A DNA stretch of 64,000 nucleotides. Origin: Malacoraja senta. Its lineage: Eukaryota. Each line of letters opens with the position of its first letter. Within the stretch, counting starts at the first letter, position 1. Position numbers and translations under genes: made by a program. This document shows positions 1 to 64,000 of this stretch, in pieces. The stretch lies in the NCBI GenBank assembly GCA_038087875.1, contig CM075990.1, forward strand, positions 12,898,001 through 12,962,000, given 5' to 3'. Under the pieces are notes generated by a model. That model was not told where the DNA came from. It did not search any database and saw only the letters and a list, made by a program, of their open reading frames with translations.

Positions 1-1149
1 GTGAGGCAGCAACTCTACCGCCGTGCCACCCTGCCGCCCTCAGCTTTGTTCAGCTTTAAGCCCTGCTTTCTTCACCGGTCCCGCATTAAGTCTTTGCAGG
101 TTTTTTTTTCTAGTATGGTTTTTTTTTGTTTAAACCTTTTGTTTCAAATTTGCAGATCTGCAGTGTGTGGTTTTGTTTGTGTGCAGTTTGTTCTGGGCTG
201 GTAGCCAACAGCAGTTTGTGCAAAGGAGAGAGAGCGAGAGTGAGAGAGAAACAGCAAGAGCTGGGACATCAAGTCCTTGGCATTTGGCCAGCAAACGAAA
301 GGCTGTGCTCGGCACATCGTTAATCAACTCCGTTCAGTACAGTATGCTTTCCCTTGCGGCTTTGCAGAAACCTTCATAACATAATCCGCAATGCAATGTC
401 AAAGTAATGTGAGGCAGATGTGGATTGGACAGGGGTGGGGGGGGGGGGGGAGTCTTATAGAACAGTACAGAAGATGTACAGTACACAAAGTGCTGGAGTC
501 ACTCAGCGGGTCAGGCAGTATCTCTGGTGAATTACTATCTTTGATATCAAACCAGTATCTGCAGTTCCTTTCTACACATAGAACAGTACACAGGACGGAT
601 CCATGGGCCCACAATGTTTGTTCCCAACATATTGCTAAATTAAACTGATCTCATCCGCCTGCACATGATCCATATCCCTCGCCTCACTGTACTCCCATTT
701 ATCCAAAAGCCTCTTAAATGTCACTATCGTCTAAGTATCTTGATAAATAAGTTTTAAGTTTATACCGCAGAAAGCCCACAGAGCAACCAGCCCCCACAAA
801 TTGACCCAACTGGGCGTGTACTATATTTGCATTTCAAAGGCAGTTGGCAATATTTTTTAATAATGAAGCATGAGAAACGTTACATTTACAGGGGCATTAT
901 CAGATCGATCAAAAGCATCTACGAGTATTTACTCTGTTTTAAGTACAGTGATTGTTGATGATCAAGCCAGCAAGATCCCACAGGTAGGAATAATATAAAC
1001 CGTTTGTAATTAGTTGTCAAATGTTGGGGGAACCTGCGATTATCTCATCAACAACACGCATTTACATTCAGACATGAGCCTCAAGAGTATGCAAAGGTGT
1101 CATCAGTGTTGTGGAGATGCAAAAACACAGTTGAACATTTTATTTAAAT

Positions 1150-1360
1150 TGCTGGAGAAACTCAGCGGGTGCAGCAGCATCTATGGAGCGAAGGAAATAG
1201 GCAACGTTTCGGGCCGAAACCCTTCTTCAGACTGATGTAAGGGTGGGGGGGGGGGAAGAAGAAAGGAAGAGGTGGAGCCAGTGGGCTGAGGGAGAGCTGA
1301 GAAAAGACGGAGAAAGTAAGGACTACCTGAAATTAGAGAAGTCAATGTTCATATTGCTGG
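1150..1360 (-). mobile_element. Penelope-like 3' end fragment with hammerhead-like core at 1201-1234
   Basis: Reverse complement matches 52730-52950 (ATGAACATTGACTTCTCT...cagtCTGAAGAagggtttcggcccGAAAcgttgcc). Confidence 0.8.
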
Positions 1361-2462
1361 GGGAACATTTGGTGGGTTGCAAAACAAAAAATAAAGGCCC
1401 CAGTTTTAAGAAGTCAGCTGTGAAACAGTCCTTGAAAGTGGATTCGAATTTCACTCCATTAACCTGACTACAAACACGTCTGAAGAAAGGTTCTGACCCA
1501 GTAGGTCACTCATCCTTTTTCCCCAGAGATGCTGCCTGACCCGCTGAGTTACTCCAGCATTTTGTGTCCATGGTATAAAGCAACATTTGCAGTTCCTTAC
1601 CACACAAATATGGGGACTAGCATTTGTGTACAGTATTGAGGAAGTGTTCAGCTGTTGGCGGAACTGTGCATGAGGTGTTCAAACTGAAACCACACGTCTA
1701 CCTTCTTGTAGATAATACACGGGCATTGTAGCAACAAGGAACTGCAGTTGGCAGTTGATGCACAAAAGGACACAAAATGCTGGAGAAACTCAGCAGGTCA
1801 GACAGCATCTGTGGAGAACATGGATAGGTGACGTTCCGAGTTGAGAGCCTTCTTCCGGCCATGAGCATTTTTTTAGATGAAGAAAGGCCACCAGCACTGA
1901 AGACAGACACAAAATACTGGAGTAACTCAGCGGGTCAGGCAGCATCCCTGGAGAAAAGGGATAGGTGACGTTTCATAAGATCATAAGTGATAGGAGCAGA
2001 ATTAGGCCATTCGGCCCATCAAGTCTACTTCGCCATTCAATCTCAAGAAGGGTCTCAACCCGAAATGTCGGCCATTCCTTCTCTCCATAGATGCTACCTC
2101 ACCCGCTGAGTTACTCCAGTATTTTGTGTCTACATTCAATCATGGCTGCTCTATCTCTCCCTCCTATTCCCATTCTCCTACCTTCTCCCCAAGAAGGGGT
2201 CGGGTCATTGCAGCTTGAATACTTATTCCACACTGAATGTAACCAAAACCAACCAGTCAAGCATCTTCCAGCAGAGATTGTATATTAAATATAACAACAT
2301 TGAGAGATCACGTGGCTGCAAACACTGCTGTAAAATGTGCAAGCTTTTCTTCTGACAGAGGAGCAGAAGTTAGAGAGTGGAATCAAGGAGTTCTATGGAG
2401 GACAATTGACTTATGTAAATGCACTACTGCCGACTGCAAAATAAGGATTGATGTGCAAGAAT

Positions 2463-2779
2463 GTTTAGTTTAGTTTAAAGATACAGCACAGATATAGGCC
2501 CTTCGGCCCACCGAATCTGCGCCGGCCAGCGATCCCTGCACATTAACACTATCCTACACACACTAGGGACAATTTACACATACACCAAGCCAATTAACCT
2601 ACATACCTGAACGTCTTTGGAGTGTGGGAGGAAACCGAAGATCTCGGAGGAAACCCACGCGGTCACGGGGAGAAGGTACAAACTCCGTACAGACAGCGCC
2701 CGTAATCGGGATCGAACCCGTGTCTCTGGCGCTGCAAGCACTGTAAGGCAGCAACTCTACCGTTACACCACCGTGCCGC
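2463..2779 (-). mobile_element. tRNA-derived HE1/V-SINE-type SINE, near full length
   Basis: tRNA-like head (ggtgg..tagcggta A box, ggttcgatcc B box), central core, CR1-like tail ending (taaac)n. Confidence 0.85.
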
Positions 2780-4054
2780 ACACTTTTACAAAATTGATAG
2801 GCGTGGACAGGGAAGATTGAGTAGAAGTGTCACATACTGGAGGGCATAGCTTTGTGAGATGAGCAAAGTTTAAAGAAGATGTGCGAGGCTAGTGCTTTAC
2901 ACAGAGTGGTGGGATCTGGAACGCATTGCCAGGGGTAATGGAGGAAGCATACATGATAGTGATGTTTATGAGACATTTAGGCAGGCACGTGAATATGAAG
3001 GGAATGGAGGGATAAGTTCACATGCAGGTAGATGGCGTTAATTTAATTCAGCATCATGATCAGTATGGACATTGTGGGTCTAAAGGCCTGTCATTTTGCA
3101 CTAGGCATGAGTGCCTTGAGTTAATTAAATTGATTAAGATCCTGTTCTAGATCATGCAACAACACAGGGGGGTCCCGATCTGAAACATTTGACTGAAGAA
3201 GGGTCCTGAACCAAAACATCACCGATCCATGTTCGCCATCAATGTTTATTGGCAACTTAACTGTTTGTTAAGGTAATGATACTGGATTAGGAGATCCAGC
3301 ATCTTTGGAGCACCTTCACCAGAAGGTCTGAAGTGCTTCAAGTTTCCCAACCACCAAGGAAGAAGCAATAAACGCTGGCTTTGCCAGTGAACTACAGGGC
3401 CGAATAATAAATAATAAATCAAAAGCCGAAACATGATAGTGAAACGCTGTTCGATTTTTTTTCTTACTTGGCTTGGCATCTGATTTACCACAAAGTTGAC
3501 AGCATTTGACTGACGGAAGTTTTAACTGAATCCATTCATTTACAGTAAAGAGACCAAACAACAGTTGGTATTCATGCTGTGTTGACTGAAGCAGAGTTAT
3601 GTAGGTCAGAGCTGATATTGGGAAACAGAGAGTTGGCGGAGGAGATGCAAGTGGTTGAAAGTTGCAATGGTGACGAGGAACGATCGTACCCTCAAAGGAA
3701 GTCGCGATGCTGGTTCGACGCAATCTGGTGCCGTGAGAGATGCGGAAATCTGATGAGAGAGATTTGGACGTGGAGTTTGCAAAATTGATCGGTGAGGGCT
3801 CGCCTCGGCAGACAATCCTGCAGGAAGGTAAAAATACACCAGAAGATCAGGAGGAGGCACGAGGAACTGCAGTTGCTGGATTCTTCAGTGAAATACACAG
3901 CGCTGGAGGAACTCAATGGGCCAGGCAGCATTTCGGGTGGGAATGGACAGGCATTCAAAAAGATAATGCAGATGCAGGAAATCTGTAATTAAACTAATGA
4001 TGCTGGAAATTCTCAGCAGGTCAGGCAGCATCAGTAGAGAACTAAAAAGAGTTA

Positions 4055-4370
4055 AAGCCCTGTCCCACTGTACGAGTTCATTCAAGAGCTTTCCCGAGTT
4101 TAAAAAAAAATCAAACTCGTGGTAAACACGTAGAATGTACGTTGCGGGTACGTCGGAGCTCGGGGACGCCTCTTAGCGGCGCGTAACGCTAACGGCAGGT
4201 ACTCGGGAAACGCGGTAAGCTCGAGAAGACTCGTGAAGATTTTTCAACGTTGAAAAATGTCCACGAGAGCCCCGAGTACCGCCGAGCGGCCATTACTGTA
4301 AATCTCCGAGTTCGAATCAGGGCAAACTCGGGAGAACTCTTGAATGAACTCGTACAGTGGGACAGGGCTT
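4055..4370. mobile_element. PIF/Harbinger-type MITE
   Basis: ~47-bp TIR starting aagccctgtcccactgtacgagttcattcaagag; flanks TTA / TGA (3-bp TSD with one mismatch); no transposase. Confidence 0.85.
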
Positions 4371-6978
4371 TGAACGATCCAGATTGTTGACTTCCTAAAG
4401 AACTACCAGCTCCAGAGGATATTATCTGGTATGATACAACTGTCCCTCCACACAGCAGTGAATTGTCATCTTAAAGCTTTATATAGTGTGATATTAAATC
4501 CAGTCTGTTAATTTTGCATCGGAAGAAACTGCAGATGCTGGTTTAAACCGGATAGACACAAGAAGCTGGAGTAACTCAGTGAGTCAGGCAGCATCTCTGG
4601 ACAAAAGGAAAAGGTGAAGTTTGGTATCGACCTGAAACATCACCTATTCCTTTTCTCCAGAGATGCTGTCTGACCCGATACGACACGATCCAATAGACCT
4701 TTATTTATCCCAGGAGGGATATTGATCTGCCAACAGTCATAAAAACCCGCAGAGTTACTCTGGCTTTTTGTGTATATCTTCTGTTAGTATTGCACATGTA
4801 CAGCATAGAAACTGGCCTTGTGGCCCATACTGTCAATGCCAACCATATTGTCTGACTACACTATTTCCATTTGCCCACATAAGGCAGGTATCTCTCCATG
4901 TCCTTCATGTCCAAGTCTCTTTTAAACGTTGTAATGTATCTGCCTCTACCACTTCCCCTGGCAGCTCATTCCATAGAAGAACTATAGGTCCATTGAAGGA
5001 TATAGAAAAACATATCCCTCAGACCACCTTTAAATCTCTCCCTTCTCATCTTAAATTGAAGCCCTCTAACTTTAAACTCCCCCCACACTAGGAGAAAGAC
5101 TCTGGCTGTCTAGCCTATCCATGCCCTTCATAATTTTATAAACCTCTTCTAGGTCACTCCTCAGCTTCCTAAATTCCAGTGAAAATAAACCAAGCCTTTC
5201 GAATCTCTCCCTATAAGCAGTTCTTTATTCCTCTTCAAACGTCTAGCTAATCTATTCATAACTGTTAACATGGTCTCTGCTTCAATTACAAACTCTAGTG
5301 GTTGAACCAATGGCTTCAAAAGGCAAAAGCAGAAACGATGAAAGAACTCAGCCAGTCAAAAGGCATTTGTGGAACACTTCCTGCAGTGTGCCTGACCTGA
5401 AACGTTAATTTATTTGAAAAGAGGACTTTCCACAAGAAATACAAAAAACAGTGCGCTGGGTTGTTTACATTCATGATATCGCCTAGTCTATACATTCATC
5501 GCGTTGTCAGGTCTGTGCATTTTGCGAATGCATTCTATGTTCAAAGCACCATTGCCTGTCATGTAGCCTCTGTGGAAATACACTCTTCAAGTGTTTCAGT
5601 GGCTGTGTCACAGGACCTGGCTCTCCAGTGTCTTGTAATTACAGGAACCTAGTTTACAGTGCTTTCCCTCTAAGTCTTTAGACCATGAGGCATTGGAGCA
5701 GAATTAGCCTGTTCGGCCCATCGAGTCTACTCCGCCATTCTATCATGATCGATCTATTTTTTCTTCTCAACCCCATTCTATACTACCTTCTCCCCGTAAC
5801 CTTTGATGCCCTTACTAATCAAGAACCTATCAATCTCCGCTTTAAATATACCCAATGTCTTGGGCTCCACAAAATGAATTGCACAGATTCACCTCCCTCT
5901 GGCTAAATAAATTCCTCCTCATCTCCTCCTTTGTTTTGGCCACACCCAGTTTCAGTTTGTCCACCAACATGAAGTCTTGCTTCTAGACAGTGCAGAAACA
6001 GGCCCTTTGGCCCACCGAGTCCACGACGACCAGCGATCATCCCGTAGACTAACACTATCCTACACAACAGGGACAATTTACAATGTAACCAAAGCCAATT
6101 AACCTGCAAACCTGTACGTCTTTGTACTTTCCACACTGGTTGAGTTCCTCAATAATTTTTAGTTGTTTTATATTCCAGCATCTGCATTTTTAGGGGGTTT
6201 TCCCCAACTTCAAGCATCCCTGGGCAGTTTCACCTACTCTCAGTACTAAAGGTCTCACATTCCTCTTGTTAAATATATTGAGATCTTTTACAACTACACA
6301 CCAGGAGAGCTCTGTTAAATGGTTCTTCCAGAAAACAACACGTCTGTGGTCAGCGCTCCCTCACTTTTGCACACGAAGGTCTGTGTTTTGCAAAAGGTTA
6401 CGGGGAGGGAGAGGACGGGAGAATAAGGTTGAGAGGGAAAAATAGATCGGCCATGATGGAATGGCAGAGCGGATTTGATGGGTCGCATGGCTTAATTCTG
6501 CTCCTATATCTTATGAACTTGTGCATCTCCTTCTAGACCCCCTCAACTAATTCACACTGTGCAGATTCTTAAACTTGGTACATAATGTATATAATTGTAA
6601 ATGGAAAGAGCTGTCTTTACTGTAGCCACCCTCAGGATGTCCCAGCGCTCTTTACAATCAATACACTGCTTCTGAAATGCAGTCGCAGTTGTAATAAAGG
6701 AAGTAGGGTCACAGGGCGGATCTTGGTCAATGTGCCCAACCTTTCCCTTGTGCAAAGGAAGCTCTCACAGATGGTCGGACTGGTGATAATAACCAGATCA
6801 TGTTTTTTAAGTCATGTTGATTAAGAGATTAATATCAGCCAAGGCACTATGAATGCCTGACTCAGCTTCTTCGGTATAATATCTTGAGATTGTTTACATC
6901 TCCACACCAGGAGTTCATGTCACACAGCAGAGTGCTTTGTTACATGGTTCATCCAGAAAGCAACATTTCTGAGGGCAG

Positions 6979-7186
6979 GTAGACAAAAATGCTGGAGAAA
7001 CTCAGCGGGTGAGGCAGCATCTATGGAGCGAAGGAAATAGGCAACGTTTCGGGTCGAAACCCTTCATCAGTCTGAACCGAAACGTTGCCTATTTCCTTCG
7101 CTCCATAGAAGCTGCCTCACCCGCTGAGTTTCTCCAGCATTTTTGTCTACCTTCGATTTTCCAGCATCTGCAGTTCCTCCTTCTTA
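6979..7186. mobile_element. Inverted dimer of Penelope terminal repeat
   Basis: ~85-bp inverted arms; TSD aacattt(c/t)tgagggcag at 6962-6978 / 7187-7203; CTGATGA-gggtttcgaccc-GAAA core on the minus strand at 7041-7070. Confidence 0.88.
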
Positions 7187-8339
7187 AACATTTTTGAGGG
7201 CAGCGTTCCTCACCATTGCACTCGAAGAGCAGAGTTTTGTACTCCGGATCTATGAGTGAAATGAGCCAACAATCTTCCGACTTATTGCCCTGACTGGTAC
7301 CAGCAGAGACATAGCCAGCATTGATGATTAATTATGTGAGAATTATCTTGAGAAGTCAATTCCAGATGGGTGATAAAAATCTTCCTCGGTTCCCAACTAA
7401 TTCCTGAATCCCTAACCTTAATGTGTGGGAAGGAACTGCAGATGCTGGTTTATACTGAAGATAGACTCAAAATGCTGGAGTAACTCAGCGAGCCAGGCAG
7501 CATCTCCGGAGAGAAGGAATGGGTGATGTTTGGGGTCAGAACCCTTCTTCAGTTAATTATTTATATTTACAGTCCATCAAGTAAATTTTTCATTTGTTAC
7601 TTTTTTGCATATCTTTCCTTCATTTGTTCTAAATCTCACTTTAAGCACTTTAAGACTGCTCTTTCGGAAGTATCACTCAGGTCAACAGTGATCTATTCGG
7701 TTAGGCTGCTGTTAGAGCCTCCTTATATTTGGTTCCACGGAATATAGTAAATGCAACTCTATAGGGAGGAGGGGAGATGACAGGGGAGGAGAGGTGATGA
7801 GGGGAGTAGATGAGTTGAATGGGAGAAAGTAGGAGGGAAGAGGGGAGAGGTGGAGAGGAGAGCTAGATAGGGCTCTTAAAGATAGCGGAGTCAGGGGATA
7901 TGGGGAGAAGGCAGGAACGGGGTACTGATTGGGGATGATCAGCCATGATCACATTGAATGGTGGTGCTGGCTCGATGGGCCGAATGGCCCACTCCTGCAC
8001 CTATTGTCTATTGTCTATTGTCTTTGGTCACTACATCAATGTCTATATCTCTTGTTTCCTTTTCCCTTGACTCTCAGTCTGATGAAGGGTCTCGACCTGA
8101 AGTGTCACCTATTCCTTTTCTCCAGAGATGCTGCGTGACTCCAGCTTTTTGTATCTATCTTAAGTAAATAAACTAAATGGATAGGCCCTTTCTCATGTTT
8201 ATTTTTTTATTCCCACAGTAGGGATATCAAAAAGAAGAAGGTATAGGTTTAAGGGTGGAGGACAGAGTTTTAAAGGGGATTTGAGGGGAAAGTTTTTTCA
8301 CAGAGAATGGTTGATATCTGGAACTCACTGCAAAGGAGG

Positions 8340-8665
8340 TTTAGCTTAGTTTAGTTTAGAGATACAGCGTGGAAACAGGCCCTTCGGCCCACCGAGTCCG
8401 CACCGACCAGCGATCCCCACACATTAACACTCCTCTACACACACCAGGGGCAATTTTTACATTTACACCAAGCCAATTAACCTACAAACCTGGACGTCTT
8501 TGGAGTGTGGGAGGAAACAGAAGATCAAAACCACAAGAAGAAACCAAAAAAAAACCCAAAGAAATCCACACAGGGCACGGGGAGAACGTACAAACTCCGT
8601 ACAGGCAGCACCCGTGGTCAGGATCGAACCCGGGTCTCTGGCGCTGTAAGGCAGCAACTCTGCCC
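8340..8665 (-). mobile_element. HE1/V-SINE-type SINE
   Basis: Same consensus as 2463-2779. Confidence 0.85.
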
Positions 8666-8671
8666 AATGTG

Positions 8672-9010
8672 ATAGAAACATAGAAACATAGAAAATAGGT
8701 GCAGGAGGAGGCCATTCGGCCCTTCAAGCCAGCACCGCCATTAATTGCGATCATGGCTGATCATCCCCAATCAATAACCCGTGCCTGCCTTCTCCCCATA
8801 TCCCTTGACTCCACTAGCCCCTAGAGCTCTATCTAACTCTCTCTTAAATCCATCCAGTGATTTGGCCTCCACTGCCCTCTGTGGCAGGGAATTCCACAAA
8901 GTCACAACTCTCTGGGTGAAAAAGTTTTTTTCTCACCTCAGTCTTAAATGGCTTCCCCTTTATTCTAAGACTGTGGCCCCTGGTTCTGGACTCTCCCAAC
9001 ATTGGGAACA
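8672..9010 (-). mobile_element. CR1 LINE 3' fragment
   Basis: MFPMLGESRTRGHSLRIKG CR1 ORF2 C-terminus plus (tttctatg)n tail. Confidence 0.88.
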
Positions 9011-10179
9011 TTTGGTGGACTCCATCATGATGGTGGAGTCCGAAACAATCAGAATGTTCAAGAGACATTGAAGCCAATGCTTAAATATCAAGGATACAAA
9101 TCTGTTGCAGACAATGGGAATAGTGGACAAGACAAAAACGTCAGCAGAGATGTGATGAACTGAGAGATCTATTTCTATGCTGTACAACTCTATGTCTCCA
9201 TTTCTTCATGTAAATAGTATCTATTTGTATAATGTAATCTCATTTATCTTAAAGCTGGATTTCTTAAAACCAGCAAAGCAATTTTATTGTTCAGATTATA
9301 ACTAGAAGATATCTGGATGCCTATAAATGCCTTATCTGCAACTCACTATCACACAAGATAAACAATTTCAATTAAAAAAAAGCAAAGAGGTCACAGTTTA
9401 TAATTATTCCAGAAAATGCTTTCAAAGCAAATATTAAAAAGTTGAAATGGGGGATGGAACTTATTTTTTTATGGGTTTCTTTAACTAACACGAAGCTTCA
9501 AAGACACTGAAAATGAATCTTCATAGTTTTAAAATGTCTTAATTTTCAGACAACTTTAACTTTACTAAATTAGTCTCTTCTTCCTGGGCATTCCCTATGG
9601 ATTGATTTACTTCCACTCCAGTTCTGGTGGTTCAAAGGTGTCTAAATTCTAAATCCTAAATTCCAGTGCCATCTGAGTTGAGTTCCATGTTCTTCCTGTG
9701 ACCATGTGGGTTTTCTCCAGGTGCTCACCTTTCCTTCCCACATCCCAGATATGTGTTGATTGATAGATGAAATAGCTACTGTTCAAACGTGCCACTTGTG
9801 TAGGTAAATGGTAGAATTGATTTGGAGAATTTTGAGAACATAGGAAAAATTATTTGGAGAATGGGATTGCTCTGTTATCCATTATAGACTTGATGGATCA
9901 ATGGCCTCTTTCTGTGTGACGAGAAATGCAAAATGATTTAAGTCCTTTCTTAAACGGTTCAAAACCCATGGTCTACCAGGCAGCAATGTTCGTTATTTGA
10001 GATACATGGACCATCTACTCCAAGCAGCATTGGACAGAAACCACCATTACTGGGCTTGCCCCATCCTCCAATTCAGCTATGAGGATGAGCAAACTCAACA
10101 TTAGCTTCCTCTCCAAAACCAACTTGCCGTGGACATTTATTGAGTTGAGTTTGAGTTGAGTTTAGTTTATTGTCACATG

Positions 10180-10550
10180 TATTATAAAAGGACTGGCAAG
10201 CTAGATGCAGGAAAAATGTTCCCAATGTTGGGCGAGTCCAGAACCAGGGGCCACAGTCTTAGAATAAAGGGGAGGCCATTTAAGACCAAGGTGAGAAAAA
10301 ACTTTTTCACCCAGAGAGTTGTGAATTTGTGGAATTCCCTGCCACAGAGGGCAGTGGAGGCCTAATCACTGGATGGATTTAAGAGAGAGTTAGATAGAGC
10401 TCTAGGGGCTAGTGGAATCAAGGGATATGGGGAGAAGGCAGGCACGGGTTATTGATTGGGGACGATCAGCCATGATCACAATGAATGGCGGTGCTGGCTC
10501 GAAGGGCCGAATGGCCTCCTCCTGCGCCTATTTTCTATGTTTCTATGTTT
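10180..10550 (+). mobile_element. CR1 LINE 3' fragment nested in another LINE tail
   Basis: RTRGHSLRIKGRPFKTKVRKNFFTQRVVNLWNSLP; near-identical to the 8672 and 33415 copies. Confidence 0.9.
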
Positions 10551-11394
10551 ACCGAGTTACCGTGTAAAGCTTTTGTTGCTTTATGTTGCGTGCCAACCAG
10601 CCAGCGGAAAGACCATACCATGATTACAATCGAGCCGTCCACGGTGTACAGATACATGATGAAGGGAATAACATGAAGTGTAAGATAAAGTCCAGTGAAG
10701 TAGATGAAGAAGAGCACAGTTAAAGTAAGAAATGCTGCAGTTGGAGTAAAGGTCTAAAAGAGAGGAGTGATTGCAATGCGTGATTTGCAGACTCACTCTG
10801 TGACCAGCACACACACATTGAGCCTGGGCACCTTCTTGCATGGGCATTTATTGTTGGGATGTTGATGCTGGGCAGCAGAGGAAGGTTGGTCAATGACCTT
10901 TGTTTTAGAGATGTCTGGTGTAAGGCCCGTTTCTTCAGTGAATGAGTTGATTTAGAGGTCGACCTTTGTGCGTATGCGTGTGTGCACACAGACGTGACCA
11001 ACACACTGCGGCTTTGGGTGACCTTGTTTCCAGAGTGGAAGCTACGTAGATTGAATCGTTTCCCATTTGTCCCGCAGATTGGCTCCTCTCCATGGGAAGC
11101 CTGTTAGATGTCAGGTGCAATGCAGTGACGACAAAGAACGCAAAAGGATTTGGCAGCTCCTGTCGGAAGGACCCACCAAGGAACTTCTCAACCAAGTTTC
11201 TGTCCTTAACTCCATCCCACAGCTTACACTCTCACTCCCAGCTCAAACTGACAAGAGGTTGAAAGGCCACATGTCAACTGAATAAGCTAACAATGCCCCT
11301 GGTAAAAACCAACAGAGAGGGACTTCATACACAAAGTCACATCTAGGCAACATGGCAGGCAAACGTAAGAATAAACTAAGCTCAAACTCAAACT

Positions 11395-11760
11395 CGTGAA
11401 CATCTTCAAGAATGGAGACAAAACTGACCAGGTCTTTCCCTGTGATCTGCCACAGAGAGACTCATTACAGGGGACCTCCCCAACCACCTCCGACCAGTGG
11501 ATCAGCAACAAACGTTATATAGGGACACCATCAACCCCACTGAAACCTTTGAATCTGGAGAATCCTTTTCAAATGTGGTTGCCTACATACAGTATATCCA
11601 TCTCCATCCATGCCTGCTACAAGATGGCAACCAAGCCATGAACCTAATGGGTAAACCCATCAGAAACACAATCCCAGTGCAGACTGGGGTCAAACGAGGC
11701 TGGTCTATCACTCTCACATGTTTCTCAATATTTCTTGCTGTAATATTGCAGAAATAATAG
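11395..11760 (+). mobile_element. Highly degraded RTE-type reverse transcriptase fragment
   Basis: IFKNGDK and IPVQTGVKRGWSITLTCFSIFLAVIL resemble RTE RT motifs (GVKQGC..P.LFSIF). Confidence 0.6.
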
Positions 11761-12189
11761 CCTGCAACAGCAGCATATGGTAGAGCATATGTGTGGATGG
11801 ATTGGAAGGAGGTACACTCCCTCTCCCATTTACATTGGTCTCTACGGTACCAATATAGGGTAGTCAAGGTTCACAATACTGCCTTGACTGATCTTTGCAG
11901 CCACAAATTCTCAACATCAGAGGCTGGCCACTCAAGACCTGAACTATATGAATCACTGTCTTGAACGCTTGCAGGACTCGAGGAACAGACGGCAATTGTA
12001 AATGTTCAATAAATGCAATGGTGGAAAATAGAACGCCTCCCTCAGCATTCCGTGGAGTGCCAGCCCAGTTTATTCAGTCAGGACCCTGGAATGGAGTGTG
12101 AAGCCTTCCAAGGTTGAGAAATGGCAGATACCGTATGCAAGATACATCCAAATTCATATTCAACCTACAGGTCTGTGTGATGCTGGTTT

Positions 12190-12470
12190 ATCAAGTCAAG
12201 TCGTCAATTTTATTTCTATAGCACATTTAAAAACAACTCTCGTTGACCAAAGTGCTTCACATTGGTGCAGGTACCAACGTGCTACAAACAGTGGTACTTA
12301 GATCAACAAGACATACATAGATACATACATACAGCGCTCCCTCAGAGGACCTCAAGAAAGGCTTGAGAGTAGAAATAAGTTTTAAGTCTAGACTTAAAAG
12401 AGACGATGGAGGGGGCAGTTCTGATGGGAAGAGGGATGCTGTTCCACAGTCTAGGAGCTGCAACCGCAAA
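12190..12470 (-). mobile_element. L2-type LINE 3' end
   Basis: Minus strand FAVAAPRLWNSIPLPIRTAPSIVSFKSRLKTYFYSQAF*, then L2-like stem-loop region and (gactt)n tail. Confidence 0.75.
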
Positions 12471-12943
12471 TGTGCGTTTGGAGTGAATGGGAGTGAGTCT
12501 TCACACGTGACCGATGGTTGCAGATCAGTTCAGGTATATTTTCTCATTTCACTTCTTCTTAGGCCAGTTAGGGTCTGTCGAGTTCTGCGGGCTCTGTGGT
12601 GCCCGATAACACCAGTATGAAACGGACAAACTCCTTGGGGTTGGGGCTGGACAAGCTTGACAGAGTGGGTGGTGTGGGAGGAAGTGTACCTCTTCTAACA
12701 TTAGCGGTGGGCTTATTTGAACTACTATTGAAGGAACTAAAGGTTTCTCCAGTTTGAGCAGTTATGGGCAAGGACATTAGTGGGACATGGTTTCAAAAAC
12801 GCTTTGAGAGCTTCCTTGATTCTGTTCTCGGAGCATGGAGCAGAGGGCCTGCTTCTGGTACACAAAAATGCTGGAGAAACTCAGCGGGTGCAGCAGCATC
12901 TATGGAGCAAAGGAAATAGGCAACGGTTCGGGCCGAAACCCTT

Positions 12944-14662
12944 CCTCAAAATACTACTGCAATAGAAGCGGCGGTGAATTTTATCACCAATATCTGTCAT
13001 TGCTGAGGTGTCTGCTGGAATATGTAAAGATAACTATATTTTCAAGTGATAGACACAAAAACCTGGAGTAACTCAGTGGGTCAGACAGACTTTTCCTTGG
13101 AGAAAAGGAATCGATGACGTTTTGGGCTGAGACCCTTCTTCAGTCTTTACTCCAGCTTTTTGTGTCTATCTTGGGTTAAAACCAGCAAATGCAGTTCTTT
13201 ATTAAACATTTTCCAGCACCTTGTTGTAGGTCTTGATTGTTGATGGAGTTGTTGCAAAGGGAGCAAGTTGTTCGATATCCTTATGGTGTGCTTCTGGTGT
13301 CTGATGTTAGCTATATAAATGCCCTCTGTTTGTGTGTGTGCATGTGTGCGGTGTGTGTGTGTGTGCGTATGCGTGTGTGTATGTATGTGTGTACACTGAT
13401 GTGATCAACACACTGTGGCATTGTGTGACCTTATTTCAACTTTCTTCAGATTGACCCGACCTGAAACATCACCTATCCTTGTTCCCCAGAGATGCTGCCC
13501 GAACTGTCGAGTTACTCCAACACTTTGTGTAAACCAGCATTTACAGTTCCTTGCGTCTACATATAAATGATGTGACCGTCCCCACTGGACTCAGCTGGGA
13601 GCCCCAATGCTGCCCTTGGAGAGGACAATGTATCTGTCACCTATCCTTTCCATGGATTCCCTTGACTTTGCAAAGATAACAATGGTGCTGTGTGTCCAGT
13701 TCCTTGAAATGCCTGCTGTGGGTTGCTCAGTTCCAAGCCACATGGAGAGCAGGGATCACTGTGACTCAGCAGACCACGAGAGTGGTGGGGGTACTATAGT
13801 TAGAACTGCCTTCCCTGCTGTTCCACCACGTTCAGACTCGCCACTACAGCCTCATGTGTTTCCTCCCTGACGGATTCCTACCCGAAACCTTGCCTGTCCA
13901 TTCCCTCCACAGATGCTGCCTGACCGGTTACCTGACTGACTGGTCAGCACGCAACGTTAGTTCTTCACTCTACCTCGGGACACGTGACAAACTCAAACTC
14001 AAACCTGCAGAGCTACTCCACGACTTTGTGTTGTGCATGAGATTGCTGTGCGTATGAAAATTAATCTTCAAGTATTCTTTTGTGGTGGTGAATCTGTGGA
14101 ATCCCTCGCCACAGACGGCTGCGGAGGCCAAGTCATTGGATATTTTTACGGTGCAGATTGATAGATTCTTGATTAGTACGGGTGTCAGAGGTTATGGGGA
14201 GATGGCAGGAGAATGGGGTTGAGAGGGAACGATAGATCAGCCATGTTTGAATGGCGGAGTAGACTTGATGGGCCGAATGGCCTAATTCTGCTCCTGTAAC
14301 TTATGAACTTGTGAACTTGGCCTCAAAAATACTACTGCAATAGAAGCGGCGGTGAATTTCATCACCAATATCTGTCATTGCTGAGGTGTCTGCTGGAATA
14401 TGTAAAGATAACTATATTTTCAAGTGATAGACACAAAAACCTGGAGTAACTCAGTGGGTCAGACAGACTTTTCCTTGGAGAAAAGGAATCGGTGACGTTT
14501 TGAGCTGAGACCCTTCTTCAGTCTTTACTCCAGCTTTTTGTGTCTATCTTGGGTTAAAACCAGCAAATGCAATTCTTTATTAAACATTTTCCAGCACCTT
14601 GTTGTAGGTCTTGATTGTTGGTGGAGTTGTTGCAAAGGGAGCAAGTTGTTCGATATCCTTAT
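12944..14662 (+). repeat. ~340-bp near-identical direct repeat (12944-13284 and 14321-14662)
   Basis: The two copies differ by only a handful of bases by eye. Confidence 0.92.
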
Positions 14663-15214
14663 CTTCCAGATGTTTAGTTTACGGCCCAATTATGTCTGGT
14701 GAGGGAGGGTGTCTTCATAGCAGCACTAGATTGTTAAATAAACAAGTGGCACTGAGATATACACCGAGTTCGCACCAACAAGCAACTATCCCTTTATATT
14801 AATCCGAGATTAATCAAAACAAATTCTCTCCACATTCTCACCAGCTCTCCTTAGATTTTAGTCCTCACACAATGCTCAGTTAACCTCCCAACCCGCACGT
14901 CTTTTGGATGTGGGAGGAAACCGGAGCACCTGGAGGAAACGCACACGGTCACAGGGAGAACCTGCAAAGTCCACACAGACAGCACACAAGGTCAGGACCG
15001 AACACGGGTCGGCGGGGCCACAAGGCAGTGGCTTTACCCGCTGCACCGTCATGCACAGTTTGTGACAATGGTGGAGCACTCTTAAATGTTTTACTATTCC
15101 AACATCGCTCTCAACAACAGCATTGCAGAAGCTTTCACATCAATGTCACAAACGGAGAAATTTGGTCAAATGAACTAGAACGGAAAAGACTGGGGTTTAA
15201 AGAGACCTTTAAGG

Positions 15215-15500
15215 GTGAGGGGGACGAGGGGGGGGGAGGAAAGAAAGAGGGAGAGAGAGGGGAGAGGGAGAGAGAGGGAGAGAGAGGGGAGAGGGAGAGG
15301 GGGGGAGAGAGGGGGAGAGAGAGGGGAAGAGGGAGAGAGAGGAAGAGAGCGAGAGAGAGGAAGAGAGGGAGAGGGAGGGAGAGAGGGAGGGAGAGTGAGA
15401 GTGAGAGTGAGAGAGAGAGAGAGAGAGAGGGAGAGGGGGAGAGGGGGAGAGGGAGAGAGGGAGGGGGAGAGAGGGAGAGAGGGAGAGAGGAGGGGGTTGC
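15215..15500. repeat. Polypurine (GA/GGGAGA) tract
   Basis: Direct reading; similar tracts at 7765-7860, 18975-19170 (pyrimidine strand) and 41497-41630. Confidence 0.95.
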
Positions 15501-15984
15501 AGGAAGCAATTGCAGAGTTCAGGGGCCTGGCCATTGACAGCTGAGTCAGCATTACTGGAGCGTGCTGGAATGAGTGAAGGCCCAGTGATTGTGAGGGCGG
15601 GAACTGGAGATTGCAGAGGAAGGATATGGCCCACAGAGTAACTTGAATATAAGATATTTATTTTAAAAACGCCTTTGGGACACGGATAGCTGAATTTTGG
15701 GAGGGGTCAAATCTTAAATCTGAGTTTTTAACAATGCATGGTACATTACTGAGTTCACTGCCTTGTTGGTTTGGGTTTTAAAAAAAAATCAACATAAACT
15801 TTATTCAGGATAAAAAAGATGTAGAAAACAAGAACTGCGCAAAATTCCTGGGAGATTCTCCGCAGCCACACATACAATGGTCAGCGTTATCTTTGGTAGT
15901 GTTCCCAAAAAACATAATTGTACCCGGGACCCTTGGCACTCAGGGTGATACCCCTCTTTGTGGCACTGTTTGACTGCCTGACCA

Positions 15985-16180
15985 CGGGAGAAGAAGCAAG
16001 GAAGAGATAAGACTTGTTTTACCTTCCATCACAGTCAGGAGGTGCCTGGAGGAGACACTGTGATGGATGTTTCTGTTAAATTTATGTCATTATGTCTTTG
16101 GTTTGCTTTTTATTGTTATACTGTTATGGTAACGACATTTCGTTCAAGTTTGTTGTGGAATGACAAATAAATTCAATTGG
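15985..16180 (+). mobile_element. 3' fragment of the same GC-rich retroposon family
   Basis: ggaagagataagactt...ccttccatcacagt...cactgtgatggatgttt...cgttcaag matches 18057-18220. Confidence 0.75.
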
Positions 16181-16538
16181 ATAGTATTAATGCAGCAAGC
16201 TCGCAGGACCCACAGTGACTGGGAGCTCCAAATCGTTGCCTTCATGTCCCCCACCCCCCTCACTGTACCATTGTTTCTGAAAGGCACTGGGCTTGTTTGC
16301 CAACAGGGCAGTGTTTGAACTGCTCTCTTTGTCCCTGGCAGGCTGCATTGCATAAGTTCAAAGGGGATGTTGTCCCGTCCCCGGGGGTGGGGGGAGGGGG
16401 GGGGAGTTTGCCGCAGACTAAATTCAGAACATACAGATCAGTACAAAGCAACTCCGAGTCCATCTTGGACATTGTACTTTGTGAGGTCCTAGTGCTAGTT
16501 GGTGCAAGAGTTAGTGTTGCAAGTTAGTTGAAAACTAA

Positions 16539-16998
16539 AGGGCCTGTCCCACTTTCCCGAGCTGCTCACGAATTCTCCCCAGTTTTCCCCTCAAGATTCA
16601 AGATTCAAGAGAGTTTATTGTCATGTGTCCCTGATAGGACAATGAAATTCTTGCTTTGATTGAACCCATGATTCAAACTCGTAATTCAATGTCCGTAACG
16701 GGTCCGTAGGAGTCCGTAGATATATCGTAGCGGCTCGTTATGTCAGCCGTAGGTACTCGGGGCATTAAATATGACAATTTTTCCCCTCCCGACTATCATT
16801 TTACTCGTGGACATTTTTCGTCATGCTGGAAAAAACGTCCCGACTTACCTGATGCCCCGAGTACCTACGGCTGGCGTAACGAGCCGCCACGATATATCTA
16901 TGGACTCCTACGGACCGGTTACGAACATTCTCCGAGTTTGAATCAAGGGGAAAACTCGGGAGAATTGGTGAGCAGCTCGGGAAAGTGGGACAGGCCCT
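16539..16998. mobile_element. PIF/Harbinger-type MITE with a LINE-tail insertion (16592-16668) in its left TIR
   Basis: TIR agggcctgtcccactttcccgagctgctcac...; TAA / TAA TSD. Confidence 0.88.
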
Positions 16999-17104
16999 TA
17001 AAGGTGCACATTTCTGCATCGGCTGTCACCATGTCTCAAAATGAGTCCTGTGGAGAAGTAAAAGCTGCCCAGTCCGCCTAAACCTGCCCGATCTTCTGGT
17101 TGCT

Positions 17105-18435
17105 AAACATTTTAACTCCCCCTCCCATTCCCACACTGACCTCTCTGTCCTGGGCCTCCTCCACTGCACCTCATATTTTGCATGGGCAGCTTACACCCCA
17201 GCGGTATGAATATTGACTTCTCTAACCAAGTAATCCTTGCTTTCCCCCTCTCTCCATCCCTCCCCCTTCCTAGTTCTCTGACCAGTCTGACTGCCCCCAG
17301 ATTACATTTTATCTCTGTACGCTTCGTTGTCACCTTCTCCTCGCTAACAATGATCTATTCTACATTCTCCTTGAACCCATCCCCTTTGATATCTTGTTTT
17401 CACACCTTACACTTACTCTTGCTATCTTGTTTGGGAGTGGCGGCGCCTAACGGCAACGGCTCAACTACAGTCGTCCGTCTTTTTATTTATTTTTGTCTTG
17501 TTAACTGTATGTCTTGAGCTTAGTTTTTATTATTTTTTATTAGTGTATATGTGGGGGGTGGAGGGGGGGATGTGGGGAAACCGTTAATCTCTTCCCTGTA
17601 CGGGGACCCGACTTTTTCCCTGTTGGGTCTCCGGTGTCGTTGGGCCTAACATTGTGGAGCCGGCGCCGGCCTCCGGCCGGGACCAACCTGAGGGCTCCAG
17701 TCGCGGAGCCTGGGACCTGACGTCGCGGAGTTGGCCGGCTTTGGAGCGGGGAGAGCTGTGGTGGCGCTCGGCTGCGACCCGACTTTGGAGTTTCGGAAGC
17801 TCCGGCTGCGGGCCCGGTGGACAGGAACATCGGGAGCTCCAGGTCCCTGGTGGGAGACGGCTTTTCGGAGCTCCCGCAACGGCAACTTCTCCCGCTGGAA
17901 TCGCGAGGTTTGGAGGACACGGAGCGAGGCCTAACATCGCCCGGCGCGGGTTGGCGGCCATGGGACTTACCATCGTCCGCCGGGGGCTCTAACATCGGAG
18001 CCCCAGTTCGCCTCGACGCTGCAGTTGGACTGCTGGACCGCGGGTGAAGAATAAAGGGAAGAGATAAGACTTTGCCTTCCATCACAGTGAGGAGGTGTTG
18101 GAGACTCACTGTGATGGATGTTTATGTAAACTGTGTTAAGTGTGGGTCTTGGTTTTTTTTGTAAAGTAAAAAACTGTAGTAATGATATTTCGTTCAAGCC
18201 TAGGTTTGAATGACAATAAATAACATTCTATTGTTTTCACACCTTACTCTGTGTCTCCCTCTCCTCTGACTCTCTGTCTGAAGAAGGGTGTCGACCCAAA
18301 AACGCCACCCATTCGTACTATCCAGTAACTCAGCAGGTCAGGCAGTATCTGTAGATGACCTGAACTCCAGAGGGAGCTACTCCTGCACTTTGTGTTTTTT
18401 TTGCAAACCAGCATCTGCAGTTCCTTGTGTCTGCT
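17105..18435 (+). mobile_element. Degraded Penelope-like 3' fragment (GIY-YIG C-terminus + terminal repeat), split by an 820-bp insertion at 17411-18230
   Basis: 17105-17225 aligns by eye with 52590-52750; terminal repeat resumes after 18231. Confidence 0.8.
17411..18230 (+). mobile_element. GC/CpG-rich non-coding retroposon of unassigned family
   Basis: 17-bp TSD ttgttttcacaccttac (17394-17410 / 18231-18247); 3' hairpin ccatcacagtgag...ctcactgtgatgg; gacaataaa tail. Confidence 0.8.
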
Positions 18436-20763
18436 GTGGATAAGTAAACTTGTATGTATTGTAGAAAAAACAGCAGCCAAACCGTTCACAGTAAACTCCC
18501 AGCGTCTGCAGTGACCAACACATGTATTTTAGTGTTATTTAGTGAGGGGAAATATTTGGTTCGAACACAAGGAAGATTTTTTTTTTCTCTTTAAAATGTG
18601 CTGTGATGTGTTTCACATCCATTCATGAGAGCTTTGGTATAATATTCAAAAGCCAGTACTTCACTCATTTATCACTTTAGTTTAATTTAAGGGATCTAGC
18701 ATGAGTAATAGGCCCTTCGGTCCATCAAGTCCATGCTGACCATCGATCAACCATTCACTTTAGTGCTGCATTGCCCCATTTTACTATCCACTCCCTACAC
18801 ACTAGGGGCAATTTACAGAAGCTGATTGTTGGCTTCAACTCACAATTAACAAGAAGCCAATACCAAACCCACACATCTTTGGGATGTGGGAGGAAACCAG
18901 TGCACTCGAAGGAAACCAACGCAGTCACAGGGAGACTGTGCAAACTCCACACAGGCAGCACCGTGCTGCCCATCCTTCTACTCCCGTTCCCTCCTACCTC
19001 TCCTCTTTCCTTCCCTCCCCCTCCTCTCCTCTTCTCCCCCTCCCTCCCGCTCCTCCCTCTCCTCCCCTTCCTCCCCCTCCCCCCTTCGCTCTCCCTCCCC
19101 CCCTCTCCTCCCCCCTCACACCCTCTCCTCCCCCTCCCCCCTCCTGCCCGCTCCACCCCCTCCCCCCATCCATATACATGTTCACCAGCCTGCTTGCTCG
19201 ACAGATTATCCATTCAAAATGATGATTGCACCCTGCAGCTCTCCACAGCATGGTGCAGGAGCCTGCTGGTACACTGCTTTAATTAAACACCACAGGATAA
19301 TTAGTCTTCAAGATCACATTGACAGTAAACTTTTATTCTTTGAGTCTGAAGAAGCGACTCGACCTGCAACGTCACCCATTCCTTCTCTCCAGAGAGGCTG
19401 CCTGTCCCGCTGAGTTACTCCAGCATTTTGTGTCTATCTTTTATTCTTTGGAATCTTTTGTATAATGAAGAACGCCTTTAACAATGATTCTTGAATGAGC
19501 TGAATCGAATTTCATTGATGCAAAATGTGTCGAAAATACTATCTGAGATTTCAATCACTTTGTTCTGCTATTTTGGAGGAACAATGAATTCAGACGCCAG
19601 CAAATGGCAGAAAGATTGTGTGTGAAAAGCTGAATGTTGATTATCTTAGTATTATTATTGAATTGCTTAATACAATTCTTTCAGTACGTCTCTGAAGGAT
19701 ATGTCGCGAAAAGTGCAACTTATTTTCTTTATCATTTCACATTAATAATCTAACGTATTTTTTTAAAGATTGGTTTGCAGCGTGTTATCTTGCTTTGTGA
19801 CCTAGATCGTGGCGAATGTCTTCAATTACTTGGCATTGTGGAGTATAATTAACATGTCATTAAATGTGTGGCATTATGTGTCTCCAATGTTTATCACGAA
19901 TAATGCAAACTTTGCAATTTAGACGGCTTGTTGCTTAGCCACAAGTCAAATAAGAGCTTAGTTGTGTCTATGTGAAAAAAACAGCACTGTAGAATCTGCC
20001 GAGGTGTTTGTGCTCACGTTTGCAGTGTGAGACTTTTGTGTCAAGAGTTGAGACAAGAGTGCTTATTTATTATAGGCACTGGATATGAAACAGAACAAAG
20101 ACATACTTAAAGGTAGACAAAAGTGCTGGAGAAACTCAGCGGGTGCAGCAGCATCTATGGAGCGAAGGAAATAGGCAACGTTTCGGGCCGAAACCCTTCT
20201 CCAGCACTATTGTCTACCTTCGATTTTCCAGCATCTGCAGTTCCTTCTTAAAGACAAACTTAAGACAGACACAAAATGTTGGAGTACCTCAGCGGGACAG
20301 GCAGCATCTCCGGAGGTGCTTTCAAGAGAGAGTTAGATAGAGCTCTTAAAAATAGCAGAGTCAGGGGATATGGGGAGAAGGCAGGAACGGTGTACTGATT
20401 GTGGATGATTAGCCATGATCACAGTGAATGGCGGTGCTGGCTCGAAGGGCCGAATGGCCTACTCCTGCACCTATTGTCTATTGAGAGAAGGAATGGGTGA
20501 CGTTTGGGGTTGAGTCCCTTCCCCAGACTCGGCCCCAAGCGTCACCCATTCCTTCTCTCCAGAGATGCTGCCTGACCCGCTGAGTTACTCCAGCATTTTG
20601 TGTTTATCTTCGGTTTAAACCAACATCTGCAGTTCTTTCCTACACAGGTCAGTAACTGTATTGGATGGAGCAACGTCTATCACTTTCTGAAGCTCCCTTT
20701 GTTCTCAAGCATTTTTGAATTTCCAATAGGTGGCAGGGTCAGAGGTGTGAAAGAGATCAGCAC

Positions 20764-21168
20764 CAAAGATCCTATAGCGGAGCAAGATGGACCACTCCTG
20801 CTAAATGCAATGGGCTAACGTGTAGTACGCAACGGAACGGAACGTGGGCCTTTTTTTCATCCATTTCCGTAACCGGACCCGACCTGACCCGACCCGACTC
20901 GCAGTGTAATCAACGTTGCGGGGGAACAGTTTGTGCTAATAAATTAAAATTCTGAAAATGAGGAGAAGATTTTTCCCAAATAACTTTTATTTTTACGAGG
21001 ATGTTTCTGTAACCGGCTTCCGTCTCCGCACTATTATCCTAGGGGATCTTTGGTGTGGAGACGGAAGCCGGTTACGGAAATGGGGCCGAAAATTACCCAT
21101 GAATCTGCCCATGACCGTACTACGTCTTTTTCGTCGAGTGGACTATCTTGCTTGCTATAGGATCTTTG
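20764..21168 (+). mobile_element. hAT-type MITE, copy 1 (no TSD)
   Basis: TIR caaagatcctatagc / gctataggatctttg; closely similar to the copies at 29943 and 60429. Confidence 0.85.
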
Positions 21169-21389
21169 GTCTTAACAGCATTATAGACCCCCGGGCAAAG
21201 CAGTGCACTGGGACCCCTACACTTCCAGTTTCTTTATGCCAAATCAAATATGCCGTCATGCACTTGCGGTGTTTCTCTCCGTTTTCATGTTCCACAATAA
21301 CATTCTACAATACATAGATTAGCATGGGGCCCCTATGCTCGTGGGCCCCGGGCAACTGCCCAGCATGCCCATGCGTTAAGACGGCCCTG
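21169..21389. mobile_element. Second DNA-transposon MITE (cagggccgtcttaac-type TIR) lacking the first 7 bp of its left TIR
   Basis: Right end gttaagacggccctg; left end starts at gtcttaac directly after the hAT MITE. Confidence 0.65.
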
Positions 21390-22029
21390 CACTGAGCCAC
21401 AACCAGCACTGCCCCGACACTGCACTGAACTGCTTTATACAATGTGTACAATCTCTCAGAAGATTGACACAAAATGCTGGAGTAACTCAGCAGGGGCCGG
21501 CAGCATTTCTGGATTGAAGGAATGGGTGACGTTTCGTGGTCGAGACTCTTCCTCAGACTGACACTTCTTCCTCAGTCTGAAGAAGGGTCTCGATCTGAGA
21601 CATCACCCATTCCTTCTCTCTGGAGACGCTGCCTGTCCCTGCTGAGTTACTCCAACATTTTGTGTCTATCTTCGGTTTAAACCAGCATCTGCAGTTCCTT
21701 CCTGTAAAATCTCTCCAGCAGGCTCCTCGGATTCAGCTGATAATAAGGGCTATAAAAATAAATGACTGGCTTTCAAAAGGAATGTGGCCTTTCCCTTTTA
21801 TTTGCTTGTAACGTCTTGTAGCTTCTTAAATTTCATTTATTTGGAATAAACATACCTCTCAGGCAGCCTGCTTATGTAATGAAAGACATCTCGTCTTACA
21901 GAATGACGATGGACAGATGGTGCTTACAGGAGTAAAAGGACAAGAGATTAAGGCATGTAGCAAATGCCTGGGTGAAGCAAAGGATTTAGTCAAAGCAGAG
22001 AGAGCTGGCTTCACACATACACTGTTGAA

Positions 22030-22905
22030 CATCCGGGGGCGCTGCATGATGGCTGCCTCTGCCTACAGTCTGTTTGTTTTTCTGTCTTTTTTTATTTTTC
22101 GTTTGTTTGGGGTTGTTTTGGAGGATTTTATTTCGGTATTTTGTGTGGGGGAGGGGGGTAAGGTAAGGGGGGGAACCGTTTCCAGTTACTTCCTGGCGAG
22201 GATGCGACTATTTTCCGAGTCGCGCCCTCGCCCCCCTACTCGCGGCCTACCAACTGGATTGGCGCGGCCTTTCCTACCGGGGACCGGACCAGAGCTTCAG
22301 CAGCGGCGGCGCAGCGCTGGATACATCGCGGAGCGGGCGATGCCTCACCTGGGAACGTCGTTTGAAGCTCTGGAGTGCTGGGCCCTGCTGCTTCAACATC
22401 ACGGAGCTGTGGTTTGTAGAGCTCCCAGCGCGGGCGGCGCTGACTAACATCGCGGAGTCTTGGGACCCTTTGCCGAGGGCCGCCAGCGTTGAATCTCCGC
22501 CCAACTCCGCCTGTGGACTTCGGGAGCCGCGGACTCCGGTAGGAAGTGGCCGATTCGGATGTCCAAGCCACTGAGGATGTTCTTCCGTTCCGACGTCGGA
22601 GTTCCATCGTCCCGGCGCGAGGGCCTGAACATCGGGCCGCCCGTAGCGGCGACTGCAGGGGGCTCGGGAGGCCCCGACCACGGGGGAACATCGGGGAACA
22701 TCAACGAGGAGGTTGACTGAACTTTGGTGCCTTCCCTCACAGTGAGAACTTTGGTACCGCTGTGGGGATGTTTGTGTTGTGGACTATCGTGTTTTGTGCT
22801 TTTATGTTTTTAATTCGTATGGCTGTATGGGAAAATGCATTTCGTTGTCTAAGTACTTGTACTATGGACAAAGACAATAAAGTTGAATCAAATCAAATCA
22901 AATAA
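22030..22905 (+). mobile_element. Diverged relative of the 17411-18230 GC-rich retroposon
   Basis: Same order of parts: T-rich block, G-run, CpG-rich body with acatcg motifs, ccctcacagtg...cgctgtgggg hairpin, gacaataaa + (aatca)n tail. Confidence 0.65.
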
Positions 22906-24058
22906 AATATGTAAAGGTATCCAGTTGGTAAATAATAATGGACCAAGCACAGGCAAGTGGGACTAGTGTAGCTGGGACATTGTTGGCCGGTGTGGGCGAG
23001 TTGGGCCGAAGGGCCTGTTTCCACACTGTATCATTCTATGACTCTATGACCCTATAACTTCTTAATACAGAGGTGGGTAAAAGTTTGGAATTCTCTCCCC
23101 ATGAGGTCCACACAGACTAAGCCAGTCATTCATTTGAATCAGGATTTCATAGGTGATAGGAGCAGAATTAGGCCATTCGGCCCATCAAGTCTACTCTGCC
23201 ATTCAATCATGGCTGATCTATCTCTCCCTCCTAAACTTAATTCTGAAGATTAAGGAAATCAAAGGATATAGGACGGCGGAGGAAAATGGTTCTGAGGGAG
23301 AAAATCAGCTACAGTCCCCAATGAAGGGGCACGTGGACTACTCCTGATCTTCTGTCTTATGTTTCTTGCATGGATCTTGGGGTGAATGTAGAAACAATCG
23401 GCCTAAACTGGAATGTAAATTAACATCAGATTTTACACGATTTTGAAAGGCAAATCATCAGAGATGCTGCCTGACCTGTTGTTACTCCAGCTTCAATCTG
23501 TCTTTTTTGTTGTTGTATAATCTGGCATTTGCAGTTCATTTGAATCAGGATTTGTATCTCCGGAGGTCGGAACTGAAGGAATATAGAGTTATCTAAAGAG
23601 TGCAGGAATGAGGGAGGCCACAGAGAAGGAGCAGCAGCAGTACAACAGAATAAGAATTTTTAATTTGTGATTGGTAAATTTTGTCCGTTTTCCAGAATCA
23701 TTGGATGGGCCCCAGGCAGCGAAGTGGAGCTGAATCATGATCTTATCGCATGGTTTGAAGCCCAAGGGACCAGTTTATATTTTTCCTGCCTGAGTCATTT
23801 GTTTATATGATGAGATTATATCTGGTGTTAGCACAGCTGTAAAAAACTCATGTATCAGGAAGTGGCATGTTGAACATGTTGGTGGTGTGATTGGTGGGTG
23901 AGAGAATGTCACCTCTTACATGGGTTGTGGTTCTGCGTCAGACAAAACGTCTCTTGGGTGAGATGCTAAATAAAAAATGTGTCTGTCCCACCAAGATGAG
24001 AAACGTTCCCCTTTACCGGGGATACTGGGACACATGACAATAAACTCTCTTGACTCTT

Positions 24059-24460
24059 TTTGTTTTAATAAATATTTTTATTAGAAGCATGTGTACAAAT
24101 AATAGTAAGCGACAATTTAATGACAGATTTCTTACATAGCTTCTTTTTTTTAATTAAAAAAAAAAAAAAAAGGTAAAGGCAGAAAAAGATGAGAGAAAGT
24201 AATAGAGAGAGAAGAAGAAGAGAGAAAAAGGGAGAGGCAGAGAGAAACTACCAATGGCAAGATTATGGAGATAGACCCGGGAAATGTTGAGTGTAACTTT
24301 TCATCCAATCCCAAACTCAGGTTTCAACCCTGATTCTGTGTTAAACCAATTTACTTTTTCAAATATTCAATAAATGGGGACCATATTCTGACAAAAAGTT
24401 CTGGTTTGTCAATTAAGACAAGTCTTATTTTTTTTTAAATGCAAGGTCTCAGTCATTTCC
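24059..24460 (-). mobile_element. L1-type LINE 3' end
   Basis: Minus strand ends IRLVLIDKPELFVRIWSPFIEYLKK*, then an A-rich tail; TSD aaactctcttgactctt at 24042-24058 / 24461-24477. Confidence 0.75.
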
Positions 24461-26021
24461 AAACTCTCTTGACTCTTGACTTGACTCTTGACGTCCGAGC
24501 CCGGGTGGTGTTAGAAAGGGACATGGTTGTATTGGAGTTATTTAGTATATTTGTAACATAGTCGTTTGGAAATTAAGTTCCTGAATAATTTGGTGATTTT
24601 GTAACACGGTGGCGGGTGTGTCACCATGGTTTGGTTTTGTACCGTGATAGTAATTCAATAAATTATTTTTGATACTAAAATAAAAGACGAGAAGCGTTTT
24701 AATCAAAGGTGTGTGAAGCTGCGGAATTCTCACGTTGAGTGTTTTGAATGTTGGGATGGATATCTGTGGCACCAGAAGAGACATGGGGGAAAAAGGCATA
24801 GTGTTGGAGGAACTCAGCAGGTCAAACAGCACCACTGGCAACTGAGGGATTGGCGATGTTTCGATCCACATCGTGGCTGTTTGGGTGTGAACGTGGAGGA
24901 GACAATAGATTATCCATGAACGGTGGGGCGGGTAAAAGGGGCTGGAAGGTCTACTCATCTTTCTGTTTCTAACATTGTCCTATTTTCTTTGAGGTGGCTA
25001 TAAAAGATATGGTGACTCTGCTTTGAATGTAGCTCCACCAACTGGGTCTTTGTTTGGAATGACCTGGCCTGACTAAGACGCCTCGCTCTCTCCTCTCGGT
25101 AGCCTCCGAAGGTTTCAAGTGGACAATCAGGAGAGAGGGGAATTTGTCGCTCTGCATGACTGATGGTGGATCTCTCGCTGGTGGATCAGACGGTCACCTC
25201 CACCAAGGCCACTTGGTCAAGAGTTGACTGCTGTCTTCAGGGCAAATTGAACCAGGGATCTCAGGTGAGTGCGATCAATGAAGGGTGATTGTTCCCTGCA
25301 CGGCACAAGCGGCAGGAAGCGTCTGCAGTTGGGTGAGTCATCAGTCTGACCGCAAGACTTGTTACCACAGCACATCCCATGCCATACACAGAGTGTGGCT
25401 TCTGCTGCCATGACATCAATGACGTTAGTTAGTCACTATCAGACTCTGCATGTTACTGCAATATGCAAGGCCACATAAAATCATTTCCCCTCTGCTAGAA
25501 ATGATGTAGAATTACATTGGCAATCGATTGCACCAGATTTCTTGACTCAAATCATTTACTGAAAATGAAAGGTAGGGCGGATATTATTCAGACTCTTGCA
25601 CAATCTCAGGCTTCCAGTAACCTCATGCGCATTCACCTGCCTTTGTGCCTAATCCTCTGAATCTCTCCATAGTCTGCCACTGCCCATCTCCTTAGCTTCC
25701 TCCAACCCAACTAAAGCCCCTGCTCCTCAACTTGTTCTTCTCTGCACTCACCTTCAATACCCCTCCCCCCCCCCCCGCCCCCATCCCCACTTTCACCCAC
25801 CAAATCTCAGTGATTCTACCTTCAGCCACAACGTCTCAAACTCTGCCGTTCCATCCATCAAACTCTCTGTTTTTCCGATTCCTCCTTAAACAAACCTTTG
25901 GCTGAAGATTTTATCACCTATCCGAAGATTTGAAAAAAAAGGTTTTTTTCAAAACATTCCTTTGGCCAATCAATTTATCACCTCTTGAAACATGTTTTCA
26001 AAAGTACTTGCATCGTGACAG

Positions 26022-26207
26022 GTAGACGAAAATGCTGGAGAAACTCAGCGGGTGAGGCAGCATGTATGGAGCGAAGGAATAGGTGACGTCTCGACCCGAA
26101 ACGTCGCCTATTTCCTTCGCTCCATAGATGCTGCCTCACCCGCTGAGTTTCTCCAGCATTTTTGTTCACCGTCAATTTTTCCAGCATCTGCAGTTCCTTC
26201 TTAAACA
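26022..26207. mobile_element. Inverted dimer of Penelope terminal repeat
   Basis: Inverted arms; exact TSD tgcatcgtgacag at 26009-26021 / 26208-26220. Confidence 0.88.
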
Positions 26208-26354
26208 TGCATCGTGACAGAGCCTTTAATATCCTCTCTACAGCCAATAAGATAAATTTGAATCATCATTAGTTTTGTACAGTAGGAAACACTTCAAACA
26301 TTTTACGTGTAGGATCCCATGAAGAGCAAAATAATAATGATCAGATAATCTGTT

Positions 26355-26665
26355 TTTAGTTTAGTTTGGTTGAGAGATACAGCATTGAAACAGGCCCTTC
26401 GGCCCACTGAGACCAGGCTGACCATTGATCACCTGTTCACATTCATTCTGTTGTCCCACTTTCTCATCTACTCCTTACACCCTGTGGGGCAATTTAAAGA
26501 GGCCAATTAACTTGCATACCCACATGTCGTTGGGATGTGCGAGTAAAGCAGGGCACCTAGAGAGAACCCGCGGGGAGAACATACAGACAGTTCACGTAGT
26601 CAGGATCGAACCTGGGTCTCTGGCGCTGGAAAGAAGCAACACTACCGCCGTGCCACGGTGCCGTC
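26355..26665 (-). mobile_element. Diverged HE1/V-SINE-type SINE
   Basis: Head, core and (taaac)n tail recognisable; a similar old copy lies at ~18676-18965. Confidence 0.7.
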
Positions 26666-27407
26666 CTATGTTTTACTAATGTTATTGAGAGGCAACGATT
26701 GGTGAGGACACTAGGATAACAGACTGAAGAAGGGTCATGACCCAAAACATCACCTATCCATGTTCTCCAGAGATGCTGCCTGACCTGCTGAGTTACACTA
26801 GTACTGAGCCTTTTTTTTGTAGACCACCACCTGCAGTTCCTTGTTCCTACACTAAGATACAGGTAACTCCTCAGTTTAAAAAAAAACTGAGATCATTTTA
26901 AACTGAGATCATTTATAACTACCCAAAAGGCAGCAGAGATTTAGTTTGACAATCAACGTATATGACATTGGTGGCGGGGCCAAGTTTGTTGATGGGTGGA
27001 CTTGTGGCTGCTTAAAAGGGTATAGATAAGCTGTGGTAGACACAAAATGCTGGAGTAACTCAGCGGGACAGGCAGCATCTCTGGAGAGAAGGAATGGGTG
27101 ACGTTTTGGGTTGAGACCCTTCTTCAGACTGGTGATCTATATCCTATAGATGAGCTGGGAGTGGTCAAGAATATGATAGATGGAATATACTAATTTTATG
27201 TGGACTTTGTTCCTAAAAATGGGGACCAGAGTAAGTGAATCGAGGACCACAGGACATATGTTTACGGTGAAGGGGAAAAGATTTAATAGGAATCTGAGGG
27301 GTAACTTTTTCACACAAAAGGTGATGGGTGTACGGAACGAGCTGACAGAGGAGGCCGTTGAGGCATGAACTATCCCGATGTTGAAGAAACAGTTAGACAG
27401 GTAAATG

Positions 27408-27619
27408 TTTAAGAAGGAGCTGCAGATGCTGGAAAATCGAAGGTAGACAAAAGTGCTGGAGAAACTCAGTGGGTGCCGCAGCATCTAAGGAGCGAAGGAA
27501 ATAGGCAACGTTTTGGGCCGAAACGTCTGATGAAGGGTTTCAGCCCGAATCGTTGCCTATTTCCTTCGCTCCTTAGATGCTGCTGCACCCGCTGAGTTTC
27601 TCCAGCACTTTTGTCTACC
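27408..27619. mobile_element. Inverted dimer of Penelope terminal repeat inserted in a CR1 fragment
   Basis: TSD ttagacaggtaaatg at 27393-27407 / 27620-27634. Confidence 0.88.
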
Positions 27620-29942
27620 TTAGACAGGTAAATGGATAGGACAGGTTTGGTGGGATATGGGCCAAACACAGGCAGGTGGGACATGTTGGGGCAAGTTGGG
27701 CTGAGGGGCCTGTTTCCAAGCTGTGTGACTAATGGCTCCATCTGAATGAACAATTTTGTTTGAAGTAATTTGGGACCTTTGGGTTAGGGTTGCCTCCACT
27801 GAAGGGTGAAAGGAATTCAAGTGAATGCAGCCAGAAGGGTCCCACTCCAGATGAAACAAGGAAGTGTTTTTTTGTATCTACAGTGTGGTACACATCTGGA
27901 AGGTACTGACTGAGGGGCTGGTGGAGGCAGGAACACTCACAACATTGAAGGCCTATATAGACAAGGACCTGAAGCACCATGCAAAGTGCTGGAAAATAGG
28001 ATTAATAGGGAAAAGTACCCAAAGGTCAGATGAAGGATTGTGGACCAAAGGGTCAATTTCCTTGCTGTATGATGCTGGGACTCCATGAAAGGCATTGTGA
28101 ATTTCCAGCTGAGTTAGCTGACTCCATTCGAAAGGGTGGCTAACTGAGAGGCTGAACAGATAATATTAATTTAAAGGACATCAATTATGGCATTGAGCTT
28201 CTTTTGAATCATCAAAAACCTTTTTAATGAGCGGTGATCAAGGCGGTCGACACGATGGAGGAGCAGAAAGACGTACACCGCCCTGGCCACGCTCTCATTT
28301 CGCGACTACTATCGGCAAGAAGGAGCCTGAAATCCTTGACCGCCAGGTTTAAGAACAGTTTCTTCCCAACAAACATCAGGCCCTTGAGCACAACGCAACA
28401 CTAACCTCTGGTATGTAAAATAGCAATCTGGAGAAAATTTCCGATCCCAAAACGTCACCCATTTTGTTTTCACCAGAGATGCTGCCAGACCTGTTGAGTT
28501 ACTCCAGCACTTTGTGTCTAACAACACTAACCTCAGCAATTATTATCTTCTATGGACCGTGTTCTTGACCGCACCTTGTATTTTGTTTTTTGCACTTTTA
28601 TGGTTACCATAAATGATTGTGTTTTTGGCTATTATATATTTATCTATGAGTTATTACATTTACAGGCTTGTTAAGCTGCACCAAGTAAGGATTTCATTGT
28701 TCCATTGCCTGTTCACATGGCAAAGAAACACTCTTGACACCCTTTGAACAGATCCGCCTAATTTACAACCTCCCTACTCTGTACTCCCATTGCCTTCGAC
28801 CTGTAGACAACCTGGATTATGGTTACAGTTCACCCACATGACAAAGTTGCACATTCTGATTTTTCAGACCTCAATTTGAACAAAGAAAAAATACAAGACC
28901 GTCAAGTCAAGTCAGGTCGAGCTTGTTGTCAAATTCACAAGTTCGATTAGGTACAGGCTCAATGTGAACCTTGCTTGCAGCAACATCAGAGACACAAAGA
29001 CTTAGACAAACACAAGAAACATAAATTAGACATGAATTATTCATATAACTACACCCAAAATTCTGCACAAAAAAAAGAAGACTCTGCAAAAAAAGAATTG
29101 GCATAAAACAATTACCATTACTGGTAAAGAAAGCAGACAGTGTGCACTTGCTTTCATGGCTTGGGGCATTGAGTATAAGAGTCAGGAAGGCACAATGCAG
29201 CTTTGTAGGACTTTGGTTATGCCACATTTGGAGTATTACATGCAGTTCTGGTTACCCCCGTTACAGGAAGGATGTGGAGGCGATGGAAATGGTGCAGAGG
29301 ATGTTTACCAGAATGACGCCTGGATTCGGGGCTATTAGCTGCAGGGAGAGGTGGGATAGATTTGCATTGTTTTCTCTGCAATGCTGGAGGTTACGCGGAG
29401 ATCTGATAGGAGTATATAAAATTAGGCAGCATCTCTGGAGAGAAGGAATGGGTGACGCTTCGGGTCGAGACCCTTCTTCAGAATGCTGCCTGGGCCCGCT
29501 GAGTTACTCTAGCTTTTTGTGTCTATCTTCAATGAAATGGCACAGTGGATAGTGCTGCTGCTTCACAGATGCAGCGATCCGGGTTAGATACTGAGCTCGG
29601 TTACTGTCTGTGTGGAGCTTGCACGTTGTCCCTAAACCCCATGTGGATTTTTTCCCCCGAGTCCTCTACTTCCAAGTCCCAAAGGCGTGCTGGTTGGCAT
29701 GCTGCAAATGGCTCATGTTATAGCTGTGTCTCCAGGGGACTGTTCATTAACATGTGTGATGGAACAGATGACAGGGAAATGGGTGGTGGGATGGGATTGA
29801 TGGATTGCTATGTGTACAAGAACAGGCTTGTTGGGTCAAATGAGTTCCTTCTTGGTTGTAAGAAAATATATATGACGTGTCGTAGCTGCTGTAACGTTGG
29901 AAACGCAGCAGCTAATATGCACACTTTAAACCTACCCATGGC

Positions 29943-30346
29943 TAAAGATCCTATAGCAAGCAAGATAGATCACTCGACGAAAAAGACTTAGTACGGTCAT
30001 GGACAGATTTATGGGTAATTTTCGGCCCCATTTCCGTAACCGGCTTCCGTCTCCGCACCAAAGATCCCATAGCGGAGCAAAGATACTAGTGCGGAGACGG
30101 AAGCCGGTTACGGAAACATCCTCGTAAAAATCAAAGTTCTTTGGTAAAAATCTTCTCCTCATTTTCAGAATTATAATTTATTAACACAAACTGTTCCCCC
30201 GCAACGTTGATTACACTGCGAGTCGGGTCGGGTTGGGTTACTGAAATGGATGAAAAAAAGACCCACGTTCCGCTCCGTTGCGTACTACACGTCAGCCCAT
30301 TGAATTTAGAGGGAGTGGTCTATCTTGCTTTGCTATAGGATCTTTG
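29943..30346 (-). mobile_element. hAT-type MITE, copy 2 (reverse orientation)
   Basis: Same TIRs; 8-bp TSD cccatggc / cccgtggc (29935-29942 / 30347-30354). Confidence 0.9.
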
Positions 30347-31009
30347 CCCGTGGCCAGAGGAAGGTGATAATGACCAGACATCCACCTGAATCTTCATTGT
30401 GTGGGTCTTCTGGGGCGACCAATTCTGGGGCGACCAGTTTAATGAATCTGGCAAGTTAGCGCATCTTCAATGTGGGCACTGAGATCTGTGGGGGAAATTG
30501 CCCCAGCACCAGGGACAAGAAACATTAGTTCATAAGTGATAGGAGCAGAATTAGGCCATTCGGTTCATCATGTCATCTCCGCCATTCAATCATGGCTGAT
30601 CTACCATCCCCTCTCAACCCCATTCTCCTGTCATTAACACTGCAGCTTGCGATGGGGATGGTGAATGCCACAAAATATAGGAACTGATCTTTCGGGTTCG
30701 AGACCCATCTTCAGACTGAGAGTAAGGGGAAAGGGAAACTGAGTTCCAGGCTTAGCTCCAGGCCCACAGCCTCCACCAAGAGCTTCCATATTGCGAATGT
30801 CCAAGGAAATCTCTTCCGTGTTGTCCACTATTCTCAGAGGTTAGCACTAGATCCTGAATTCTAACCTTGACCTGGCGTTGCACAACATAATATTACTTTT
30901 CTTAGATCACTGTTAGACATTTAATTGGAACCCATCACCACAGGGAATACAATCATATCCTCTTCATTATTTTGCTTGGCTCATTTTGGCAGCCGATTGC
31001 AAGAATTTT

Positions 31010-31328
31010 AGTTCAGTTTAGTTTAGAGATACAGCGCAGAAACAGGCCCTTCGGCCCACCGGGTCCGTGCCGACCAGCAATCCCCGCACATCAACACTAT
31101 CCTACACACACTAGGGACATTTTTTACACATACACCAAGCCAATTAACCTACAAACCTGCACCTCTTTGGAGTGTGGGAGGAAACCAAAGATCTCGGGGA
31201 AAACCCACGAGGTCACGGGGAGATAGTACAAACCGTACAGACAGCACCTGTAGTCGGGATTGAACCTGGGTCTCCAGCGCTGCAAGCGCTGTAAGGCAGC
31301 AACTCTACCGCTGCACCACCGTGCCGCC
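31010..31328 (-). mobile_element. HE1/V-SINE-type SINE, near full length
   Basis: Same consensus. Confidence 0.85.
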
Positions 31329-31769
31329 TGACATAATTGACCCATCTTGATCAACATTAAACAGCCACTGTGTGTCCAGTAACCCTTTCGGGAAGGAGAC
31401 TTTGAAAGAGGACTATGGCCCATCTCCCTTACGGTGTTATATCTACCACTGGTCATTGTCTTTGATCGATTGAGAGGGACAATTGCTTGGATGAGAAGCT
31501 TTAGGTCAACAAGTTAACCACATGCATAGCAGAGGGCAGAAGGGAATTAAATGCATTACGTTGAACTTTCCATGATGTCCCAAACCACTTTACAGCGACT
31601 GAGGTAATGTAGGAAACACAGGAGCCAATTTACCCACAACGATTTACCCACAACAAGCTTCCACAAACAACACATACACAGGCTGAAGAAGGGCCTCGAC
31701 CAGAAACGTCACCCATTCCTTCTCTCCAGAGATGCTGCCTGTCCCGCTGAGTTACACCACCACCAGAGA

Positions 31770-32338
31770 ACACTCATGCCATTATTAAGAAAGCACATCA
31801 GCGCCTCCACCTCCTGAGAAGATTACGGAGAGTCGGTTTGTCAAGGAGGACTCTCTCTAACAGGTGCACAGTAGAGAGCATGCTGACCGGTTGCATCGTG
31901 GCTTGGTTCGGCAACGAGCGCTCTGACCTCCCTTCCATCGAGGGGATCTATCACAGTCGCTGCCTCAAAAAGGCTGGCAGTATCATCAAGGACCCACACC
32001 ATCCTGGCCACACATCTCCCTACTACCTTCAGGTAGAAGGTACAGGAGCCTGAAGACTGCAACGACCAGGTTCAGGAATAGCTACTTCCCCACAGCCATC
32101 AGGCTATTAAAAGCTGGCTCGGACAAAACACTGAACTTTATTAGCCAATTAACTGTTATTTGCACTTTATCAGTATATTGATTCACGTGTGTATATATTT
32201 ATAGAATGGTATATGGACACACTGATCTGTTTTGTAGTCAATGCCTACTATGTTCTGTTGTGCTGAAGCAAAGCAAGAATTTCATTGTCCTATCAGGGAC
32301 ACATGACAATAAACTCACTTGAACTTGAACTTGAACTT
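31770..32338 (+). mobile_element. Rex1/Babar-like LINE 3' fragment
   Basis: KKAHQRLHLLRRLR...CTVESMLTGCIVAWFGN...IIKDPHHPGH; tail gacaataaactc + (acttga)n. Confidence 0.78.
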
Positions 32339-33414
32339 TTTGCGTCTATTATCGTCAACCTATTCATTGGTTCATTGCTGGGATTGGGCTTGTGCTATCT
32401 ATTTTAATGAGACCAATATTTATTGAGGATTATTTTATTAGCCAGGAAACTTGGAGAACTCTCGGATCTTTTTACAATACTGGCCATGTGTTGAGAGTCA
32501 TAACACGTAGCAAATCTTGGCCTTTCATGTCTGTGCTGGATGAGAAAAGAGCCTAAATCTTCCAACATTTTGTCCACAACCCGTAGGTCTCGGCTTGTCA
32601 GCGACACTCCCACATGCCCTTTAATGTGGTGGTGTGTGTATGCATCCATCACCCCTTCAGGCGACTCATCAAGGATGAGTCTCACCACAGACACTCCCTC
32701 TTCTCCCCTCTCCCATCAGGCAAGAGGTACAGAAGTGTGAAAACGCACACCTCCAGATTCAGGGACAGTTTCTTCCCATCTGTTATCAGGCAACTGACCA
32801 TCTTATCAACAACTAGAGAGCGGTCCTGACCTCCCATCTACTGTACCTCATTGGAGACCCTTGGACGATCTTTAATCGGACTTTAATGGACTTTATCTTA
32901 CACTGAATGTTATTCTCTTTATCATGTATCTGTACACTGTGGATGGCTCGATTGGAACCATGTGGAATCTTTCCACTGACTGGTTAGGACGCAACAAAAG
33001 CTTTTCACTGTACCTCATGACACTAAACTAAACTTTCAGGCAGCAGTTTACAGATCGCTAAGATTCTCTGAGTGAGAAAAATAAATCATTTTCTCCTCTA
33101 ATTCTTCTTTCAATTGTTGGGCTTTTGACCCCGCTGTTCAGAAAATAATCCTGTCCTATTTACTTTGTCTGCGACTCTCAGAATTTTATATCCCTATCCC
33201 CAGTCTCCTTCTCAATCAGGGAACACTCTTATCTACGATAGACACAAAAAGCTGAAGAAGGGTCTCGACACGAAACATCACCCATTCCTTCTCTCTGGAG
33301 ATGCTGCCTCTCTCGCTGAGTTACTCCAGCTTTTTGTCTATCTTCGGTTTAAACCAGCATCTGCAGTTCCTTCCAACACTCTTTTCTAATCTTTTTAGTA
33401 CTAAAAATCTAGTA

Positions 33415-33765
33415 CTAGAAACATAGAAAATAGGTGCAGGAGGAGGCCATTCGTTGTGATCATGGCTGATCGTCCCCTATCAATAACCCGTGCCTGCCTT
33501 CTCCCCATATCCCTTGACTCCACTAGTCCCTAGAGCTCTATCTAACTCTCTCTTAAATCCATCCAGTGATTTGGCCTCCACTGCCCTCTGTGGCAGGGAA
33601 TTCCATAAATTCACAACTCGCTGGGTGAAAAAGTTTTTTCTCACCTCAGTCTTAAATGACCTCCCCTTTATTCGAAGACTGTGGCCCCTGGGTCTGGACT
33701 CGCCCAACATTGGGATCATTTTTCCTGCATCTAGCTTGTCCAATCCTTTTATAATTTTATGGGAC
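33415..33765 (-). mobile_element. CR1 LINE 3' fragment
   Basis: KIIKGLDKLDAGKMIPMLGESRPRGHSLRIKG...FFTQRVVNLWNSLP. Confidence 0.9.
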
Positions 33766-34349
33766 ATATAAAAAGCTGATGTGTGCATCCTTAATAATTA
33801 CAGACGAAGGGTAGGTGTTGGAAGGTTGACCCTTCTGGCCTGAGCCTGGGGTCTGTGGAAGATTTCGTCTCTGGAGACACTCGGAGCCTGTGGCTTTCTG
33901 ACTTGGAGCCGAGGTTGCCTTGCACTCAGGCAGTATTGTTGCCAACTGCTGCACCGGTCCCACAGGTTGGAAACTGATACACTCAGGCCGACATGCAGGG
34001 AGGGGTGAACAGATCCCACATTGCCACAGGGCTCATAGATCCGCTCAATGATCTTTGCTCATAGCTACCACAACACATGCAAACAGGCAGTCATTCAACA
34101 CCACTAAGCCTCCTGAACTCGGCAAACCAGAAACGGTGGGGGGGGGGTCAGAGATCAGGGAAAACGCTGACTCTGCTCTTCGATTTGGATCCCAGCTGAC
34201 TGAGAGATGAACTGAAGCCTCCCCTCCCCCCTCTGCTGCTCGGAGGCACAGATGGAGTCAGTCAAGAATTTTTTAACCACTTGTGTGCTGATGTTGCATT
34301 GTTTGTTGCCTCAGAAACAAGCCAAGGCATTGAATTGTCATAAAACATC

Positions 34350-34895
34350 TTTAGTTTAGTTTAGAGATACAGTGTGGAAACAGGCCCTTCGGCCCACCGT
34401 GTCCGCACCGACCAGCGATCCCCACACACTGGCACTATCCTACACAGGGTACGTTACCATAGAACTTTATTTAATTGGTCTGCCAACAGTCATCAAATGC
34501 AAGATACATGAAATTAAAATGACTAGTGGAAAGTCCAAGATTGGGGAGGTGCAAAGATTGGGATGGGGGGGGGGATTAAGGGAGTCAGTCTACCCCACGA
34601 CAGAAGGGGGGGGAGTTGTACAGTTTGATAGCCACAGGGAAGAAGGATCTCCTGTGGCGTTCTGTGCTGCATCTCGGTGGAACCAGTCTGTTGCTGAAGG
34701 TGTTCCTCAACTTACAATTGTTACCGAAGCCAATTAACCTCCTGACCAACACGTCTTTGGAGTGTGGGGGGAAGCCGGAGCACCCAGAGAAAACCCACGC
34801 GGTCACAGGGAGAACGTACAAACTCCGTACAGACGGCACCTGTAGTCAGGGGCGAACCCGGGTCTCTGGCGCTGTAGGGCAGCAACTGTGCCACT
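34350..34895 (-). mobile_element. HE1-type SINE interrupted by a Rex1-like LINE 3' end (~34448-34710)
   Basis: Insert encodes FSNRLVPPRCSTERHRRSFFPVAIKLYN on the minus strand, typical of a Rex1/Babar ORF C-terminus. Confidence 0.75.
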
Positions 34896-35607
34896 GTTCA
34901 AAATCAAAAGCAAAAGCAGGGTTAGCCCTCTTTCAAAGAATTGACTACACAATCCAGGTCTAGTACTGGGTAAGGCTGCACTTGGCATATTCATCTTTTG
35001 GATGAAGTGTTAAAACATAGACATGGTCTCTATTAGTCGTGAGACTGAATATAAAAACAAAGAGATCATATTCAAGGTAATGGTCGGGTCACAGCTAGAC
35101 TACAACAAGTACGTTTTGTTCACCACACAACATAAACACTAGTCGCCTAGTAGAACTGAGAATGTATTGTGTCATTGTTTAATGGTATATCTCTTTGTCA
35201 CGTTGCTGTGTTTAATGTGCCTGCAAAGCTGCTGCAAGGACCTCATTGTTTCAGTCCAGGTGCTCAAGACAAGTAAACACTCTTTCCTGGCAGAACCCAA
35301 GAAAAATAGGACCGGGACTCGGCCACCAAGCCTCTCGAGACTGCCCCACCATTCAACATGGTAATTGAAAGGAAAGGCATACAGCACACAGGTTTACCGT
35401 CTGAGATGCTGTCTGACCCGCTGAGTTACTCCAGCTTTTTGTGTCTATCTTGGGTTTAAAACAGCACCTGCGGGTTTTCTTAGAAGAGAGGGGTTTTTGG
35501 GCAAAGTATGATTGAAATTTAACGAGGGGGAAGATAAAGTCACAGGCATACAACAACAGAGACAAACAAGCCCTTTCGGCCATCATGAGTCTCCGCTGAC
35601 CATTGTG

Positions 35608-35808
35608 GACAAAATTGCTGGAGAAACTCAGCGGGTGAGGCAGCATCTATGGAGCGAAGGAATAGGTGACGTTTCGGGTCGAGACCCTTCTTCAGACCGA
35701 AACGTCACATATTCCTTCGCTCCATAGATGCTGCCTCACCCGCTGAGTTTCTCCAGCATTTTTGTCTACCTTCGATTTTTCCAGCATCTGCAGTTCTTTC
35801 TTAAACAT
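35608..35808. mobile_element. Inverted dimer of Penelope terminal repeat with intact hammerhead-like core (minus strand, 35665-35697)
   Basis: Minus strand ggtCTGAAGAagggtctcgacccGAAAcgtcacc; inverted arms; boundaries approximate. Confidence 0.82.
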
Positions 35809-37029
35809 CAATTACCCATTAACACTCATGCAATTGTAAATGAAACTAAGCTAAGGTAAAGAGGCTGTAAGACTCAGCAGGGTAACAATATTATGTCAGT
35901 CGTGTGTGTCCGTCCCTCAAACCTCTGAACGACCAGATGTAAATCACCTTGCAACGTGTTGTTATGTTGAGCAATGTATCACATTATGCACCAGTGCAGC
36001 TAGCCCATTAGTTGCAGGCTTGCAGCACTTGCTGAGGGAAGGTGACACGGTGGCGCAGTTAGTATGACCGCTGCCTCATCGCATCAGAACACTGGGTTCA
36101 ATTCTGACCTCTGCTGCTGCCTGTGTGGAGTTTGCATGTTCTCACAGTAACTGCACGGGTTTCCTCCGGGTGCTCCAGATTCCTCCCACATCCCCAAAAT
36201 ATGCAGGTTTGTTGATAAATTGGTCATTGCAAATTAAACCTCGCGCGCAGGGGAGTGGTAGAATCTGAGAGGAGTTGACGAGAATGGGGGAGAATAACTA
36301 ATGAGATTAATGTGGGATAAGTGTAAATAACATGGATTTAGTGGGTCAAAGGGTTTGTTTCTGGTCTGTGTCTCCATGAGGAAGAGTTAGCAGAATCTTA
36401 GTTCTAAATGTAAACTGCCTGGCCACTTACCTTCTTCAGAAGGGTCTCGACCCGAAACGTCACCTATTTCCTTCGCTCCAGATGCTGCCTCATCCGCTGA
36501 GTTTCTCCAGCATTTTTGTCTACCTTCGATTTTCCAGCATCTGCAGTTCCTTCTTAAACAAATACCTTCTGAGAATGTTCACTACTTGACGTTACAGGCC
36601 TTAACAATAATACAGCCTCGAGTCTTGAAGCAGAAGACACCATTTTGTCTAAGTAGGTATCTCCTCCTGACTCTGAGCCAGAAGATTGGAGTTTCACGTC
36701 TTACTCCAGAGAAATGGGCATCCACACTAACCTCCCATTTACTGTGGCCTGTCAGTTGTGTAGATGTTAAATAGTGGTCCTGTCCAAAAATCCATGGGGC
36801 ACCAATCGACGTTGTTCAAGCAGACTTTCCACTTGTCATCATTTTGCTGATTGCAGCTGCTAACAAATTAGCAATTGTTTCCGGCATTGCGTTTCCTGTC
36901 TCACAACAGTGTCCATACTTTGAACGTTATTAATGTGCTGACTGGCACCCAGAGATGTTCTTAGGATGTGAAGAAAGGTGCTACGTAAAAGCTAGTCCTT
37001 CATTGTTGCCGTTATTGTTTCCGTTCCAT

Positions 37030-38240
37030 TTGAACATTTAATGCAGGTAAGTGCGAGGTGTTGCATGGTGTGAAGTCAAACCAGGGCAAGACCATGTTGA
37101 ATGGTACGGCCTTGCGGAGTGTTATAGAGCATAGGGATATGGGAGTGCAGATACATAGTTCATGAAAGTGGCGTCACAGGTAGGTAAGGTGGTCAAGAAG
37201 TCTTTAGATACATCAGCCTTTAGCAGTTTATAGAGTCGAGGGTCAAGAGAGTTTATTGTCATGTGTCCCAGATAGGACAATGAAATTCTTGCATTGCTGC
37301 CGCGCACAACAGGATATTGTATTCATAAATACAGATCAGATCAGTGTGTCCCTATACCATAGAATATATATATACACACATCAGTAAACAGATAAAGTGC
37401 AATAGATTGTTATAGTTCATAGCTTGTTTGAAGTTGTGTTTAATAGCCTGATGGCTGTGGGGAAGTAGCTATTCCTGAACCTGGATGTTGCAGATTTCAG
37501 GCCCCTGTACCTTCTACCCGATGGCAGCGGAGAGATGAGTGCGTGGCCAGGATGGTGTGGGTCCTTGATGATGCTGCCAGCCTTTTTGAGGCAGCGACTG
37601 CGATAGATGCCCTCGATGGTAGGGAGGTCAGAGCCGATGATGGACTGGGACTGGGCATGTTATGTTACAGTTGTACAACATGTTGGTGAGGCCGCTTTTG
37701 GCGTATTGAGTTCAGTTTTGGTCACCCTGCTACAGGGAGGATGTCATTCAGTTAGAAAGAGTGCAGGGAAGATTTACGGGGATGTGGCCAGGATTTTAGT
37801 AGATGAGCTATAGGATGAGGAAGCGCAGGTTAGGACATTATTTCTTGCTGCACAGGCGGCTGACGGTGATCTTACAAGGGTGTATAAATTCATAAGAGGA
37901 ATAGATAGGATGAATGCACATAGCCTTTTACCCAGGCTAGGGGAATGAAGAACCAGACGACATCGGTGTAGGTTAGAGGGGGAAGATTTAATAGGAAGCT
38001 GAAGGGCAACTATTTCACACAGAGGGTGGTGAGTACATTGAAACAAGTTGCCAGAGAAGGTAGTTGAGGCAGGTATTATAACAACATAAAAAAAATATTT
38101 GGACAGGTGTAAGAATAGGACAGGTTTAGATGGATATGGGCCAACTCTGGGCAGATGGAACTAGCGTCAATGGCGCGCCTTGATCGGCATGGACAAGTTG
38201 GACTGAAAGGCCTGTTTCTGTGCTGTATGAATCTGTGACC
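37030..38240 (+). mobile_element. Degraded CR1 fragment split by a minus-strand Rex1-like LINE end (~37240-37645)
   Basis: CR1 ORF2 remnants on both sides; insert is the reverse complement of 31920-32310-type sequence. Confidence 0.75.
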
Positions 38241-38344
38241 CTATTTAGAGGGAGCACATGAGCATGTGACAATAAACGCATCTTGATTTGAACACTCATT
38301 AAGGTGCGGTAAAACGCCACGTTAACCCCGAGTAACAACACACA

Positions 38345-41300
38345 CCAGTCTTTGGATAAATGGGTTATTTTTATTATCAAATACAATGTAAATATTGAGA
38401 ATAAGACATCTCCAAGCAGTTAACATTCAGTACAACAAGATTTATACATTCTGGGTAAATCCCATGGACCTCAAGGCATACATTAATCTATCCAGTGAAT
38501 GAAATATGGGATTGAATTTGATCTACATACAGATTATAAGAGCATGGTGGATTATCTCAATGGTCCACGCAGGGAATCAGATAGAACACCTCACGGCTAT
38601 ACTGTGGCATTAGTGTAGGTGGTCCCTCCGAGCCTTCCCCTCATCCCAACCCACCTTCTCTAAATATCTCTAATATTGTGCAGGAGAGGGGCCGCACTTT
38701 GCCCTACTGACTGACCTCACGTTATACCCTCTAATCATCTACATAGCGCTACCTGCTGATCATAGTTTAAGCAGACATGTATTGCACATTTGCTCCTTTG
38801 AACGTCAGTTGAGTTTAGTCTATTGTTATTGTCACGCGTACCGAGGTACAGTGAAAGGCTTCTGTTGCGTGCTATCCAGTCAGCAGCAAGACAATACATG
38901 ATCACAATCGAGCCGTTTGCAGTGTATGGATCGAAGTAAGGACAGATCTGAGAGGCGTTTAAAGAGATCATAGTTAAAGTAAGAAATGTTGCTGCAGGAA
39001 TTAGAGATTTAAGAGTGTGGAGCGATTGTAATGCGAGATTGTAGATCTGCTTCTGTGGCTAGCACGCAAATAGTCGCCTAGGTTGGACGCCATCTTGGAT
39101 GGTCATGCATACAAACATAAGGTAACCGTTAACATTTTTAATGAGTAACTTTCCTTTAACCATTTATCAACAGGCATAACTTGCATGTGGATGGAGGTTC
39201 TGTTGCATTGGCCCTTTTTACTTGTGTTAATATTAAAAAGGTACGTTCGTCTTGGACAGAGAACTAATGGTTCAGCTATTTTGCAGTGCTCCCCATTCCC
39301 TTTATATACAAGAACACAAGAAAATCTAAAGCAACACCATAAACATTTGTTCCTTATGATAAAGTCCAGATATGATTATACTGTTATGGGACACACTCCC
39401 CCATTCTTATTTGTTCGCTACTCTCTCCTCTCACGCTAAGAAAATCTTTAGTTCCTTCCCATATTTCAGCCAGTGCTAATATCTCTAAACTCTACGCTAA
39501 TATATTGATTCCTACAGCTTCAGCAGACCCATTAATCTGTAGCAGTGAATAACATCACACCACTCTGTAATACCTGATTTTCAAATGATTTGCGCTGACG
39601 AATTGGAACCACACGAGACCTACAAGTCTATGGTCACATCACCCACACCAGGCAGAAGCAGATACACCCAAATGGAGAAATGAAGTGCAAAATTGGAGTT
39701 AAGTTTATAGCAATTAATTGCAGTGAATGCTACAATCAGGAGGATGCTTCTAGGCAGTGCCCTGAGCTACAAAGGTAAATGTCAAGAGTGGAGAAACAGT
39801 ACAGCCCAACTCACGCTGCTCAGACCAAACAAACACTCCACTCAATCAATCATCTTTCTGGGAGGTTGCTAGTGTAATAAAGTCATTACAACTCACCTTG
39901 TACCCAGAAAACGTTGAACAATAAGACACAAAAAGCTGGAGTAATTCAGCAGGTCAGGCAGCATCTCTGGAGAAAATTCGATATCCGAAACACAACCTAT
40001 TCCTTTTCTCCAGAGATGCCGTTTGACCGGCTGAGTTACTCCAGCTTTTTGTGTCCACATTCGGTTTAAACCAGCATCTGCAGTGCCTTCCCACGAACAA
40101 TGAACAATCAATCTTGCCTTTCACTCCTCTGCTACCAGAGGGTAACAATCGAAACTAACACAAGGATTGTTGCTGCATCCATTAACCATCAGGTTCGATG
40201 ATATTTTTGTGCCTTTGCCTTGACGTCATCAGAGATTTTGCAGACTGGCAGAAGGAAAGAGCTGGAGGGAATTTCGACTTTGAAGGAAGGTGTAACATAG
40301 ATGATACTGCCTCGACCATCTGTAAGAAGCTGCTCCTGACATTTGTTCACCAAAAAAACTCCCAATGTAATTGGGGGTGAAGTTTAACCAGTTGGTAACA
40401 TCATGCAACTTGCACCCACGGTCCGAAGTGAAAAGGAACCGTTCAGAGACATGACAAAGCTCCCGAAAATATTGTCATCTGGAGGATGTAGCTCTATAAA
40501 GTAACCCCAATCAGCTGTAATTGTTCAGAGAGGGGCTGTGTTTGTTTTAAGAGTAAGGAGTAAGCCATTTAGAACAGAGATGAGGAAACACTTTTTCTCA
40601 CAGAGAGTGGTGAGTCTGGAATTCTCTGCCTCAGAGGCAGGTTCTCTGGATGCTTTCAAGAGAGAGCTGGATAGGGCTCTTAAAAATAGTGGAGTCAGGG
40701 GATATGGGGAGAAGGCAGGAACGGGGTACTGATTGGGGATGATCACCGATGATCACATTGAATGGCGGTGCTGGCTCGAAGGGCCAAATGGCCTACACCT
40801 GCACCTATTGTCTATTGTTTGGGAAGTCAGTATGTGGGTCTGTATGCAGGATATTGTGTGGGTCAGTATGAAGGTGTGTGTGAGGATTGGTGCAGGAGGT
40901 TAATGTGCCTGGACGTGCCAACAATGTGTGGAGGGCCAGAGCCAGAGTACCTCACCCCTGACAGTATCGAGCAACAAGGAATCCTGCAAAAGATAAGCCA
41001 CAAAATGTTGGAGTAACTCAGCGGGACAGGCAGCATCTCTGGAGAGAAGGAATGGGTGACGTTTCAACAAAGTTCTGTTGAGTTACTCCAGCATTTTGTG
41101 TCTATCTTCGGTTTAAACCAGCATCTGCAGTTCCTTCCTACACATCCCTCTGCAGAGGTGTGGCTTCCATCTGTATTTCACACTCTGCTCCTCTTGTAGC
41201 AGGTCTAGGTAACTTCCACATTGTATGTCAGAACATCCCAAGTCCAATGCCAGCAACAGCAAATTGACATGTTCGATATTCACAAAGAACATCAAATAAA

Positions 41301-43044
41301 ACGTCAATGGACAGATGAGCAGAGAGTGAGGCAATTTTACTGCCCAACTTCACAATATACCTCTTACCACTGCTCCTGGATGACTCTACTGTTCTCCATC
41401 AGTCAACAATTGCTAGTGTGTATGTGTCCACGTGTATGAGAGAGAATGCCTGTGAAAGACATATGTGTAAATGCAAGCTTATGTGTGCCAAGTTTTGCGT
41501 GTGTGTGTGTGAGAGAGAGAGAGAGGGAGAGGGAGAGAGGGAGAGGGAGAGAGGGAGAGGGAGAGGGAGAGGGAGAGGGAGAGGGAGAGGGAGGGAGAGG
41601 GAGAGAGAGAGAGAGATACAGAGGGAGAGAGTGTGTCCTTTTGCAGCACATTTAGACAATCGATTTATCCTTCAGCAGTGTATGACTTGTCATGGTGTAC
41701 TTTCAACTGGATATTACAGAGAAGGGGTGGATGGACTGTGTGTGAAGGTCAATTTAACACTGGGCACAAGCACCAATAAAACATGTTGCTAACACTATAT
41801 CAGCAAGCCCAGCGCTGTTCAACACTTGTGCTTGTCCATACAGCCTGTCCTGGAGACAGGAATGACTGACATTAAACCGGTGTTTGTCTAGGGGGGAAGT
41901 ATTCTGTTGAGGATAATGTTTCACACAGGAGTTTATTTTCCGTCGCACCTTTTGAAAGCCTGGTCTCAAATAGCCTCCAGAGAGAAACAAGGGCCACTCC
42001 CAAAATGAAAACATTACGGTTGCCTGTTCAGCATTTCTATACTGTGCTGAGAGCATTAAACCATCTGGTGGAACTCAAAGTCCAACACAACCTGGGCCCG
42101 CACACGTCCCAGTGTCTGTTCTTCGTGCCAAGGCTTGCAAAGTCAGCTGTGGTTCCTGCCAGCCTTACAGGCCCTGCACCTCCCACAAGGGGCAATGATA
42201 TGTCTCTGCCTGTTCATGTCAAACAGTCTCGTTTCACAGCCCCCCCCTCACCCCCCCCCCCCGTCCCACCAGCACCTGGTGCATCCCTTCACCATGAACG
42301 GCCAAAGACTAATTTCCACCACAATGTGCCCTGCTTGTTGACTTTTCCCACGGTTTCATTGTTGTGAATTTTTTTCCAAACACCTGTCCTTGGAATAGTT
42401 CTGGGGAGTTTCCCGCGGGTGTGTGGCCCGCGGAAATGGTGCGCAGTTGGAACTGGGAACAATTCCCGATTTGAGAATGCTAGCGCGTAAACAAACGAAT
42501 AAAAACAACCTCTGCAGTTGGCAATGTGAGGGGTAGTGAGTGTCGGCCTGTGGGTGAGGGGCTGCAGTGACGTGCAAGTGGCAACAGGGGCAAACGTACC
42601 CCCGATGAACGTTCCCTCAGAAGGAAGCAGTGTTCCTACTACTTTGATCGTATTTCCGCCAGCTGAGGGTCCCTCATTCAATCCTCGAGCAACAGGGACA
42701 AATGGTTCACTGTACACTCACAATGTAACAGCGGTTCCTTATCTCTACTTCACTATTCTGATCCACAGATGAAGCCCCCACATTCAACCCTCTCCCTCCT
42801 CATGCTTGGGACACACTCTGGGCTGTGGTGAGCAGGGTCGTGCACTGATGTTATCTTGCTGCGATCAGTGCTACGTGTGATAGTATTAGTGCAGTTAATA
42901 AGTCAATGATGTACTCACTGGTGCCAGGGATGTCATTGGTGATCATGTACACTGTGGGGATGAGATAATTTATCGGTCAAAGTGGCTGATGGAGAGTGAG
43001 GAATATGTGCCAAGTGGCTGGTAGTTAGTGCGTCTGTTGCTTCT
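38345..43044 (-). other. SPOCK2: Probable long 3'UTR of SPOCK2 ending at a distal poly(A) site
   Basis: Minus strand reads TGTA...AATAAA (38375-38370) followed ~20-30 nt later by GU-rich ggtgtgtgttgtt; a second, proximal AATAAA lies at 41937-41932. The extent is inferred. Confidence 0.45.
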
Positions 43045-43190
43045 CTACCAAATGTAGCCGCCGTCGTCGGCCTCCCCAACCTCCCCCTCTTCCTCCTCCG
43101 TCTCCTCTGCGTTCTCCTCTCCATCTTTCTCTTCCTCGTCCTCCCATCCAATTCCACTCCCAAAGTCTCCTGAGAAACTTATCGCATCAT
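43045..43190 (-). CDS. SPOCK2: SPOCK2 last coding exon (acidic tail with Ser-Gly glycosaminoglycan attachment motifs), stop TAG
   Basis: Acceptor ttttgcag|AT; DDAISFSGDFGSGIGWEDEEEKDGEENAEETEEEEGEVGEADDGGYIW*; phases of all seven exons join into one open frame. Confidence 0.96.
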
Positions 43191-43319
43191 CTGCAAAATA
43201 GTAAAAAAATCAGCAGAGCATTAGTTATGAGAAGAAGTTATCGGTCAGAAGAAGGGGTCTCGACCCGAAACGTCACCAATTCCTTTTCCCCAGAGATGTT
43301 GCCTGTCCCCGCTGAGTTA

Positions 43320-43537
43320 AGGGCCTGTCCCACTTTCGCGACCTAATTCATGACCTTTTTTACTCGTGGATATTTTTCATCGGGCTAGAAAAATGCCCCG
43401 ACCCACTTGATGCCACGAGTACCTACGACTAGCATCACGACCTACCTACGACCTCGTGACGACCATGCTGCGAGTATGAGTCAAGGCCAAACTCGGCAAA
43501 GGTCGTGAATTAGGTCGTGAAAATGAGACAGGCCCCT
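43320..43537. mobile_element. PIF/Harbinger-type MITE inserted in a Penelope terminal repeat in the last SPOCK2 intron
   Basis: TIR agggcctgtcccactttcgcgacctaattc; host repeat gctgagTTActccag is split with TTA duplicated (43317-43319 / 43538-43540). Confidence 0.9.
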
Positions 43538-43851
43538 TTACTCCAGTATTTTGTGTCGATCTCCAGTGTAAACCAGCATCTGCAGTTCCTTCCTATACCG
43601 TTTCCATGCTGTATGACCCTTTACTCTCACTTTTAATTTAATTTTAATTTCAGGTTTTTGTGTACCAAGCTTGTTGTGCGTTATGACTGTTGGCAGACCG
43701 ATTTCCCTGAGGGGATGAATAAAGTTCTATCGTGTTGTACTTAGATTCAGTCCAGTGTGTCGGTTCCCGTTGGTCATTGAGATTGTGGGCCAAGAAGGAT
43801 GAGGAACCGCCAGAGACAGAGTTCGTGTAAAACAGAATGTAACTTTATTAC

Positions 43852-43992
43852 CACAATCTGGGTTTCCTTTGACGCGGGTTCCAGTCACCTCACTGCCTTG
43901 CTGGTCGACGCACCAACACTCACTGGAGTAAGGGTTGCACTGCAGCTTTCTGTAGTAGCCATCCTCATCGCAGCTGGGGATGAAGGTACCAC
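43852..43992 (-). CDS. SPOCK2: SPOCK2 coding exon (thyroglobulin type-1 domain)
   Basis: Acceptor cttcacag|GT, donor TGTG|gtaata; 141 nt, phase 1 to 1; GGTFIPSCDEDGYYRKLQCNPYSSECWCVDQQGSEVTGTRVKGNPDC with the CWCV motif. Confidence 0.96.
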
Positions 43993-44049
43993 CTGTGAAG
44001 TAAGGTGTGGGGTTAGTCACACTGACTGACGAGAGTGGGGGAGACACTT

Positions 44050-44363
44050 TTTTTTTTTAGAGGTACAGCGCGGAAACAGGCCCTTCGGCCCAATGGGTCC
44101 GCGCCGACCAGCGATCCCCGCACATCAACACCATCCTACACCCACTAGGGACAATTTTTACATTTACCAAGCCAATTGACCTACAAACCCGTACGTCTTT
44201 GGAGTGTGGGAGGAAACCGAAGATTTCAGAGAAAACCCACGCAGGTCACGAGGAGAACGGACAAACTCCGTACAGACAGCACCCGTAGCCGGGATCGAAC
44301 CCGGGTTGCCGGTGCTGCATTCGCTGTAAGGCAGCAACTCTACCGCTGCACCACCGTGACCGC
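44050..44363 (-). mobile_element. HE1/V-SINE-type SINE ending ~60 nt before the SPOCK2 acceptor at 43992
   Basis: Same consensus. Confidence 0.85.
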
Positions 44364-47300
44364 CCTTGAGTTTTATGCTGAAGGATGCAGCTTTATAGGA
44401 CTTTGGTTGGACTGCCATTCGGAGCATTACATGCAATTCTGGTCACCCTTTCACGGGAAGGATGTGGAGGCTTTGGAAAGGGTGCAGAGGAGGTTTACCA
44501 GAACGATCCCTGGATTAGGGAGGTTTCAGCTACAATGAGAGGCTGGACAAATTTGGGATTGTTTTTCCTGGAACACTGGAGATTGAGGGGAGAGACCAGT
44601 TAGAAGTATATAAAATGATGAGAGGCATGGATAGGGTAGACATTCAGAGCCTTTTCCCTCAATGTGGAAATGTCAAATAATGGAGGGCATAGATGTAAGG
44701 TGAGAGCAGCAAACTTTAACGGAGATGTGCGGAGCAATGTTTCTTTCCACATTGGGTGGTGTGTGCCTGGAAGGTGCTGTTGGGGGTGGTGGTGGGAGCA
44801 GATATGGTATTGGCATTTGAGATACGGAACAGGTATATGGATTATCTGCAGGCAGATAAGAGTGGGTTGGCATCATATATGGCACAAACATTGTGGGCTG
44901 AAGGGCCTGGTTTTGTGCTGTATGTTCTATAACCATCAGACATCTCTGAGGATTTCACAGCTAGTGAAGCAGTCTCGGAAATGAAATCATGCAATCAATG
45001 TGAGAATGCAGCGCTCGATGTGATAATCACCCATGGCCTCTCCCCCAGAAGGGCAAGGGCATGGGGCTATGGTGACTTCTCTCCTGGAAATAGGTTGTTC
45101 CTTTATGGAATGTGTAGGAAGGAACTGCAGATGCTGAAGTCTGAAGATAGGTCTCGACCCGAAAACGTCACCCATTCCTTCTCTCCAGAGACGCTGCCTG
45201 TCCCGCTGAGTTACTCCAGCATTTTGTGTCTATTCCTTCAGGGAGTTGGACCGACATCTTGGCGCTCGCTCCCCACAGCCCTGGGCAGCTCCTCCACCCA
45301 CACTTTTTCACCCAGAGAGTTGTGAATTTGTGGAATTCCCTGCCACAGTGGAGGCCAAGTCACTGGATGGATTTAAGAGAGAGTTAGATAGAGCTCTCGG
45401 GGCTAGTGGATTCAAGGGATTATGGGGAGAAGGCAGGCACGGGGTACTGATTGGGGACGATCAGCCATGATCACAATGAATGGCGGTGCTGGCTCGAAGG
45501 GCCGAATGGCCTCCTCCTGCACCTGTTTTCTATGTTTCTATGTTTCTAATTGCAGCAGCTGAAAAGAAGACCAAGCAAGACCAAGAGTTGGCCATTTAGT
45601 CAAGGAGCATGGAATGGCGTTGTGTCAGTGCTGCCAGAGCTGCCACATCAGGTAAATGAACGAAAGTAACCGGGGGCGAAAACTGTAAGACCATTCTGCT
45701 AAACAAACTCATCGGGGCTTACGTAGGGTTTCTTGGTGTTTGCTTATGGGCAGCCACGACAGATTACAGAAACAATCTAATCTACTTTTCAATTTGTTTT
45801 AGCTCAGACCTTCTCAAACTGCAAATAACCAGCTAGCCAAACGACAGCCTAATCATTAACCAACATTTATCAGCCCACAATTCTGCAAACCTTCATGCTG
45901 AAAGTATTTTGCAAATCAAAGTATAAATTGCACAAGATGGCCGAGCATTCGTAAAAGCCTCGAACTTTGCCTGAGTATTTATCCTTCTATGTGGGGTCGA
46001 TACTGGTGTACTCGCTACTCTGGTGTACATCTCAAATTTATCACCAACCCCTTCCATCCCTGTTGTACACGTTCCCACAAAGTTCCATCAGATGTGCAAG
46101 CGAGCCAGCAGCCGACCAAAATTGGGCAAAACTTCAAGAGAAGGGCATACGTTGGAGTCTTTCACTCAGCACGCAGTGTATGTTCATCGAGTTTCAGGGG
46201 TCCTATGGGGTCATAACAAGATGGAGATAACAAGGGCTAAAGAAGGGTCTCAACCCGAAACATCACCCATTCCTTCTCTCCAGAGATGCTGCCTCCAGTA
46301 TTTTGTGTCTATCTTCGGAGATAGCAGAGTTGAGGTTTGGGCAATAAGTGGTCAACCAAATGTTGGCCTATTACATTTCATGGGAACAAATTCCGGGGGA
46401 ACCTAGCCATTTCATCGGATCTCAGCCTTGGATAGTTTTCTCTGGAATGACGAAGGTTGAGAGGAAACTTGATAAAACTCTAGAAAAAAATTATCAGAGG
46501 CATTGATATGGTAGACAGTCAGAACCTCTTTCCCCCATGATGAAAATATCAAATTCTAGAGGGCATAGCTTTAAGGTGAGACGGGCAACGTTTTTTCTGA
46601 GAAGGGTGGGCAAATTTTTTTTTGCACAGGTGGGGTGGTGAGTACCCGGAATGCACTGCTGGGGTTGATGGTGGAGATAGATACAATATCCAAAGCCATA
46701 TTGGAACTTAGCAATTTAACTCTCTCAGCCCTCACTGAGACTTCCAAAAATTCAATTCCTTTTGAATTATAACATTTCTTCTCATCTCACTCCTGAATGA
46801 CTGATCCCTGTTTCCAGGTATCATTGTTCCTGTCAAGCCCAATAAGAATTTGGTATGTTTAAATCCCAATGGCACAGAAAGAAGCCATGGGCTCACTGGG
46901 TCCCAGGAAAGCAATCCATCGGTAACTTTTCCCTATCCTCTATAAAGTGAAGAGAAATAATATCAAATTTCCCATTAACCACCTTTTTGTTTGTTGCCTT
47001 AGTCAACTCATCCTCATAGTTTGCTGTTTAAATTTAAGACTTGAATGAACGAAATCACTTATACCCTTTACACAAAACTCCATGACATTCGGATAACTCT
47101 TCCCTCAAGGTCTCTCGAGGCTGCGGATGCCAAGGCAATGGATATTTTTAAGGCAGAGATAGATAGATTCCTGATTAGTGCGGGTGTCAGAGGTTATGGG
47201 GAGAAGGCAGGAGAATGGGGTTGGTAGGGAGAGATGGATCAGCCACAATTGAATGGCAGAGTAGACTTGAAAGGCCGAATGGCCAAATTCTGCTCCTATC

Positions 47301-48092
47301 ACTTGAGAACATATGAACCAACCGCCTGATTATTAATGAATCCCTTCTCATTGTGCAAAACCAGATCAAAAATATCCTACTCCATCTCTGATCCAAAACG
47401 AGGAGAAGGTAGGAGAATGGGGTTAAGAGGGGAAAAATATATCGAAGACATGATCGAATGGCTGAACAGATTGGATGGGTTGAATGACCTATATCTTATG
47501 ATCACATCACACAGATCCAGAACACCAACTCTTATACATTCCATGAATAGAACCTCCATGCCATTACTGCTAATATAGATTAAAGCCCTACATCATTTTG
47601 TTTTAAGTCTGAAGAAGGGTTTTGACCCGAACCGACACCTGCCCATTTTCTCCAGAGATGCTGCCTGACCCGCTGAGTTACTCCAGGTTTTTGTATCCAT
47701 CTATGGTATCAACCAGCATCTGCAGTTCCTTTTTATTCCATTTTAATGATTGGTTTTATCCTTGCAGAGGTGAGCTTGTTTATTGAACCACTGCCGTTCC
47801 AGTTTTGACATTTGCAACTTAGTGTAACTAAGTGATCACCAGAATATTTTCAGAGAGTGAGTAAGAATCAATGTGGGTTTAGGCCAAGTAGGTAAGGACT
47901 TCCATGAATGGACATCGATGAGCTTGGGTTGATTCTACACAACGGTTGGGTAGAGGTCGTGGAGGTCATCCAGCCCAAAAACAAACCTTTCAACCCAACC
48001 CCGACTATGCTGCAACCATTTACACTGATCCCTTTTTTTTTTTTTTTAATCCCAAATTCTCATCACGTTCTCCCCTGAATCCTGCTGCTCAC

Positions 48093-48426
48093 TGGGCAAC
48101 ATGGTGGCGCAGCGGTAGAGTTGCTGCCTTACAGCGCCAGACACCCGGTTTCGATCCCGACTACGGGTACTGTCTGTGCGTAGTTTGTACGTTCTCCCAG
48201 TAACTCAAATTTCACTATACCTTAATTGGTACATGTGACCATAAACTGACCTTGAAACATTGCGTGGATTTTCTCCGAGATCTTCGGTTTCCTCCCACAC
48301 TCCAAAAACGTACAGGTTTGTAGGTAATCAGGCTTGGTAAATGTAAACATTGTCCCCAGTGTGTATAGGATAGTGTTAAGGTGCGAAGGGCCTGTTTCCG
48401 CGCTGTATCTCTAAAGTAAACTAAAC
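48093..48426 (+). mobile_element. HE1/V-SINE-type SINE with a short internal LINE-tail insertion (~48203-48260)
   Basis: Same consensus, plus strand. Confidence 0.8.
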
Positions 48427-48697
48427 GTGCACACTCGTGGCAAATTAATCTGCCAGCGTCCATGTCATTGGGATGTAAAACTGGAGAATTCATGGGAATC
48501 TCGTGCAGTCACTTGGAGAAAACTCCGTAGACCACACCCGAGGTCAGGATTGAACTCGGAGCTGTGAGGCAGCAGCTCTACCCGCTGTACCACTGTGCCG
48601 CCAACAATCTGATGCATGTTATCATTTTTTAGTCTATTATATACATCATATTATATATTCAAATCTAATTGTATAATCAACCATAATTTTATATATA

Positions 48698-48778
48698 TAT
48701 GTGTGTGTGTGTATGTGTGTGTGGGTGTGTGTGTGTGTGAGCGTGTGTGGGTGTGTGTATGTGTGGGTGTGTGCATGG

Positions 48779-48810
<32 letters not shown>

Positions 48811-49000
48811 ATGGGCGTGTGTGTGTGTGTGTGTGTGTGGGTGTGTGTATGTGTGGGTGTGTGCATGGGCGTGTGTGTGTGTGTGTATGTGTGTGGGCGT
48901 GTGTGTGTGGGCGTGTGTGTGTGTGCGTGTATGTTTGTGTATGTGTGTGTGTGGTGTGTGTGTGGTTGTATGTATATAATGTGTGTGTATGTGTGTGTAT
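48698..49000. repeat. Imperfect (GT)n microsatellite
   Basis: Direct reading. Confidence 0.95.
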
Positions 49001-49341
49001 GTATATATTTATATAATTATATGTTATATATAATATGTATTTTTAATATTATATTATGATATCATAAAGTGACATCATTTGCTGCTGATTATTTAATTAA
49101 CTGAATCTCTATGTCCCAATGTTGGATGAGATTCATTTCATTGTATTATTGATCTTTACATCTGCAACAAAAGAATCACTGCATCACCATTCCTGGAGTA
49201 TTTCTAGCTAACACACACCGAGACGGCTGAAGTTACTTATTTGCACAGAGGGTTCATTTGGCTGCAACTATGATTCTGCAGGCGGCTGGCTACAGAATCC
49301 CCAGGGTGTGAAGAAGCTCACAGTTTCCAGCTGAGACTCAC

Positions 49342-49404
49342 CAGGCACCTTCTGTGCTGCCTCTTGCAGTTGGATCTTTTCCAGCTCAACGAGGCAGGGG
49401 GGCT
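49342..49404 (-). CDS. SPOCK2: SPOCK2 small coding exon (start of thyroglobulin type-1 domain); too short for the ORF track
   Basis: Acceptor tatgacag|AG, donor CCTG|gtgagt; 63 nt, phase 1 to 1; KPPCLVELEKIQLQEAAQKVP. Confidence 0.95.
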
Positions 49405-50966
49405 CTGTCATAACACAAAGAGAGAGTTCATCAGCAACTTGCATTTAGAACGCAGTACCATACAGCACCGGAACAGGCCCTTCTGCCCACAATATCTGTG
49501 CCCAACATGATGCCAAGCTAAGCTAACTCAATGTGTCCATAGCCCTCCATTCCTGGCATATCCATGTACTTATCTAAAAGCATCGTAACTATCATATCTT
49601 CACCTCACCACCCCTGCACATTCCAGGCACCCACTGCAATCTGTGCAAAAAAAATTGCCCCACACATCTCCTTTTAACTTTTTCCCTTTCACCTTAAGGT
49701 TATGCTCTCTAGTCTTAGACATATCCACCCTGGGAAAAAAGGTTCTGACGGTCTACCCCATCTATGACTCTCCAAATGTTGTATATTTCTATCAGGATTC
49801 CCCTCAGCTTATGTTGTTCCAGGTACACATATTCAAATTTGTCCAACCCCTCCCTACTAACTTGAGGTGCCGAATGGCCTACTCCTGCAACTATTGTCTA
49901 TTGTCTAGCTAATAATCCCTCAGCATTAATTCTTCTTCGTTCATGTCCATCTTCCATGTTACAAATGTTGGCCTCGCTGTCATCGTCCGTCCTGAAAAGG
50001 ACGCAAACTTCCGGCGACAATCAGTGGGAGCAATCCCTTGTTGCAATAGATGATGGTGGTAGCAGGATTAGCTCGGGATACTTCCAGTTTCCAGTCCCGC
50101 GACGTGGACGCTTCTGCTATGGGGCTGGGCAGCATTCATTCATAAATCATGTTTTCAAACAAAGCTGAGTTACAAGGGTTTCCAACCAAATGTTTGGTCA
50201 CGGTATTGGGGTACATGCTTGTCCCTGGTTACCCATATGAAACACTGCCTCTGAAATACAGTGCCATCATCTTTAATGGAACTGCTGCTAAAAGAGTTTT
50301 TCGGAGGGGAGAGAGTGGAGAAATAGACAGGCTTGGGGAGGGAGTTCTCCACATTTAGGACCTGGACGCTGAAAGCAGAGTCAGCAATAGAAACCAGAGA
50401 GGCACAAGAGGTCAGAATTGGAGGAATGCAGAGAACTGAAAGGTATGTAGTTCTGCAGGAGATTGCAGATGGATGGCACAGCAGAGCAGTCACTAGAGCA
50501 GCTGCCTCTCAGCTCCAGTGACCCGGGTTCAATCCTGTTTTCTAATACTGTGGGGGGTTTTTTTTGCAGTATTTTTCCATTGTCTTTCACAGAATTTATG
50601 TATAATTTATGTCCTTGCGTGTTGCCAAAGTCTATGTGCCTGTGAGGTTATTGCAAAGAAGATTTTCACTGTATCTGTATCTCACTGTACTTGTGCATAT
50701 GACACTAAACTCAACTTCATTTGTCTTGACCTCCAAAGGTGTCTATGTGGAGCTTGCACGTTCTCCCTGTTACCATGTGTGTTTCTTTTGGCAGGGGCGG
50801 AAATCGCTGTCAAAACATGGGGGGGGGGGGACACAATTTCTTGGTGGATAGTGTGGGGATCACTGGTCGGCGCAGATTCGGTGGGCCAAAGGGCTTGTAT
50901 CTCTAAAACTAAAACTGAAACATCAGCCATGAAGTAAGGGAGCGTCCCCAAATGCCTGCAACGTAC

Positions 50967-51185
50967 TTTCTCTCCAGAAGCAGAAGCACCACTCGGCCAT
51001 GGAGACCTGCCCATCCCGGTAGGTGTCGCAGGAGTTGAAGAATGGCCTCACGCAGACCTCGTACTTGTCCAGGTTGATGGCCGCAAGCTCGGTTGCGTCC
51101 AGAAACATGTCCACATCCGTATCCAGCTTGGAGAACATCCAGCCAATGGAATCCCTGCAGCTCGCCACCAGACCCTTGTCCAACA
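50967..51185 (-). CDS. SPOCK2: SPOCK2 coding exon (EF-hand pair of the EC domain)
   Basis: Acceptor ctccatag|TG, donor GAAA|gtacgt; 219 nt, phase 1 to 1; VLDKGLVASCRDSIGWMFSKLDTDVDMFLDATELAAINLDKYEVCVRPFFNSCDTYRDGQVSMAEWCFCFWRE. Confidence 0.97.
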
Positions 51186-51249
51186 CTATGGAGAGAAGGA
51201 GCAGAGGTTACAATAACAGGGAACCAGAGCTAGGATTGAATAATCAAGG

Positions 51250-53310
51250 CTAATTCCCGGGATGGCGGGACTGTCATATGCTGAGAGAATGGAGCGGCTG
51301 GGCTTGTACAATCTGGAGTTTAGAAGAATGAGAGGGAATCTTCTTGAAACATGTAAGATTATTAAGGGTTTGGACACGTTAGAGGCAGGAAACATGTTCC
51401 CAATGTTCCCAATCACTGTACACCTCCATCCCCCACCAGGATGGTCTCGAAGCCCTCTGTTTTTTCCTCAACCAGAGAAGCAACCTATACCCGGCCACTG
51501 ACACCCTCCTCCGCCTAGCGGAGCTGGTCCTTACCCACAATAACTTCTCATTTGACTTCTCCCATTTCCTCCAAATACAAGGCGTAGCTATGGGCACACG
51601 CATGGGCCCCAGCTACGCCTGCCTCTTTGTCGGGTACGTAGAACAATCCTTGTTCAATACGTACCTGGGCCCCATCCCCGACCTCTACCTCCGCTACATC
51701 GATGACTGTTTTGGTGCCACCTCCTGCACCCACACACAACTGACTGACTTCATCCGCTTCACCACCAACTTCCATCCGGCACTCAAATACACCTGGACCA
51801 TTTCCGACACTTCCCTACCATTCCTTGACCTCACTATCTCCATCGCAGGTGATAGACTTCTTACCGACATCCATTACAAACCTACCGACTCCCATGGCTA
51901 TCTGGACTACACTTCTTCCCACCCTGCTTCCTGTAAGGATTCCATCCCCCACTCCCAATTCCTCCGTCTACGCCGCATCTGCTCCCAGGATGAGGCGTTC
52001 CACACCAGGGCATCCGAAATGTCCTCATTCTTCAGGGAACGGGGATTCCCCTCCTCCACCATAGATGAGGCTCGCACCAGGGTCTCTGCCATACCCCGCA
52101 ACACTGCTCTCTCTCCCCATCCCACCACTCACAACAAGGGCAGAGTCCCCCTAGTCCTCACCTTTCACCCCACCAGCCGTCACATACAACAAGTGATCCT
52201 CCGTCAGTTTCGCCACCTCCAACGTGACCCCACCACTCGCCACATCTTCCCATCACCCCCCATGTCTGCCTTCCGCAAAGACCGCTCCCTCCGTAACTCC
52301 CTTGTCAATTCTTCCCTTCCCTCCCGTACCACCCCCTTCCCGGGTACTTTCCCTTGCAACCGCAAGAGATGCAACACTTGTCCCTTCACCTCCCCCCTCG
52401 ACTCCATTCAAGGACCTAAGCAGTCGTTCCAGGTTCAGAGGTTCACCTGCATCTCCTCCAACCACCTCATCTATTGCATCCGCTGCTCTAGATGTCAGCT
52501 GATCTACATCGGTGAGACCAAGCATAGGCTTGGCGATTGTTTCGCCGAACACCTCCGGTCGGTCCGCAATAACCAACCTGACCTCCCGGTGGCTCAGCAC
52601 TTCAACTCCCCCTCCCATTCCGTATCTGACCTCTCTGTCCTGGGTCTCCTCCATGGCCACAGCGAGCAACACCGGAAATTGGAGGAAATGCACCTCATAT
52701 TCCGCTTGGGCAGTCTACATCCTGGGGGCATGAACATTGATTTCTCCCAATTCTGCTAGCCCTTGCTGACCCCTCCCCTTCATCAGCCCTCTGGTTGTCT
52801 CCTCCCATCCCCCAGCCCTCGGGCTCCTCCTCCGCCTTTTTCCTTTCTTCTCCCCACCCCCTATCAGTCTGAAGAAGGGTTTCGGCCCGAAACATTGCCT
52901 ATTTCCTTCGCTCCATAGATGCTGCTGCACCCGCTGAGTTTCTCCAGCATTTTTGTGTACCTTCGATTTTCCAGCATCTGCAGTTCCTTCTTTAACAACA
53001 TGTTCCCAATGTTGGGGGAGTCCAGAACCAGGGGCCACAGTTTAAGAATAAGGGGTAAGCCATTTAGAACGGAGATGAGGAAACACTTTTTCTCACAGAG
53101 AGTTGTGGGTCTGTGGGATTCTCTGCCTCAGAGGGCGGTGGAGGCCGGTTCTCTGGATACGTTCAAGAGAGAGCTAGATAGGGCTCTTAAAGATAGCGGA
53201 GTCAGGGGATATGGGGAGAAGGCAGGAACGGGGTACTGCTTGGGGATGATCAGCCATGATCACATTGAAAGGCGGTGTTGGCTCGAAGGGCCGAATGGCC
53301 TACTCCTGCC
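51250..53310 (+). mobile_element. CR1 3' fragment split by the Penelope-like insertion
   Basis: MAGLSYAERMERLGLYNLEFRRMRGNL... continues after 52997 as MFPMLGESRTRGHSLRIRG. Confidence 0.88.
51408..52996 (+). mobile_element. 5'-truncated Penelope-like retroelement (RT C-terminal part + GIY-YIG endonuclease + 3' terminal repeat) nested in a CR1 fragment in a SPOCK2 intron
   Basis: Stop-free frame 51413-52759 with SLYTSIP, GVAMGTRMGPSYA, YLRYIDD, IHYKPT and IYCIRCSRCQLIYIGET; flanked by a 17-bp duplication aacatgttcccaatgtt (51391-51407 / 52997-53013). Confidence 0.93.
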
Positions 53311-53698
53311 CCTGCAGGCATGAAAGGTGTTATTTTCTATTGGCTTCATTCTCGAAAATACAATGCAATTTCTCGGCTGGTTCTCAGGATTCTCACTTGT
53401 CCAGCATTTTTACAATGAGGATCTGAAAATTCCAAGTGTTTGTTCTCCAGCAGATATCTGGCACACAGCAAGTTCCCAACATGGAATGAGAGACTATGTA
53501 AAAGATGCAGAGTCGTGGGCAGAGTGTCGAGGCAGGTGGTGCAAGGATTTTGAGTAGGAATGCATCAAATCCTGGAGCCCAATTGGAAGAGGATCTTTTA
53601 TTGGTCATCTATTTATTGGTGGAATGTGCCCGTTGATCTCTCTGCAGTGGCATCTACACATCGATAGATATTGAGGACAGAATGCTTCATGATCTCAC

Positions 53699-53809
53699 CA
53701 CTGTCCGTTGACCTGCCCGAGGTGTTTTGCTTGGCGTTTTCGTGCAGTAGTTGGAACCAGTCCCTGAGTCGATCACCAAGATCTGCGAGGTCCTGGCCTG
53801 TGCACCCAT
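53699..53809 (-). CDS. SPOCK2: SPOCK2 coding exon (start of SPARC extracellular Ca-binding domain)
   Basis: Acceptor ccatctag|AT, donor AGTG|gtgaga; 111 nt, phase 1 to 1; DGCTGQDLADLGDRLRDWFQLLHENAKQNTSGRSTDS. CTGQDLADLGDRLRDWFQLLHEN matches testican-2 as I recall it rather than testican-1/3. Confidence 0.96.
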
Positions 53810-54063
53810 CTAGATGGAGAGAGGGGCAGAGAGCAAGAGATAAAGGAGCTGTGAGCATTTGGCAACTGCACCCACGTTATGGTGGTACAAGACATTGGAG
53901 CAGGAGCAATGCAACCCTTGTCCATTGTGTGGAGACAAGGTGGATGGGCAAGGGAGGGAGGGTATTTGGGGACAAGATGGCACAATTGGTGATGATACAA
54001 AGCAAGCCCAGTGGCTGCCTGTAAAAACAGCTTGCCTGATATTCATATCTATTGAATTAATAA

Positions 54064-54566
54064 AGGGGCTGTCCCACTGCGGCGACCTAATTGGCGAGTT
54101 TAGAAGAGTTTGCTCTCAACTCATACTCGCAGCATGGTCGACACGAGGTCCTAGGAGGTCTTTGTAACTCTCCTTTATGCTCGAGAGTAGTCCCCGCGTA
54201 TTCGAGGCCTCAGCTAGGTCGCGGCGTATTTTTCAACATGCTGAGAAATGCCCGCAAGTAAAAAAAGATCGCCATGGAAAAAAAAATCGATATTGTTTTT
54301 ACTCGTAGGTTAAGTTGAAGTAGGCCGTAGTAGGTCGGCATGTTAATCGTAGGCAATCGAGGGTAGTCGAAGGTAGTCGTAGATAGTCTTCAAAATAGTC
54401 GAAGGGAGGTCGAAGGAGGTTGTCTTCACTCTCTACTATTCGGTGTCCAATTTTCCCGAAGCTAGTCGAAGCTAGTCTTCAACATAGTCGAAGGAGGTCT
54501 TCAACATGACACTTTTTCAAACTCTCCTAAACTCGCCAATTAGGTTGCCGCAGTGGGACAGCCCCT
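54064..54566. mobile_element. PIF/Harbinger-type MITE
   Basis: TIR aggggctgtcccactgcggcgacctaattggcgagtttag; TAA / TAA TSD; internal agtcgaag repeats. Confidence 0.88.
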
Positions 54567-55661
54567 TAAATCAGGCAGATGTTGCAACAAACACTGAACA
54601 TGCAACGACTGTGCGACCTCTGAATTCTGAGGTTTCGCAGCTCTGCGTGTTTGTACAGTTTAGTTCAGAGATACAGGGCAGAAACAGGCCCCTTGTACCA
54701 CCGGGTCCGCGCCGACCAGCGATCCCCGCACACTAACACTATCCTACATACACTAGGGACAATTTATGTTTTTATCAAGCCAATTAGCCTACAAACCTCT
54801 TTACGTCTTTGGAGTGTGGGAGGAACACTGAATGTGTGGAGTTTGCACGCTCTCCCCGTGACCCTGCGTGAGTTTCCATAAGGTGCACCAATTCCCTCTC
54901 ACATCCCAAATATGTGCTCAAGTTGGTCTGTCATTCAGTGACTGTAACTTGCTTCTAATTTAAGTGGTGATGGAGTGGCAAGGAAGGCGAGCAGGATAGG
55001 TTACAGCAAAAAATACTGGGAGAATGGGATGACTCTCTCATTGACATAGGCACAATGGGCTGCATCGCCTCCTATTTTAATAGGAAATATGGAAGTCTAC
55101 ACACTTTTGAATAGTGAAAGGCCTGGATAGAGTGGATGTGGAGAGGATGTTTCCACTAGTGCGAGAGTCTAGGACCAGAGGCCATAGCCTCCGAATAGAA
55201 GGACATACTTTTAGAAAGGAGATGAGGAATTTCTTTAGTCAGAGGGTGGTGAATCTGTGGAATTCATTGTCACAGAATGCGAGGGAGGCCAAGTGATTGC
55301 ATATTTTTAAGGCAGAGATAGATAGATTCTTGATTAGTACGGGGGTCAGGGGTTATGGGGAGAAGGCAGGAGAATGGGGTTGAGAGGGAGAGATAGATCA
55401 GCCATGATTGAATGGCGGAGTGGACTTGATGGGCCGAATGGCCTAATTCTGCTCCAATTTATAGCCACCTGATTCCCTTATACTTCATGTTCCTTAATGG
55501 GCTAGACCCTATCAATCGCAGCCTTGAGCAACCGTAGCATCCGAGCAACCACAGCCCTATACGTTAAAATGAGCAGAGACCATCAGGTCCATGGCTATCA
55601 CCCAGCCATTCCTGGGCTGCCCAGTTAGCACTGGCTCCCTGCGCGTGTGTCTGGCATTCAC

Positions 55662-55776
55662 CTGGTTTGTTGCCTTGATCAGAGGTGGACATGTGTCCGG
55701 TGGGGCATGGACACTTGCCTTTGCACTGCTGGCTGAGTTGTTTCCCAGTCAGACATACCTGTAGCTCCAGTTTACA
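55662..55776 (-). CDS. SPOCK2: SPOCK2 coding exon (Kazal domain, C-terminal half)
   Basis: Acceptor ctctctgcag|TGT, donor CCAG|gtgaat; 115 nt, phase 0 to 1; CKLELQVCLTGKQLSQQCKGKCPCPTGHMSTSDQGNKP. Confidence 0.95.
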
Positions 55777-57860
55777 CTGCAGAGAGGAGAGGAGAGGGAG
55801 AAGAAGAAAGCCAGGAGATAAAGAGAGATTAGAAGCAGACAATGCGATGATCTCACTTGGACAATGTCCAACATGCACAGCTGATCATTGTAGAACGAGC
55901 TGCCGGCTGGCATGATTAATCCTTTTAATTATTTCCTTTTAATTAGTTCTCCTTTTTCTTTCTCCAAAGGTTATTTTCATTCTAGTTTGATGGAGTGGCG
56001 TTGGGCACCTGCCCAACACTGCCTGCATAAACAGAGCAATCCTAAGTGATAGGAGTAGAATTAGGCCATTCGGCCCATCAAGTCTACTCCGCCATTCAAT
56101 CATGGCTGATCTGTCCCTCCCTCCTAAGCAATCCGCCCCCTGAAATCATTAGCACAAAACATGGGGCCCGATTAAGAAAAATAAGATGGTATAACTTAAA
56201 AATAAGGATGGCTCAACTTCACGTCATTCTAGCTCGGGAATGAAGGTTTGAGATTGTCAAATCTATTGACAAACTGCCTCAGTCCCACCTCAATCTGTAT
56301 TAAGTGTGTGATGCTGTAACTCAATCCCACACACAGGTGACATTTGTGGTTTTGTGGGTCAAACTTGTGCCTTATTAGTGGGTTTAAATCCCAAACTGGG
56401 ACAGTTTCTTCCCAGCTGTTATCAGGCAACTGAATCATCCTACCACAACCAGAGAGCAGTGCTGAACTACTATCTACCTCATTGGTGACACTCAGACTAG
56501 CCTTGATTCAACTTTGCTGGGTTTGCCTTGCATTAAGTGTTATTCCATTATCATGTATCATCTATACACTGTAAATGGCTCGATTATAATCATGTACTGC
56601 CTTTAAGCTGACTGGGTAGCACGTAACAAAAGCTTTTCACTGTACCTCGGTACACGTGTCAATAAACTAAACTGACGGACATTCTTGAGACGGCTTGCAG
56701 TACTGAGGATGTTTTGCATTGTTCATGGCACTGCCTTGTTAAATATCATAGGGCGGCACGGTGGTGCAGCGGTAGGGTTGCTGCCTTACAGCGCCAGAAA
56801 CACGGGTGCTGTCTGTATGGAGTTTGTACATTCTCCCCGTGACCTGCATGGGTTTCCTCCGGGTGCTCCGGTTTCCTCCCACACTCCAAAGACGTACCGA
56901 TTAGTGGGTTAATTGGCTTTGGTAAAATTGTAAATTGTCTTCAGTGTGTGTAGGATGGTGCTAGTGTGTGGGGATCACTGGCCTAACTCTAACAAGTAGA
57001 GCTGGGGGTCAGACTGGAGGAGATTATGGGACAAGGTTGTACAAAGACAGTGAAGGATTTTAATAGAATTGCTGTGGCTGTAAATCTTAAATAAAAATAG
57101 AAAATACTCGAAATATTGAGCAGGTCAGGTCACATCTGCGGAAAGAAAAACAGAGTGAATGTTTCACATTGACGTGCCAGGCATGTCTTCCTGCTCTGCA
57201 TTTTGCAACTGCTATATCCTTTCGTCTATGTTCTCACTCTCTTTCTGCTCCCAATCACTCCTTGACTAGATAACCTTGTTTACTGCTCGTCCCAATGGCC
57301 ACCCCTGCAGCCTAGCAAGCTTCCCTTCCCAGATCTGACGGAGACGTCTTCAACCTAAAGCGCTGACTCTGTTTCTCTTCCCACAGATGCCGCCTGACCT
57401 GCTGAGTTTTTCCAGTATTTTATGCTTCCGTATTCTATGAGGGAATTTTAAATCAGTCCACGGGGAGTTAAGTGTTCCAGCAATGAACAGCTTCGAGTAA
57501 TGGAATAAATTAAAAATGATGATCGCAACAGAACACAAGCCTTTCTGTGAGTAAAGACACTGAGCAAAACACTTAATTTTAATTACAAATGTGCAATGTA
57601 TATTAATATAACATTTGTGTTTTCCCAGCAAACAGTGACACGGAGCTATATCAGTCGATTCAGGCAGCATAAACAATCATCAACATCATCTATAATTTCA
57701 TTTTATCTTCAGGGAAAGTCAGACTAATGACCAGTGGTTACAGCAGTAGATTTTATCGACAATTGCAGCCACGCTCAAATCCCACACTGACAACTTGTGA
57801 GAGTTGAATCCAATAAATCTAGTCAGCGATGGAATCTGATCAAGTTAATGCAGAGACTTT

Positions 57861-57988
57861 AAGGTAGACAAAAGTGCTGGAGAAACTCAGCGGGTGCAGC
57901 AACATCTCCATAGATGCTGCTGCACCCGCTGAGTTTCTCCAGCACTTTTGTCTACCTTTGATTTTCCAGCATCTGCAGTTCCTTCTTA
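57861..57988. mobile_element. Short inverted dimer of Penelope terminal repeat (hammerhead core absent)
   Basis: TSD aatgcagagacttt at 57847-57860 / 57989-58002. Confidence 0.85.
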
Positions 57989-58110
57989 AATGCAGAGACT
58001 TTGATGTTTATTCTCCATTGTTTGCAAAACCCTGACTCCAAACTTCACCGCAAGTAGTTCCTACCTTGGGGGAAACAGAGCTATTGTTGGAAGGATTGTT
58101 ATGGTTCAAG

Positions 58111-58408
58111 AAGGTGGCGCGGCGGTAGAGTTGCTGCCTTGCTACGCCAGAGATCCGGGTTCGATCCTGACTATGGGTGCTGTCTGTACGGAGTTTGTAC
58201 GTTCTCCTTGTGACCCGTGTGGGTTTTCTCCCGGAGCTCTGGTTTCCACCCACACTCCAAAGATGTACAGGCTTGTAGGTTAATTGGTATAATTGTAAAT
58301 TATCCCTAGTATGTGTAGGACAGTGTTAGTGTGCGGGGATCGCTGGTCGGCATGGACTCGATGGGCCGAAGGGTCTGTTTCCTTGCTGTACCTCTAAACT
58401 AAACTAAA
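58111..58408 (+). mobile_element. HE1/V-SINE-type SINE
   Basis: Same consensus; further copies at ~36040-36370, 50470-50915 and 56750-56980 (+) and at 1-35, 5985-6125, 14870-15050 and 54655-54825 (-). Confidence 0.85.
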
Positions 58409-59284
58409 ATAAAAGTGTTTTACCACCACTTTGCAAGGGCAATTTGGGAAAGGCAACAGATGTTGACCTTGCCAGTTGTAACCAGATTGCAAAAAAAAAA
58501 AAGAATTAAAGATAATTAAAAACTAGTCGCACAAAATGAAACCAACAAGTGGGGTTACCACACACAAGGACGATCCAGAGATTCTTTTTTCTGGATATAT
58601 ATATAATTTATATAATGGTATATGGACACACTGATCTGTTTTGTAGTCAATGCCTACTATGTTCTGTTGTGCTGAAGCAAAGCAAGAATTTCATTGTCCT
58701 ATCAGGGACACATGGCAATAAACTCTCTTGAATCTTGAATCTTGAAGAAGAGTTCCGGTGTTTGGGAAGGATGTTGAAGGGAATAGAATCCAACTCTGAC
58801 ACGAGATGTCTTCAGATCTTTCCATCTCAAATGCATGGAGGGAGAGACAAGAGAAAAAACGGCCAACTAAAGCATAGCTGGGCAGAGAGGAGATGGTTGT
58901 AAACCGGGGAGAGGAAAGAAAGAAAACGATGTGTATGTTCTCCGTGCTGTGAATGCAAGGAGGCTGTCAGACACCCTTTGCCATGAGTAATGTCATAGAA
59001 GTTAGTTTAATATTCTGAAACTTGCCCAACACATTCCCCCCCCCCCCCCCACCTTACAAAACTAATTGTCGATAAACGTTCCTACCAACAGAAAAATCAT
59101 TCCTAATTGTATGCAAGATTTACACTTCTAAATTGACACTTCTAATTACACTTCAGCATAAATAACAATAGGTTATAAAAATCTATTCTTACCAACAACC
59201 ACCAACCACTACAAACACCAACTGGACACCAAACTACAAATTGTCCTGATTGCATTAGGGACTTTGGCTTTTAGTTTAGTTTTA

Positions 59285-59778
59285 CATAGATACATAGAAA
59301 ATAGGTGCAGGAGTAGGCCATTCGGCCCTTCAAGCCTGCACCGCCATTCAATATGATCATGGCTGATCATCCAACTCAGTATCCCGTACCTGCCTTCTCT
59401 CCATACCCCCTGATCCCCTTAGCCACAAGGGCCACATCTAACTCCCTCTTAAATATAGCCAATGAACTGGCCTCAACTACCCTCTGTGGCAGAGAGTTCC
59501 AGAGATTCACCACTCTCTGTGTGAAAAAGTTTTTCCTCATCTCGGTCTTAAAGGATTTCCCCCTTATCCTTAAGCTGTGACCCCTTGTCCTGGACTTCCC
59601 CAACATCGGGAACAATCTTCCTGCATCTAGCCTGTCCAACTCCATAAGAATTTTGTACGTTTCTATAAGATCCCCTCTCAATCTCCTAAATTCTAAGTCT
59701 ATCCAGTCTTTCTTCATATGAAAGTCCTGACATCCCAGGAATCAGTCTGGTGAACCTTCTCTGCACTCCCTCTATGGC
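59285..59778 (-). mobile_element. CR1 LINE 3' fragment
   Basis: LEFRRLRGDLIETYKILMELDRLDAGRLFPMLGKSRTRGHSLRIRG; other CR1 ends at ~7855, 14085, 20315, 27225, 29130, 40545, 44380, 45295, 47115 and 55112. Confidence 0.9.
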
Positions 59779-60428
59779 TATAATGTCACTAATGCTGATT
59801 TTTTTGTTATTAAACCTGTTTTTCTTTTGTTGTTTTATTATGCCACCTATTGTGTTTACAGTCCTGTTAATCTGCTACAAGTATGAATTTTATTGTTCTG
59901 TTTTGGTGCGTATGACAATTGAACACTTGAAATATTCACAAAATGCTGGAGTAACTCAGCGGGTCAGGCAGCATCTCTGGAGTAAAGGAGTGGGTGACGT
60001 TTCGTACGTAGCCTCTCTGGAGGACTAGGTGACATTTTACAGGTCGAGATCCTTTTTCAAAATCTGAAGAAGGATCTCGAACCGAACCATCACCTACTCC
60101 TTTTCCCCAGAGATGCTGCCTGACCCGCTGAGTAACTCCAGCATTTTATGTTAACCTTTGGTTTTAACCAGCATTTGCAATTTCTTCCTACACAATCTTG
60201 AAATATTAGCTTGAATGCCTGCTTATGGACAACAACACTGCTGGAAATGCTGCAGCTACACACCACTGTGGCAGTAATATACTGTACTTTGCGTGGAAAA
60301 TGGAAAGTTTTGATTTGGGCTATCCATACTGCAACATGGAGTGCAACCACTTTAGCACCATTACCAAACCAAGGCCTCTCTGGTGTTGCAGCGACAAAAT
60401 ACATAAAAGCCTTTCAGTTTATTGTACC

Positions 60429-60956
60429 CAAAGATCTTATAGCGGAGCAAGATAGACCACTCCTGCTAAATGCAATGGGCTGACGTGTAGTACGCAATGG
60501 AGCGGAACGTGGGTTTTTTTTCCATCCATTTCAGAAAACCAACCCGACCCGACCCGACTCGCAGTGTAATCAACGTTGCAGGGGAACAGTTTGTGTTAAT
60601 TAATTATAATTCTGAAAATGAGGAGAAGATTTTTACCAAAGAACTTTGATTTTTACGAGGATGTTTCCGTAACCGGCTTCCGTCTCCGCACTAGTATCTT
60701 TGCTCCGCTATGGGATCTTTGGTGCGGAGACGGAAGCCGGTTACGGAAATGGGGCCGAAAATTACCCATGAATCTGCCCATGACCGTACTACGTCTTTTT
60801 CGGCGAGTGATCTATCTTGCTTGCTTGCTTGCTATCTGAGTCATTCGTAACTGTCACTGTATGTCATGTTGTTACTTGTGGGCGGAGCACCAAGGCAAAT
60901 TCCTTGTATGTGAATACTTGGCCAATAAACGTACTTACTTACTTATAGGATCTTTA
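60429..60956 (+). mobile_element. hAT-type MITE, copy 3, with a ~110-bp LINE tail (~60836-60943) inserted in its right TIR
   Basis: Exact 8-bp TSD attgtacc (60421-60428 / 60957-60964). Confidence 0.9.
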
Positions 60957-61156
60957 ATTGTACCTGCTTTGGATGTTGGAAACAACTTTACCTCTTAACT
61001 CATCTCGTTAGCATTTTACCCAGTCCCCCCCCCCCCCCCCCCCCCCCTCCGAGTTATTTAGCCAGTTGTCTTTGGAGAGCAATTATTCAATGCGTTTTTG
61101 CTGTCGTTTTATGCTGGGTTCTGCAGTCACAGCAAATTACAGAAAAAGAGACCTAC

Positions 61157-61262
61157 CTGGGAGGTGTATGTGTGTCCATCTGAGCCACAAACAGGGGACA
61201 CTTGCACGGCTTGGCATGGCCTGCAGGGACCCTCTCCATGCTCCATCGACGACTGCTTGATT
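61157..61262 (-). CDS. SPOCK2: SPOCK2/testican-2 coding exon (Kazal domain, N-terminal half); first exon visible, upstream exons lie beyond the window
   Basis: Acceptor tgctttag|A, donor CAG|gtaggt; 106 nt, phase 2 to 0; translates (R)IKQSSMEHGEGPCRPCQAVQVSPVCGSDGHTYTSQ with the Kazal motif VCGSDGHTY. Confidence 0.93.
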
Positions 61263-62531
61263 CTAAAGCACATCAAACTCACAATGAGCAACTAAATGGC
61301 AACCAGAACTGAACACAATACACGTGTTTTTTATAGACTCCGTCTTCCTGAGAACCTCTGGAGGTCTGCTCCATTATACTGTGAGCTAACGACAATGAGT
61401 TTTGCCTCAGCCCAGCATGAACTGGTGCAAGTCCATAATGTTCTCCATATATTCCACTGTAACCGGACAACTATTGCCCCACTGGGAAGACTTGGGGCAT
61501 TAATAATCACAAGGATCAATCGGAACTAGCTCGGAAAGGATTGTTTTATTATCCGGGATCAATTCCATGTAGGTTATGCATAGCTCAAGGACAGATTCAT
61601 CACAGCAATGATCCTTTGTCAATTTTGTTCATTGAGATATTGCAGTTCTCAGCAATATGTTTGCGACTTAAGGTCAGGCTAACTCAGGATTTATCATTGA
61701 TAACGGTGAGTGAATCCAACCCAGACTGAATGGATGAAGGTTTTCCATGGCTGCTGAGGGTCAAGTGGCAGCATAAATCACGCGCCCTATCTCCTCAGAG
61801 GTTAACTCCTGACCTCAAGCAGAGCTCTGGGTTGCCGCTGGCAACTGGGCGTAACTTCAGATACTTGAGGGCGATGGCTACTGAATCGCGGATGGGATTT
61901 GTAATGGTGCAGTGTCTCGGACTGAGTCCCAGTTCAGGGGAATAAACGTCTCTCTCAGAAACATTTTGTCAGCTGTCACTGCTGGGATAAACAACCCAGC
62001 CACTAATGAGCCTCGGTGTGTTTTCTGTGGACAGAAAGGTGCCAGTAGACACGTCAATTAAAAATGAAGCCACATTGATCACAATGTATGTTCCCCGATA
62101 TTAATAAATTTAAGTTTGTGGCCAATCTACTTTTAATTTAATAAGCGTATAACGGTATAAAATCAAATTAAAATTCTAAAACATTGAAAATCTGGTTTTT
62201 GTTAACTTATTTGAGATGCTGGTACACTGCACCAGTGTATACTGTCACACCAAGGCAATGATGAACTCATGCACAAACCTCTAGTGAACAATCCAGTACG
62301 TGCTTCCCTGAAACAACTCCTTCTATGACAGAAGCACGTCTTTAATTATGTCATTATGGAAATGTAGTCATTAATGTTTGGATGATGTGCATGTGTGTGC
62401 TGTACATGTTTATTCACACATGTGTCCTGTCACTGAAGGTTGTGTGTGTGTCGTTAGTAAACTGTATCATTATCAGGATGAGCATCATTATCAATTGTAA
62501 TGTCATGATTAAGATGTGTTTTATTGTCACC

Positions 62532-62562
62532 TGTGTGTGTATGTGTGTGTATGTGTGTGTGT

Positions 62563-62621
<59 letters not shown>

Positions 62622-62636
62622 TGTGTCTGTGTGTGT

Positions 62637-62667
<31 letters not shown>

Positions 62668-62711
62668 CGCGTGTGTGTGTGTGTGGTGTGTGTGTGTGTG
62701 TGGTGTGTGGA

Positions 62712-62753
<42 letters not shown>

Positions 62754-62874
62754 CGTGTGTGTGTCTGTGTCTGTGTGTGCGCGCGTGTGCGCGTGTGCGT
62801 GTGTCTGTGTGTGTGTGTGTGTGTGCGCGCGTGTGCGTGTGTGTGTGTGTGTGGATGTGCGTGTGTGTGTGTGT

Positions 62875-62907
<33 letters not shown>

Positions 62908-63198
62908 ATGTGCGTGTGCGTGTGTCTGTGTGTGTGTGTGTGTGTGTGTGCGTGTGTGTGTCTGTGTCTGTGTGTGCGCGCGTGTGCGCGTGTGCGTGTG
63001 TCTGTGTGTGCGCGCGTGCGCGTGTGCGTGTGTGTGTGCGTGTGTGTGTCTGTGTCTGTGTGTGTGCGCGCGCGTGTGTGTGTGTGTGCGTGTGTGTGTG
63101 TGTGTGGTGTGTGTGTGTGTGTGTGTGTGTGTGGATGTGCGTGTGTGTGTGTGTGTTTGTGTGTGTGTGCGTGCGTGTGTGTGTCTGTGTCTGTGCGT

Positions 63199-63243
<45 letters not shown>

Positions 63244-63250
63244 TGTGCGT

Positions 63251-63297
<47 letters not shown>

Positions 63298-63388
63298 CGT
63301 GTGTGTGTCTGTGTCTGTGCGTGTGTCTGTGTGTGTGTGTGTGTGTGTGCGTGCGTGCGTGCGTGTGTGTGTGTGTGTGTGCGTGTGA
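62532..63388. repeat. ~850-bp imperfect (GT/GC)n microsatellite with recurring higher-order variants
   Basis: Direct reading; gtggatgtgcgt and gtctgtgtctgt blocks recur. Confidence 0.97.
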
Positions 63389-63531
63389 TTAGCTACAATG
63401 TATAATTATTTATACCTGGGCCATAATTCTGGTTTTTTAAATGAGAACAGGTTTGTACACATGCTACCTGTGTTCAGTGAAAAAAAAACTGCAGATGCTG
63501 GAAATTTAAAACAATCCACAACAAAAGTTAA

Positions 63532-63842
63532 GGCGTCACGGTGGCGTAGCGGTATAGTTACGCCCCGAGAGCGCCAGAGACCGGGGTTCGATCCTGACTA
63601 ATGATGCTGTCTGTACGGAGTTTACACGTTCTCCCCGTGACCTGCGTGGGTTTTTTTACCTGAGATCTTCAGTTTCCTCCCACTCCAAAGACGTACAGGT
63701 TTGTAGGTTAATTGGCTTGGTGTAAGTGTAAAAATTGTCCCGAGTGTGCGTAGGATAGTGTTAGTGTGCGTGGATCGTTGGTCGGCGCGGACTCGGTGGG
63801 CCGAAGGGCCAGTTTGCGCGCTGTATCTCTGAACTAAACTAA
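63532..63842 (+). mobile_element. HE1/V-SINE-type SINE
   Basis: Same consensus. Confidence 0.85.
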
Positions 63843-64000
63843 AAAACAGAAAACGCCGGAAGTACTCAGCTGGTCACATTACGTCTTTGGGAAGAGAAAC
63901 AGAGTTCACCTTTCATCAGAAAGTGTGGCGAAAAGTCTCTGACCTGAAACCTGATCTCCGTTTCTCTTCGCACAGATGTGGCCTGACCTGCTGAGCATTT

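What the first reader, a model, noticed from the sequence alone, without database searches (positions are those of the whole stretch)
52861..52996. The window's most common short repeat is a Penelope 3' terminus carrying a minimal hammerhead-ribozyme core
Seen: the ~130-bp repeat scattered many times across the window is the same sequence that ends the RT/GIY-YIG element. It starts with CTGA(A/T)GA-a-GGGT-(T/C)TCG-(A/G)CCC-GAAA-C-GT(C/T): a hammerhead core, a 4-bp stem II with tetraloop, and a vestigial, partly palindromic (AACGTT) helix III. Cleanest copies are 7041-7070, 1201-1234 and 35665-35697 (all minus); this copy reads AACATT. Established: Penelope-like pseudo-LTRs carry minimal type I hammerhead motifs thought to work as dimers. 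Inference: a high-copy, non-coding, ribozyme-derived family mobilised by the Penelope RT. Caveat: helix I is only ~2-3 bp here, so cleavage is doubtful.
Basis: partly seen in the sequence, partly recalled or inferred. Interest (0 to 1): 0.72.

Follow-up and report, generated by a model that had tools for sequence, protein, structure and literature searches.

The report
Penelope retrotransposon ends with minimal hammerhead
This common short repeat is the broken-off end of a Penelope-type jumping gene in a shark- or ray-like genome, and it carries a small, probably self-cutting "hammerhead" RNA motif already known from such elements in other animals; the one odd feature is that about half the pieces begin right at the motif's first letters.

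Summary
Confirmed, and of a known kind. 52861-52996 ends a 5'-truncated Neptune-type Penelope element (RT + GIY-YIG, 17-bp target duplication). The same sequence occurs as 71 pieces at about 50 loci, 9.3% of the window. The minimal type I hammerhead is real: 24 of 50 distant relatives carry it 81-160 nt after the stop codon (controls 1, 0, 0.1), and stem II and helix I covary. Most window copies are decayed: 3 of 24 keep the whole motif, and this copy has a CpG-type hit in helix III. The short copies show the published Penelope signatures: two 3' ends about 33 nt apart, head-to-head inverted pairs, target duplications. They look like truncated insertion products rather than a separate ribozyme family. 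Unexplained: 28 of 60 arms begin within 11 nt of the hammerhead's start, and only 1 begins at the cut site. So the copied RNA was uncleaved, and its 5' end may be an Inr-like site at 52866. Cleavage was not tested. This scan noted such hammerheads before in two other genomes, shark-type by those notes.

The parts
51391..51407 (+). Left target-site duplication (17 bp) of the long Penelope insertion, inside a LINE-like (CR1-like, recalled) repeat
   Evidence: identical to 52997-53013
51410..52759 (+). 5'-truncated Penelope-like ORF: RT C-terminal part and thumb, C-X4-C-X2-C linker, GIY-YIG endonuclease
   Evidence: open frame; 903 homologues, named best hits from sharks and rays at 62-67% identity, many with PF00078 or PF01541; alignment; Pfam on this fragment itself only weak, GIY-YIG E=0.045
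52760..52860 (+). Pyrimidine-rich 3' UTR linker between stop codon and hammerhead; missing from most short copies
52864..52870 (+). Inr-like TCAGTCT (consensus recalled); its A at 52866 lies at the common 5' boundary of short copies; putative RNA start (inferred)
   Evidence: 5' ends pile up at q4-q14; loose ends before 52863-52867 in all four runs
52867..52898 (+). Minimal type I hammerhead: helix I 52867-68 with 52897-98; core 52869-75; extra A 52876; stem II 52877-80 with 52885-88; GAAA 52889-92; zero-loop helix III 52892-95 (G>A at 52894 in this copy); predicted cut 52896/52897
   Evidence: 52894 is G in most other copies
52917..52963 (+). pLTR body after the hammerhead, ending at the inner (tail-less) 3' end at about 52961-52964; holds the first CCAGCAT motif (52944-52950)
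   Evidence: 23 of 60 arms end at q96-110; loose ends behind 52961-52964 in four runs; motif positions
52964..52996 (+). About 33-nt Penelope 'tail' with the second CCAGCAT motif (52971-52977); outer 3' end
   Evidence: 30 of 60 arms end at q>=121 and none at q111-120
52997..53013 (+). Right target-site duplication; LINE-like repeat resumes
1146..1352 (-). Tail-less copy that runs from the ORF's last codons through the linker; intact hammerhead at 1197-1236
6977..7189 (.). Head-to-head pair: tail-less minus arm with intact hammerhead (7037-7076) plus tailed plus arm; 17-bp duplication with one mismatch
35609..35806 (.). Head-to-head pair; minus arm has an intact hammerhead (35662-35701); no clear duplication
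21459..21701 (.). Head-to-head pair in which both arms reach q4, so the same RNA segment was copied twice; 13-bp duplication
26018..26206 (.). Head-to-head pair with 16-bp duplication
27407..27624 (.). Head-to-head pair with exact 14-bp duplication
19343..19440 (+). Solo tail-less copy that starts at the Inr-like A (q6) directly after a >=10-bp duplication

Best explanation
The repeat is the 3' pseudo-LTR of several related Neptune-type Penelope-like retrotransposon subfamilies of an elasmobranch genome. The hammerhead is an old, selected part of that pseudo-LTR. Mechanism: (1) the element's GIY-YIG domain makes a staggered cut, giving 10-17 bp duplications (duplications shown; enzyme inferred). 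(2) The RT primes at two internal sites about 33 nt apart, giving tailed and tail-less 3' ends (two ends shown; priming known from the Anolis element). (3) When both cut strands prime, one at each site, the cDNAs join head to head, often by microhomology (structure shown; order inferred). (4) The template is uncleaved RNA, since copies keep the whole ribozyme (shown). (5) About half the cDNAs stop at the hammerhead's first bases, most likely because that is the RNA's 5' end at an Inr-like site, so they are short run-off copies (pile-up shown; cause inferred, about 50%). The ribozyme probably cuts only as a dimer through its palindrome and with help from the element's protein (from the literature, not tested here). 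Nearly all genomic copies, this one included, are decaying relics.
For: ORF, linker motif and 17-bp duplication. Hammerhead 81-160 nt after the stop in 24 of 50 relatives at about 40-50% protein identity; controls 1, 0 and 0.1. A further 13 of the other 26 have it with <=2 core mismatches; controls 0 and 0. Covariation on 14 sequences: 94.6% of cells paired against 71.4% shuffled and <=44.6% slid; 6 of 8 pairs show two-sided changes. 3' ends are bimodal: 23 at q96-110, 0 at q111-120, 30 at q>=121, 7 shorter, of 60. Of 17 head-to-head loci counted by eye (one duplicated locus counted once), none has a tail on both arms, 13 have one tailed and one tail-less arm, and 4 are truncated. 5' ends: 28 of 60 at q4-q14 against 3.2 expected from the downstream drop-off rate, and 1 at the cut site. 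The same three boundaries appear as loose ends in four public runs. Tail, inversion and min-HHR are described in PMC8557442, PMC3846280, PMC4209133 and PMC11167929.
Against: No cleavage data. Monomer and dimer minimum-energy folds do not give the hammerhead fold. Inside the window there is no two-sided stem II change, and 0 of 10 core columns against 18 of 86 downstream columns are subfamily-diagnostic, which is not significant (p=0.20). The automatic duplication test was positive (>=11 bp) in only 4 of 15 head-to-head and 4 of 35 other loci (null 1%); more were seen only by eye. The 5' pile-up is not evident in a relative family from the metagenome loci: 3 of 18 extra copies start at -9 to 0, in an ORF-selected sample. 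No RNA start pile-up was seen (table 6). The HMM starts at q9 and the linker is divergent, which can sharpen the apparent boundary.
Confidence: 0.8

Rival explanations
1. The short copies are a non-autonomous, SINE-like family of their own: solo pLTR masters starting at about 52866 are transcribed and copied in trans by the Penelope protein.
For: Sharp 5' boundary. Summed depth over the repeat is 3.4 and 4.2 times (DNA contigs) and 8.6 and 8.3 times (RNA reads) that over the endonuclease region, though depth is not copy number. Several subfamilies exist. PMC3846280 reports that pLTRs suffice in cis.
Against: Four arms of at least two subfamilies run on into the linker. The long copy's end is 90-98% identical to many short arms. 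There is no sense bias over the repeat in the apparently stranded run, 3085 against 2776. No tRNA, 5S or 7SL match was found on any copy.
Confidence: 0.25
2. The 5' pile-up arises because the RT falls off or switches template at the folded or dimerised hammerhead. The palindrome would act as an RNA dimerisation signal that brings two templates to the two cut DNA strands.
For: Both arms of a pair can copy the same segment (21459-21701), which needs two templates or re-use of one. Joints cluster in and around the motif. The intact palindrome gives a duplex of -3.5 kcal/mol against +2.8 for this copy's variant. The Anolis protein is predicted to be a dimer.
Against: An RT should stall at the 3' side of stem II (about q29), but most stops lie just past the whole motif; 13 of 60 arms start at q18-29 against 28 at q4-14. 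The duplex is weak.
Confidence: 0.25
3. The boundary is a 3' splice site (pyrimidine tract plus CAG at 52865-52867) of a pLTR intron, as in Drosophila virilis Penelope, and short copies come from spliced RNA.
For: The sequence looks like an acceptor, and a donor-like site overlaps the stop codon in the copy at 1146-1352. A precedent exists.
Against: Several clean copies start at the AG itself (q6), with no shared upstream exon. No AG precedes the core in the relatives. No such joint is among the 15 joints shown, with 200 more not shown.
Confidence: 0.1
4. A retrozyme: hammerhead cleavage and circularisation define the monomer, which is copied by rolling circle.
For: Head-to-tail joints 52963 to 52867 (97 nt) occur in 2 and 6 DNA contigs. 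The bioRxiv preprint reports retrozymes in one chondrichthyan.
Against: Copy ends do not fall at the cut site (1 of 60). The joint is not at the cut site. The window has no tandem array of full units. Helix I is 2 bp, not about 6.
Confidence: 0.06
5. The hammerhead likeness is chance.
For: No Rfam hammerhead match; no two-sided change within the window.
Against: Positional conservation and covariation in distant relatives whose flanks do not align.
Confidence: 0.02

Closest known systems
Minimal type I hammerheads (min-HHR) of metazoan Penelope-like pseudo-LTRs (Cervera and de la Pena 2014, PMC4209133; Lunse et al., title seen in a reference list only)
   Same: Core, extra nucleotide before stem II, G10.1-C11.1 pair, palindromic 15.2-16.2 with no loop 3, place in the pLTR, mostly single dispersed motifs, some opposite-strand pairs.
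   Different: Helix I is 2 bp and stem II 4 bp (the Schistosoma motifs have 4-5 and 7-8 bp; the D. virilis variant also has a 2-bp helix I). No shark or skate entry was found in the 2 supplement files searched; 1 file was not searchable.
Neptune clade of endonuclease-containing Penelope-like elements (PMC8557442)
   Same: RT followed by a CX2-5CXXC linker and C-terminal GIY-YIG; 5' truncation; inverted 5' copy; 30-40 bp tail at one end only; target duplications.
   Different: Here very short (about 100-130 bp arm) products dominate and share a 5' boundary. No tree was built to separate Neptune from Nematis.
Poseidon element of Anolis carolinensis (PAc; PMC11167929)
   Same: Two RT start sites that define the tail; both DNA strands cut and extended; uncleaved RNA is the main template; no RNA ends at the cut site.
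   Different: Different clade. In PAc the ORF start lies inside the hammerhead; the ORF start is not present in this window. The parts read do not describe a 5' pile-up of genomic copies.
Animal non-LTR retrozymes (bioRxiv 10.64898/2026.07.22.740005)
   Same: Non-coding hammerhead-bearing sequences derived from Penelope pLTRs, with dispersed monomers.
   Different: Defined by head-to-tail arrays with a hammerhead in each unit; here copies are solo or head-to-head with Penelope tails.

Membership tests
Minimal type I hammerhead of Penelope-like elements | Core CUGANGA ... GAAA ... UH | tested here: met
   Focal copy and consensus; invariant in all 14 aligned sequences, which were chosen for having it
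Minimal type I hammerhead of Penelope-like elements | Extra nucleotide between A9 and 10.1, and a G10.1-C11.1 pair | tested here: met
   A at 52876; G-C in 14 of 14
Minimal type I hammerhead of Penelope-like elements | Palindromic 15.2-16.2 with no or tiny loop 3 | tested here: met
   Met for the family (34 of 47 arms keep G16.2; majority letter in four runs); not met by the focal copy itself (G>A at 52894)
Minimal type I hammerhead of Penelope-like elements | Covariation of helices I and II between families | tested here: met
   6 of 8 pairs with two-sided changes; 94.6% paired against <=44.6% for slid controls. No two-sided stem II change within the window alone
Minimal type I hammerhead of Penelope-like elements | Located in the pseudo-LTR downstream of the RT/endonuclease ORF | tested here: met
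   About 110 nt after the stop here; 81-160 nt in 24 of 50 relatives
Minimal type I hammerhead of Penelope-like elements | Self-cleavage as a dimer or with protein help | not testable with these tools
   No assay; no end pile-up in fragmented RNA-seq, which is insensitive
Endonuclease-containing Penelope-like element, Neptune type | Single ORF with RT and C-terminal GIY-YIG | tested here: met
   direct Pfam hit on the fragment weak
Endonuclease-containing Penelope-like element, Neptune type | CX2-5CXXC linker between RT and endonuclease | tested here: met
   C-X4-C-X2-C present and conserved; shared with Nematis
Endonuclease-containing Penelope-like element, Neptune type | 30-40 bp tail at one end, inverted 5' copy, target duplications | tested here: met
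Endonuclease-containing Penelope-like element, Neptune type | RT phylogeny places it in Neptune rather than Nematis | not tested
   No tree with named references was built
Non-LTR retrozyme | Two or more head-to-tail units, each with a complete hammerhead | tested here: not met
   None in the window; a few 97-nt head-to-tail joints in DNA contigs of two runs
Non-LTR retrozyme | Circular RNA monomer defined by the cut site | tested here: inconclusive
   DNA copy ends are not at the cut site; circular RNA could not be assayed
Classical SINE | Head derived from tRNA, 5S or 7SL RNA | tested here: not met
   No such Rfam match on any copy at E<=1
Non-autonomous Penelope derivative | Own master copies (short copies form private clades) | not tested
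   No whole genome is held for this window

The most novel reading that the evidence does not exclude
In sharks and rays the Penelope RNA starts at an Inr-like site three bases before the hammerhead core, which would explain the 2-bp helix I. Priming at the two tail sites of this 5' pseudo-LTR gives 100- and 130-nt run-off cDNAs, akin to retroviral strong-stop DNA, that integrate singly or as head-to-head pairs made from two RNAs held together by the hammerhead palindrome or a protein dimer. The minimal hammerhead would then serve as an RNA-pairing signal for integration as much as a nuclease, and these by-products would be one of the commonest short repeats of these genomes.
Probability: 0.25. 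Interest if true: 0.6.

Novelty: new member of a known kind. Interest (0 to 1): 0.27.

Why it matters
The hammerhead-in-Penelope link is published, so the motif itself only extends it to a repeat that fills about 9% of this window of a cartilaginous-fish genome. The useful part is the anatomy of the short copies. Very many dead insertions with two fixed 3' ends, one fixed 5' end and head-to-head joints are a natural record of how Penelope elements integrate, a mechanism still poorly worked out. They agree with the in vitro result that uncleaved RNA is copied, and they make the transcript start and a two-template model directly testable.

Tried and rejected
No whole genome was available, so copy statistics rest on the 64-kb window and on public runs. 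Rfam gave no hammerhead match; its miRNA-like hits on head-to-head pairs are only long hairpins. Pfam gave nothing at E<=0.001 for the ORF fragment. The viral contigs held no relative. Per-column conservation among window copies favoured the core (0.95 against 0.87, p=0.012), but I do not rely on it: local alignments favour matches at their edge and dead copies evolve neutrally. The subfamily-diagnostic test was not significant. A consensus structure downstream of the hammerhead had almost no covariation support (1 of 12 pairs, covariation term -0.03). The splice-acceptor idea found no support in relatives or in the joints shown. No RNA holder on record was listed by the run search. Cleavage-defined 5' ends were rejected for DNA copies. 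Generality of the 5' pile-up was not supported in one relative family. Paper searches for a shark or skate report, for solo pLTRs and for head-to-head non-autonomous forms found no description of this family or of the 5' pile-up in the listings. The library lacks most subscription papers, and Repbase and Dfam were not searched.

Full report
Verdict. The stretch 52861-52996 is the 3' end of a Penelope-like retrotransposon, and it carries a minimal type I hammerhead of the published kind. The short copies are best read as truncated insertion products of such elements. One feature, a sharp shared 5' boundary, is not explained by what I read. q-numbers below count from 52861 = q1.

The parent element. 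An open frame at 51410-52759 encodes the C-terminal part of an RT, a C-X4-C-X2-C linker and a GIY-YIG domain. It has 903 homologues among 4,428 candidates; the best named ones come from sharks and rays at 62-67% identity, so the host is probably an elasmobranch (inference). Pfam on the fragment itself is weak (GIY-YIG E=0.045; nothing at 0.001). The linker marks the Neptune and Nematis clades (PMC8557442, passages). The 1.59-kb insertion sits in another repeat between two identical 17-bp copies at 51391-51407 and 52997-53013.

Abundance. BLAST with the 136 bases gives about 50 hits. A profile HMM finds 71 arms at E<=0.01 and none in the reversed window. They fall in about 50 loci and cover 9.3% of the window. 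It is the deepest interspersed repeat in self-BLAST.

The motif in the window. The core, extra A, 4-bp stem II, GAAA and C-G-U-H lie at 52869-52896, with the predicted cut at 52896/52897. Losses fall largely on CpG positions. This copy's AACATT is such a change, since G is read at 52894 in 82-91% of depth in four runs. Within the window, the subfamily differences (loop, an A/G change that keeps the last stem II pair, H17 and 1.1) and the few N7 variants are all tolerated ones, but there is no two-sided change, and the core-versus-downstream test is not significant (p=0.20). Rfam has no matching hammerhead model at E<=1. Minimum-energy folds prefer another pairing.

The motif in relatives, the decisive test. 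An alignment of 32 proteins retrieved 79 metagenome loci, the best 80 of 366 confirmed matches, at about 40-50% protein identity. Of these, 57 included the ORF end and 50 had at least 150 nt downstream; 7 short ones were dropped. A strict descriptor matched 24 of 50, always 81-160 nt after the stop. Controls gave 1 (opposite strand), 0 (upstream) and 0.1 (shuffles). Many of these loci belong to one family, so they are not 24 independent events. A relaxed search found the motif in 13 of the other 26, controls 0 and 0. On 14 sequences (3 from the window, 11 relatives picked for diversity and for having the motif), 94.6% of cells pair, against 71.4% in shuffles and at most 44.6% when partners are slid. 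Six of 8 pairs change on both sides, three in helix I and three in stem II. A short helix I is therefore normal for this class. A covariance model from that alignment finds 31 motifs in the window (three of them were training sequences).

Anatomy of the short copies. Among 60 arms (score >=25, one duplicated locus removed), 3' ends are bimodal: 23 at q96-110, none at q111-120, 30 at q>=121 and 7 shorter. Each end lies shortly after a CCAGCAT motif, at q84 and q111. Of 17 head-to-head loci that I counted by eye pair a tailed with a tail-less arm, 4 are truncated and none has two tails. Duplications of >=11 bp were found automatically at 4 of 15 head-to-head and 4 of 35 other loci (null 1%); further ones (57861-57990, 20110-20252) were seen by eye. 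These are the known Penelope signatures: an inverted 5'-truncated copy and a 30-40 bp tail at one end (PMC8557442 and PMC3846280, passages). The tail equals the gap between two RT start sites in the Anolis element (PMC11167929, parts 1-2 of 4).

The 5' boundary. Of the 60 arms, 28 start at q18-79, 28 stop within q4-q14 and 4 run on into the linker. The downstream drop-off rate predicts 3.2 stops in that interval (p about 3e-24; 8e-8 at five times the rate). Only one arm starts at the cut site. In four public runs, loose ends lie before 52863-52867 and behind 52961-52964 (one also behind 52992), and depth rises 2.5- to 27-fold at 52862. Caveats: the HMM begins at q9; the linker is divergent; depth is not copy number; X15 may be the window's own sample; the other three runs carry different organism labels. 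The boundary sits on TCAGTCT, which fits the Inr consensus as I recall it, with A+1 at 52866; Inr-like sites in pLTRs are reported. A start there would leave three bases before the core and explain the 2-bp helix I. Against generality, extra copies of one relative family start widely: 3 of 18 at -9 to 0, 7 at +13 to +45, 8 further upstream (ORF-selected loci). RNA-seq showed no start or end pile-up and no sense bias over the repeat. Those libraries are fragmented and mostly reflect read-through, so this says little about starts.

How it most likely works. The element's endonuclease cuts both strands and the RT primes at one or both tail sites on uncleaved RNA. Long products give copies like the one at 51410-52996; short ones run off at, or stall in, the hammerhead and integrate alone or head to head. 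That uncleaved RNA is copied agrees with the Anolis data, where ribozyme mutants still insert and cleavage needs the protein. Whether this ribozyme cuts was not tested. Published minimal motifs cut weakly and only as dimers (PMC4209133, parts 1-2 of 4; review PMC6765202, passages). The Lunse paper was seen only as a title in a reference list.

Comparison and novelty. It works like, and by the testable features is, a Penelope minimal hammerhead. It fails the retrozyme test of tandem units in this window (definition in the bioRxiv preprint, parts 1-3 of 5). That preprint reports retrozymes in one chondrichthyan; its supplements were not seen and may list this family. Searches showed no paper on this family or on the 5' pile-up, but Repbase, Dfam and most subscription papers were out of reach. 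Two earlier notes of this scan report the same kind of motif in other genomes; they came after my reading and I did not check their DNA. I file it as a new member of a known kind, interest 0.27.

Noticed in passing
window 50061-50138 (minus): HDV-like ribozyme candidate: Rfam CPEB3_ribozyme, 31.3 bits (gathering 35), E=1.4e-6 on a local search. Single copy by self-BLAST; same strand as the SPARC-domain exon about 0.8 kb away, so probably intronic. A second, unrelated ribozyme class in the window, worth its own look.
   Followed up: partly
window 50968-51186 (minus): Exon encoding a SPARC calcium-binding domain (PF10591, E=6e-23); resembles a testican/SPOCK gene (name recalled). Part of the window is probably intronic to it.
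   Followed up: partly
window 17072-17420 (+): Fragment of a second Penelope subfamily: endonuclease end plus a longer pyrimidine 3' UTR, interrupted at about 17430 by another insert; a similar UTR stretch and a hammerhead copy resume at about 18195-18426.
   Followed up: partly
window 13048-13199 and 14426-14577: Two near-identical head-to-head loci with shared flanks, that is a local duplication of about 1.4 kb spacing.
   Followed up: no
window 52547-52800, run X21: Over the ORF end, first mates on + outnumber those on - by about 2.2 to 1, which by the usual convention means more antisense RNA; over the repeat the ratio is about 1.1. Library orientation is not known.
   Followed up: no
window 52893-52971 and 52963-52867, public runs: A recurring 75-77 nt skip from the GAAAC region to the tail in both RNA runs, and 97-nt head-to-tail joints in DNA contigs of two runs.
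   Followed up: no
L007 family, for example L007 4225-4395: A relative family also shows two 3' ends, at about +86 to +93 and +142 to +149 from the core, so a tail of about 55 nt, longer than the usual 30-40.
   Followed up: partly
proteins P0005 and P0013: Read-through C-termini of these database proteins spell what looks like the hammerhead region in translation, which suggests gene models running into pLTRs.
   Followed up: no
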